A program made the position numbers and the translations under genes. A stretch of DNA of 64,000 nt from Paecilomyces variotii (Eukaryota), in assembly GCA_004022145.1 (NCBI GenBank), contig RCNU01000007.1; one strand, given 5' to 3'. Under the pieces are notes generated by a model. That model did not search any database. It saw only the letters and a program-made list of their open reading frames with translations, and was not told the origin of the DNA. Positions 1-64,000 of this stretch are shown here, piece after piece (the first letter of the stretch is position 1; each line of letters opens with the position of its first letter).

Positions 1-47
1 GAAGTCAAACGCTCGTCTCTCATAACTAATGCTTGCAACGCCAACAA

Positions 48-1487
48 TTAATCAAACGTGATCTTCTTTCCCTGGAAAGTAGCCTGAGCCGCCTGCTCCT
101 TCGCGCGCTTCTTTGCTTCCCACGACGGATGTAGCGGCTTGTCATCTTGGGGTTTCTTTTGCTGGAATGACGGCCTATCATTATGACTCGACGCTCCCCT
201 CTCTCCTGACCTGTGGGCCGGCCTGCCCGTACCAGGGCCGCTTCGTCCCTTACCAAACTTCTTGGCTCTGCCATCGGCATCGGGATCCATAGCTCCCTTG
301 CGGACATCCCAGCCACTATCGCGGCTGTTTCTCTTTTTCTCCTGCTCCTTGCGAACGTGGTTTGCTCCGCTGCCGTACTTTTTCTCCCAGAGAGCGCGAC
401 GAGCCTGTTGGCCCATGCGGTTCTTGCGACGGGGAGGTTCGTCGGGAGCAGGTTCATCTCCAGATTCGGAACCAGACCAGTATCCACCCATCATGAGAGA
501 GGGGAGGAAAGTAGTGTCTTTGATGGTTCCTGTAGCAGAGGCCTTTTTGCTAGCTTTAACGGACGTCGCGGGAGGGGAGTCGGATTCTGAGTCGGATGGG
601 GTGGGGGATAGAGAGAGATCGGCTGCACGATTGTAACGGTTTGATTTCGAACCGTCCATGCTGATATCGTCGTCGTCGTCATCGCCAGAGGCGCCTTCAG
701 GCTCGGACTCGTCTGATGAGGCCGCAAGCCGGGAATCGAACTGGGCGAAATCGTCGCTTTGTATATCGGCCATATTGACATCCTCCGCACTGGACTCGTC
801 ACCTGAAAGTGGTTCTGATCCCTGCTCCCTTTCATCCTTCATCTTCGACTTCGAAGCCTTAACTTCTGCCTTTCCATCGGCATCCCTCTCTTTCGAGTCC
901 TTCGTAGATTTCGCACCCGGCGCGGCGTCCACCCCCAAAAGTCCCCTAAACCCGTCCATGATTCCCGGCATGACATTCTTTATGGGAGTTGACTTGAATA
1001 GACGCGCAATAACGTTCGATTCGGCATTGCTCTTGGGGCCTTCTATCGATAATTGCTTCGCTTCCTTGAACCGGACGAATGCAGGAGACTCTGCTATGCG
1101 CTTGGTTTTTGCTAGTTGCTTGAAGAGGTATCTTTGTGCTGTGAGTTCCAGATCGAGGGTCTGTAATATTAGATGAATTAGCACCATGATTTTTTAAGTC
1201 TCCATTCCAACGCATAGAAAATAACAGTACCATACCTTCAACACCTGCACTTCCTCCTGTAAGCGCGCCAGCGCCCCTTCGTTCTTCTCTTTCTGCGCAG
1301 TCTTCTGTCTCCGACCCATCTTCTGCCGCTCAAACCCTCGAGCGGTTTTCAGAGCGCGGAACAATGTCTGTATTTCATACTCGAATTTGTTCGTCAACCG
1401 AGTAACTCGCAGAACGGTCTTGCGCTCCTCGCGACTCTCCGGAGAGTCATTTGCATCTTCAGATTCGGCGCGCTTACGCTTCGGCAT
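48..1487 (-). CDS. BUD22: Bud22-family ribosome biogenesis / bud-site selection protein (2 exons, intron 1161-1235)
   Basis: ORFs 1194..1487 and 48..1187 join through a GTATGG...CAG intron. Motifs include LKTARGFERQKMGRR, RKNRMGQQARRALWEKKYGSGANH and C-terminal LHPSWEAKKRAKEQ...FQGKKITFD. Confidence 0.9.
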
Positions 1488-1937
1488 GATTATGATTATA
1501 AGGTGGGGGACTGGGAAACGGAATTAAGGCGTTCTGCAAAGTATGTATTGGTGAGGCTTTAAATTTTTGGTTTTTGCGGAGAACGAAGCTGGCGGCGGAT
1601 GCCAAGACTTTCTCCTTTGTCTTTCTCCGCTGGGCGACCGTCTCTGCGGGATTCCGACGGTACTTAAGCGCTAAAACTAAAACACCAGGACGGTAATACA
1701 TGGATGGAGTGTGTATCTGGACTGTACTACATTGCAGCTAAGATGGTTTCTGCAGTTTCTTTCATTCATTGAAGTTCAGATTGAGTGCTACAACATCACT
1801 GGGGACGTGAATAAATACAGTGCGCCAGCAGCCAACATATATTTCCCGTTATTGACAGCTACTCTGACTACTTAGTATCAACTTCATTGCCATCACTGAA
1901 CTATCAACTTGTCCGCATCAAGTCCTAGAATTTCGCA

Positions 1938-3206
1938 ATGACAACTACGATCAAATACATCTTGCCCCTGATTTTCTTCTTGGGAGTCTACACCGTATTC
2001 ATCTTCTCCTCTCGCAATGGTCTATTTACTCTCCTCGACGATGCCATCTACTCGAGGACGATGCCCGGTGGAGACGGCCCCATCAAGACAAATCTCACTG
2101 GTATCAAAGCTCTCGATGAGGGTCTGTTGATTCACCTAAATGCATTCTTCTTGCGTGTGGTCGATGGAAGCGCTCCTGATCTATCCCTCTATGCCTTTTC
2201 ATCCACAGGCTCCTTTGGCGCAGCTTGGATTTTGATCACGGTGGAAGCATGGAGGAAGGGAAATGCCGGGACACTTATGGCATCGTATGTTTCCCGACCT
2301 GTCCTCACTTATTATATCATAGCACTGCATGTTCTGAATCAGAATCAGACGAGAAATGTCCGTAAGCGAACAACAAGCTGACTCTCAGATCCCAGTGTAT
2401 TCGGCGTCGGCTTCTTGGCCCAAACAATCACATACGCCTTATCCATGACGATTTACTGCATGCTAAACCTCTGGAAATCACGGACAATTTCCAACCTCAC
2501 TCTTCAAAAGATCATTACTCCTCGAATAATCTCAAATACGCTACCATTAGCCCTATTCATAGGCTACTTTATCCCAACAGCCCTCCTCGCCGCACCTACT
2601 GCCATCTTCAATATGGATACGAAGCAGTCCTTCCTCGCAGCATGGCAACTCTGGCCACTAACTGTTTCGTTCCTCCTATCCCTTACCAAATATTTCTCTC
2701 CACGATGTACTCGACCAGACAACATCCATGACCGCCGCGCTGATATCCTTTCTCTACGATACCTTTACGCTTTCGCATTCGCATGCGCTGCCATCCCTCA
2801 CCTTGGAACCTGGTTGATCTCTCTGACATCGGTGATCTATCCCGGATTATTCAATGCAGAATACCTCGAGAAACTGCATCCGCAGCGGGTATTCATTAAC
2901 AAGATCCCGTTGGACTCCGTGCGCGTCTCTTCCGTGGAAGAGGGTAGTCTCTGGTTCTTGCAGTGGGATAATACCATTGGGTCAATCAGTGTCATGTTAT
3001 GGGCAGTGGCGCTGTATCGTAAGGCTTGTGCGGAGGCAAAGGTTAGGGTGAGTGCGGTTGAATTGGGGGTTAAGATCTGTTTACTGGTGATTTTGGGGGG
3101 AGCGGTCGGTGCAGCGGTGGAATTGGTGTGGGAGAGGGATGAATTAGTGTTCTCCAAGGAATTGGAAGTTGCAGTGGAGAAAGGTACTGGGGAAAATTCC
3201 CATTAG
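1938..3206 (+). CDS. Multi-pass membrane protein, AtmA/PaxA/CtvD-like (2 exons, intron ~2285-2395)
   Basis: Two hydrophobic ORFs (1938..2381, 2415..3206) are joined by a GTATGT...CAG intron. Motifs TGIKALD, VEAWRKGN, WQLWP, WFLQWD and terminal WERD resemble this fungal family, as recalled rather than searched. Confidence 0.7.
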
Positions 3207-3408
3207 TTGGATCTTTCCGGCGAGAAGCTCTACATCAGTTCAGACCCGGAGTCCTAGTCGGATGGCCAGGTTACAGCCGCGCGCGGACAGAAATACGGGA
3301 GGGAAATAAATGAACTGGACCTGCACCCGATTCCAAACATGCACGTGCGGTATGTACATAGTAAATGAAGAAAGACGGAAGGAAAGTACGTATACATGGG
3401 CCCACGCT

Positions 3409-4383
3409 CTATTTCTTTTCCTCTTCCTTCTTCTCCTCAGGCTTGGGCGTAGGAAGCTTGAACTATATCCCGGGAAATTAGCAATTGATCTCAGGATGGG
3501 TGATAAAAATAAACCACATACCGAGTCAGGCGTTCTGTCAGTGCCAGGGCCAACTGGCTCCCAGGCAGCCGTACCTCCCTCAAAGTTACGGAAGGCCTGG
3601 GTCAACTCGAGCGGCTCGACGACAATGCGCTTCTTCTCCTCGTCATAGCGGATCTCAGTGTAACCAGTGAGAGGGAAGTCCTTGCGTAGGGGGTGGCCAT
3701 CGAAGCCGTAGTCGGTCATGATACGACGGAGATCAGGATGGCCGCTGAAGAAAACACCGAACATATCGTAGACCTCACGCTCGTACCACAGAGCACCATC
3801 ATACAGAGAGGTGACACTGGGAACGGGAGACGCCTCATCGGCATAGGTCTTCACACGAATACGCGAGTTATGGCGGACACTGAGCAGGTTGTAGACGACC
3901 TCAAAGCGCGCATCCCGGGTCGGGTAATCAACGGCGGTGATGTCGGAGATCTGGGTATATTCCGCCGCGGTGTGGTACTTGAGGAAGGTGAAGACGGGAA
4001 TAATGCCGGAAGGAGAGACGTAGATCGTAAGCTCGTCTTTCCAGACGGAGAACTGCTGGACGTATTTCGGCAGGCAGGAAATGATGTATTGACCGTAGGT
4101 GTGGAGGCTGTCGGCCTTGTCCGCGTACTTGTCGGTAGGATTGACAATGGGGGCTTTCAGCGGCCCCAATGCTATAGAGAAAGTCAGTCAATCATCGATA
4201 CTGATATGATCACGTATCTATCCAGAACATACGAGGACGCTGCGCCTGCCGCATATTGGGCACATCCTCAGACGAACGCTGCAGAGGGGTCGAGGAGAAG
4301 GCGCGGGCACATACGGACACCCTGGATGCAGAAGCCCAGGAGCGGCTGCTCCCCAGCCGCATCAGAGAGCGCGCAGACGCCAT
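3409..4383 (-). CDS. NDUFS3: NADH:ubiquinone oxidoreductase 30 kDa subunit (NDUFS3/NuoC), mitochondrial; 3 exons (introns 4172-4232, 3463-3521)
   Basis: Presequence [13 protein letters not shown]. Signature [38 protein letters not shown]. Last exon [16 protein letters not shown]. Confidence 0.96.
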
Positions 4384-4821
4384 TGTTGTGGAGCAATTCA
4401 GGATAATGGATGGCGAAAGGGCAAGGCGAGGCGTTGTAACAGCTCGACGTCGACATGGAAGTTGAGAATGGGAAGAGCGGTCACGTGCGGGTGACTCAGA
4501 CATTAGCTAAGCGGTGCAGCCACGCCGCGCAGGGAGAGACACCAGCGGGCGTTGCAGCAAAGATGAAGAGCTTCTTCTCTCTTCGCTTCTCTCTTCCTCC
4601 CTCGTCTCTAGCGCATTCATCTTCATCTCTCAACAACACCCACGCCTCCACCAGACCTTTATCCTACTTTCCGCCCTCTCTCACACTCTTTATCTCCTGC
4701 CTCACATTTTCCTCCCATCGCGCTCCTCCTTGCTCAGATCTTCCCGCCCGTTCATGTTTGCTGGCATTCTGAACCTGCTGCTGAGTTACTGAGCGGTCGC
4801 TGCCAACTTCTCGCCACAGCC
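4384..4821. promoter_or_regulatory. Bidirectional promoter between the NDUFS3 and NOT4 genes
   Basis: The starts are head-to-head, 438 bp apart. CACGTG at ~4482, TGACTCA at 4492-4498 and a CT-rich tract toward NOT4. Confidence 0.6.
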
Positions 4822-7597
4822 ATGTCAAATCGCATACAGATCGACTCAGTCATTGATGACGATGATGAGTTCTGGTATGACAGAGCTCCCCGTCCGGTTG
4901 TGCTTGGCTTGTCGTGCTGACTTTTGTTCTCTAGCCCCCTCTGTATCGAAGAGTTCGATCTTTCGGATAAGAACTTCAAACCTTGTCCCTGTGGCTACCA
5001 GGTGTGTACCCGGATTCCCCGCAACGCTGTGGCGAGCCCTTCCAGCCTTCCTATCCCAGAGACTTTCTATGCAAAACAGTGATCTGACTTGACGCGATAC
5101 AGATATGTCAGTTCTGTTACAACAATATCAAGACCCACAGTGAAGAGGGTCGATGTCCGAATTGTAGACGGGTGTACGATGAAAGTACCATACAGTATAA
5201 GGTCCCTGATGTGGATGAGTAAGTGGCCTACGTGCTTTACGTTGACACTGCAAAACATCAGCGTTAACCTTGATGCATCGCACAGATTCAAAGCGGATTT
5301 GGCACTGAAGCACCGCAAAGCTGCTGCTGCGAAGAAGAAAGAGGCCGAAAAACGCGAGATCGAGGCATCCAGCCGGAAAAATCTTGCTGGTGTCCGAGTG
5401 GTCCAAAAGAACCTGGTCTACGTGATTGGCCTGAACCCCACCATACGTGACGAGAACCAGTTACTGCAGACGCTTCGAGGTCCCGAATACTTCGGCCAGT
5501 ACGGAGATATCGAAAAGATCGTGGTCAGCAAGGCTAAACCAGGCGGGAATCCGAACCAGGGTATCGGCGTTTATGTTACCTTCCTTAGAAAGGCGGACGC
5601 GGCGACCTGTATCGCAGCTGTAGATGGGTCTGTCAATGGCGATCGGGTTCTGAGGTGGGTCCAATAGTGCCTTTTCGTACTATGGCATCAGACTAATTAC
5701 TTCTATCAGGGCGCAATACGGTACGACGAAATATTGCTCCTCATTCCTTCGTAACGAGCAATGTAACAACCGGAATTGTACTTTCCTGCACGAGACTGGG
5801 GAAGATACCGACAGCTTCAGCCGACAGGACCTCTCGTCCATGAACATGCGACAAGGGTATACCAACGGTGCGGCCGGTCCAAGTCAACAACATCATCCGG
5901 CTCAGATGCGACCATCCGCGCAACCTCTCCAGTCATCCCAACCGATGCGTCGCCAAGGAAGTAAGGATGATGGTATATCGCGGTCGGGCACCAACGACGG
6001 GTCGGCTCTCCCCTCATCTGCTAGCTGGGCGAACAAGGATGCGCCTGTGAACCGTGCGAGGCGCGCCAGTTTAACTGGGAGCCGATCCTCTCCAAGCCCC
6101 AAACCCACGAGTGCTGTTATCGCGACCAAGGCAGATGAATCAAAGAAACAGGCCGGGTCTTCGCAAGATGCTGCTTCGCGTCGCGGCACGCCTGCTCCTG
6201 CGAATGCCCAACCCGTGTCGCAAAGCCAACCTCGCGCAGCACAACCGCCACCACGGCCCGAGAATCCTCTCTTGGACGAGTTAGTGAAGGCCATCAATTC
6301 GTCCGACTTCAAGTTCGTCTTTTCTGCTGCTGGGTTACCGGCAGAGGAAGCTGCTTTCATCGAGAATCATCCTTCCTTCATTGATCCGTACGGCGGAGTG
6401 AAGCGCAGGGCCATGCGGGAAAAGGCGGAGCAGGAACGCGCAAAGCAAGAGGTTGAGACGCAGCAGTTTCTGCATTCCGCCGCTCAATCTGCCGCTGCTG
6501 AAGAGGAGACTAGGGAAAGTGGTAGCTTGCAGTTAGGTGGTGAGCCCGATGATGTCCATCCTCCCGCCCGCGGGGATCGTGGCCGTGAATCTCATGGCGC
6601 CATCCAACCTCCTTCCCAGCAAGGAACTGCGACAAACTCGGTTATTGGTTCTCCTGTGTCTGCCGCTAGTCATCAATTCCAGAGTCTGAACGTCGGAGGC
6701 CGGAGTTTGACTCCTCTGCAGCAGCAGCAATTAATGTTGCTGAAGTCCGCTAACGGCCAGCAGGCTGGTCTGATGGATCCGCTGCAGACGGGCTTCGGTT
6801 CAACCGGCTTTGATCATGCGTCTCAGGCTCGTCAGGGCCTTTTCCAGAATCAGATGCCTCAGTTGAGTGGCATGCAAGGTCATAACCGACAATCCTCTCG
6901 ATTCTCCTTCGCAAATGATAGCAATGCCAAGAACAACCCTAGCGCCAGGCTCATGAGCCAGCAAGCGTCTCTGATGCAGTCAGGAACACCAAATCCTCTG
7001 GCGGCTCCTACGCCCCAGCATAGCCTCGCGAGCCACTTCTATACCAGTGGTGTCCAGGGCCCTCCCCCAGGTTTGAAGACAGCCGGCACTCCTCCAATTA
7101 GCGGAGGCGGAATGTTTGCACAGGGCCATGGCTTCACCGCCAACGCGAACCTTGGCTTGGGAGCAAACCTTGGTAAGCAAGATGCCAATCCGGAGCTGAT
7201 GCGGGAACTTCTCCGTGGTCGCGGTGGCGCAGGTGGTTTGCAAGCGCACGAAGTTGCTAAGCGTGAGTTCATGTTTCCTTTCCTCCAGCAACACCAGACA
7301 CCCCCTCCCCTGACTCCCGCTACTACTGGCCTTCTCAGCTCTTTCTATGGTTCCCAGGCGGGGACATACCCCGAACAGGGGCCACAGAAGCAGAAGAAGA
7401 AGGGGAAGAAGCACAGACACGCTAACACTTCCTCCGGTGGAGGTGGTGTAGTCGATCTTGCGGACCCGAGTATCTTGCAGGCGAGAATGCATCAAGTTGG
7501 TGCCAACACTGCTGCTGGGCAAGCCCTGTACGGGAGTCAGGGTCAAGGTGGGTACAATCACTCCATGATGTATGGAGCTGGTTTTAACCGCTGGTGA
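4822..7597 (+). CDS. NOT4: CCR4-NOT E3 ligase Not4, short isoform (introns 4875-4934, 5002-5102, 5219-5285, 5655-5709)
   Basis: C4C4 RING (CPLCIEEFD...FKPCPCGYQICQFCY...CPNCRR), RRM (VRVVQKNLVYVIGL), CCCH (YGTTKYCSSFLRNEQCNNRNCTFLHE) and later SRFSF, PPPG and DPSIL motifs. The frame is open to TGA at 7595-7597. Confidence 0.92.
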
Positions 7598-8344
7598 TTT
7601 CATCTTCACCCATCCTACTCCCTTCTGTTATGATAGTTCCCTCCCCTTGTTGTGTTGACCGCGTTCAATGTTGTGTTTCTTTCTTTCTTTTTCTTTCTTT
7701 TTTTCTCTACCCAATTCCCATGAATGATATGCTCCCCTCATGTGGGCACGGCCGTGACCTTTCTGTACGCTTTCTTGGAACTCATGTTTGTCGATTTCAC
7801 TTTTGAAGCGAAGCATCAGGCAGACGGCTCCCAAAAGAAGATAATGGGCTGGGCGTGCCTTTGGCGTTTATTATGGATTGTTTTGCGCATTACGGGCAAT
7901 GTTGGATGGGAGGCGTCGTCACATTTTGCGGAGATCTAATGTCTTCTGGGTTTCCTTACATATTTGGCGGACGCCGTATTGTTGCATCCGGCCCTGCTTC
8001 ATTTACAGCATTTGGGCGACCTCTGGTCGACCGGTTCATGGCTCATGTACGTTAACCTCCCCGCCCTGTCTTGTACCCAAGCGGGGTCATATGCCGAAAG
8101 CAAATTCTCACATTTAATGTTCATATAGACATTTGGCCTGCCCATCCTGCCTGGTCAAAGCTCTTTTTGTAATTGCCATTATGCCTATACCTTATCGTAT
8201 TGCCTGGTCGCCTCGTCTGTATGCTTCGTTGCGATTATCTGTTGCTCTTGCTTTCTTTTCAGATTATTTCGGATCCGCTGCAATTCGCTCATTCACTTCA
8301 CCCACATCGCTTTTCTTCGGGAGATTGCTAACTGCTCTCCACAG

Positions 8345-10617
8345 TCGATGACGAATTCCCACCGCTGGATGTATCCGCCAAGGACAGACCGTCCGTCGAC
8401 AGTTTTGGCTTCCCATTCCGGCCGCATCTTGCTGACGATTCTCGCGCATCGTCGATTCGTTCGGGGACCCCGACGCTCCCTCCCGGCCTGCCTCTGCCGC
8501 ATGCACATCCCGCCGCTGCTTTCCTTCAGGAGTTGGACCCGTCGAGTCCCGTACGTTCGCCGTCAATTCCCCCCGGATTTGCTCCTGTTGCCCCCTGGCT
8601 GGGCACACCTGCGCAGAAACTGCAGGAGAACAACTCTAGACATGCTACGCCTGAACCTAGGGCGGCCCCTGACATTGCTCAGGTGACTGACAGGGTCAAG
8701 AATGCATCGGAAATCTCCCTTGGCTCCCCTAAACCGAAGCCCGCCAAAGCTCGCGGTCAATCTAAGGCAGAGAGCCTCAGCGTCTCTGACAAGAAGGAAG
8801 ATACCGCGGCTACCACGGGTACTCCCCAGCGCAGTGAGCGCGAGTCGAGTGCGAAGCCAAAGCCGATCAAGCTTAATTTATCGACTTTCACGGCTTCCCA
8901 CCCCCAAGATAATTCCCCTGGCAAGTCGGATACACCAAGCCAGGTCATCGCTGGTGCTACTGCGTCAGTGGCTGGCTCCCGCCCTAACACTCCTCTTACT
9001 GGCATTTCTCGCGCTTCGGACTCCTCCGGCCCACGTCAAACTCGGGTACTTCGGGTCGTAGATACTCCAAAGGCAGAGACACCCCCTCCTGTTTCAGCTA
9101 CACAATCAATCTCTTCTGCCCAAGCCGTGAAGGGCCGCTCCAGAAGACTGAGTATTTCTTCGGTCAGCAGGCCCGAGACTCCTGGTGAAGTCGGTTCCGA
9201 CTACGATCCGTACACATCGGCATCTGTGTCTCGGGCAAACTCCCCTCCGCCCTCCAAGATCGGTTCGGCGCCAGTGCGTGCGATCACGAAGAGTCAGGCG
9301 AAAAAGGAAAGAAGATTGAAGGCGAAACAGGCGGAGGCCAAAGAGGCTATCTCAACCACTGTTGTGGAGGAGCCAGTACAGGCTCCGATCATCGGCAGGA
9401 AAAGGAAGACCAAGAAGACGCCTTCGAGCAATGAGCCCTCTAGCACGACAGAAACAGCAACTAGAGCTGCCTCGGAGGCCAGCAGGTCTCCTGAGAAAGC
9501 TATTGAAGACCGAGGAGAGCAGAAGTCCGCCGACGCTGGTAAAAAGTCAAAATCCAAGGACAAGTCTACGAAGGATGTCCAACCTGCTACTTCTCCTGAG
9601 AAGGAAGCCAGCGAGAGTGGCGAGAGAGAAGCTACGGAGACATGGCGTGAAAACAATACGATCGAGCAGATGATAAAGGACTCTGAAGCTAAGGGTATCC
9701 CGATAAAGGAGCTCTTCCTGGAGAGGACGTCTCCACTCCCAGTTCTCCTTGCTCAACTGCATCAGTCTGGGCTGCTCGATCTCAACAACCATCCCCTGTT
9801 TAATCCTCCCAATCTCAGCCAGCGTTCGGATATGAAGTGTTCGTCGGAAGATTACGAGTCTCTGAAGCAGCCTATTGAGTTAACGGAAGAGGACAGAAAG
9901 AAGCTTCTCCGTGGAGAACCCGTTCGCATCAACGGCGACTCGGCGCTCCTAAAAAGCAGATGCCTCATCACTCCGAGCGGATGCATCCTTCGTCACCTAT
10001 CTCCGGACGAAGAGGATCGTTACCTTGCGCTGGAGAAGAGCTTGTCGCTGTCTGCTGATTCAATGCAGGAGTATCCCGCACTTTCAATTACTGACCCGGA
10101 CATCACAAACCGCGGTGGTGGTCTCGACGCTCTCTTCGCCACCCCCGAGAGGTATAACATCGTCTGGGTTGATGAGACCCCAGGGGCTGGCATTTCGGGA
10201 GCGAGTGACGCCGGTGTTGGCGCAGGTGCTGCGGATTCTACGCCTCCTACAGTCGCTTCTGCGCCTCCTAATGTCCTCTCCGCCATGGAGGCTGACACCA
10301 CTCGAAGCCACAACTGGGCTATCGCGAACACGGCCGAACTTGTCAACGCAACGGCTGCTTCGGTCCGCTCCTTCGCTGCCGCGACTGCGAAACATATGCT
10401 TGGCGTGACTGGCATCGCCATGGGTGATATTCCGGATCTCGAGGACGTCATGGGCATGTCCGACGATGAGCTGCGTACGTTCATCGAGCGCTCCCAGCGC
10501 GAATTAGAGTCTTCTCGGAAGGATGTTGATTCCATTGACAAGAAGCTGATGGCGCTGATCAAGCGCAACAAGAAGCTTGCACAGCAGGCAATTGCGGCGA
10601 CTGTTGAGGCGTCGTAA
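8345..10617 (+). CDS. NOT4: Large 3' exon of the long NOT4 isoform (less likely a separate gene)
   Basis: CTAAC branch (~8328) and ACAG acceptor (8341-8344). The frame runs open from 8345 (DDEFPPL...) through the 694-aa ORF 8533..10617, which has no ATG start. Its phase matches donors at 7548 and 7263. Confidence 0.78.
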
Positions 10618-11030
10618 GCAGCTTCTGCTTGGGGCCATATTGTACTACCAAGACACTATCAAGGCGTTTCGAACATGGAACTGGAACGTGACGGAGCTAG
10701 ATGGAATTGCATGGGATGGAACGGAAATGGGTAATTCTAATGTGCATGCCCTCCCGGGTTACGGATGCTTGTTTCTCTGTTTGTTCCGAGTTGACGGATG
10801 TTAGCGTTTTCTCTGTTGTCAGTGTAGATTAACTTTCGGTTCTTTCCATTGTATTGAGTATTACTTTACTTGCATTGCATTGCATTTCGTTACATGATTG
10901 AGCAAGGATAATGCCTTACAAAAAAGAAATACCCATCACTTAATGGCCGTTATTCCTCTCCAAGATGCAAATAGATATTGTTCTTTGCAAGGCATTGTAT
11001 CTCGCATAAGTAGGTTGTAAACGATGTATG

Positions 11031-11047
11031 TATATATATATATATAT
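11031..11047. repeat. (TA)n microsatellite between the convergent NOT4 and BCKDH 3' ends
   Basis: Direct reading. Confidence 0.85.
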
Positions 11048-11096
11048 GTGCATGACGAAAGGGTACCGAAGGAGACGCTCCCTTCTTGGACAATAT

Positions 11097-12739
11097 TTAA
11101 AGTCCCTTAATCCCATCTTGGAATTCCCTTAGGTCATACTCCTCTGGATACGTCTCCAAGATACGCTTCAGCTCCTTCATCTGTTCTTGCGCCTCTTCTG
11201 TCAATTCCTCATAAACGTCCGTAAAGGCCTCTCTAAGGGGAGGCTTCTTCTCCCTCTCAGCAGCGCTGAATTCCTTGAGTACCGTTCGACGGATCTCATC
11301 CCGCGTGTCGCGTTCCAGGTCCTCGTTCCAGAGGCCTTTGTTTTCAAGCCACTTCCGTAGCCGAATGATCGGGTTATCGCGCCGTTTCCAGTCCTCGACT
11401 TCGACGCGCGCACGGTATGCAAAGCTATCGTCGCTGGTGCTGTGGTGGGAAACGCGGTAGCTCATTGCTTCGATGAGGATGGGTCGGCCGCCATCGGAGA
11501 GGGCCATGCGGCGTGCTTCTTTGGTTACTTCGCGTACAGCGAAGATGTCGTTGCCATCGACGCGGATGGTGTCGATTCCGTAGCCGATTCCACGGCTAGC
11601 GATGCCGTCGCCGCGGTACTGCTCTAGTGTCGGGGTGGAGATGGCGTAACCGTTGTTGCGGCAGATGAAGACTACAGGACAGGATCTTGTAGCAGCGATG
11701 TTCAGTGCGGCGTGGAAGTCGCCCTCGCTCGCTGCGCCTTCACCGAAATAACAAGCGACGATGCGCGGTGGAGTGTTTGGATTCTGGAGATGTTGGAGCT
11801 TCAGGGCGTATGCGGCACCTGCGGCTTGGGGGATTTGAGTTGACAGTGGTGAGGATATTGTGTACTTAGTTGGACATATATGATTAGAATTGGCTGTGGT
11901 GGTGGTCATATCTTTAGGGGGGGAGGGGCATGGATTTGATTTACCTGTTTCGGATATGAGCGTCCATAATGTACCGGCATATTACGCCCTTTGCCGGCAT
12001 CGTTCTTGTTGGAAAACAGCTGGCTCATGAATTCTTGCAAAGTGAATCCACGTTGCTGGAGAACGCCGGCTTCTCGATACTGTGCGAACACCACGTCGTC
12101 TGGAGAGAGCGCCGTTGCGGAACCCACGGCGATTCCTTCCTCGCCTGCAGAGACCTAAGGAGAGGTGAGATGATCAGCGGAAAGCTTCCATACGTAGCGC
12201 ACAGTACGCACCATATAAAAGCTCAATCGGCCTTGTCTCTGGGCTTCGAACATGATCAGGTCCATTATATTAACTGCGTCGCTTGGATCAGTAGTGGTCC
12301 CATCACTGGTAGATACGGCAGGAAGACGAACCCGTCAACATGTTCTTATACCAAGATATGACCTCCTCATCTGAGACGTCTGTTGGAGCGTGGTTTTGAT
12401 CCACGATGGTTCCGTCCGAGTCCATCACTCGATACGTAGGCATAGCGGGCATATTCGATGGTCGTGAGAAGGACATTTCCGTGGTGAATTTACTGTCGAC
12501 TGCGCCAGGGAATCGAACACTGAGCGAGCGCCGCAAAATCCGAATCAGATGTGATTCTCGAAAAAACATGTTCACAGAGGTCTGGCGAGATCGACTTACT
12601 GGTCCGACCCAGGTCTCTGAGAGATAGAATTGCTCCATCGTACTGCAGTCCGCGGGGCTATCAAGGGAGTAGTAGTAAAGACCTTCCGGCCGGAGGTGGA
12701 TATGGATAAACCGCTCCTTCGAAACAGTGAAGACGCCAT
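11097..12739 (-). CDS. BCKDHA: Branched-chain 2-oxo acid dehydrogenase E1 alpha subunit, mitochondrial (5 exons)
   Basis: [29 protein letters not shown]-binding [11 protein letters not shown]...NN and SHHSTSDD motifs. Presequence [10 protein letters not shown]. Confidence 0.95.
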
Positions 12740-14214
12740 CAGACCGGTCAAGGGATCATCAGCGACGGATCAAGACCAGAGAACGAAACGAAATGAAGAG
12801 GGAGTTCGTGGACTCCAGGTGCGAGAACAACATTAACTACCGTCGAGATGATCGTCTGGGGAATGCGGAGAGGCTCGGTTGGCGTCGGTTGAGCCCTGTG
12901 GATCTCCGCGAATGCCCGCGTTGGAGGTTAACTTGATAACTAACTAGAGTCTAGAAGTAATAATTATAGAAGTAGTTGCTATAGATTTATTTATATCCAT
13001 TGGTCTGATCGATATGGTTGCTATTATTATTCTGTATCTAGTCTAGTTCGGATGATTGGATTGGATCGTCGAAGATGTGTACAGTACATACACAGGAAGC
13101 ATCGATCGCTCTTGGACAGTTGACCATTATATTTCCCTTGACGCTAGTTAATACCAATAATAATAATGAATAATAACTACTAGCAGGCACTGCTGGAGGG
13201 ATAATCGGCTTTGGATCGGTTCTCTCGGAGACTAACGGACCGGTTCGATGTTCGATCGGACAACTTGCCGGCGTCTTCTTGCAGTTTCGGACTACAGGAA
13301 TCGACCATCAAGAATCTAGATAACGATAACTACCTAGTTAACTACACGCAACACACAACGATGTGCTCAGCAACCAGATAAGATCTTGTCTCCCACGGAG
13401 AGAAGACAGAGATCAGCCTACAGGCAGAGGATAGATGAAGAAAAAAAAAAGAGAAAAAAGGAGAGTGAGTCAACTAAGAATGATAATAATCACTAATTAA
13501 TTAATTAACTTAGTCGCCGCTCAGCCGTGAGACTTTCCCAAAAGGTTACAATAAGTATAGCTTCATCTGGCAACTCCAATCATGATAGATTGCCGGTCCG
13601 ACGAAAAATGACGATTTGAAAGTGCACAACGCATCTCGTTTCGAGATTCCCTCAGCAGTCTGTCCTTGGGCGCTTTTTTGGCGGCTTTTTTGACGGGCTT
13701 TTTCGCTCTTCTTTCCCGCCCGTCCTTCGTGGATCTGATAACATTCTCGCGTCTTCATCTCTTCTCTTCTCTTCTCTTCTTCCTCAATCATCGACCCATC
13801 CGTCCACCTTTTAACTCTCCTCTCCGCCTCTCCTCTCCTCTCTGTTAACGAACGATCGGTTTAACCGCCACTGCACTTCCCTGCGTGGAGTCATCAACAT
13901 CAGGTGGTGATTGGAATAACGTTAAAGTCTTTCGAAGACCCAATCTTGACCAGTGAGTGTGCCTTATTCAGCTGCGCATACTTTTGATCACAGCTGCTCC
14001 TGTTTTAGTACAGCTATACTGATATCCAGAAAAGGGTCTACTCTGGATCAAGTACGCGCTTAGCTCACCAACCAACCTTCCACTCGACTCGATCAAGCAA
14101 ACCGTGGACTACTCTCTGAACATCCAGAGACAAGGAAAAGCAATTTGTCGCAAGCTGTAAAGTACAGTCCGCGTATCCCTCACACCACATCAATAAAGAG
14201 AGAGAACCGCCACC

Positions 14215-14448
14215 ATGCCGCTCTTCGCCCGCATCATCACCCTCACCAACTTCGTCATTGCCTCCTCGGCGCTGAGTTTCCAGATCTTCGTCCTCGAACC
14301 CTGGCACCAGACGCTGGATGACCAGTTCCAGGCCCTGAAGACGGAACACATCGCCATGCTCAAGCGCCATGGAGAGGAGCTGTCTGCCATCAGAAGCCAG
14401 ATCGAGGCCCTCAAAGAGAAGGAGGCGAAGAGAGGGAAGTGGTTCTAG
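14215..14448 (+). CDS. Small conserved fungal single-pass membrane protein with coiled coil (77 aa)
   Basis: Strong CCACCATG start context and biased codon use. The TNFVIASSALSFQIFVLEPWH motif is followed by a coiled coil. A probable 5'UTR intron lies at ~13953-14029. Confidence 0.8.
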   Translation: MPLFARIITLTNFVIASSALSFQIFVLEPWHQTLDDQFQALKTEHIAMLKRHGEELSAIRSQIEALKEKEAKRGKWF

Positions 14449-14812
14449 AACCTTTCTTTTTCTTTTTTCTCTTACTTGTTATATTGCAAGAACATCCTAT
14501 CCTTGGCTGGCGCGCCTAGATCAGCACCTTACTAGACGAGACTAGAGAGGAGTTCTTGAGATAGAGTCCTAGGGTTGGATAGATTCCCTTGCATCATTAG
14601 ATTTCATGTTAGAGGTCATGAGGGAATAAGTATGAGATCGGCTTCTTTTCTTTTCTTTTCTTTTTTTTTTTCCCTGTTCCTGTTCTGCATAGTGGTGTTC
14701 GCCGACTTTCCTTTTGAATTCACTTCATCTATACCTACCAAATGAGATCGTCTCTATACGAAAAGAGAAAAAGAGGTAAAATAAACAAACAAAAAAAAAA
14801 GAATATTATCAA

Positions 14813-16393
14813 CTACAACTTCGCTCTATACCCTTCATCTCCTAGATCCAAATCTCGCTCATCACTCATTCGTACATTCAACAGTGAGTTAGGGCTGTCC
14901 TTCCCTTGCATAATGAAGTTATGCGGCTTCTCACCCGGGTTCAACGAGCGCCACTTGAAGAATCGCTCTAACATATCCGACTCCCTGCCCTCCACGCGAT
15001 CCGCAACGAACCGCCCGATGATCGGTAGGAACTTGAACGCATGTCCACTCCCGCCTGTCGCGACTATCACTCCAGCTTTTCCAGGGACGGAATCAATCAC
15101 GAAATGGTTATCGAAACTATCCGTATACCAGCAGAGTCGAGTCGTGGTGATTTTGAGATTAGCAGCGCCCAGTTCCGGGAGGTATTTATCCAAAAACCCA
15201 CGGATGACTTGGATGGATTTAGCCGGCAAGGTATGGATCGATGGACGCGTGTATGCAGTGATAGGAGTGCTGCGGATTGTTGTTTTCTTATCGCTCGTGG
15301 TGGCTAGTGTCGGGTTGGTATACTTCGTTCCTCGATATCCGAGCTTCATGACGCCGCGCTCATCGATCGGGAAGCCGTATAAACTGCCGTTGGCGCCACC
15401 GCGCATCTTGTAATGCCAGACGGGGAATCGGTCAGGGGAGAAACGCTCGCGGAGTGGAGATCCCTCGGGGATTTGGATCATGGCTACGGAACCGGCCGTC
15501 GTCTCGCAGAGGCCGTCGAGCTCTGGGAGAAGGGTTGGTGTCCAGCCGCCGCAGGCGAGGATAACCACTGCGGCTCGATGCGTCTTCCCATCGGATGTCT
15601 TGATTCCTGTCACAGCGCCGTTTTCCTCGATGAAGCTGGAGAATTGGCCTGCAGTCGGGTCGAGGATGAACTTGACGCCTAGAGATTGGGCCTTGTGTAG
15701 CGCAAAGCGACATGCTTTATCCGCGTAGACGAAGCCGCCCACCATGTCAAGATGACCCGAAAGACGGCCCTGGCCTTTGTGCAGCAGATTGAACGGATCA
15801 ATAGCAGCGTTGAGCCCATCACGGCGGGCTCGCGCGACATCCCTGGGGTCGGTGAGGAGATATTGCGTATGGCCGTAGCCTGCGGCAGTGATGTTCTTGA
15901 CAGACAGATCCTCAAAGCCATTCATTCCTTTCTCATCGCCGATATGATAGTTGCCGCAATTGACATAGATGCGGTCCTTGGTCGTCATTCCTGGAGGTAG
16001 ATCATCTCCTCTGGCTAGAGAATCGTTCCACGCTGTCCAGTTCTGGATCGCCTCGAACGTGAGGTTCTGGTACCATGTTTCATGGCCGTAGGCTGCGCGG
16101 ATGATTTTGTTGCAGTCTGAAATGGGGTGTTAGCTGCTGAGATTCAAGAAGAACTATCAAGTCATTGATCTATGCAAATATTCGGATTGAAATTTCATCA
16201 TCTTACCCGCTGATGCGGCGTCGCATCCCCGGTCAAAATCGTACAAGGTCTCATGATACGGCTGCTTGTCGAACACGGTGATGTTCTCAAAGCCCCTCTG
16301 CGCCAGATGGATCGCAGAGCTCAGACCAAAGATGCCCGCGCCGACGATGACGATAGGCGCATTTTTGTCTGTGAGGAGGGGTTGGGGCGTCAT
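14813..16393 (-). CDS. FAD-dependent oxidase, sarcosine/pipecolate/fructosyl-amino acid oxidase family, with PTS1 (intron ~16117-16206)
   Basis: GAGIFGLS Rossmann motif, ASADCNKIIR across the splice junction, RLCWYTDSFD and GGSGHAFKFLPIIG. The protein ends in AKL*. Confidence 0.9.
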
Positions 16394-17257
16394 TGTGATA
16401 GAACTAGCGGTGCGATGGCCACGAATGTTTTTTTTTTTTCTGGGTTACGACCACTCTGTCTCGATAGAGACTGAGGGTTCTAAATTCATATAGTTAGCTG
16501 TGAGAAGTTGTTGTCTGATCCGGAACAACAAGGTGCCCTACTGTATCATCTGCCGAGTGTATCGATCAGCAATAAGTACCTAAGAGGAAAGACCCAAGCG
16601 GATCAGGCCGATGCATTTCTATATCATCAGCCATCTCTTTGGTTGATACATAATGTTACTCGCATAGGAAACACGAGAGTCGGGACACCAACTCGAGTGA
16701 TTAAGCTACTTCTCTCCAGCTCCATGTGGGGAAGACGGTGCTATCGAGATTCGATAACAGCCATGTCTTTCTCTTCTGGGAAGGTTCTGTTGCGGCTGGA
16801 ACCGCCATGCAGCATTCTCTAGCTTCTGGCCGATCTTGATAATGACAGTTTCCCGCTACAGCTTCGGTGGGAGAGTGAGCTGTCGGTCTCTCTCCGACGT
16901 AAAGTATCTCCGCCAATGGCGGCCTCCAGGCTCTTGTTATCTGTAGGTTAATGGATTGGTATCAAGTAGCATTCGTCGTTGGTCGGCCGAGAGGAATTCG
17001 AGAATCCTGCAGATGAGGACGTAAGTATGTATTGACTATTGACTGCCGTGTTTCTCTGTTATCGCGCGGTAAAACTAATTATCGCGCTGGAGTCAACCAC
17101 TGCTGATGAAATAGCATAGGCGACTATAATAAGCAAAGCATGGAGACTCTTGAAGAATGTTGTATCATCAGAGGTACTGTACTTCTGGGGTATATAGTAC
17201 ACGTCGAGACAAGCCTTGGATTTCTCCCCTTGAAGTCTCATAACTGGCAAGACAGTC
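16394..17257. promoter_or_regulatory. Bidirectional promoter of the oxidase/MFS pair with multiple HGATAR sites
   Basis: HGATAR on either strand at 16462, 16741, 16752, 16837, 16937, 17059 and 17079. Confidence 0.5.
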
Positions 17258-18926
17258 ATGGCAGACCCGACTTCGTCCAAGTCTGATCTGCAAAAGACCA
17301 AGAGCCCCTCTATCTCAGAGGCAGGCGTTTCCATCGCTGGATCCTTTGTTATAGATCCAGTAGTGGAGCGATCGGTAGTGAGAAAGCTGGATTTCAGGTA
17401 CTTATGTCCTGCCACTTCGTCCTTGAGAACTGACATGTTTACTGACAATGGCTACTGTAGACTCCTGCCTGTTCTGTCTCTCATGTACTTCTTCAACAAT
17501 CTCGACCGATCCAACCTGGGAAATGCAAAGACCGACGGCTTGGATAAAGACTTTGGCCTGGTGGGAAACCAGTACAGCATTGTCTTGGCTGTTTTCAACG
17601 TCACGTTCTGCTCCTTTGATCTGCCTTCGAACTTGCTGCTGAAGCGGTTTAGCGGAAGGAGAATGCTGCCGATGATGATGATGGCTTGGTGAGTCTCTTA
17701 GAAAAACATGAATGGGCTTCTTGCTGAGAGACATTATCATAGGGGCTCCGTGACTCTTCTTCAATGCGCCGCGCATAACTTCTCCGGTCTCCTGGCATGT
17801 CGGTTCTTTATGGGGATTTTCGAAGCTGGTTTCTTCGGTAAGTGGTGCATAGATACTATATCGGACAAAGCTACCCTCGAAAGGAAGCTGATTCTCGTCT
17901 AAAATAGCGGGTGTCATATTCTATCTGACTCAATTCTATAAACGAAATGAGCTGGCTTTTCGCTTGTCAATCTTCTATGGAACGGTCACTATCGCCGGTG
18001 CATTTTCCGGATTGATATCCTTTGGAGTATTCCAGATCAAGCACCACCTTCCAGGATGGATGTACCTCTTCATCATCGAAGGCGGTGCTACTCTTATTTG
18101 TGCTAGCTTTGCGGCCTGGTGGCTTCCTCTGAGTGGTTCCCGGTGTCACTGGTTCAGCGAGGAAGAATCTCACGTGGCCGAGCTACGTCTTCTACATGAC
18201 GGCTCAGTCAGATCTGACGATGCCTTTGATCTCAAGGACGCACTCAAGGGGCTTTGCGATTGGCGCGTCATGGTATGGGCAATGAGCTGCTTTTCTTATG
18301 GAATCGCCCAGTCTTCCGTGAGCAACTTCTTGCCCCAGATGATTGCCCTGTTGGGTTATTCTACCGTCAAGACAAACCTCTACACTGTCGCTCCATACTG
18401 CGTTGGAACCGTCGTTCTCTGGACTCTTTGCCGGTCTTCAGACTACTTCCGCGAGCGCTCCTTCCACCTCGCCGGCGCTTTAATGATTACGTTCGTCGGA
18501 TATATCATCCTCATAACAGTCGACGCCGAGAAACACAAGGGCGTCGCCTACTTCGCCTGCTTTCTTCTCACGAGCGGAGCCTTTGCCCCCAGCTGTATCT
18601 TCCATAGCTGGCATGCCAACAACGTAGCATCTGAAAGTCAACGGGCAGCCATTGTTGGATTTCTCGTCGGCTCAGCCAACTGCGCTGGAATCCCTTCCAG
18701 TCTTGCATTCGATTCTCGAACCGCTCCCAAGTACATGCCGGCGCTGATCGTGAATTGCGTGTTTCAGATGGTTGGAATCCTGATGATCCTGGGCCTGGGG
18801 ATGTGGTTTCGGTATGATAATCGAAGACGGGATAAGTTGCAGGGGGTTAAGCTTACCGCAGCTGATGTTGCGACGCAGTGTTTGGTGGATGGGTGGAGGG
18901 ATCCGAATTGGAGGTGGACTGCTTGA
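17258..18926 (+). CDS. MFS transporter, anion:cation symporter (Dal5/Tna1-like) family; 4 exons
   Basis: RKLDFRLLP, LDRSNLGNA, RFFMGIFEAGF, FYKRNELAFR and WMYLFIIEG motifs. Introns at ~17398-17460, 17689-17742 and 17838-17907. Confidence 0.92.
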
Positions 18927-21086
18927 TTCATTTCAGCACTACTAGGGGTTCAGTCTCATGAATCAAACATCTTTGCAGCTCATGAATTCGTTTGTTTACA
19001 GTATCAGACGTAATGAGTTAGTGTACTGATGAATCAATTTACTGCTTCAGTGTATGCTTGTCACCAACCCCGAGCAATGTTCTTTCTTTTCACATTTTCC
19101 TGCAGACAAATCCTTGCATCATCAGCAGGACCAGCAAACGCCATTGGATTCATTGAGCCCGTGCCCCTCGACCTCATCATCTTCTATCTGGGTCATTCTC
19201 CATATGGACGATACTATTCGCATGAATAGCCGGCCAGCCCAGGACTAGCCCACTACGCAACCGTCCAAACGTGGCAGATGGCTATTAAATCATATGCGTT
19301 TCGGCAGTGAGAATAAGCAACACTAATCTTTCCAAGATCCAACTGAATTATTAGAGCCTGTCCATGCAGGAAAAACATCCTTAAGGAATTTTTCTATTGG
19401 ATCGATCCTCCTTTAGGTAGTGGGGATCAGTACTATTATGACCGACGCAGTGAGCATGAAGCCAATATCCTTCCCTTCCGAAAGCGTGTGAGAGAGCTAT
19501 GTGAAGAACTCTCCTCTCTTTCTGGAGTAATGGCGAAAATGCATCATAAAAATTGCGTCTGTCGCTTACACATAGCCTGACCGTGGATAATACTGAGAAG
19601 AACACAGGTAGCGCAAACTCTATGCTGCCGAACCATCACTTCGTTGCAAGTGACGCCTACGGGGCAAGGCATTCATCCCGCCAGGAGTGTAGATCTTCAG
19701 CTTGCTAATAGGAAGCTTGAATTCAGGACTCTAGCTAGCACGCCAGGAGAAGCTATATCTAATTTAGAATATACTGTGGTTAAATATCTGCATTCCTTTC
19801 CAAGCGGGAACTAATAGCGGGCCGATAGTAGATCTGCCAAGGTCGCAGATATATCGGGGCTTAAAGTAATGAATAAGTATAATAGTAACGACTTCGGCGT
19901 ATACAATGGTTGTGCTTGATTAAGGCACATCATGTAATACAACAACACACTGTCAAACTATCTCTCATCCAACTTTCGCGCGGAAACAAAGAGCAGGGCA
20001 TTGAGAACCTAACAATATTACTCTGACGTAAGAGGTCGAAGAGGGGGGGCCATTAAAAGGGCCTTTTCCGATACTATATCCATAGAACGATAAGCTCAGC
20101 TCAGTGCAAAGATGGAGCCAGGTTTTGGTATTTGGAATCATGGTATGATCCCTTCTTCTCTGGACATTGGTCCTCACTGTCTCGGAAATCAGGAATATGG
20201 GTTCATCTCCACTCCAGAAGACTACCTAATCGTGGCCCTTTAGGTCGATCTCGATTGCGACTGGTCGATCAAAATTGGGGACTTTCGTCAATTTAGAACA
20301 GCAGCGCCAAAGTCATGTAGAGTAGCTGCGCCTAGCATTCTCATATGCAGGTATTGCCGCATATAGTGTCCATACATCCAGGTATCACTAGTCCCCAGAA
20401 TAGTAGATCTCTAACTAGTTCTTCGCAATAGGGCCACAGGCGTAGTTTTTTTGCGCTGCAGAACGGACCTAATTGAGAGAGATAGATTTAACATCTTATA
20501 TTCTGGTTACTATGTAATCCGTATACTATTTGTGATAAATGCACATCGTTCGCTGAATTAACTAAGTCCACGATGCTTATGATAGTGACTAGAAGCGGGC
20601 ACCACTTTTTTAGGTTCTGAGGGTTCAGCCAGCCATGAAATGAGGTATTTTTCTTTTCTTTTTTTCTTTTGAAGACAATGATATTCTGTACTAATAACTT
20701 ATTGTGGTCCAATTGTATCAGACCATGACATAGATAGCGAATATGTACTAGGACCGCATGAAGAAATCGACAATGTTTGTCTGCACCCAAAAAATGAGGC
20801 AATCCTCTCCACTCGTCCGTTCTTGTTGATCAACAGTTCGTCTTTTCTGAAGATCCCTAAAGTGAGCTGGGGAGAGTTCAGCTATAAATACATAGACAGT
20901 TTCCCACATCTGTCTTGGAATACAACAACCAGACAGACAAAGGAACACAATCTGATCGATCTTGACAGCTCTTCGCCCTCAATTGGCCAGCAAAGAACGA
21001 TTCTCAGCGCCAAAGTAAGACAAGCACCGCCATTTTGTTCGATTTCCCTCGACTATTGGGGCTCGTTCTAATCTTTTTTTAACTAG

Positions 21087-21422
21087 ATGCCCATCGCTCC
21101 AGGTAGAATCTCCGGTGTCGCTAATACCTTCAATGGCCGTTGGATTGTCGAAGGCAACACCGTTCTGTTGCACGGTGTCTTCCCCCAAAGCCTTGAGAAA
21201 TGGGACTCGGACGCTCTGCTTGAATATGAGAATGTCGAAGATATTAGTGGCGACTTCTTCATTCGTCCCGAGGAATCGTTCTCACATGTCGGGCCCCATG
21301 ATCTAAGCCTGTTTCTGAGAAGCCTGCGCGGCAACAAGGTCAAGATTACTGGTCACCTCAGCGGTCCTATCTCTAACAGGACCGACGTCACCGCTCAAGT
21401 AAGCGTGGTCCGTGAAGATTGA
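21087..21422 (+). CDS. Hypothetical small beta-rich protein (111 aa)
   Basis: The ORF is immediately preceded by a canonical intron (GTAAGA 21015 ... CTAAT ... TAG 21086). Composition is protein-like. Confidence 0.65.
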   Translation: MPIAPGRISGVANTFNGRWIVEGNTVLLHGVFPQSLEKWDSDALLEYENVEDISGDFFIRPEESFSHVGPHDLSLFLRSLRGNKVKITGHLSGPISNRTDVTAQVSVVRED

Positions 21423-22888
21423 TTAGTTAGAGATCCTTTGATCAAGGAGAAACTAGCTCAATACGCGGAGCGAGCAGTGTGGATAGGGAGACAAAGATAT
21501 CTGGAGGGTAGGGAATGGAGAATTCTCGTTCTAAGCTCAGATTACTCTTGTTGGTAGAATTATTGGGCTTGAACATAGACTGTCTGTGTCTATACCTATG
21601 TTGCGAGCTATCATCCTCTTACAGGTCCAATGAATCTGCAGATTTGAAGAGAGTGGAAGTTAGTTTCCCATTTATCACCTACGATTGTAGATGGCATTAT
21701 ACCGCGAATCCCGACCAAGTTGAGACAGGGGGGGGACCTATAAGGTTCTGACCCAAATTTGAATTTAGCTGAAATCCAGCTGACGAGTATCGTGAGCCCG
21801 TCCTTAACGGATATGCATCGCGATATTGGTAGAGAATGAAGCCCGACCTGGATATGCTTCATCCTCTGGTTCGTGCGATGCTGGCAGCGGTGATGAGAAT
21901 GCCGGAGTTCAAGTGTGTCTAGACATGGGGTAGTATGGGTTAGAGAGACCCGCAGCCAGCCAGCGGATGTATTACTTGGAGGCTGATGAATATGCTTGAT
22001 TCAGGAGACTGTCTAGGAGGATGAGCGACCGATATATCTAACTATTCTTCCTACTTAAGGCCTCTGGTGTCAAAAGTATATAAAACATGTTTTAGAACAC
22101 TAGTGCAGGCTTTTTTGTACATATATTATAGGGTATTATGACGCAACTTATGGATTATAATTAGGAATATAACAATCTTCCCAGAGCACTTGATATCTTA
22201 TAATATGGATGCAGCTTAGACAAGGAAGAGCACGAACATCAGTGGTTTGTTCTTAGTAGGTGCGGGATTGCCGGACTACCTATCCGATAGATAAAGATCA
22301 AAACGTTACTTGATATCCCCACCTCTCTTTCTTATTCACTGATTTAGATTAAAAGACCGAAATCGACTACCATACCTGTGTAGTTATGTCTATCTTTTCG
22401 ATCAGGGATGTTCAACACTCACTCGTGGACGATCTACCAAAGACGCCGGCTAAACCCCTTGTCAACATGGCTGGATCTTGTTTTCTTTTCTTCCATTTAA
22501 GTTCTCAATTCAAGCCACCGGGTAGCCCTAGAAAACCCCGCATTTATCCAACTCGATCCGGCGTAATCCCAGGGCACAGATCATCGTAGCACCTGAGCTT
22601 TGAGCTTGCACGATGTCACTCTCGAGTCTCTGTGCCCCTTGGTGCCATGCTGGCTCCGGTTAAAGAATCAATGTACTGTACATGGTTTTGGCCCCTAATT
22701 GATTGCGGAAAAATTACTTCCGTCGAAATGCATGGGCCTTATGACTGCGGCCTACTCTAAAAGCGAGGCTGCGGCATAAAATCTCCCTTCGTTCCGGCAA
22801 GTCGCAGGAAACTTGAAAGGTTGTTCTGTGATGCTGGGACTTTGACCGCTCTCTCAAGGCAAGACGGACTTGCGGGCTGATTGTCACG

Positions 22889-25800
22889 ATGCTCTTGGGG
22901 ATCCAAGCCGCGCTAGTCCTGGCTGCGACCGGTCTTTCAAGCCTCGCGTCGGCACAGAATGTTATCGATCTTAGCGGTGACGGGTGGACGGTAAGTAACA
23001 AGGAGCTGGGTATATCAGTTGTCGGAAAGTTGCCTTCTCATGTCCAGTTGGATCTGTATGCGGCTGGTGTTATTGGTGAGTCTGATCTTTCCGTAGAAAT
23101 CCTTTTTGCTCTACATACTAAATGACCACTAGGTGACCCGTAAGTCTCGGCCGGTGCTGTTTTGCGGGAGTTGGAACTGATCTTTTACTTATCTTGTAAA
23201 GCTACTACGGTCTCAATGACTTCAATCTCCGCTGGGTAGCAGCTCGCAATTGGACATATGTTAGCCATCCTATCAACGGACTGTAAGTCTACCAATACAG
23301 GAGGATACAGTCACCTGCAGCTAATCAGTGATACTCAGGAGCGATGACTACGATTCATCATGGCTTGTTTTTGATGGATTGGATACATTCACGACCATCG
23401 AACTTTGTGGGCAATTTGTCGCGGCGACAAATAATCAATTCCGACAATATCACTTCGATGTGTCCAATATATTAAAGAACTGTAGTGGTGATCCCATCTT
23501 GAGTCTCAATTTCGGAAGCGCACCGAACATTGTCAATGCTATCGCCAACCAGCCAGGGCAGGCAGGTTAGTGTGTTCACCTAAAGACTCATATACTCGTG
23601 GTGACATGCTTATTTCTTTAGAATGGCCATATGGGATCCAACTCACCTATGAATACCCCAATAGGGAATTCATGCGCAAGGAGCAATCGGACTTTGGTTG
23701 GGACTGGGGACCAGCATTCGCTCCAGCTGGACCATGGAAACCGGCATATATCGTGCAGCTGCAGCGTTCAAAAGGCCTCTATGTCTTGAATACAGATCTG
23801 GATATTTACAGAGAGGGACAGCTTAACCACCTGATTCCGGACCAGAGCCAGCCTTGGGTGGTTAATGCAAGTATCGACTATCTGGGAGATCTCCCAGAAG
23901 GCGCTTCTATGTCCATCGAGATCAGAGAGGCTGACAGGCCAGACTTCGGTCTCGGAACCACGCCGCTTGACAATGTGACTGTTTCTGGGAACTCGATTAC
24001 TGGTACGACTCTCATAGATCCAGACGCACCGAAGCTTTGGTGGCCGAACGGTCTCGGCGATCAGAATCTGTATACTATAACGGTGAGTGTGATCGATCAG
24101 AAGAACAATACACTCGCTACTGTCACAAAGAGGAGTGGCTTCCGGACAATCGTGCTTAACCGGACAAATATTACCGAGCAACAGCTGGACATGGGAATTG
24201 CACCTGGAGCGAACTGGCACTTTGAGATAAACGGGCATGAGTTCTACGCCAAGGGTTCGAACTTCATTCCTCCGGATGCGTTCTGGCCTCGTGTTACAAA
24301 AGATAGGATGAACAGGCTATTTGACTCGATTGTCGCTGGAAACCAGAATATGCTACGGGTCTGGGCATCTGGGGCTTACCTCCCCGATTTTATCTACGAC
24401 ATTGCAGATGAACGGGGAGTGCTGCTATGGAGTGAGTTCGAATTCAGCGACGATTTATATCCCGTTGATGAAGAGTTCCTCGACAACGTCGCCGAAGAGG
24501 TGGTCTACAACGTGAGACGCTTAAACCACCACCCGTCATTAGCTCTCTGGGCTGGTGGGAATGAAATAGAAAGCTTGATGCTCCAGCTGGCGAACGAGAC
24601 CGATCCTGATCACTACGGCAGATATGCTGGAGAATACGAGAAGCTATTCATCAGCCTCATTCTACCTCTGGTATATGAGAATACGCGGTCCATTTCGTAC
24701 AATCCTAGCAGCACGACAAATGGATATCTCGAAGTCAATCTCTCTGCCCCAGTGCCTATGGTTGAGCGATACTGGAATCTCACACCTGGTGCTGTCTACG
24801 GCGACACCGACTTTTATAATTACGACAGCAGCATCTCGTTCAACTATTCCGCTTACCCCGTCGGACGCTTCGCCAACGAATTTGGCTTCCACAGCATGCC
24901 GAGTCTCCAGACCTGGCGGCAGGCTGTTGACCCAGAAGATCTACACTTCAATAGCAGTGTAATCATGCTGCGGAATCACCACTATCCCTCTGGTGACCTC
25001 AGCACAGACAACTTCAAGAACAGTTCCATGGGCATGGGCGAGATGACTGTCGCTGTGGAACGGTACTACCCGATTCCTAACAAGACAGATTCGGTAGCCA
25101 ACTTCAGCGCCTGGTGCCATGCGACTCAAATCTTCCAGGCAGACATGTACAAGTCCGAGATCCAATTCTATCGACGAGGAAGCGGTATGCCAGAACGACA
25201 ACTGGGATCGCTATACTGGCAGCTCGAAGACATCTGGCAAGCGCCCACATGGGCTGGTATCGAGTACGACGGCCGCTGGAAGGTACTTCACTATGTTGCT
25301 AGAGATATCTACCAACCCGTGATCATTTCTCCATTCTGGAACTACACCACCGGAGACCTTGAAATCTACATCACATCAGATCTGTGGGAATCAGTCTCAG
25401 GAACGGCGAATTTGACTTGGCTAGACCTGAAAGGCAAACCACTACCTAATAACGCTGGCACTCCATCCTCAGCCAACTTCACAGTTGGGGCGCTCAACAC
25501 AACTAATATTTACACCACAAATGTTAACAATCTCACCTTATCTAACCCAAGCGATTCCATTCTGATTTTATCTGTCGAAGCAATTGGCAACGCACCCAAT
25601 ACTCCGTCAAACTCGTCTGCAAAGGCGTTCACGCATCAAAACCACTTCACGCCCGTCTTCCCGAACAAGCTGAAACTTGTTGATCCTGGTCTATCAGTCA
25701 CCAAGGGTCCCAACGAAACGACGTTCGTTGTGGAAGCGAAGTCAGGCGTCTCGCTGTATACGTGGCTGGACTATCCGGGCGGCACAGTAGGATATTTCGA

Positions 25801-25930
25801 CGAGAACTCTTTCGTGCTGCTGCCTGGACAAAAGAAGGAAGTTGGATTTACTGTGCTGCAGGACAAGAGTGACGGCGGATGGGTCAACAATGTTACGGTG
25901 TCCAGTCTGTGGGATCAGACGACTCAGTGA
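22889..25930 (+). CDS. mndA: Secreted beta-mannosidase A, glycoside hydrolase family 2 (5 exons incl. a 7-nt microexon)
   Basis: Signal peptide, [39 protein letters not shown] (acid/base), RFANEFG (nucleophile) and LYWQLEDIW. Introns 23076-23132, 23140-23201, 23283-23338 and 23566-23621. Confidence 0.95.
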
Positions 25931-26948
25931 GAGGTCAGTATCTGGGGCACTACTTAGTATGAGATCAGGGATAAGTTATATGTAATGCACAGATATTTAA
26001 TATATAAGTAAAACCAAAATCGAATCCTATAAAGAGTGGCCTTGAAAACGCACAGAGACTAATAGAAATACGGCTGTAAAAGGAAGCAGAAGGTAGAGAA
26101 GTTCTCCACTGGAAATAACCGCTCTCGCCTGTCCCAGTTGATACGACATTATTTAACGTATCAGAAAGCGGTGTGAGCGATACAACGCATACAAAAAAAA
26201 AAAAAACAATAAGGATTTGTGCAGGGTATTTGAAGCACTGGTGTCCAAAGATACAGTTTCCCTCTCGGAATATCAGGCTAACGTCGCAAGGAGATATTCT
26301 AGCAATATATCTTAGGGCTTGCAATTTCCCTCCATCCAACAGGATACTGTGCTTAAACCCGCATGGATCGTAACTACACTACTCGAGGATGTGCCAATTA
26401 TTACACTCTTTCTCCTTGAGACGTCCCAAGTCAGAGTAGTTGCAGGTCAAAGGTAAGTCTACCCGTTGGTCCTGCACATTGAGTGCTACTTTAAACTCTA
26501 GTTTCGCACTTTCGACCCTCGACACGACCATTGACGCCGAGTCTGTCCCTGTGGATAGTAATACCCCCTGACCACTTCTGGCAGCAGAGACGTAATCTTG
26601 CACGGGTGCGCGGGGAGGATTTGTAGTAGGAGCGATTGACCGACAAGAAGAAAGGTCCGTTAAGAGGAAAAGGGTCTTGAGATGGGATAGTACCTGACAT
26701 TAATGCTAACTTTACGAGTTCCCCTGCGGGCGGCGTTCAGGTAACGTAACCTTTGTGGATTCCCGATAAGGTGTCAGTAATCGAGCATACCTGTTATCCG
26801 CAGAGTCTGCGAAGATAATGTCAGAACAACGGACATCAGCATTGTCCTGATCAAAGATGGCTATATAGAATCAGAAACGACATTGGTATCTTGTTTTGCT
26901 TTTATATGCTCTTTTTCTTTGTAGTTAAGAAAACACATCGATCTCGTT

Positions 26949-27854
26949 CTAAAGGTACCAGCCGAGATCCCTGTCAATCAGTTGAATTACGGCCAACTCG
27001 GCGGGCCATACTTGAATAGACTCCTGGACTCGCCAGTACCAGTCTTCATCCCACTGCCAAACAAAAGGCCAAGATGCACAAAAGCATTCCCAGAAGTCAG
27101 GAAACCAGCCGGAATTTTCCCAATCGACCAGTACGACGTCAAATGATCGCCCACCTTGTTCATTTTTCCGACTTGTATTCTCCGCAACCATAATGTTCCT
27201 CTGCAGAACGTCCCCATGCGTCAATGTGGGCCGGTGACCTTGAAAGACGCGAGGGAAATGTTTTTCGTAGAAGCGAGCCTTGTAGTCTGGCCGGTTATTG
27301 CGTTCGACCAGGGCTCTATAATTACCGACAAGGGCCGCAACTAAGGCAGATTCGTCGGAGAAAGGCCCTAGGAATCTCTCATCGCCATGTTGGCTATAGA
27401 ATAGGTAGTGAGGTAGGCCGCCCCCGTCCAGGCTTCCGAAAAAGTCGGGCCATGGACACTCGGCCTTTCGCATGGCGTCGAATATTAGTTTGAGTTTGGC
27501 GATAATGTCATCCTTCTCGGACTCCGCCAATGATGGCCAGATCTTATCCAGCTGCACCCCGGGAACGCGTTGCATAATCAAGAAAAGTTGGCTGGAATCA
27601 TGGGGATCATGGTACATCGCATACAGTCGAGGGGCCGGAACTTCTGGGACGTGTCGTTCCAGGTAAACCAAAGCCTGGCCTTCCCGGACGTCTATACAAC
27701 CTCCATATTTTACAACAATATCGTCGTTGACCGCCACAACCTTGGAGGCGCTCGTCTCCCACAGAATATTGGTGCAGGCGCGGATTTCATCTGTTGTAGG
27801 TAGAGTAGGCAGAGGCTGGGAGTTCTGAAAGGGGACAGCCACTGGTTCCCACAT
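26949..27854 (-). CDS. APH/choline-kinase-like phosphotransferase family protein (intronless)
   Basis: VVKYG, EGQAL, VPAPRLY, THGDVLQRNI (Brenner motif) and LVDWENSGWFP. Confidence 0.88.
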   Translation of the reverse strand: MWEPVAVPFQNSQPLPTLPTTDEIRACTNILWETSASKVVAVNDDIVVKYGGCIDVREGQALVYLERHVPEVPAPRLYAMYHDPHDSSQLFLIMQRVPGVQLDKIWPSLAESEKDDIIAKLKLIFDAMRKAECPWPDFFGSLDGGGLPHYLFYSQHGDERFLGPFSDESALVAALVGNYRALVERNNRPDYKARFYEKHFPRVFQGHRPTLTHGDVLQRNIMVAENTSRKNEQGGRSFDVVLVDWENSGWFPDFWECFCASWPFVWQWDEDWYWRVQESIQVWPAELAVIQLIDRDLGWYL

Positions 27855-28643
27855 CGTGAACAGAGCAGGAGGCGACGGAGGTAGTGTTAAATATGGATGA
27901 TTGCCTGAATGGAAAGAAAATGAGGGGTAAAGGAAGATCAGCTACGCTAGCATTAAACGTGACCTGATTAGTTGCGCATATGGGATAACATCGGGCAAGC
28001 TAGAGAATGCACTGGAGTATTATCGAAACTATATTTGCGCATATGGAATGTTATTGAGTGGGCGACTAACTTGGACCTTTGGATTAAGTATCTTTGAAAA
28101 TCATAGCAATCCGAATGCCGCCGTTCCAGAGAGCTTACAGATTATCCAGGTAAATGTTTTGGTCACCCAATTCAAATTTCCAATCAGATTTAACAACTAG
28201 TCCAGTTGGCTTTTCAGGAAGATATAGTAAGACAAAAAGACATGTGCATGTGCAAACACTCGAAGTATATAGTAAATCGGCTTTTTATTGCGGCACGGAG
28301 TACGACTGTCCTTACCTAGTCACGGTTGTATTTCAGCGCCTTTAGGAATATCTATCGATCATAGCTTTCTACTCCGGTTCATGACAAAACTTAGTCTTTA
28401 TAGAGTCATGCAGTCAGCAAACCCATATAAGTAGAGAAAGCTAAATATCCTTTCTATTTTTTTTTTTTTTTCTGTGCAACTCGCTACCACTCAGATGCAA
28501 TCATTTTCTCATAGCCATATGTTTGATATTTGTACAATTTATGTCCATCAATTTTTCATAATGCGTAATGCGTAATGCTCATGCCAGATCCATTCTGTAA
28601 TCCGTATGGCAATCTCACCAACCAACTTAATTAAGCTGCCTAA

Positions 28644-29351
28644 CTAACCCAGGAGCACAGCCACAAGACCGGTCAAACCAGCCATGATCCCTGCATCCCA
28701 CGCCCTCGAAGCCAGGGTCACTCCACCGTTCGCATTCAAGGATGGGCTCGGAGACGAACTCTCTGCCGTGTTGGACGGCTGGACTATCGTAGTCGCTGTT
28801 GCGGTGCTGGTGATCGCGCCGCTAGTAGATGCTGCGGGTACGACTGAGGTGGCAGTTGATTTGAGCCCGGGGGTCGTTGTTGGAGAGGTAGTTTGGATGG
28901 TGAAGAGACCGGAAGACTCGCTGCTTGAAGGAGTAATTATCACGGTGCTGCTGCTGCTGGCAGTTGGAGAGGTAGGGTTTGTGGCGGAGGCAGAGGGCGA
29001 AGAAGTGGACCCCGAAGAGGACGAATCCGAAGTAGAGGACGATGAAGAAGAGTCCGAAGATGAAGCAGATTCGGATGCAGACGCAGACGTAGACGCAGTG
29101 GGCGATGAAGAACTCGTAGCCGTAGCCGTGCCAGTAGCTGTATTACTCGTAGCAGCACCAGTACCAGACGCACTGCCCGTCGCGACAATAGACGACCACC
29201 CAGACGGCAAGGGATCCGTCAAGGTAGGCAGAGCGAATCGCGAAGTATCAGCCGCAGAGTCTCGTTTCTGTTCAGCTTCGTATTCAGCGTATGCGACATT
29301 GCCGAGGCCGAGCAGGAGAGCCACGGCGGTGTAGGAGAGGTTGAGATGCAT
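28644..29351 (-). CDS. Secreted Ser/Thr-rich, probably GPI-anchored cell-surface protein
   Basis: N-terminal signal peptide, a KR Kex2-type site, an S/T/A-rich body, an omega-like NANGG and a hydrophobic C-terminus. Confidence 0.85.
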   Translation of the reverse strand: MHLNLSYTAVALLLGLGNVAYAEYEAEQKRDSAADTSRFALPTLTDPLPSGWSSIVATGSASGTGAATSNTATGTATATSSSSPTASTSASASESASSSDSSSSSSTSDSSSSGSTSSPSASATNPTSPTASSSSTVIITPSSSESSGLFTIQTTSPTTTPGLKSTATSVVPAASTSGAITSTATATTIVQPSNTAESSSPSPSLNANGGVTLASRAWDAGIMAGLTGLVAVLLG

Positions 29352-30593
29352 TTGGGTGTAATCCTTTCTTGGGTCTTGATGATTGAGACGGATGATGCAG
29401 ACCTCAAAGAGGTTGGAAAAAAAGGCACTGGTCTTTGATCTTTGTTGTATGTATTAACTAGAGAACCAGCTGAGCTGAGTGAGGTGTTGTTCTTTATTTA
29501 TCTGCCTAGGTACTTAGGTTGCCTCGCTCAGTCAGTCACACGACAGGATCTAAACATCACTCCACTTACTCACGTAGGTAGGACAGAATGCGTATGTATG
29601 TACCCACTAGTAACTAGCTGGCAAGCTGCATTGTACTGCGCGTACTATGCTATTGGCTCCGATTACTTCCAGCTTGGCCTTCTGAGCAGTATAATAAGAT
29701 AGTCTCTCTTATAGGAAACAGAAGCAACTACTCATCCACCCATCCTACCCTGCAGGGTCTGCAACGCACATCTTAAAACATCCAGGGCGTTTCAACTGAT
29801 GAAACAAATGTCACTGTCGATACCAGACATAAGGTCTACAGATCGGGTAAAGATCGTGCAGTCGGCACGTCGGATAGACTGGTAATGGTGCAACAGAAGA
29901 GGCCAAGGCCGAGGCGGACTCGGGCTTTAGATTAAACGTGACTGTACTCACTACCGGGAAGATTTGATGCTATGTATGTTCATGTTGGCTTGTTTCAGAG
30001 ATTATTCTGTTTCATAGTGAGAGTAGTAAATAAAGTCGTTTTTGCAGTTCTAATTTGGAGTGTTTTTCTTTAATTTTAAACACTGGCCTATCATTAGGTA
30101 CCTAGTCCGCCCAAAATATCATTTACTGGCCGTCCGCTGCTTATACCAAACTCCTCTTCTTTGTTCATCCTATAGCATGGCTTTTGGCTTCTATATTCCC
30201 TTGCTAGCTTGTAGTCACCGGCTGGCGTCATCCTTCTATCAGTGGTTAACGTCATTCATTGTCTCTGCTGCATTCCTTTCTGTTCAGATTCACTTAGGAG
30301 GTAATCATGTTTCTTCCCTTTTAGATTCACAGTAGGAGAATAAGATTTCGCATCTCCCTCTTCGGCCATAAAAACCCTTCTCTGTTCCTTCTTCTTCATC
30401 TTCCTTTCTCCTCCTTGCACACACTGGGCCGGTTCTACCCCTGGCCCACTGTGCTGGCTTTTATATATCGTGAGGACTTTTACTTAGTTATAGTTAGCTA
30501 GCGTCAGTAACCGACGCACATCTTTATCCCCTCCCACTTGTCCTTGCTAAATCCACTATTCTCTGCCGAGTGCCAACTTAGTATCGACGAAGT

Positions 30594-31494
30594 ATGGCGG
30601 CACCAATGCAAATCGACAGCGAGCTCTACGAACAATACGACAAGGAATGGGTAGCAAGAGCTTTATGGGATCCCGTCGAATACCAAAGGTAAGAAAGACC
30701 ACATAGCGACCGCCTATAAGTACAGGCATCATTATTTACTGACAGGTTGTATGTTTTGTTTTTCTAGCTTCCGCAACAACCAGCTAAGAATTCAGCGTGC
30801 TGCTATAGAACAATTTCCGAATTCCGCGGACCTTATCGCCGATTCACAGGACAGAATTAATTGGATCGAAAAACATACACCTGCAGGACCAGTGTATGTT
30901 TTGCTTTTTTTTTTTCCCCTAGATTATTCTCGCATGGAAGAAGAATATTTTTTCTATGCAATTTTACATACATTAGTTACCCACAGGCACCTGTGATTGC
31001 TTAACAAATAGTTAATATTATTTATTTATTTATTGGTTTAGGTTTCCGCCGTCTGAGCCGATAGGACTTACCCTACTCGCATATCATTGCATTGAGAGGC
31101 TGAAATATAGCCTGGCTCACATGCCATTCCTAAGTGAATCGAAGAGAGTCAATATCAATGCGGTCATTCGTGCTTACCGTAGCGGTTCCCTGATTCCCAA
31201 GCCGGGTGACATTACATACTGGTATGCCGGTATACAGAAAGAAGACCCGGGACCTCCAGGTCAGCGTGATGAAGCTCTTGCTCGGTGGACGAAGGAGCAT
31301 GGGGAAGGGTCAATGTGGATTGAATCTGTAAGTGTTTTTTTTTTTCCCCTTCGTTGCCTCTCGTTATGTGCCGTTGAAGAAAGGTACCCAACTAAATGAT
31401 AAATTAACTACCTATAGGTCGTACCAATGCACAACTGTAGCCCGCAAATGGCATCATTACCTATCTATTTACCCACCGTTACCTCAGGTACCTA
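30594..31494 (+). CDS. Multi-intron hypothetical protein; 3' end uncertain, possibly degenerate
   Basis: ATG at 30594. Canonical introns at ~30689-30768, ~30894-31041 and ~31328-31417 join into one frame (MAAPMQIDSELYEQ...NINAVIRAYRSG...WIESVVPMH...). A stop is reached at ~31494 unless further splicing occurs. Confidence 0.6.
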
Positions 31495-32145
31495 ATTTCA
31501 ATTCATGGCGACTCGGTACATTTCCCTATGGCCAAACAGACCTATAATTGAGCAACAGTGACCCGATCATCTCTACGGGCCCGGGTCCCGTACTCTGATG
31601 GCAAGGTAAGCCATCTACTCCATATCTCTGAATAAGTTAGTTTATAAAGTTGGTAAATGAATGAGGGAGATACGTCATATGCACTTCGTGGCAGACTGCT
31701 GGAAGATGCCTGTCCCATTGGGACCTCTCTGGCTCAATTCGATGTGTTGTTTATTTTCAAGAGTACTCCCCTGTATTGCCTGTGGATGTTTAATTATTAT
31801 TGGCCGATTTAATGACATATAATATCAGTTGTGCAATATAGCACGAGGCCGAGACTAGGATTTAGCATCGTGTAGAGAGTCTGTTTCTTAGATCCAGTAA
31901 TACATGATAAATAAAAATCGACGATATAGTACAGACGTATCTATCCCCTCGGCATGCACACTTCTTCTCGTGGAGGTCGCATGCAGATCGGATGTTATAC
32001 TCTCGTGCAACCACGGTGGCATGTCTCGTTTGGGAGACGAGACTGATATCTCCCACGAAGCTTGAAAGTTCTCGCCTTGTGTCGACAATGATAACAAGTG
32101 CAAGGACTTTCAAAGCTAATGCCACATCTCATTCATAGCACAAAT

Positions 32146-33195
32146 TTACTCTTTGCGGAGCGGCTTCACACCCTTGTGGATGGCCGCAATACCACAGCTG
32201 AGATTCTCATACCCAACGCCCGGGATCAGGAAACCAGCCTTCTGAATCATGCCGCGGAACTCCTCCTGGCTCGGGAACCTCTCGATACTCTCCACCAAAT
32301 ACTGGTAACTGGCCCTATCACCCGCGACAATCTGTCCGATCATAGGAATCGCACTGAAGCTCCATCGCTTGTAGACCTCATTAAACAGGCTGTTTTCAAC
32401 CTTGCTGAACTCCATACACGCAAACACACCACCAGGCTTCAGCACCCGGAACGCCTCATTCAGCGCGGCCTGCTTGTCGGTAAAGTTACGAATGCCAAAC
32501 GCGACCGTGTACAGATCGACCGAGTTGTCCGGAATGTCCGGCATCTTCTCCGCGTTGGCCTGCCGGAACGATAGTCTATCGGTGTTGTAGTAAGGTGTCT
32601 CGATGCTGCGCTTCTTGCCCTCCGCCAGCATGTCCTTATTGATATCCGCGACTGTGACTCGTGTCTTGTGGTCGTTGTTGATTTTAGTAGCGTGATCAAG
32701 CATGCGGAATGCGATGTCGCCGGTCCCGCCGGCGATGTCGAGGATATTCCATCCTTTCTCGGTCTCATTGAGGCGCGAAGGGATCGATGAGCCCGGGTTT
32801 AGGGATTGGACAAAGTGATCTTTCCACAGACGGTGGATGCCAAGGGACATGAGATCGTTCATTGTATCGTAGGACGCTGCGACGGAGCTGAATACCGCTC
32901 CAACTTTTTTTTCGCGCAGTGTTAATACTCAACTCCGCAGCAGCCCATTGAGCCAATTCAGAACGAAGCATAATGCAGAAATCTAGAAAAAAAAAAACTC
33001 ACCTAACGTCTCCTTTTGAGCCTCTGGGACCGTCTCGAATCCGAAATGCGTCATGCGGCCATTGGCGTCGGTCTTGGGCGTCTGCTCCTGTCTGGCGCGT
33101 ACGGAACATGAAAAGCAGCGGAAGGAGCTTCGGGGGGCAACGCTGCTTCGTTTGGCACCCTGCTGGATGCTCCTCCAGAGAGATTTGGAGGACAT
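32146..33195 (-). CDS. COQ5: Ubiquinone biosynthesis C-methyltransferase Coq5 (intron 32904-33002)
   Basis: THFGFETV, VFSSVAASYDTMNDLMSLGIHRLWK, LDIAGGTGDIA, YTVAFGIRN and YQYLVESIERFP. Confidence 0.96.
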
Positions 33196-34051
33196 TGTGA
33201 CTGTATGAGATTTCGTGCAAGGGAAAGATGGGCGACTGCGGAGGTGAAGTTGGAGGTAGGTTCGTATGCAGAACGTTGCGGAGCTCTCGTTTTCTGCCGG
33301 AAAGTCCGAGCTTCTCATTCGTCGGGAAGTTGTCAGGTACGAGACAGCTCGACATGGCCAGGAACAAGGGAGTATATACTAAAATTGTTGTATGCTGCGG
33401 TGGATTTTGATTGAATATAGTAATATTTATTACTATTCTGGACCATAAGTCTTGTGAAATCTCCCGATCGTGTGCTCGTGTGCTTTGAGATCCCACCGCA
33501 GACCCGTCATGGATGTTTGTCTTTCGATATCAATTGCTATGGTCTATTTTATGCCTCTGGGCATTGAAGTTGAAGGAAGCATACGCATATAAGAAGTCGG
33601 AAGTGATTTTAATAGTCGTCAGAGTTATTTTATCAGTGGTTTCCTCCACCAACAAGGTAGAATTCACAATTGACTGCTGCAGTCAAAACTCCTAAATATA
33701 TCCTACAATGGATGCTCTGACAGATAAACAGAGCCCAAGGTCAGTCCTACATCCAGTTTGCGTGAGCTTTCCCAGACCACCACCCAAAATTTGGAATTTG
33801 GTAGATGCCCAAATAGTTGGCAACATTTAATGCAGTCAAAATACTTTCTTTCGCCGATAATATATACGTAGCACCCGTGGCATCGTGCCGTATTGAATGT
33901 GAACTTGAAATCAACAAACACTCGAGGTCCTCAAGGTATGGACACGAGATAAACATGATGGGGGAAGAATAAAATAAAGGGAAATCCAGGAAAGTAGAAC
34001 AGCCGTGAAAGTCGTGATAAATCGTTAAAAGGAAACATTGAATGCGGACTC

Positions 34052-35463
34052 TCAGTTGTTGTCGTTGAACACCTGCTCTGGCTCGAAAACAGCAACGACA
34101 TCATTGTCGGCGTTCAGCAAACCGACAACAGAGACGTTGGAGCCTGCTCTCGTCGCATCTGACACTGACTGTCGCACATCGTGAAGCATACTAGCTGCAG
34201 ACACAAACAACCAATCCTTCTGTTCGACGGCCAGCGGCTCAGAGACGTCTGAGACATTCATATCCACGCTACTGCGGACGGACAGAGAGCGGACACGGCT
34301 GGGAGGGATGATTTCTGTAGGCGACAACTTGACCCAGGATTTCGCCGTAGGGTTCTGGATCGCCGTGAGAAGAATATCCAAGATTCGCACGTCACTGACC
34401 GAGGAAACAGTGGGAATGCTTGGGAGTGCAACTGCAATGTCGGATACCAATTGCCCACATTTGTTGTCAGAACTTGTGATACCTGCTGTCGGCTCTTGCT
34501 CTAGAGACTTCGCCCGGAGATAGTCCGATGGCACAGAAGTGGGCGATATCGATGGGGCTGATGTTGGCATCGATATAGGCGTCGGCGGCGAAAGAGCAGC
34601 ACCGATGGCGCCGCCTGGATGAAAACTCTTGAAAACCTCTGCGGGTCCCTTTCCCGGAAGAGGATGGAGTTTTCGCGCTGTGGCTATTGCCAGTGCATCC
34701 CCAAGCGCCAGTGCTACTGTGGTGGACGAGGTCGGAGCGCACACTCCAAATGAGCTCTCCTCATCCTCATGTATAGGAGCTGGCAGAAGGATCCCCATTT
34801 CTGGACGTTGGAACGATAGCAAGGGACAGATAGAAGGATCCATATGAGATGTCATAGCGATCACAGGTACCGTCGATGGAATATGAGGGAGGAGAAGGAG
34901 GAGTTCTGGGGTCTTGCCAGAAAACGATATCAGAAGCAGAGTATCGTTCTGTTGAAGATAGGTCAGTAACCGGCTCGATCGATGCAGACTTCGCAGGACA
35001 GTCACAGAAAGAGCAAAGCACTTACCGGTCGAATCATCCCTAGGTCTCCATGTAGGGCTTCCGTTGGATGTAAGAATGTACTGTATATGCCCATGCTGTT
35101 CATCGTCGCCTCCAACTTCCTCCCAATCTTTCCACTTTTGCCCACACCACATACCACCAATTTCCCGCCTTGCTTTATTGTTCTGACAATTTGGTTGACT
35201 GCACGAGCCATGTTCTCCTGAGCCAATCTGTCTGTTTGGTAGATGCATTCCAGATTTGCCAGGGCAGCTTTTTCTGTGGCGATTACATGGATGGCAGTGA
35301 CCACCGCTGCAGCGTCGTCGTTTGTCCGTAGTTGAGGATCCTCCGGCTCCGGTGGAGTCATCATGAGAGGAGGCATGGCATCTGGTAACGAGCAAATCGA
35401 AGAGATCGAAGGGGACACTGGGGTTATCGGCTGCTTGTTGGCTGCCATCGCGATAAAAGCCAT
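34052..35463 (-). CDS. SIS-domain sugar-phosphate isomerase, KpsF/GutQ-like (intron 34949-35025; start uncertain)
   Basis: CGVGKSGKIGRKL, FLHPTEALHGDLG, ISFSGKTPEL, APTSSTT...GDALA and FHPGGAIG. Confidence 0.85.
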
Positions 35464-37114
35464 GCTCGCCGCTGTGGCTGTGATAATCGGCAAACAGGCC
35501 ACGCCCGGAGGGTCAGTGGAAAGACGAAGGCCTTATTGCCCTCGTTAGATGCTCCAGGATAATTATTTCCGAAAAAAAGGATGGGGATACCAAGCTGAAG
35601 AGTGCGGAGGGGCGGCCAAGGCCGGAAATCGCTATACGCCCATCCCGATGGTGGTTGTGATTGATAACGGCCCCTGGAATGAAACACAGCCCCACACTGG
35701 GGATAAGAAAGTAGTACGATAATGAGCGGAACAAAGGAGAGAAGAATAGTTAACTAACAGTCCGTTTGAGCTGGACGATAATCATAATCAATTTCGCGTG
35801 CAACAATCTCGCCAATTGGGGCGAATGGAGGGGGAGGGGCAATCCGGCAAAACGATTCGCTGCCCTCGGCTGCTGGACTTGGCGGGCAAAGAGAAGAGAA
35901 AGGATTGTTATTATTATGGCTGATCACATCATCGCCGTGGTGAATTTCGAGATTTCCCGTAATCCACCAACACCAAAAGATGAAGCGTAGAGGGCAAATA
36001 GATACGGAGTAATGTATATGCATTATGCCAAAATATGGTATACGTACTTGCAACTGCATGCTGGATGCACAAGTGCGAATCCTCTCAGCTTTCGATCCAC
36101 TGCGGGGTTTGCATACCAGATCAGTCGAGATCGTAACTTATCGTCGTTCTTCTTACCGCTCAGGGAGATTTCGGCCTCTGATTAGCCTGACTTGTGCACC
36201 ATCGTCAGTCAGTTCCAATAATATTCGTATACAGGCTTTCATTGGAGATACCATATGTGTCTATAGCCAGAGAATGGCTGGCTGAACATGCCATCGGCAA
36301 CGCTTTGGGGAACAGATTATCGCATGTTTGCCACAGTTCGACTAACCTGCACATTTCTCCAATAACATTAGGCGGTCGCTGTCGAACCGTCACCTATGTA
36401 GTTGCACTAGATACAGGTCAAATTATTCCATCCGTGTTCAGGTGAACTCAAGACCAAAACCAGGCTGATGTCCAAAATTCAATCCGATCCACTAATCTAG
36501 GTGCAATATGCGCCACTCTTCCGTATCCAAGACACTTTTCGTAGCACCAAGCTTTCTTCGTCTGTAAGGAAACGAGGAATATATGTACAAAGGGTATCCA
36601 ACGTTGCAAATCATAAAAACACTCTGTGTACGGCCGAACCGTTCCTCGTAGCGCTTGAGGCGCCGCGGGCAGCCGCCGGCACAGACACGTAAAACAAGTT
36701 AAAACAAGTCTCCCTGACAGGCAGCAATATCTAATGGTAAGGCCGCCCTCGTGTTAAGAAGATACGACGAAACAGATCAATCGCCCTCGGTCAGCAACGC
36801 ATGACGGGGAACCTATCGTGCTTAGAAGTCTGCCACACAGCAGCGCTCCTGTGAGGTCGATAGTCGATGAAACTCCCGGAAAAACACGAATTATCGTCGC
36901 TCATGACAGGCCTCCTGTTGTGCATGTGTACGACGTCGACAGTTAGATGATGATGATAATCTTGACGCAGGGTTGGCAGTGGTGTTGCAGTTTCATGGTA
37001 TCAATGTAAGACTCGACCAGGGTAGCCGTTGAGTCTCCGTATCGTCTCTTGTTGAAGTTCCTAGGCTCACTCCCTCTAGGCCGAAAGTACTCCAGGGAAT
37101 GGTGCCCTCGAAAT

Positions 37115-38081
37115 TCAATCCGAGCTCACGACTTGTTTGCCCTTGCCCTTGTCATTTGTCTTGGTACCGGCCGCTCCGTCGTCCTCGTAGAGATGGTGTT
37201 GCTCGATATAGTGGATGACAGGAACCGGGATAAGGTAACGCACGCTCATCTCTCGTCTCAAGAATAGACGGATCTTAGTGCTGCTGACGTCATTCTGGAT
37301 GAGCTGCTGAATCACATAGATGTTATCCTTCCACGGCTGCAAGCTCGCAAGCGCCTCGTCGATGTCTGTGCCGCTGCGCTCGACGATGAAAGACTAGAAA
37401 GAAGATCAGCCAGGTCGCATATGCTGCCGGATAGGATCGCACGCACTCCATATTTACCCAGGATGTGATCAAGATCCTTCTCACTCCACACACCAGGAGT
37501 CGACATGGTGTGAATCAAATCCGCACCCGCCAGAAGGGCCACGCGGACCGGCTTGCGCGTCCCATTTCCGGTGTCAATGCCCTTCCGCACCGTGTTTATC
37601 TCGTAGTCAAAATGATCCAGGACAATAGCGGTAGGCTGATATTCCTTCTGCATCGGCTCCCACGGATCCACCATTAGCCAGTCGGACGTCTGCTCGACCG
37701 CCAGTTGGCACATGGCGATGCTGTTCACAATTTCTCAGTAGCTGTCTCTAATCAAACTAACAACGATGCGCCCTACCGATGCTCTGCGCTAGCCAGACCA
37801 GCCTTACGATAGGCGTCGGACACAGGGGACAGATAGCCCCCGATCAGCTCGAAGTCCGTGCTGAACTTGACGTAATCGGACGCCATCTCGAACATCCGCA
37901 AGTGTAGGTAGGTAATGGGGGAGAATGAACCACACGCAACCAGGAGGAGTGGTGTTTTCTCTGGATCATCCATCACCTTCTTCAGGCGCTGCTCGGGGAA
38001 GGCGTAGTCCTCCATTGGTGCTGGGGGGAGAGATGGTGGCACCTGGTGCACGTCGTCACTCTTCTCTCCGGTCGTCGCCAT
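37115..38081 (-). CDS. NMA1: Nicotinamide/nicotinate mononucleotide adenylyltransferase (3 exons)
   Basis: GSFSPITYLHLRMFE, SPVSDAYRK, LAGADL, W...DLDHIL and NDVSSTKIRLFL. An alternative in-frame ATG lies at 38120. Confidence 0.95.
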
Positions 38082-39821
38082 GGCCGCGGATGAATGTGAA
38101 TCTGGTCTCAGGAGGCTCATCCGCTGGATGCCTCGATGGGTTTATTTAAGGCCGGTCTTGACCGGAACCAGAGGAGCGGTGGACGGATGTAGTCGGGGGA
38201 AGACTTGGAGTGAGGGGGAGGAGGAGAATGAAGCGGAGCCGCCTAGACGAGACGACGGAGTGGGTTGTATGTAATATGGGCAGGTCGTCCAAAGGGCTCG
38301 AGAGATGGGGAGACAAGATTGAAGTTAGAGTACCCCAACAGCAGCGAGATAGGGTTAAAAAGGATAAAGGAGGAGTCTCAATGCCAGTCACTTCCTGCTG
38401 CACCCCGAGGTTACTGGTGACGGCTTAAAAAAAGCACTTGGTCGTCTTCCCCAAGTGGAGGGGAGCGTACACTAAGCGGCTGTCGGTCACCGAAGAATGC
38501 CAGGCGCGGGGCGCTAAAAGAAGCTTGCGAGCACGCGAGCGGGGGAAGACCGGTAGAGAAAACGCTGACAGATCAAGTCACGGCATGAGCAAGTTGCTGT
38601 TGATGGATGGATCTGGTTGAATTTAACAAAAGAAAGTGTAGAGGGGAGAGAGAGCGGGAGAGACAGAGAATCGATGGGCACAGTCTTGAATTAGTAAGAG
38701 AGTCTGGGAGGCAAAAGCAACGGACGTTAGAGAAGAAGATCCATTACGCGGGGACGATCCGATGCGGCAACCGATAAGGCAGCATTCGGACATGAGAACC
38801 CGTGGGATCAGAACAGCTATTGTTATTATTATTATAGAGTAGATGGTAATATTCCAAGGTTATTATTGCGCTTGTTAAGCTTCATAGGTCAATAATTCTA
38901 GCCGTCTTGGTCTAATGCACCTTGGTGGAAGCCTGTACCATACTTAAGTATCTATGAACTTAGCGGCGTAGCCATCAAGGCTCCAGGCTGGAAGAATATA
39001 GTACGTACTTAGTTATCTCTATTTAATTAACTAGTTATTTCCGTCAACTCTGGCTAAGAAATACAACAGCATTAGTTATTAGTTACTCCTCTGCCGTGCT
39101 TCCAGCGTAAAGGCCCATCGGGAGGGTCAATAATTTCCCAAGTACTGTACTTAAATGATCTCAGACGGCATACTTTGATACTCCGTAAGTAATTGCAGTA
39201 GAATGCCGTCAGGATTCAGTGTAAGCAGCCATGCAGGACAGGAAGGCCATTACTCCCTTTGTAGAACTACACAGCGCCCGAATCTCGATGGAATCTTGAA
39301 GGTCCTCGTCGATTTCCGTCTCCGTCCATGTCCAGGGCGGTGGAGGAGAAGGTTGGTGCGGTGCGTTGTTCGCTGCGCTCTCGCCGTCTCGCGGTCTCCG
39401 AACTTCAGCAGACGAATCACTCGAATCACAAACGGGCTCAACGTCGCCCAACGTCCATCGTTGCCAACACCTTCTTCACTCCATCTCGATCCGGATCCTC
39501 GACCATCTCCCTCATCGCTTTTCTGCCTCTAGCTGAAAGCCGCCGATTCTTACGTCTGATCCTAAAAGGAGTGCTCACCTTCTCGCTACTCAGCCAACCA
39601 GCTGCGGATGGCGAGTTGACGGTGACGACCGAGCGAGCACATCGATCGAGCTCCTCCCAGACAAACTTATGGCCAGACGAACGGCCACTCTTGATCACCA
39701 GGACCCTCTCGAGGACTTTTCCACCATCTCTCCCCCGTCGACCTCTACTGTATCGACTGTCTCTACTGGAGCTTCCGCCACCTCTTCTTCACTGAGGTAC
39801 TGCTGCCCGTCCATCTCCTAT

Positions 39822-39841
39822 TGATTGATTGATTGATTGAT
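39822..39841. repeat. (TTGA)n microsatellite upstream of UFD4
   Basis: Reads ttgattgattgattgattga. Confidence 0.85.
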
Positions 39842-40100
39842 CGATGCATTGCTCTTTGACCGCCATCCTCGTCGTCAACCCGTTTATCTCTTGTTGACCC
39901 TGGCACCGACTCAGGTGAACGGTATTTCCTACATCTGGCTGCTTCAGTTCCGCAGTGGTGACGGCATTACTGTTGTTCCTGATCCTATCTGCATACTCGT
40001 CATCTATTATCGCCCACCAGACTGCCCCTCTTCGCCATCTCTTGCTCGTCTTTTCTCGCACCACCACCACCGCCCGTTCTCTATCGGAAACCACTTGCTT

Positions 40101-43100
40101 ATGTCCTCCAGGATTACTCGCTCCGCTGCGAGACTGGCAGCTGAACCCCCTGTGTCCACCAGCACCGGAACCTCCGCCTCGATCCCCGCCGCCGGTCCGG
40201 CCCCATCTCGGAAACGGAAAGCCCCTGTACGACGTGACCGTTCCCTAGACGAGTCGGAGCGACCAACACCTGCATCACCTCCCCGGAGAGCAAAGAGACA
40301 ACGGACTGCAGCTTCCGCTCAGATCGCTGCACCAACGGAACCGCGACGCGGCCCTCGCAACGGTCCAGCAATGTCACAGCAGAGGTGCGTGAGCTCCCGT
40401 CCCCCTCCTTATCAAATCCCGGGAGATAGAGCTGACCAGCGGCCGCTACCCAGTTCGTCATCACGCCCCTCTGATGAGTCCTCGAGAGTCCCAGCATCCG
40501 CGTCTGCGTCGAGACGGAAATCAAGCAACAACAGAAAGACCACACAGGGTAAGGGTGATGGGATTTTGGTTCGAGGGACCGTCGGGTCGACTGACACAGA
40601 TCCCACTCTAGATGCTCGGACAGCCACCCAGTCGCCTCCCGCACGACGACAGAAGAAGCGACCGTCGAAGCAAAGCTCCGATCTTATCATGAAGGAATCA
40701 GAGGAGGACTACGCTGAAAGAGAGAAGAAGGAGGAACGGGATTCTTCGCCACCGAGTGAGAGCAATGACGGCACAAATCATTCTGCTTTCAACGACGACG
40801 ACGATGATGACGATGAAGACGATGAGGACCCCTTCCGCAGCAGTCTTTTCGGATCCAGGAGTCCGATGGGCCTACAAAGCACCCTTCGTGCGTTAAGCGG
40901 TATGATGTCGGGTACATCGTCGCGCTTGCGCGACATACTAAGTAATCTACGGATGAGAGATGATCCGTCGTTGCAGCTGATCGCATTGCAGGAGTTGTCG
41001 GATCTCCTGCTCGTCTCAAATGAAGATAATCTTTCAGGGCAGTTCTCACCGGACCCTTACGTCAAAGAATTAGTGGCCCTGATGCAGCCGAGTGATTTTG
41101 GAGAAGAGAACCCGGAGATTATGCTGCTAGCCTGTCGCTGCTTGGCCAACTTGATGGAAGCTCTGCGCGGTTCGGTGGCGAACGTGGTCTATGGCGGTGC
41201 GGTGCCAGTTCTGTGCCAAAAGCTCCTAGACATACAATTCATCGACTTGGCTGAACAAGCACTGAGTGTAAGTCTCTAGCGCCGTGTAAAGGTAATATGA
41301 TACATGAAACACTAACCCGATCCTACTATAGACTCTGGCAAAGATCTCCGTTGACTTTCCGGCATCTATCGTTCGCGAAGGTGGTCTGACGGCTTGTCTG
41401 ACCTATCTCGATTTCTTTCCCACCAGTACGCAACGGACTGCAGTCACGACAGCTGCCAATTGCTGCCGTAATCTGCCTCACGATGCCTTCCCTGTGGTTC
41501 GAGATGTCATGCCAACCCTTCTCAACGTCCTCTCAAGCAATGACCAAAAGGTCGTCGAGCAGGGATGCCTCTGTGTTTCAAGAATAGTGGAGAGCTTCAA
41601 GAACAAGCCCGACAAGCTGGAACAGTTGATCAAGCCTGAAATGCTGAAAGCAGTTTTGCGACTTTTGCTGCCGGGAACTACAAACTTGATCGGACCACAT
41701 ATCCATACCCAGTTTCTACGTGTCCTGGCTATTGTGTCAAAAGCCAGCCCACGTCTCTCCGTAGAACTGTTGAAGATGGATGTGGTCGACACTCTTTACC
41801 AGATCTTGACGGGCGTCTCTGCTCCACCCAATGTTGAAGGCGCGCCTATCAAGATTGACAATGTGCTGATAATGCAGGCCCTGATCCATCGGCCGCGAGA
41901 GCAGGTGTTCGAAACGCTCAATGTCATCTGTGAGCTGCTGCCAGAGATCCCTCGACGTGAATCCTCGCCTGTAGATGACGACCTATTGCGCGTTGGTTTG
42001 GACAGTGACATCGTTTTCAAGTCAGCGAAGATAAGGGAGACTGCAGAGAAGCGACGGCAGTTACTGCTGGATTGTCGGCCGGAGCTCAAGCGTTTTGCGA
42101 TGATTCTCATGCCAACGTTGACGGATGCTTACTCTAGTACGGTCAATCTGGGCGTGCGACAGAAGGTCCTCACTGCTCAGCTGAAAATGCTGCAGAACCT
42201 TGACGCTGCAGTGATCGAAGAAGCCCTGCGTATTGTCCCCTATGCGTCTTTCCTCGCCGCCATTCTTTCACAGAAGGACCATCCCTCCCTCGTGTCCTTG
42301 GCCTTGCAATGCGCTGAGATACTCTTCCAACGCCTGGAGAACATCTACCAGTATCAATTCCACCGTGAAGGGGTGATATCGGAAATTATCAAACTCGCCG
42401 AGAAACCTCTGTCAACCGACAGACACTCCAAGTCCCCCAGGGCTGCTACTTCTGAGAATGCGAGGTCAAATAAGCGCTCCGTATCCCCTGCTGGAAGTGA
42501 CGACATGACGGATAGGAGAGATGATACTCCTGAAAATGATGAGCACGATGACGAGGATGACCAGGATGTTGAAGAGGACGAAGACGACCAAGATGACGAC
42601 CAGGATGATGAGAATAATGACATGTCCGATTCGGAAACCTCTTCGTTTTCTAGCCGCCCCCTGTCCCAGACTATGGATGCCGTCATCAACGACCAGGTTG
42701 TCCGTCATGCCCGTGCCTTCTTGCAGCTATACGAGGCAAGCGAAGGCAAGGCTATGCATGATAGAGCCACCAAAATCCTCAATCAGCTACAAGAACTTGC
42801 GGCAGACATCGAGGCATGTTATCAGCACGGAGGCAGTGGCGAGGGCTCGGCTCTTTTTCAGAGATTGGCTTCCTACTTCGACGGAGATGCGCTGGAGAGC
42901 ATTACCAGCTCCGAGTTGCTCAATTCTGGTATTATCAAGGTCTTACTGGATGTTGTTGGTAACCCTCAAGGTATGGCCATGACGCCCTCCCCCCGACACC
43001 CCCCTCCCCCAGCTCATGTCGATGATATATTGACACTTGTTCTTATCCACAGCTCCCTCTATGCGTGCTGCTCGCACGGCCTTCTTGCAGGCCTTCATGG

Positions 43101-45994
43101 GTAAAACCATTTCAGATGAGGCCAAGAGCCAGACGTCTGCTACCACCCCTTTCTCTATTCTTATTCAAAAACTCCACGATCTCCTCAGTAGAACAGAACA
43201 TTTCGAAGTCATCACCGTCAGTCACAACTTGTTGGAGAACACCCGCAGCAATGCCGCCTACATGCTTGGCAAACAGCTTCGACTCAAATTGGTGGCAGAC
43301 GACGACTCTGATATCCCCCGACCATATAAGAACATCATGGTTTCGATCCACGCTATTGCCACTTTCAAATCACTTGACGATTTCCTACGTCCTCGCATCA
43401 GCTTATCTGATCGGCCTAGGGTCTCACGAACAAGAGAGACCATTCTTTCTCAGCTTGCCGGTGCCGCACGACTTCGTGATTTCCCCGGTGGCGGTAGTGA
43501 TCTTCTAGGCGGTGATTCGTCGACTACACAACCGCAATCGCGCACCAACTCTGGTACGCATGATGCGGAGCTTGCCGCTAGTGCAAAGCACCCTTTGGCG
43601 CAGCGCTCATCTACGGATAGCTCGCGCGGCCGTCGAGGGACTAGTAGGCGGGCAAGCCGCCAGGAATCTGCCCACTCAGAGGATGAACGAGCGAATGAAC
43701 CACTGGAGTGCGCAGACGAGAGGCAGTTGAGCGAAGATGAGGACGACGATGACGGTGCAGACGAAGATGAGCTCAATGCTATCGTTGACGATCTGGACGA
43801 TGATATGTCCGACGACAATGCACCGGATCCTAGCGCAGTCAATATGGAGGTTGCCTCTACGGGCAGAATCACAGCGCGAAAGGAAGATGGTACCCGCGTA
43901 GCAACCCCCTCGCAGTCGACGCCGACTTCCAAGCCTCCCTCATCAGCAGCCAACTCTGGGCTACAGTCGATGGGTGGTAGTTCGCTAGCTCTTGCTGGTC
44001 GTCCATTTTCGTCATACGCTGCGGCTATGGCTTCGATTCCTCAGGACTGGCATATCGAATTCACTATGGACGGCAAGCCCATCTCAAACGAGACGACTAT
44101 CTATCGCGCAGTTCACCAGCAGCGTGAGAATTTGGAGGAGTCCTATGGCAGAAATGTCTGGTCCGCTGTGCACACTGTGAAGTTCAGGCGTGTTCCTGGA
44201 CCGCCACCTCCTGAGCCATCTACACTCGCAGCTGTGGGATCCGACACTTCTACCCATGAAGATGACTCCAGATTGCCCCCTTCTCTCAATAAGGACCCCA
44301 CCACTGCCTCTATCCTTCAACTGCTGGGCGTATTGCACGAGATCAACGTCCATCTGGATGACATACTGACCGAAAGCAAGGAACTGATTGCCATCACACC
44401 TGAACCGTTGAACCAGTTCATCAACACGAAGCTTACTGCGAAGCTCAACCGACAGCTAGAGGAGCCATTGATAGTTGCCAGCAGTTGTCTCCCGAGCTGG
44501 AGCGAAGACCTTGCGCGTCAGTTCCCATTCCTGTTCCCGTTTGAAACAAGGCATTTGTTCCTCCAATCGACGGCATTTGGCTACTCCCGGTCGATGATGA
44601 GATGGCAGAATTCTCAGTCTGGGGATGATAGCCGCCGTGATCAAGGACATGATGATCGTCCATTCCTGGGGCGTCTTCAGCGGCAAAAGGTTCGAATCTC
44701 CAGGTCTCGAATTCTAGAGTCAGCCATGAAGGTCATGGAGCTCTATGGATCGTCGCCTAGTGTTTTGGAGGTCGAGTACTTTGAGGAGGTCGGCACCGGC
44801 TTGGGCCCTACTCTTGAATTTTACTCCACTGTTTCCAAGGAATTCTCAAAGAAGAAACTTAAGATCTGGAGGGAGAATGAGTCAAACGATCGCGATGAAT
44901 ATGCCTTTGGCAAGCTAGGTCTCTTCCCAGCCCCAATGAGTGACGAACAGGCAGCCAGTGAAGCAGGCAAGAAGCAACTGCAGCTCTTCAAGACCTTGGG
45001 TAAATTTGTTGCTCGCTCGATGCTTGATTCGCGAATCATCGATATCTCGTTCAACCCTACGTTCTTCCGTATTGGTGACAGTGCGTCTACAGTGACACCG
45101 TCATTGGGCACAGTGAAGGCTGTCGACCAAGATCTGGCGAATTCTCTTCTTCTCGTCAAGCGGTTTGCCAATGCTAAGAAGTCAATTGACGAAGACAAGG
45201 CTCTGTCTCCCGCCCAGAAAGTTCAATGTCTCCGACAAATCGAGGTCGACGGTGTTAAGGTAGAGGATCTAGCGCTTGATTTCACTCTCCCGGGATATCC
45301 TGCCATTGAGTTGATCAAGAACGGTGCCAACATCCCAGTGACGATCGATAATGTCGATCTCTATCTCGATCGAGTCATCGACATGACTCTTGGTAGCGGT
45401 GTTAGACGTCAAGTAGATGCTTTCCGATCAGGCTTCTCACAAGTTTTCCCGTATTCCTCACTTCGCGCCTTCACCCCCAATGAGCTGGTCATGCTGTTTG
45501 GCCGGGTAGAGGAAGATTGGTCTATTGAAAGTAAGCTGCAGCAGTCTTTATGGTTTGTCTGTCTTTTGCTAACATCGCCTTTCAGCACTCATGGATTCAA
45601 TCAAGGCGGACCACGGTTTCAACATGGATAGCAGGAGCGTGCGGAACCTTCTGCAGACCATGAGCGCACTGAATCCTCAAGAGCGTCGAGACTTCCTTCA
45701 GTTTGTCACCGGTAGCCCTAAGCTTCCAATTGGAGGTGAGTTGAAATTGCCGTGTTATTGTCGCGCTATTTGGCACTAAACTAACATGCGCATGTAGGGT
45801 TCAAAAGTCTGACGCCTATGTTCACCGTCGTCTGCCGCCCCAGCGAACCACCATATACATCTGATGACTATTTGCCTAGCGTAATGACCTGCGTGAACTA
45901 TCTCAAGCTTCCTGATTACAGCAGCTTAGACATCCTTCGACAGCGGCTGTCTGTGGCGATCAAGGAAGGCCAGGGAGCTTTTCATCTGTCGTAA
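40101..45994 (+). CDS. UFD4: HECT E3 ubiquitin ligase Ufd4/TRIP12 (multi-exon)
   Basis: [12 protein letters not shown] start and ARM region ([22 protein letters not shown]). HECT domain contains [31 protein letters not shown] and [16 protein letters not shown], ending GQGAFHLS*. Confidence 0.95.
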
Positions 45995-46636
45995 TCTTTT
46001 TTTCCCCGCCTTTATTCTGTCTCTGTTCGCTTCTCACATCTTTTTCTTATCTTTTTCCCCTTGCGGACTGATAGTAAAGTTACCCATTGTCACCTCATAA
46101 ACATACCCTGATTATTTCGGAACGGACAAGGTTGTTTTGCTAGCATGGTCAATCAGGGTCTAGGGCTGGTGGGGGTTGTCTTGATTCTGACCGGTTGTCG
46201 ATCCAGACTTCGTTGCTCAGGCGCATTGGCTGTGTGTAATCAAATATGATTTAGACTGCAATGAATACATGAACAATAGCACCTGTGCAATGATCGTTCC
46301 TTATGACTTGATATTGGAAGTTATCTCTCCCTGCGTGCTCTCCTCTTACTCCGGCCTCTCTGAATAATAACTATAATATTGCTTTGTTTAATTATCTATC
46401 TACCCAAGTCTATGTCTATAATCTATCTGTCTATCATGCAAATGATGAGGGTAACGTATTCCATCAAATGAGAAAATCAAAAAAAGCAAGCCGTATCTAA
46501 ACCGGATTATAAATAACCCCATACTAGTAGTTAATTCAACTGTTGTAAACTGAGTAGCGGATCAGTGCCCGAGGCCACCAGGTCCGGTCCTCTCCGGGAT
46601 CAGTCCGTCTGAAGGGTACTTATCCCATCTCAGCTC

Positions 46637-47513
46637 TTATATAACGAGGGCATAGACTACATGCCATGATGAATCATTAGTCAAAAACACCTCCGGAAAC
46701 AAGAAAACAGCAAGGATAGAAAGGGAAGCTGGATATACTCACATCCGCAAACTTCGGCTCCACAAACAACGACTTTCCCTCGGCAACCACCACACTCTCC
46801 CCCTCCCCCTCATTTCCATTGCCGTCCCCTCTCGCCAACATCTCCAACTTGCCTTCCACCCACGCCTTCCTCCCCTCCACGCTAACCGTCCTCGACTTCA
46901 ACGCATACCACTCGCCCGGCCTCGCTGGCGCGCGATAATCCACGCTCAAATTCGCCGTAACGCCCAACTTGCTCTTAAAATTCGGCATGGCCAGCCTCGC
47001 AAACACTTCGTCAAACATCACCGACAACAGACCTCCATGGACGAAGCCCGGATGGCCACATAGTTCAGGTCCGATGTAGAAAAAGGAAACGAGTTCATTC
47101 GACGCTTTTGAGTAGAACATGTACGGTGGCAGGGGGATCTTAGCTGAGCCGGCCAACGCGCCCGCGACGAGATGGTAGGGTTTCAGAGACGCGTCCATTG
47201 TCTCGTGAGGACGGGTCTCGTAGAATGAGGAGTTTTGACGATGTGATTGGAACAGAGGGTGGGAGGTAATTTGTGATTCTAACACGGAACGGGATGGTGT
47301 GCTTGTGAGCTCGGTAATTGAAGGTGTGTTGTGTTCTGATGATGATGATGATGATGATGATGGGCTATTTTCGTCGTAGCCCACGGCGGATATTTGCATT
47401 GGTCGTGAGAGCCTCGGGGCAGTGGTGGTGGATGAGGATATCTGCGTCCCATATTGGGAGATAAGGGGACGCAATCGTGAAGAGAGCCGCGAGGCTCGAG
47501 GGAGGAGGAACAT
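46637..47513 (-). CDS. Hotdog-fold (PaaI-like) thioesterase, probably mitochondrial (intron ~46657-46742)
   Basis: CGHPGFVHGGLLSVMFDE, VTANLSVDYRAP and GRKAWVEG motifs. Arg/Ser-rich presequence. Short last exon SMPLVI*. Confidence 0.88.
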
Positions 47514-49758
47514 TTTGGATGCGATTCCTGGGTAGGCTTTGGTATCTAGATGAGGGATTATATATCTGAATTTGCCAGTCAGTAAGTGCTAACTTGGATG
47601 ATATATCGCGAGTTTGGAATTGATTCTACAGACGGATCATACAAAACGGCAAGGAAGCGCAACCACCAACTTATGGTATGTACGTACCTGAAGTATTGGC
47701 AGTTATTCGCTTATCGTCACCACAAATGACGTGCCTGAGCTTCTTCGGTCGAAGATGGCGCAGGAAATGAAACGGGTAATAACAGATCTGACCAGTTGGT
47801 ATGTTCGATCTTGTGAAATCAGGCAAAGAAAAAAGCAGACGTCGAAACAAAGATCGCGCACCCTAGAGTAGAGGAGGAGTAAGGGTCTCGGAAGGCCGTG
47901 GAATCCTCCAATCTGGCGGGCCTGACCGAGGTGGTGGTGATTACAGAAAAGTTTAAGCTGGTGGGTCACTGGACTATTTTTTTTACACATGGTCGCTTTT
48001 TTTTTCTTTTCTTTTCCCATCCAGGCGTGGCTGGTGGAGTCTTTGTCTATTTCCGTCTGGTTTCGGGATGAGTATCGGCAAGCCGAACTGATAAGATTTG
48101 ACCAGATCAATCAATCCAAGAACTGCTTCCGATTTTCCCTTCCGCTCGGGATAGCAAAAGTCAAAAAGCGCATACTCTATCTATGGTACTTGACGAAGGC
48201 ATCTACAACAATACATACAGTAACTTACAATCCCTCTACCTACCAGATCTCTAAGTAGTACTCTAGACTAGACCAGACTAGACTATGCGGAATGACGATC
48301 TCTTTTCGCCCGAGTGCAGGGATCCTTATATTTCCGATATCCATGTGCTAGTTAGTTATTATTATCACTAGATAGATAGATCCTCGAGCACTCTAGTAAC
48401 TAGTAAGATGAGCCTGTAAGAGATTCCTATCCACCCCGTGCTTATCAGCCTTTCGGAATAACGGAAGTTTAGAACAAGCAAAACTGCCATATGCGGTTAG
48501 AAAGATCTACTAGTACTGTACATGTTGTCTGTGCTGTGACGGGTTGAACTCGTCGTTGGCAACGGTCTCTCCGCATCGCGGAGTAAAACGGGATAGATCA
48601 GGTTGTTTCGGAGGTTGTTGCCTTTCTTTGCGCCATTATTATTTTTTGGGGAATTTGTAATTCAGATGAAGATAGGATGGTGTGTACCTTGGCAGGTTGT
48701 ATGTACCAAAGCTGAAAAGCTGCCCGGTTGGCCAAATGGGGAAAAATAATTACATTTAATGGCCGGTGCCAAAGCGCATAATTCTTGAATAATAATAGTT
48801 ATCGCTCACAGTACGCTTTATCTATCTATATGATCTCTGAATATGTCGAAATTACTGCTTTCTAAATTAGAGACACTATGAACTACTACAATCTTCGGAC
48901 GGGCGCATTAAGATATGTATGTACATATATACCTACATACATACCTACATTAGCGCATGACACATGCAGGGTTTTATTATACAAGTTATGTTATAACTAC
49001 CCCCTGCGTAAATAAGTACGACAATTATCGCTCATCTTCTATCATCCATTGGCGCATAATGAACTACTCCCAAGGCTCAGCACAAGGCGGACCAGTGGCG
49101 CAGCGCTTCGCACTCGACCTTCAACCATTAGGCTGACCTACTACCGTACCTAAATGCCTGCGAAGGCTAGCGGCAAGGCTCACCAGAATCTATACATCTT
49201 GCCCCTGTGGCGAGAGAATGATTGCATGTAATCCATCTATTATGTATGTTGATGTTGATGTTGGTTAATTCCCAGAGACTCTAAAGGAAGAGTAACAGAA
49301 TGCTTATTATTATTGATTCTTTAGGAATCAAGCTTAAAGCCACCTATCTAAACTATCTTAATGCGACACTCTAGCCTAAAGAGAAAGATAAGGGGGATTT
49401 CCTACTACTAGGAAGCTGAAAGAGATCTCCTACTTCTATGAAGGTGAGGGAGATCGCATGCCAAAGTCGTGTTACCTTTATGTTGGGAAGGTATGCAGCT
49501 TCCCCTGTCTTGATGCAGGGATTAATCCATCGCAGGTGTTGGTTGTTGCCCACCCAAGCCACACTGCTTTGTTCAACTTTGTTCAAACAGGAGATATAAG
49601 ATGATTCCCAATCCACCACCAGATGAGCGGTTTCATTGCAATATATCGCTCCATCGTCTTTCTCTTGTCTCTGTGTTCTGATATTGGACACAGTCTCTTT
49701 TGGAACACATTCAACTGCTCAGCATCTCCATACTAGACCTGCTGCTCGTCTAGTAAAT

Positions 49759-50550
49759 ATGGGCAAGCTGGTAGATTCGATGCTTAGGCTTTGCCCTGGA
49801 ACCTGCGCATCTTCCCATCTTCATGATGAAAGGCTTCATCTTCCTTTATTCCTTGTGAGAGCAACACATGATGGTTCTCCAAACCATATCCCACCCACAA
49901 GCCAGCTCGACCCCGACGGCAGTATGTGGCCTCGACACCGCATCACACGTCCTGTCACTCGCGCCGAAGTCCGTTGCCACTTGGACAAATACTCACGGAT
50001 CCCGACACAATTCCTCTCCTTCACAACATGGTACCACCTCCATTCGAGAATAGAAACATGGAAAAAGGCAGGCGTGCAGAACATCCGTGTCCACTTCGTC
50101 CTTACGACGGCTTTACCCGATACGACTGAAATATATCGAGCAACTGGTTTGATCGAGAATTTCCAACTCCAGCGACAACCATGGAACGAAGAAGAATATC
50201 TTCTGCGTGGGCCCGTGGGCCGTAACGCGATCATTTTCTCCCTCTCCGGTGATGGGGAGGATATCCTTGCTGGGATCCCTTTGTTTGGATTCCGATACAA
50301 GGAGCCTATATTGAACTGTTTTCAGTTCCGGTATGCACTGGAGCTCTTACCGACAGCATTCTTCTACGGTGGAAATGATACTCACGTTTCTGAAGATGAA
50401 CTGAGGGAGCGCGTTCGGGAATTTCCTGATACCTTGGAACCTTTGGGTAACGAGAATGCGTTGTGCAGGTTGTTCTTTGATGCGTTGACACGAGGAAAGT
50501 TCTTTACGGTCAAGGACTTCGAAGTGTATCGAGGAGAAATCGGGTTATGA
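49759..50550 (+). CDS. Hypothetical protein with ADP-ribosyltransferase-like motif pattern
   Basis: Intronless ORF with first ATG at 49759. Motifs LVRA, HL, PTQFLSFT and EEEYLLRGPV. Confidence 0.65.
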   Translation: MGKLVDSMLRLCPGTCASSHLHDERLHLPLFLVRATHDGSPNHIPPTSQLDPDGSMWPRHRITRPVTRAEVRCHLDKYSRIPTQFLSFTTWYHLHSRIETWKKAGVQNIRVHFVLTTALPDTTEIYRATGLIENFQLQRQPWNEEEYLLRGPVGRNAIIFSLSGDGEDILAGIPLFGFRYKEPILNCFQFRYALELLPTAFFYGGNDTHVSEDELRERVREFPDTLEPLGNENALCRLFFDALTRGKFFTVKDFEVYRGEIGL

Positions 50551-50897
50551 TTTGTTTATTTGCTATTTCGTTTTCCGTCCGCTGATGTAGTTAGCTAAGA
50601 GTATGAGAGGTATGATATAGATTGTTTCGGGAGATATAAACACCCCGCTAAATAATGATTCAATGCGTAGTATAGTATAGTACAAGATCATCTAGAATAT
50701 ATTGCGGAACACCAGAATTTATGCCGGTAATTCCAGTACGTCCCCGTCCTGGAGGGAATCGCTTAGGTTTGCGTCGACCTCATCGGCCGGCGTCAAGCAA
50801 TCGAATGCAATATCATCCGTAACGCCTCGCTTTTTGAGAACGGAGAATTCTGTTTCCAAAATAGAGCACTCAGGTGAGAAAAGAAAGAAAAAAAAGT

Positions 50898-51580
50898 CTA
50901 TTCTTCGCCTTCTTCTCCCTTATTTTGTATCGCCCGCATGAGTTCGTATAGTTGTCCGAGCTGCTGGTCTATAGGGATTTAAGAAGAACCGTCAGCACAA
51001 TTCCCTAGACGACTGCGCCATACGCCATTTGGGAAGGATCGAATGAATAGGATCTATTTCCCAACTCACCGCTCATCTTGTCCAGCTTCGCCTTATCCAG
51101 CTTCTCGCCCTTCCATTTATCGCCTTCCACCTGCTGCGCATATAATTGCCATTCCGTCAGGAATCCAATCTGTATCAATTCACCTCGTCAGTATCATGTC
51201 TCTATCCCCCCCCCCCCCCCCCCCCCCCTTTTTTTTTTTATCTCCCCCTTCCCCATCCGTCCATAATCATCCAACCCGGTATATCTCGACTGCGCTGCAC
51301 GTCCCAAACTGCAGCAATCCCAGGACCCCAGATCCAACATTTCGGGGCGTATTTAACGTACAATATGAATCGGATTCTCGACATTGCGATGCGCTCTAAA
51401 TTCACTCTTAACGTACTCATCGCCCAGCAGACGCAACTCCGGGGGCAAGGTACGATGCAGGCGGAGGATGCGGCGATAGAGCGGAATCGGCGGGAGCAGA
51501 GCCATCGGCGCGGGACCGAGATTGGCTTTGGAGCCGATGGACGAGGGCGTAGCCATCAGCAGACGCTGGAAGGCTCTCAT
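50898..51580 (-). CDS. SDH7: Succinate dehydrogenase assembly factor 3 (Sdh7/Acn9), LYR family; 3 exons
   Basis: [16 protein letters not shown]...[22 protein letters not shown] and [10 protein letters not shown]. Confidence 0.93.
51206..51239. repeat. C23T11 homopolymer (A11G23 on the transcribed strand) in SDH7 intron 1
   Basis: Direct reading. Confidence 0.9.
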
Positions 51581-52198
51581 TGTGCCGTTTTTGCCTCTGT
51601 TGTTTTTCTTCTGGAGGGGAGAAAGAAGAAGAGAGTGTCCCAAGTTGTTGGGAGTTCCTAGCTAACAAATCCGGGGGAGGAAGGGAAGCTGTTTCGGTCC
51701 CGCGGCAAGAGATCCCGCGCTAAGATTATCGGAAGAGAGAAGATCGAATCAACGCAGTGGAATTTGATACTTTTTTGGACGACGTTTCATCTAAACTACA
51801 TTAACTACTGTAGTTCAATGTGCAAGTTTGCTGTTTGACAAGGATCGTGTTTAGGTCTTACATACATTTCGATTTCGATCTCATTGAGCATCCCGCCAGT
51901 TTTCTTGAGTTATTCCCGGCACATGGAGGGGTTATAAAGATTCTGGCTCAGCTACCTACTTATTTACAAAGGACAAGGAACCGAAGAAAAGAGACGGTCT
52001 ATATATACGTTTTGCTCTATGCATTTCTGATCCTCATACATGTCTACTCTCAACCATTCCTGAACAATCTGGTGCATATCCAAGCGCTACTTTCTGTCTC
52101 TCTCGAAAAAGTCCCGAAAGACAACCCGCAAGCACAACGAGATTGATATACAAGAAAAAAAAGGACATCTCATCCAAAGGCACAAAAAAAATCACATC

Positions 52199-53032
52199 AT
52201 GCTTCCCACCCCCTCGACATCCCACGTGTCCTTCGACACAATCTACGAACCCGCCGAAGACTCATTCCTATTTCTGGACACCCTCTCCTCCGCCTCCGAG
52301 ACAGCATGGCTTTCTGAACGTTTTTCAGCCTCATCGCAAACAACATATTCTCCACCTCCTCTCGTCGTCGAAGTCGGGACCGGGTCCGGAGTCGTCCTCG
52401 CTTTCGCGGCTGCAAATGCAAAAGAGATCTTTGGCCAGCAAGGTATCATGACGTTAGGAACGGACGTGAATCTCAATGCCTGTGCAGCAACGCAGCAGAC
52501 GGTGATTACTGCGATTCGCGAGAAAGACGAGAAGGAAAACGAAAAGGAAATCGATGACTCCGGGAAGTCATCGTCGCACTTCCTTGCTTCCCTAACGGCA
52601 GATCTATGCAGTCCGCTACGTCCGCATAGTGTGGATGTCCTACTGTTTAATCCACCGTATGTCCCCACACCAGAACTACCGCGTCTTCCATCAGAAGCGG
52701 ACATTCAGAAGGAGAAAGAAATGTCTCGGTCGGAGAAGTTCGAGCATGAGTCGTATCTTCTGTCGTTGACGTATGCGGGCGGCGCTGATGGGATGGAGAT
52801 TACGAATCGGTTGTTGGATGAGGTGCCTAATGTGTTGGATTCCGAGAGGGGGGTTGCTTATGTTCTGTTGTGTGCGCAAAATAAACCTGAGGAAGTCAAG
52901 GAGAGGATTCGGGCTTGGGGGCACGGGTGGATGGCAGAGACGGTGGGTAGGAGTGGGATGCAGGCTGGGTGGGAGAAGTTGGTGATTGTACGGATATGGA
53001 GAGACAATCATAGTATTCCATTGGGGAATTGA
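52199..53032 (+). CDS. MTQ2: eRF1 glutamine methyltransferase catalytic subunit Mtq2 (HemK2)
   Basis: MLPTP...YEPAEDSFLFLD, EVGTGSG, FNPPYVPT and AGGADG. Confidence 0.95.
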   Translation: MLPTPSTSHVSFDTIYEPAEDSFLFLDTLSSASETAWLSERFSASSQTTYSPPPLVVEVGTGSGVVLAFAAANAKEIFGQQGIMTLGTDVNLNACAATQQTVITAIREKDEKENEKEIDDSGKSSSHFLASLTADLCSPLRPHSVDVLLFNPPYVPTPELPRLPSEADIQKEKEMSRSEKFEHESYLLSLTYAGGADGMEITNRLLDEVPNVLDSERGVAYVLLCAQNKPEEVKERIRAWGHGWMAETVGRSGMQAGWEKLVIVRIWRDNHSIPLGN

Positions 53033-53654
53033 ATGCATTTGTCTGAGTTACGATTACTTGATCATGGCGCAGTCTAGAAGGTTACGAGGTAATGAAGACG
53101 AGATCCGCGCATCTGGTGGCTATTTTCAAATTATTTCTGTCTTCCCTTTCGCAGGGGCTTGCTTTCCTTTGGTTTGGCCAGTAAATCACGATTGATACTT
53201 ATCAGATCCTGCCGAGATTTCACATTTTCAAAATACCGACTGCAGGCCCAGGATCAATGATCATAGTATCCCTATAGCTGCACTCGTGGTGGCCCGAGCT
53301 GCTCCCAGCTGTCAGAAGCACAAAGATTGTGACAATCTCCTGGTTGGCCCTCCATCTAGAGCCGGGCATATTGTCTGCATGTCCTCCGCGCCAACGTTCC
53401 GCAACATAGCAAGTCGCCGAATCAATGTAATCTTCCGTATTCACTTTTTCTCTCCAGCCATGCCTCGACGCATATAAAGGAACAAAATCACACTCCATGA
53501 CGCACACTTTTGCAGGATAAATCAATTATGCCATCCGTGCTCTGGAATAATAAAAAGAGACACATAAAACCCCAGGAAAAATAGTTAGCCACAGGGGAAA
53601 AAAGGTAAAAATGACCACAATATCCCGGTAACAATATCCCACTCTACTCCCTCT

Positions 53655-54270
53655 TTAGAAACCTCTGCCACGTCCGCGTCCACGACCGCGACCTCCGCGG
53701 CCACGGGGACCGCCTCGGCCGCGACCGCGATCAGCAGCCTCCTTCCGCGCCTTGTTCTTGGGCTTCGGTTGGTCATCCACCAGTAGCGTGTCCAATGGCA
53801 GGCTGTCAGGGAGGATGTAGTAACGGATCGTGGAGCCTCGGATGTTGATGGTGTCCAGAGAGATGGGGTCGCGGCCCTTGGGGGTCATCTTGACCGTTCG
53901 CAGAGCGGTGTTCATCTGCGGAGAGACGGAGGTGATTGTGCCATGGAGGATGGTGCCTAGATAATTGCAATTATAGAAAGTCAGTTCCAACGTCCCACCA
54001 TGTTATAAACTGTAGTTTCCTGGCGCGATGCAAGCAAATAACGAGGGTACCACGCAACGCTGCGACTCGACCGCGACATAGGTTAAGGGACGCACCGTTC
54101 TTGAGCTCAATCGTCACCGTCTCATTCGCGCATTTCATAAGGAATCTAGATAAAGAAAAATATGTTAGTTATTTCCAAACATACAGCATAGGAAACACCA
54201 CAGTGCAGAAGCTGAAGTGGCCTTGAAGCTTCTGGGGCTAGACTGCTAGGACCTACCGAACGAGCTTCAT
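53655..54270 (-). CDS. SMD1: Small nuclear ribonucleoprotein Sm D1 (3 exons)
   Basis: [23 protein letters not shown]...[21 protein letters not shown] followed by an RG-repeat tail. Confidence 0.97.
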
Positions 54271-54679
54271 GATGATAGATCAGATCGCGCCTATAGGCAC
54301 GTGGATATTTCTTCAAAAATTAGAATGTACACTTGGACGTCTCACTAAAAATGGTTCGTGAGATTGGAATACGGCGGAGTTGTCGCCTGTGGTGTACCGC
54401 GCGAGCTTTCGTCCTGCGAGTGGGCGTTGCGGCTCAAAAGAAGCTTCGCGGACCCCGGAGAGGCACGTGATTTCTTACAGTACAACACAGCTTACGGAGA
54501 GAACCATTTCTACGCGTGGCAAACACTCAAGGAACAAGGAGGGATATCGCTATTCGTCGGGGACTCTCGTATAAACATCTATAAGTGTGATTCCAATGGC
54601 ATCTGAAACATCACAAGAACACCAACCTGGTAACTGTGTCCTTATCCATCCTTTGAGTCCTGCTCAAAGGCAAATCGCC

Positions 54680-57543
54680 CTACAGCTCACCGTGACGAGC
54701 TCTGAAAATTGACACCTTATCATCGTAGAAGAGGATTTCCCGCAGCCTAAAGCTGACCCGGCTTCTGCTGGCATGAAAGTTGTCATCAGACTCACTAGCG
54801 CTTGCGGAGTCGAAAATATCTGAATCATAATCATTGTTGCCGTCCGAGAAGTCGTCGCTATCGGCATCTTCGTCGTCATTGTTTATTTCGTCCTCATCCT
54901 CAGGCCCACCGGAGTCAGGCGAAAGGTCATCTTGCGAGATCTCGACATCGTCGAAAGCATCTTGCTTCGATGTCCTTTCAATGATTTCGTAGCACTTTTT
55001 CCGTATACCTAAATAACACAGCTGAATCTCGGGTCGTAAAGTGACAATATCCAGTATTTGAAGAGCCAGCTCCTTGGGCTCGACGTGCAATCGACGATCA
55101 ACCGGATCGATATTCGGTAGGTATAGAGAGCGCAATTGGAATACGTATGGTAGGCGCTGGAGGAAGAAGTGCTAGCACACTTGTCAGTTCGGAGAATATC
55201 TTCCGTAGGGGATTGTAAGTTGCTTACCCAATCTCTATGATTTATAGCCATTCCAAGTTCATGGAGATGCGGCATTTGTCCGCTGGTGATGAACGACAGC
55301 ATTTCTCTGTCGAAGACCCATTTCCTCCAATTGCCGTTGGACACCTCAATGCCAGCAGGCGTCCTTTCAGTGCTATCAACGAGGATCCTTTTCAGGCTCG
55401 CGCGTTGCCTACGAATAATATGGCGAAATATCCCTTTGATTGGCACAACTGACTCATACATAGGTCCCTCTTGCAGAAAGATGCTCTCAAGACTGTTGGG
55501 AGCGATAGTCTCCTTCAAAAATAGTATGAGATAAGGAGACACCGCATCTGTATGAATAGACTTTATTCGTAAAGGATACTCGGGTGATGATCGTGAATCC
55601 TTTCGTTCGTGCAATTTGCCTCGGATACCTGACCTTTCTGATGTAGGCGAAGACGGGGCATATTGTCTCCGCAAGGCTCGCCAGAGCTTCTCATGACCTT
55701 CACAGCGAAGAATGGTAAGGCTTGTCAATTGGCGCCAGTCTAAAGCATTCATGATGGTCGGGATGGAAAGAATAATGCGTTCCAGCTCCAGCAGCCCTAG
55801 TTTCAGTTTAGACGGCTTAGATACAGTATGTGAATTTGTTTCCTCGTGCTGTATCCTCATGGGATGTTTCGAGACCACAACTTGAGTCTTAGTAGTATCA
55901 TCAGATGATGGCATCTCTTGCGACGTTGCGGACATAGCGGCCACTTCTTCGCTAGGATCGCCCCCAGAACTGGTGCTTCTGTCCGAATTCGCACCTTCTG
56001 GTGGTTCTGTTATAGGAACAACAACCTGACCGGCGGTACTGTGAGTATCGTCTAACTGCTCAGGAGCATTTCCCTCGTCGGGCTCGTGATTCTCGATATT
56101 TTCACTATTGGTTGCAACAGGCTTCTCAGAGATTGCCTGCTCCGTACTTTTAACGCCAATTGTACGATTGTGGTCTTCTTCGTCATGTGTCCCCAGAAGA
56201 ATGTCTAGAACACCTCCGATCCTTGGCCAATTAGGAATATCACTAGCCACTGCATCCTCTTCGGATTCCCGCTCATCCAACGGTCTGAGCCATGGCGATA
56301 GGTGTGCCTTCATCGAGATTCCGATACGGAGCTCACGGAGTTTCTCCCGCGAACGTTCAATGAGCACAGCCATCTCCTCCAGATACGACGGCTCGTCTAT
56401 GTCCAAGACACTAAGGCTCTTCAGAGCTGGTAGAATTGATAATGTCGGATATTCGACATGACTATATCGCTGGAGCGAGGTTTGATAGCCGGACGCATTT
56501 GGCGCCATGACACTCGCTGGGTTCTCGGAATTGTCGTGCCATCGAACCCAGACACGTTCTAACCGGCATTCGTGCCCCGGTCGATCAGCTAGCGATGATA
56601 GTGCCATCCAGACATCTCGTAATACCCCTGTGGGCATGTCCCACACGAAGGATTCTAGGTTCACCATCCTTGCAACCGCCAGCGCAACCAGGGTACCAAG
56701 CATCTTCCCTGTCTCCTTCGTGATGGAATATTCTTGTACCCAGGTGAGTGGTCCGTTTCCAACAGAGAATTTCCGTGTATATTGTGCAAAGTAGTTCCCA
56801 CGACGAGATTTCCTGGTCTGAGTCTGAATCGGGTCTATTATGGTCGGCGAGGTAGGGTGGCAGCTGTTGCAGCCGCAGTGCGGACAAGGGCTACGCCTAG
56901 AAGGCTGAGTGTATTTTCGAGGAATCTCTGTAAAGACGTCCTCGCCCATAACTAATGTCGCAAGTCCGTACGAGAGGGCATCCACTCCGGCGGGATGTTC
57001 CGCCGCTGATAACGTATCTGGCCATACAATATCGAATCGTGAGTACATGTGAGGAATGGCCAGCGAATGTAGCGCAGAACAGGTAAGGCACAGCGATGTG
57101 AGATCATTCGTATGCGTTACCTGCTTCCAGTCAGTGGCGCTCTCATTCTACGGTGAAATTCAGCTGAGCTTTACCTCTTTGACGATCTCTTTTAAGATAT
57201 CGACTGGGAGATCCAATAACTGCAGACGCTTCTTAGTATCTGCGGCCGCAATATGTCCAGGAGGCTGCTCTTCAGCTACTGGACGCTCATTTTCCTTGAG
57301 TTTCGAGGGCGTTACTGCCTTGATAGCTGATTCCGCATCATGAGCTTGGTCCGGGATCGGGTGATGCTCGAGATCCGCAGACGCAGTACTCGTGTTGGAC
57401 AGCGAAACTCCATCGTCATCATCGCTGTCCGAAGTATTTCCTGAACCTGAACCGAATGCGAAGAAGGACGATAGACTGCTAGCTGACATGGTGTCTCTCG
57501 CTGGTCGCTGCTCGTTTGCGTGAGGTGATAGTGAAGTTCCCAT
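54680..57543 (-). CDS. F-box domain protein (3 exons; start 57543 or 57489)
   Basis: LLDLPVDILKEIVKEV|THTNDLTSLCLTCS F-box across an intron, an LRR-like middle and a LREILFYDDKVSIFRARHG C-terminus. Confidence 0.85.
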
Positions 57544-58114
57544 AGATGGGTCCTAAACGGCGGCGGATAGGTACCCGTTTCACTGCGGAGAGGGCTGCAG
57601 CTATGGAATAATGAACACTTCCATGTCCCCCCAAGGAACGTCTCAAAGAGGTAAATCTGCTGTTGCCTAGATTGAGGCAACCCTCCGACAATATCCTTGG
57701 AGCGGAATCAATGGTCAGAGAGGAGAAGAGAAGCCTGCAAGTTCCAACATCCTCAAAACAACAACTCACTGGCGCGGGAGTAGTGGAGAGCTGCTCGCGG
57801 GAAGACGAGCCACGCTTCCCCAGATCGCACGTGCCTCGATCCGCCCGGTTAGCGCGGGGCTGTGCGTTGCAATCGCAGCCATTAGATGATCCTGATGACT
57901 AGATGTTTACTTGATTGCCAGACGAACAAACCAACAGTATGATTATATTTATCTTTGATTCGCTAGTGCATCACTGCACCAGAGTTGAATAGAAAACCTG
58001 ACACAAGCTACTGAATATATATTAAATTGTTGGGTAATAAACATAATCGATGGACACATGAACCTGCAAGATGCACATTACTGTCGGGCTCTAAATGAAC
58101 CAACGGCAGCTACA

Positions 58115-60955
58115 CTAGCTTGGATGCGCAGTTTCGCCTCCTAAAACCTCTGATATCCTCCCTACGAAGCCCTCAAGACCAGTCAGAGATGTTGGTCGAT
58201 CGGGCTCAGAGGCGCCTGCTGAAATGCCTGGCATAACCAGTACTTGGGAGCCAATTTCGAGCCATTCGATGGAGGATACAAAGGCAAACGTGATATTGAT
58301 GCGTTCTTTTTTCGAGGCATCAGATGTCTCGGAAGCCTCGTTGGGTCCCACCCCTATTCCATGCGGCGTGGTATGGCTAGAGTCTCTATCCATATCGTCG
58401 CCATCGAAGCTGAAGAAACCAGGCTCGCTAGGTGAGGGAGGAGCTGAGATGGTCTCCTGATCCGCCAATGCGACGCAGGTCACTTTGGCCGTGGCACGGA
58501 TGTTACATGTATATATTTTCACAGTCCCACCAAGAACCAGGGGCGGAGACAGAGCAGAAGAGAAATCGCTGGCCGGAAAACTAGCGATGAAGCCAACATG
58601 GAATGGGAGCGATGTCGATATTGACGAAGCATCACCCTGCTGCGGACTTGGTATACGTGCGAGTATCATGCCTTTCCCAGCCCTTTCAAGTTGTAGAGGT
58701 TCCTTGTTAGGAGTCGAACAAACTGGCTCCACACCGATCGTACCGACCTGGTCCTCTAGAAGGGTCCGTACTGGAAACCGCAGGTTCCTAACGCTCACGA
58801 TGCGCACCCTCTGCCACTCGCCATGAAAGTGCAAATGTGATCTACCTGTGGATAAAGTCTGGCCATATGACGTAGAAAGCTGACCGGATATTCGGCCAGT
58901 AGTAGGTAGTGAGTGTGGTGAACTGTAGCCGGTGGGACCAGAATTGGCATATGACTGATTCCGTTGCACATTGCTAGAGACACCATCGTCTGTTCGCGGG
59001 TCGACTGGGAACGGTCCTACGAGCAACTCATCCCCGACAGAGATGGTTCCATGACGCATAAGGCCGCAGAGGACAACCCCACGATTGACCTTCTGTTCGT
59101 TCTCCGCCGCGGCCGAATAGACTTTGGATGGTGGTATTGCAAACACCTCATCGATGTCGAAAAGATCATCTGGAGTAGTAGCATATGAGTGTCCATCACC
59201 GGGTAACTGGATTGTACGAGACGGAGGTCTGCGAGGTATCGGAAGATGCTCTAGGAGCGCATGTAACTTCCCGATTCCGGAGCCATCAACAGCACTGGTA
59301 AGTATGATGGGCACCGTTTGGGACCAGTCACCATCAGCGGCTGCAACAGTTTTCATAGCTTCTTCACTATCCAGTGGAGAAATACGCTGCAAATTGGAAG
59401 CCTTGTCGGTTTCCTTAGGGACTGGCAGCATATGTGGCTTTTTACCTGCTGTCTTAAGTGCAGATAATACTTTCGTAAGAGTTTGCCTTAGGCCCGAGCG
59501 AGACGCCTTATCCAATTTCGTAATTGCGAGCAGGATTGGGACTTCGAGTTTGACACAGAGCTCCAAATACGACAAGCAGATGTCGATTTCCGGGGCCTGT
59601 TCTAGGCTAGGCGGTGACAATTCCGGCTTTTTATCTTCACAGCAGTTTGCTGGAACACATAATAGGACATAATGAGGAGCCCAGCTCATCAGTCCACGGA
59701 CGGTTGATTTGATGTACCGCGTCAGGCCAGGAAGATCCGAAACGAAAGCAAGACGCCCGCCATCAGCGGCCACGTGAATATCGTTCCACGCAGTAGTATT
59801 TGGAGAAGCATAGTTTATCACTTCGATTTCCTCTCGGGACTCGGGGTCCTTCGGCCCATATCCGATCAGTTCCTGGGCCACGGAGCTCGTGACACCAGAG
59901 GATATTTCATGACGATGTTTTAGGAGACTAAGTCTACTTTTCCCCCGTCCATTGTCCAGGGCTGATGTGGTGAGAGTTCCCAAAAGTGAAGATTTTCCTG
60001 CTCCGCTTGGCCCTGTTATGGACACACGAATCTGTTCAGTGCGTGAACTATCCTCTTGCGCTGTAGCTCCGTCGGTCGTCTCAGATAGTGCAGTATCCAA
60101 GCCATTGTTAGCCTCAGATGGGCCCATTGGCATAGAGGACCGATAATAATCAATATCTGGACTGACTAGAGCCTCCGCAACCCAGAGATTCTCACTGTGG
60201 GTCTTGGGCGTCCCTGAACTTTCAAGGTGAAGATCCTCGGTCCATTCACAGTTTCCTACAACCACTTTTCGCAGAACTTCCACTTTGCATCCAAGACTAG
60301 TTGCCATTGCCTGAAGGTTGCTCATACTTTCTTCGAGTTCATCTTCGGTAAGACCGACAAACGTGCCATCGTCAGCAACGCCAATTTCGTAAAGGGCTCC
60401 CTGGCTTTCTTCGAGACCTGGTAGCAGGCGAGCAGGCTTTGCAGGAACACCTAGTCTTGGGGTCGCCTCAGGAAGCACTGGTAATACCAGATTGGCGGTA
60501 GAAGACGAGTGAAAGGGTGAAGACTGTTGTAAACGCCATAACAACTGCGTCGTGAGTTGCTGTAACCGCTGTTGTCGACTCTGGTCCGAAGGACTCTGCG
60601 GAAATCTTGGACTCATCTCAGATATCCCGTGTGACAAGGCCGGGAAGCTCGACTTTGAGTGGTATGAACCCCCAACGAGACGGCCTGTGGATATTGACGA
60701 GAACAGTCTGCGCGGCCGTAGAAGAAGATGCAACTTATATTCAGTAGGGCCTTCCTGAGGTTCGGGCTCCAGTTTCGTGATTCCATAATCAGATAAGTAG
60801 CCTGGCTCATTCTCTCCCAGACTAGAGGCCGTTCGACTTCTTGTTACGACTCCTCGAGGACCAACTGCGGCAAGCTGTGGGGTTGACGACCCTGATGCTG
60901 ACCATGGCGAAGATACCCTCGGAGGATCGGGATCATATGTAAACACAGATGCCAT
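58115..60955 (-). CDS. GTPBP1/GTPBP2-like translational GTPase (intronless, 946 aa)
   Basis: LEPEPQEGPTEYKL, YEIGVADDG, G1 GPSGAGKS, LDNGRGKSR, HRHEISSGVTSS, G3 DLPG and G4 TKLD, followed by beta-barrel domains. Confidence 0.9.
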   Translation of the reverse strand: MASVFTYDPDPPRVSSPWSASGSSTPQLAAVGPRGVVTRSRTASSLGENEPGYLSDYGITKLEPEPQEGPTEYKLHLLLRPRRLFSSISTGRLVGGSYHSKSSFPALSHGISEMSPRFPQSPSDQSRQQRLQQLTTQLLWRLQQSSPFHSSSTANLVLPVLPEATPRLGVPAKPARLLPGLEESQGALYEIGVADDGTFVGLTEDELEESMSNLQAMATSLGCKVEVLRKVVVGNCEWTEDLHLESSGTPKTHSENLWVAEALVSPDIDYYRSSMPMGPSEANNGLDTALSETTDGATAQEDSSRTEQIRVSITGPSGAGKSSLLGTLTTSALDNGRGKSRLSLLKHRHEISSGVTSSVAQELIGYGPKDPESREEIEVINYASPNTTAWNDIHVAADGGRLAFVSDLPGLTRYIKSTVRGLMSWAPHYVLLCVPANCCEDKKPELSPPSLEQAPEIDICLSYLELCVKLEVPILLAITKLDKASRSGLRQTLTKVLSALKTAGKKPHMLPVPKETDKASNLQRISPLDSEEAMKTVAAADGDWSQTVPIILTSAVDGSGIGKLHALLEHLPIPRRPPSRTIQLPGDGHSYATTPDDLFDIDEVFAIPPSKVYSAAAENEQKVNRGVVLCGLMRHGTISVGDELLVGPFPVDPRTDDGVSSNVQRNQSYANSGPTGYSSPHSLPTTGRISGQLSTSYGQTLSTGRSHLHFHGEWQRVRIVSVRNLRFPVRTLLEDQVGTIGVEPVCSTPNKEPLQLERAGKGMILARIPSPQQGDASSISTSLPFHVGFIASFPASDFSSALSPPLVLGGTVKIYTCNIRATAKVTCVALADQETISAPPSPSEPGFFSFDGDDMDRDSSHTTPHGIGVGPNEASETSDASKKERINITFAFVSSIEWLEIGSQVLVMPGISAGASEPDRPTSLTGLEGFVGRISEVLGGETAHPS

Positions 60956-62593
60956 CTCGTCTGACCGTGAATACTAGAAAAATAAGCAGCCACGGAACTT
61001 TTGACCCCAATTTTCTCAGCCAGTAGGCGAAATCAGACGAGTTCCACTTAAGGGAATACAAACACAATCTTCGCCGGCGGCGGTAACTTCTGATTTATTT
61101 CTCGGATAAAAATTTTAAGCTTAAGATCCCTATGCGATACCGACGTAACCTGTGATACCGAACATCAAGGTGAGTCATCTTGGGACTAGGTCCAGCACAG
61201 TGTATGAAAGATGATGAGCAGCTACTAGATGTCGAGTGGTTTTGCTCAAGAGCAAATTGTCATACGCGACAAAGACACGGTATCAATGACTGAACATGAT
61301 GGAATGACAAACAGAGAGACGATGAAATGCAATTGGGAAGACTTCTGTCGCGTACAACACGTCGATATCAGATGATGCCTTAACAGAGTAACGTGGCTCA
61401 GTCATTCCAGGCATGAGTCAGGTGATGCGGGGCCTCAGATGACGTAATCTATACTGTAGTTCGATTGATTATTGCCTGGGGATGCAAAACCAAGGATAGT
61501 TACCTACTCTACGCTTTCTTGAATCCAGACGATGTACTGCTCTATGCTATATTTCCTGTAGCACTGACATATTCGCCCCTTGTCCAGGAATAGATCAACG
61601 GCAGCATATCATCTCACCCGTCCCACAATAAACGATTTGTATGTACAAGCCTCACGGACAATCGGCAGACTCACCAGACGATCACACAGTCAACTTTCCC
61701 AAAACATGCAACTAGTAAAACCTGAAACAGAAGCTCGAGTTCCCCCACAGACTTTCCTTGGCAATGGCAATACATAGATGCGACCTACTACTAGAGTACC
61801 TGTACGTTGTTGATCATTCACCCCCATATTGATCTGCTTCCTAAGGTTACTACCTACCGTAAACAAACCCCGAGCGGAATCATCACCGTGCATATGGGGC
61901 AGAAAAAAATGGAGAAAAGATCTATTCTTAAATTTAGCTTAGGTGGCTGAGATGTTTCTAGAAGCCTGCCCCATTTAGACCCATAGTAACTCACGGGGGC
62001 CGAAAGCGGAGAATTGTTGAAGCTTGCCTTTAGGTTCTAGGGCGGTAAATATGGGGGCGAGAACGAAAGAGAACTACCTCGTATATTGGGGCCAGACATA
62101 GACTAAACGAGCTCAGTCCATGCTTCGATCGTGGTCGGTGGGTATGATACGTTTACTTGGGTGAGGGAAACGAAGGCTTGTGAAGCAGCCATGCTCGGAA
62201 AGAGGTAATTAGATATTTTTCGACAAGCCATCAAGTTGGATAGAGCATAGAACTTAGAAGACCTCGTCTCGCTGGATATACTATTAACACTCTTTGGTTA
62301 CACGGGAACTGGTATGGGGTAAAAGCACAATTGCTCCTCACGAGTTCTATATATATATATATTATATTGAGAATTGAAATGAAACGCCACCAAAAATGCT
62401 CAAACTCTATAATGCTGCGACCTCTAACTCCACCGGGCCTTACACCTTGACCAAGCCTTTTGCTTGCGGTCAAAGAAGAATTGAATGAAGCCATTAGTCC
62501 CCTCTGCAAGAAAGAACCATACTTAGACACGCAAGGATGTTATACACATCTTCCCAGGAGATGAACTGGTCATCTCAACTCCTGGCCATGTAA

Positions 62594-64000
62594 TTAAGCA
62601 GTAGATTCCTTGGCTGCCTTGCACTTCCCCTGTGAGATGTGTACGTTTCGTGCGGTCGTTCTCGTAAAGACAGTACCGCAGTATGGGCACTCAGACTTGC
62701 TGGAAGCCCCTGCTCTTTCCCGCTGATGCCGTAATAGATTACTGAATGTGGAGAATTCACGCCCGTTGCAACCATGATCCCAGCATTGTGGCTTTGGCCT
62801 CGCTTCGATCACACGAACCTGATGGTCAGGGTCTGACTGACTGCCGGGAGAGCTGGTGGGTATATGCGATGTTGCCACACTCGATCGCTGAGGCTCAGGG
62901 CTAATAGACGCATGGTAGGACCTTGAAGTTTAGATTGTCAGCTTGCAAAGTCTTTTGTCTGGGGTATGGAGATCAACCTACGATCTAAAGGACTGTGAAG
63001 AGAAGTCGTACTGGGCCTGGTTAGAAGGATACTGCGGAGGTCTAGTGTTTGTCAGTTACTGACTGAAAGGCACGTTGTAATCAGTACTCACGAAGAGATA
63101 TATTGGCCCGGAGGAGTCTGCGTGCTTGTGGGTATCATACCCACCGGGTATGGCCCTCGAAGATTCGATTCGTGAGAAGGAACCGGCAGAGAACCTGACG
63201 AAAACGACATGTCTCCCCTGCCTCCAAACGACGACTGCTGCCCCGAGGGACCCATCTGATGGCCAGGAGATATACTCCGTGCTTGTGGATCTTGTAAGGT
63301 GAGGAAGTTCTGTCGACCATCCCGCTGCCTTGTGTTGAACGGAAGAGGAGAGTTCGATGCAGGTATCATGGGGATCTCCGGGTTCGGAGGAAATTGGTCA
63401 TTGGGATAGTTAGACATGTCGGTCCAGTCATAAGCTACTCCTAGTCTTGTTAACCTCTCAGCAGTGGACATTATGAGCACAGAACTTACCTTGTAGCGCA
63501 GAGTACATTGACTGTTGGTAGTATGGGTCCCGGCTAAAGTCTCCTGAGTAGGAAGGAATGCTAAAACCCGTTGTCTGAGATTCTGTCCATCGGAAGGAAA
63601 TGTAGAGACGTACATCGATTGCATACCTCGTACTCCCGGGGGGAAAATGAGATGGTTGGGGCTGTATGCCTGTGAGACGTTCTTGACACTGTGTCAGAGT
63701 CGTTTTTGACATTGACCGTTAATTCCGCCACTCACCATCAGAAGAGAAGGATGAATGCCAGTCTGCATTGCTTATCCCTGGAGGGATATCGGCTAGATCA
63801 ATATCGTGACAAGACAGAGCCGAGAGTTGATTGTTCAGATCGAGCGAAGGGCTGCCTGATCCAGCAGGTAGATCAAACGGTGAAGGGTGCAGGAGGTGAC
63901 CTTGCGTAGGGTATGTCGATGGCTGAGAAACGGTAATGTTGAAGGCTTCAAACTCGGGTTCTGTTGCAGATGAGCCTGTCCTGATGTGAGGACTATGACC
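62594..64000 (-). CDS. C2H2-type zinc-finger protein; 5' end runs off the window
   Basis: C-terminal [27 protein letters not shown]...[17 protein letters not shown]. Exons link in phase via introns 62922-62981, 63042-63091, 63441-63489 and ~63670-63735. The frame is open to 64000. Confidence 0.82.

Follow-up and report, generated by a model that had tools for sequence, protein, structure and literature searches.

Alternative splicing and a probable inner 3′ end give short and long forms of Not4 in Paecilomyces variotii, with signals conserved across Pezizomycotina

How many proteins does the NOT4 gene of a filamentous ascomycete make, and where is the choice between them encoded? Databases list Not4 at about 830, 1460 or 1560 amino acids, or as two genes, a disagreement that we attribute to a splice and 3′-end switch in NOT4 itself. 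Few cases of deeply conserved alternative splicing that changes a protein have been worked out in fungi, and the present one concerns a core ligase of mRNA decay and ribosome quality control. The locus was studied in Paecilomyces variotii, within a 64,000-nucleotide stretch of DNA (the window; all features are on its + strand), with assembled RNA contigs, not reads, from four runs (X1, X3, X7 and X14) and with 54 distinct orthologous loci from several classes of Pezizomycotina.

Results

The locus is P. variotii NOT4, which encodes the RING E3 ligase of CCR4-NOT, and the gene model is identical to two annotated proteins (P0498 and P0506). Exons 1–4 (4822–4874, 4935–5001, 5103–5218 and 5286–5654) encode a C4C4 RING followed by an RRM, the arrangement expected of Not4/CNOT4; in the orthologue P0003, Pfam finds zf-RING_4 at E 6.7e-19 and RRM_1 at E 7e-4, just under the cut-off. 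The RNA type of X1 and X3 is a tool's guess, yet the four constitutive introns are absent from their contigs; X7 retains every intron and serves as a DNA-like control. Exon 5 (5710–7262, from the gene model and RNA contigs) is the part common to all forms. It contains GPPPGL (7058–7075) and the RIH-like word SWAN (6023–6034), a serine-aromatic-alanine word shared by 40 of the 49 long exon-5 peptides.

Beyond 7262 the transcripts diverge. Read without splicing, the frame closes at 7597 with GGYNHSMMYGAGFNRW and a stop codon (tail, 7548–7597), giving 830 amino acids. Donor D1 (AAGC/GTGAGT, 7263–7268, which also codes K-R-E) is used in X1, X3 and X14, and donor D2 (CAAG/GTGGGT, 7548–7553, also coding Q-G-G-Y) in X14 only. 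Two acceptors serve them, the proximal A1 (TAG/TC, 7449–7451) and the distal A2 (CAG, ending at 8344, with its CTAAC branch point at 8328), which opens a last exon of 757 amino acids (8345–10617). Joining D1 to A2 (junction 7262^8345) was seen in two of the four runs, X1 and X3, from two studies, and yields AK-L-DDEFPPL and a protein of 1476 amino acids. Joining D2 to A2 (7547^8345) was seen in X14 alone, at a depth of 12 and with a short side of 21 nt, and yields GQ-V-DDEFPPL and 1571 amino acids. This D2-to-A2 form is supported by one contig. The 96-nt segment between A1 and D2 (7452–7547), coding DLADPSILQARMH...QGQ and including DPSIL (7463–7477), is missing from the D1-to-A2 form only; no description of DPSIL as a known motif was found in the literature searched.

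The third junction, 7262^7452 in X3 and X14, removes 189 nt (7263–7451; 63 codons, with KQKKKGKKHRH at 7388–7420). This segment is a GT-AG intron that is in frame, free of stop codons and inside a coding exon. It is kept in X1 and both kept and removed in X3; the D1–A1 exitron is thus either retained or removed. Three intron-free metagenome contigs (L051, L064 and L076) retain the exitron together with the RW-stop tail. Short forms are therefore of 830 and 767 amino acids, and a long form of 1508 is also possible. Since 7263–7451 is itself an exitron, the RNA contains no fewer than four forms, and five can be made, where a sequence-only reading had allowed for two or three. That reading had correctly placed the frame end at 7597, two phase-1 donors at 7263 and 7548 and an acceptor at 8344, and had noted that D2 shares its hexamer, GTGGGT, with the intron at 5655; both of the long-form junctions that it predicted are present in the contigs. 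The intron of about 800 bp from which it argued exists as the D2 junction, but the long-form junction found most often spans 1082 nt from 7263. It missed the acceptor TAG at 7451, which has its own branch point, and the conserved element at 8046.

RNA contigs of three studies end inside the long-form intron, at 7991, 8109 and 8300, whereas the DNA-like run reaches 8337; contigs cannot by themselves fix a 3′ end. Both long-form junctions splice past an inner terminal segment, as in an alternative last exon. NOT4 pre-mRNA either ends within its last intron, at what we infer to be an inner poly(A) site, giving the short forms with their RW-stop tail and a 3′ UTR (7598–8300) that is also long-form intron, or has D1 or D2 joined to the distal exon. 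Many annotations treat 8345–10617 as an independent gene under a promoter of its own, for example in split models of 830 and 768 amino acids in P. variotii strains, and the distal frame alone is the usual match in database searches (a Not4 N-terminus was present in 13 of 148 new matches). That arrangement is hardly credible here, as contigs link 8345 to 7262 or 7547, X3 has zero cover from 8110 to 8344, and the predicted start exons of split models vary between strains and genera.

The signals that produce these forms are shared widely. D1 is CGTGAGT in all 54 loci, against a background use of CGT for arginine of 14%; D2 (AAGGTGGGT) is kept in 52 of 54, and the A1 branch point and the in-phase A1 TAG each in 53 of 54. 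The exitron is 183–204 nt long in orthologues, with an open frame and a length divisible by three in 54/54. All 43 testable loci have a phase-1 distal acceptor with a branch point, compared with 4 and 3 for the other phases. Among 120 listed short homologues, 100 end in RW and 119 have a terminal or near-terminal tryptophan; the tail and both donors are thus conserved, as the sequence-only reading had proposed to check. In 14 loci that are less than 62% identical (the accompanying tree is a quick one and serves only to show breadth), synonymous codon identity is 0.36 upstream, 1.0 at D1, 0.88 in the lysine tract, 0.73 in the hairpin described below and 0.90 at D2. Of the conserved columns in the exitron region, 17 of 53 have the same codon in 95% or more of the loci, whereas upstream none of 67 does. 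The annotation of Coccidioides immitis RS lists variants of 1494, 833 and 771 amino acids, matching three of the forms. Near-unchanged signals across the filamentous ascomycetes point to an old regulatory switch. That only a single form matters, the rest being splicing or cleavage noise, might be argued from the low depth of the D2-to-A2 contig. It is very improbable and already largely refuted, however, by the fixation of two donors and two acceptors at synonymous sites in lineages less than 62% identical, and by minor junctions that return in the annotations of other species.

A conserved RNA hairpin is predicted over the proximal acceptor (7403–7468; RNAalifold, a synonymous-recoding test and pair counts), in which the branch point GCUAAC (7421–7426, one A unpaired) pairs with the acceptor UAG (7449–7451). 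It is more stable than synonymous recodings at p≤0.05 in 39 of 54 loci, compared with 5 of 53 for the control; against dinucleotide shuffles the window's own hairpin reaches only z −1.14. Two-sided compensatory change is almost absent, the 5′ arm being nearly invariant. The A1 branch-to-AG spacing is 26 nt, compared with 10–18 nt in the other introns. In budding yeast introns, stem-loops lie between branch point and 3′ splice site, and they likewise bridge a long branch-to-AG distance; the predicted NOT4 stem differs in that the branch point pairs directly with the acceptor, and in that the whole stem is coding sequence when retained. In-frame introns within coding sequence are known as exitrons in plants and animals, and the NOT4 segment is of this type. 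An RNA thermometer was rejected, the hairpin being predicted to be stable with pairing barely altered from 20 to 55 °C, as was binding of Not4 to its own RNA at GCACAGAC, where the expected motif was not found and the lower stem accounts for the bases.

Because codons in this region are nearly fixed, the conserved peptide KQKKKGKKHRHANT...DLADP might follow from constraint on the RNA (AAG tract, branch point and hairpin) and not be a nuclear signal, exitron retention being the default path to the short and D2 forms. We consider this possible but rather doubtful: the segment stays open and in frame in every locus, and in one case (L056) a locus that reads GCCAAC and lacks an acceptor at the expected position still codes KKKKVNKHRHANT.

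The short-form 3′ UTR carries a second conserved signal, the non-coding element TGTACGTTA (cA-UGUAYGUWA, 8046–8054), in which a donor-like GTAYGT overlaps a UGUA/Puf4-type 9-mer. TGTAYGTWA occurs in 51 of 54 short-form 3′ UTRs, the three misses lacking flanking sequence, against a background of 0.08 per 800 nt, and GTAYGT is present in 51/51. A hairpin often follows (about 8063–8091; z<−1.5 in 12 of 24, compared with 0–2 in control windows). The element fits the UGUA-nnn-UA register, with U at position 8 in 36 of 51 and A at position 9 in 49 of 51, and its invariant G and U at positions 6–7 suit a 5′ splice site as well as Puf4. Neither junction 8046^8345 nor other use of the candidate 8047 donor was found in contigs of the four runs, which drop rare forms. 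Readings of 8046 as a cassette exon or a start codon were rejected, as there is no conserved acceptor, frame or ATG, and Rfam covariance models gave no match at E≤1 in 7000–8600.

One study describes for Pezizomycotina Puf4 a 9-nt UGUA-nnn-UA site in 3′ UTRs (PMC4654594). An element in this register, kept in nearly all loci, would suit a switch that chiefly sets Not4 dose: short and long mRNAs would have different 3′ UTRs and unequal stability, the element (a Puf4 site, or a donor downstream of the stop codon that commits the mRNA to decay) would close a feedback loop, and protein ends would matter little. In a study of Aspergillus fumigatus, Not4 truncations had altered abundance and location, and a cut at residue 693, ahead of all alternative parts, left growth almost normal with the protein far more abundant (PMC7773993). 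D1 lies at about residue 707, and a cut before it precedes every alternative site, which offers a new reading of that raised abundance. We nevertheless regard dose as an unlikely main role, given that all alternative forms are in frame in every lineage, that the 8046^8345 junction was not seen in the four runs and that both the folded domain and the terminal helix of the distal exon are conserved.

The distal exon contains DDEFPPL (8347–8367), PPGL/PPGF, basic stretches, a small alpha/beta domain (about 9660–10110) and the terminal helix (about 10460–10610). FPPL had been taken as PAM2-like; the PAM2 core consensus is L[NS]xxAxxFxP, and it was matched neither in exon 5 nor in the distal exon. 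FPPL (8356–8367) instead has the FPxL form of a RACK1-interacting motif (RIM) and fits a candidate RACK1-binding site. Of 36 distal exons, 30 have an acidic FPxL, as do 102 of 106 annotated long proteins, compared with a single one of 49 shared regions. A non-acidic FPx(L/F) is found in 27 of 49 exon-5 peptides, among them FPFL of the P. variotii exitron. RACK1 is bound by the FPxL of ZAK and SERBP1 (PMC12823453), and human CNOT4 has one predicted FPxL (bioRxiv 10.64898/2026.08.26.747346). With the RIM proteins described there (ZAK, SERBP1, LARP4 and RNF10), NOT4 shares FPPL/FPAL in a disordered stretch, a ribosome-linked E3 activity and, in its common part, the RIH-like serine-aromatic-alanine word; it differs in that the candidate motif is switched on by splicing, and in that it is gone from 6 of 36 distal exons.

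Pfam gave no match above the cut-off for the distal exon or exon 5, and a PDB sequence search reached E 0.33 at best. A structure model of 339 residues (mean pLDDT 67, pTM 0.38) had no Foldseek match at E≤0.001 and only generic terminal-helix matches by VIA-align (best Z 6.0). The small domain alone, as a single-sequence model (pLDDT 47), was too poor for a fold search, and the ESM Atlas returned only unnamed ascomycete clusters (score ≤0.85).

Discussion

We propose that NOT4 of filamentous ascomycetes probably carries an old, selected 3′ processing switch that yields several short and long forms. The hairpin would close the branch point onto A1 and weaken it, so that D1 would be divided among retention, A1 and the distal A2, while UGUAYGUWA near the inner 3′ end might tune cleavage against splicing, or short-mRNA stability. 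What the forms do is a more tentative matter, argued from sequence. Long forms may gain an acidic FPxL for docking on RACK1, further PPG-hydrophobic motifs, a folded C-terminus ending in a coiled coil and an action at the ribosome, which short forms would lack, and the exitron may toggle KQKKKGKKHRH, a likely nuclear import signal. Any nuclear/cytoplasmic split is not clean, because the distal exon also has basic stretches, and the almost normal growth of A. fumigatus with Not4 cut at residue 693 counts against these roles. It is improbable that the fullest version holds throughout, namely that all filamentous ascomycetes share a regulated, near-invariant RNA switch in which a coding hairpin masks the proximal acceptor by mimicking the U2/branch-point helix, a dual donor/UGUA element marks the inner 3′ end, and a nuclear short Not4 is set against a RACK1-docked long one whose C-terminal domain is new, CCR4-NOT or Puf4 probably feeding back on the choice.

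No description of NOT4 splicing was found in the literature searched; some isoforms are present in database annotations. In A. fumigatus, Not4 has the same RING and RRM N-terminus and a long C-terminal part that the authors call unique to filamentous fungi (PMC7773993). The extra C-terminus of the sequence-only reading had thus already been noted as specific to filamentous fungi, though not as a splice product: that paper treats one protein, and 'splic' occurs 0 times in its main text, whereas in P. variotii an alternative last exon encodes the C-terminal part, and short forms and an exitron accompany it. Compared with the alternative splicing of fungal SKI7/HBS1, as described in PMC3597508, in which NOT4 does not appear, NOT4 joins two donors, two acceptors, an exitron and an inner 3′ end, and its splicing changes the C-terminus. 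The division of Not4 between nucleus and ribosome becomes testable, and mutation of the compact coding hairpin and the 9-nt element should move isoform ratios. A tag at the annotated stop in A. fumigatus would label long forms only.

Alternative forms of NOT4

The NOT4 isoform switch is real, supported by RNA and conserved in filamentous ascomycetes of several classes. In Paecilomyces variotii the gene is identified as NOT4 by the C-terminal 189 residues of exon 5, which are 100% identical to an annotated protein, and by two of the five protein models, which are letter-identical to database proteins. Its exons lie at 4822-4874, 4935-5001, 5103-5218, 5286-5654 and from 5710 onward. Without splicing, the frame stops at 7597 (830 amino acids). 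Two donors, D1 (7263) and D2 (7548), are both phase 1 and compatible with the distal acceptor A2 (8344), giving 1,476 and 1,571 residues; the sequence-only reading had described this frame, the donors and the acceptor, accurately so on re-derivation of the models. Short forms have 830 residues when the exitron (7263-7451, ending at the proximal acceptor A1) is kept and 767 when it is removed, the D1-A2 long form has 1,476, and the D2-A2 form has 1,571 or 1,508 depending on the exitron state in those molecules. The sequence TCGAT follows both acceptors (7452-7456 and 8345-8349), and D1 therefore yields AK-L-D at either junction; this shared TCGAT is not general in other classes. Another phase-1 donor-like site (7173, G/GTAAGC) is compatible with A2 (1,446 residues), with no junction in the contigs of the four runs.

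Four of 22 listed runs (X1, X3, X7 and X14) were examined, all as Logan contigs. The RNA type of X1 and X3, from two studies, was guessed, yet all four constitutive introns are gone. Together the contigs of the four runs contain three junctions as well as retention. Both predicted long-form junctions are present, 7262^8345 in X1 and X3 and 7547^8345 in X14 (a single contig of depth 12, with 21 nt on its shorter side), and 7262^7452, which takes out 189 nt in frame, occurs in X3 and X14. Unspliced stretches were also found in X1 (7233-8300) and X3 (7233-7481), and X7 is unspliced throughout, with no joint. Contig cover in the large intron ends at 8300, 8109 and 7991, and is zero in X3 over 8110-8344. 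This fits a short mRNA that ends inside the intron, contigs fixing neither end nor ratio, and an intronic 3′ end of the short forms is strongly indicated. Contig cover in the four runs, which likewise cannot fix an end, gave no sign of a separate promoter for the distal exon (8345-10617). Past this exon, RNA contigs extend (10617-11300) into a convergent minus-strand gene, presumably 2-oxoacid dehydrogenase E1-alpha-like, which suggests that the two 3′ UTRs overlap; this stretch includes a TA repeat at about 11018-11058.

Among 106 annotated long Eurotiomycete proteins, which are gene models and not independent RNA evidence, 52 keep the exitron and use D2, 16 join D1 to A2, 10 carry both splices and the remaining 28 have another or an unclear arrangement. 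Variants are annotated in C. immitis RS (1,494, 833 and 771 residues) and P. brasilianum (1,425 and 1,457), and in many strains the locus is drawn as two genes. The event type is known, and some isoforms stand in annotations without remark. What appears to be undescribed is the full layout, together with the hairpin and the 8046 element treated below. Searches of the open-access literature, which excludes subscription papers, yielded no account of fungal NOT4 splicing, and passages of PMC5970261 and PMC9304896 gave nothing further. The nearest described case is SKI7/HBS1 alternative splicing, as given in the available part of PMC3597508.

Conservation of the splice signals

A metagenome scan gave 80 loci, 81 sequences with the window; removal of one without the tail and of 26 duplicates left 54. 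Judged by the named protein that each one matches best, 14 loci are Sordariomycete-like, 11 Leotiomycete-like, 5 Dothideomycete-like and 11 Eurotiales/Onygenales-like (three of these matching at only about 47%); the other 13, closest to a further protein, are left unassigned. D1 is CGTGAGT in 54/54 loci, against a 14% share of CGT among upstream Arg codons; GCTAAC at the branch point and the in-phase TAG of A1 are each found in 53/54, and D2 is AAGGTGGGT in 52/54. The exitron and the RW* tail that ends the short form are also present in three contigs of other classes that lack introns. Both donors and this tail are conserved in orthologues, which had been proposed as a check on the isoforms. 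The distal frame is open in 43 of the 45 loci having at least 1,000 nt of flank, and each of these 43 has a branch point and a phase-1 acceptor (other phases, 4 and 3).

Synonymous codon identity, measured among 14 loci less than 62% identical, was 0.36 for upstream codons and 0.38 for the GPPPGLK block, which is equally conserved. The values were 1.0 for D1, 0.88 for the Lys tract, 0.73 across 7403-7468 and 0.90 for D2. Synonymous codons are far more fixed at the splice signals than upstream, and these signals are thus under selection as RNA. The basic stretch of the exitron, present in 120/120 short homologues among the matches listed, is no proof of peptide function because its codons are RNA-constrained.

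One locus, L056, stands alone: GCCAAC replaces the branch point, and the usual position has no acceptor (tail region, about 2931-3303). It retains D1, a D2-like site, an 8046-type element and a basic peptide, and is possibly a natural loss of the exitron. In L003, L004, L006 and many other orthologous loci the intron 4 region (5655-5709 in the window) can be read through in frame into exon 5, so this intron may be missing or in-frame there.

A predicted hairpin at the proximal acceptor

A hairpin at 7403-7468 is strongly indicated. RNAalifold, applied to 36 of the 54 loci, predicted a single long stem in which the branch-point GCUA pairs with the UAGU of A1, one A is left unpaired, a 10-pair stem forms the top and, below, GCA-c-AGA is matched by UCUUGC in the exon. 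In a test that kept peptide, branch point and acceptor constant, the real sequence outfolded synonymous recodings in 39/54 loci (mean z −2.5), against 5/53 for a control block. Across 40 distinct hairpins most pairs are held in 37-40 and one in 28, the changes being chiefly A/G opposite U. Against the hairpin, two-sided changes are nearly absent, the loci are mutually related, and the hairpin of the window has a z of −1.14 versus dinucleotide shuffles. The branch-to-AG distance is 26 nt at A1 versus 10-18 nt in the other NOT4 introns. The acceptor strand GTGTAGTC is similar to GTGTAGTA of the genome's own U2 snRNA, a likeness expected for any branch-point complement. We infer that the predicted stem competes with U2, weakening A1. 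Directly upstream and partly outside the stem lies a purine tract, AAGCAGAAGAAGAAGGGGAAGAAG (7388-7412), with Lys codons nearly always AAG, that may be a splicing-factor site.

The short-form 3′ UTR

TGTAYGT occurs in 51/54 loci, 261-647 nt past the short stop (background 0.08 per 800 nt); the three loci without it have only 19-271 nt of flank. The consensus is cA-UGUAYGUWA, at 8046-8054 in the window, and a hairpin follows it in 12/24 non-redundant loci versus 0-2 in control windows. Its GTAYGT has the sequence of a fungal donor, the invariant T before and A after not being required for one, and no junction from 8046 was found in the contigs of four runs. The flanking T and A could instead belong to a UGUA cleavage-factor site. 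They also fit UGUA-nnn-UA, the Puf4 register (PMC4654594). Donor, Puf4 site and 3′-end signal are all possible readings of the motif. Nearby (7807-7816, 7852-7917) lie AGCG(A)AGCAT and repeats of the word GGCGT that many orthologues share in the 3′ UTR of the short form, with GGCGT in 22/24 non-redundant loci (6.8 expected); they are possibly protein-binding sites.

The distal exon and proposed roles

The distal exon had no match in Pfam. A profile of its last 340 residues retrieved 425 clusters; the 10 long ones checked were named ascomycete proteins wherever an organism was given. In its structural model, a small alpha/beta part is accompanied by a terminal helix of 50 residues, and fold searches with this model gave no convincing match. 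The FPPL of DDEFPPL had been called PAM2-like, a reading that falls because the PAM2 core is absent; it matches FPxL. FPxL binds RACK1 in ZAK and SERBP1 (PMC12823453), and a preprint adds RNF10, notes that CNOT4 has a predicted motif and describes a helix motif, S-aromatic-A-x (bioRxiv 10.64898/2026.08.26.747346), with which SWAN, in the part of exon 5 common to all forms, may be compared. Acidic FPxL is present in 30/36 distal exons versus 1/49 exon-5 peptides; any FPx(L/F) occurs in 27/49 of the latter.

We propose that long forms would dock on RACK1/CpcB at the ribosome and that short forms would carry or lack a nuclear signal, a plausible division of roles to which we give slightly less than an even chance. 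The main competing explanation is that the 3′ UTRs control Not4 dose. In A. fumigatus, the long Not4 C-terminus is described as unique to filamentous fungi, truncated proteins show much higher abundance and changed location, and Not4(1-693) grows nearly normally; the available part of this study makes no mention of splicing (PMC7773993). Residue 693 lies just upstream of D1 (about residue 707 in an A. fumigatus protein), and the almost normal growth of Not4(1-693) speaks against any of the alternative ends being essential under laboratory conditions.
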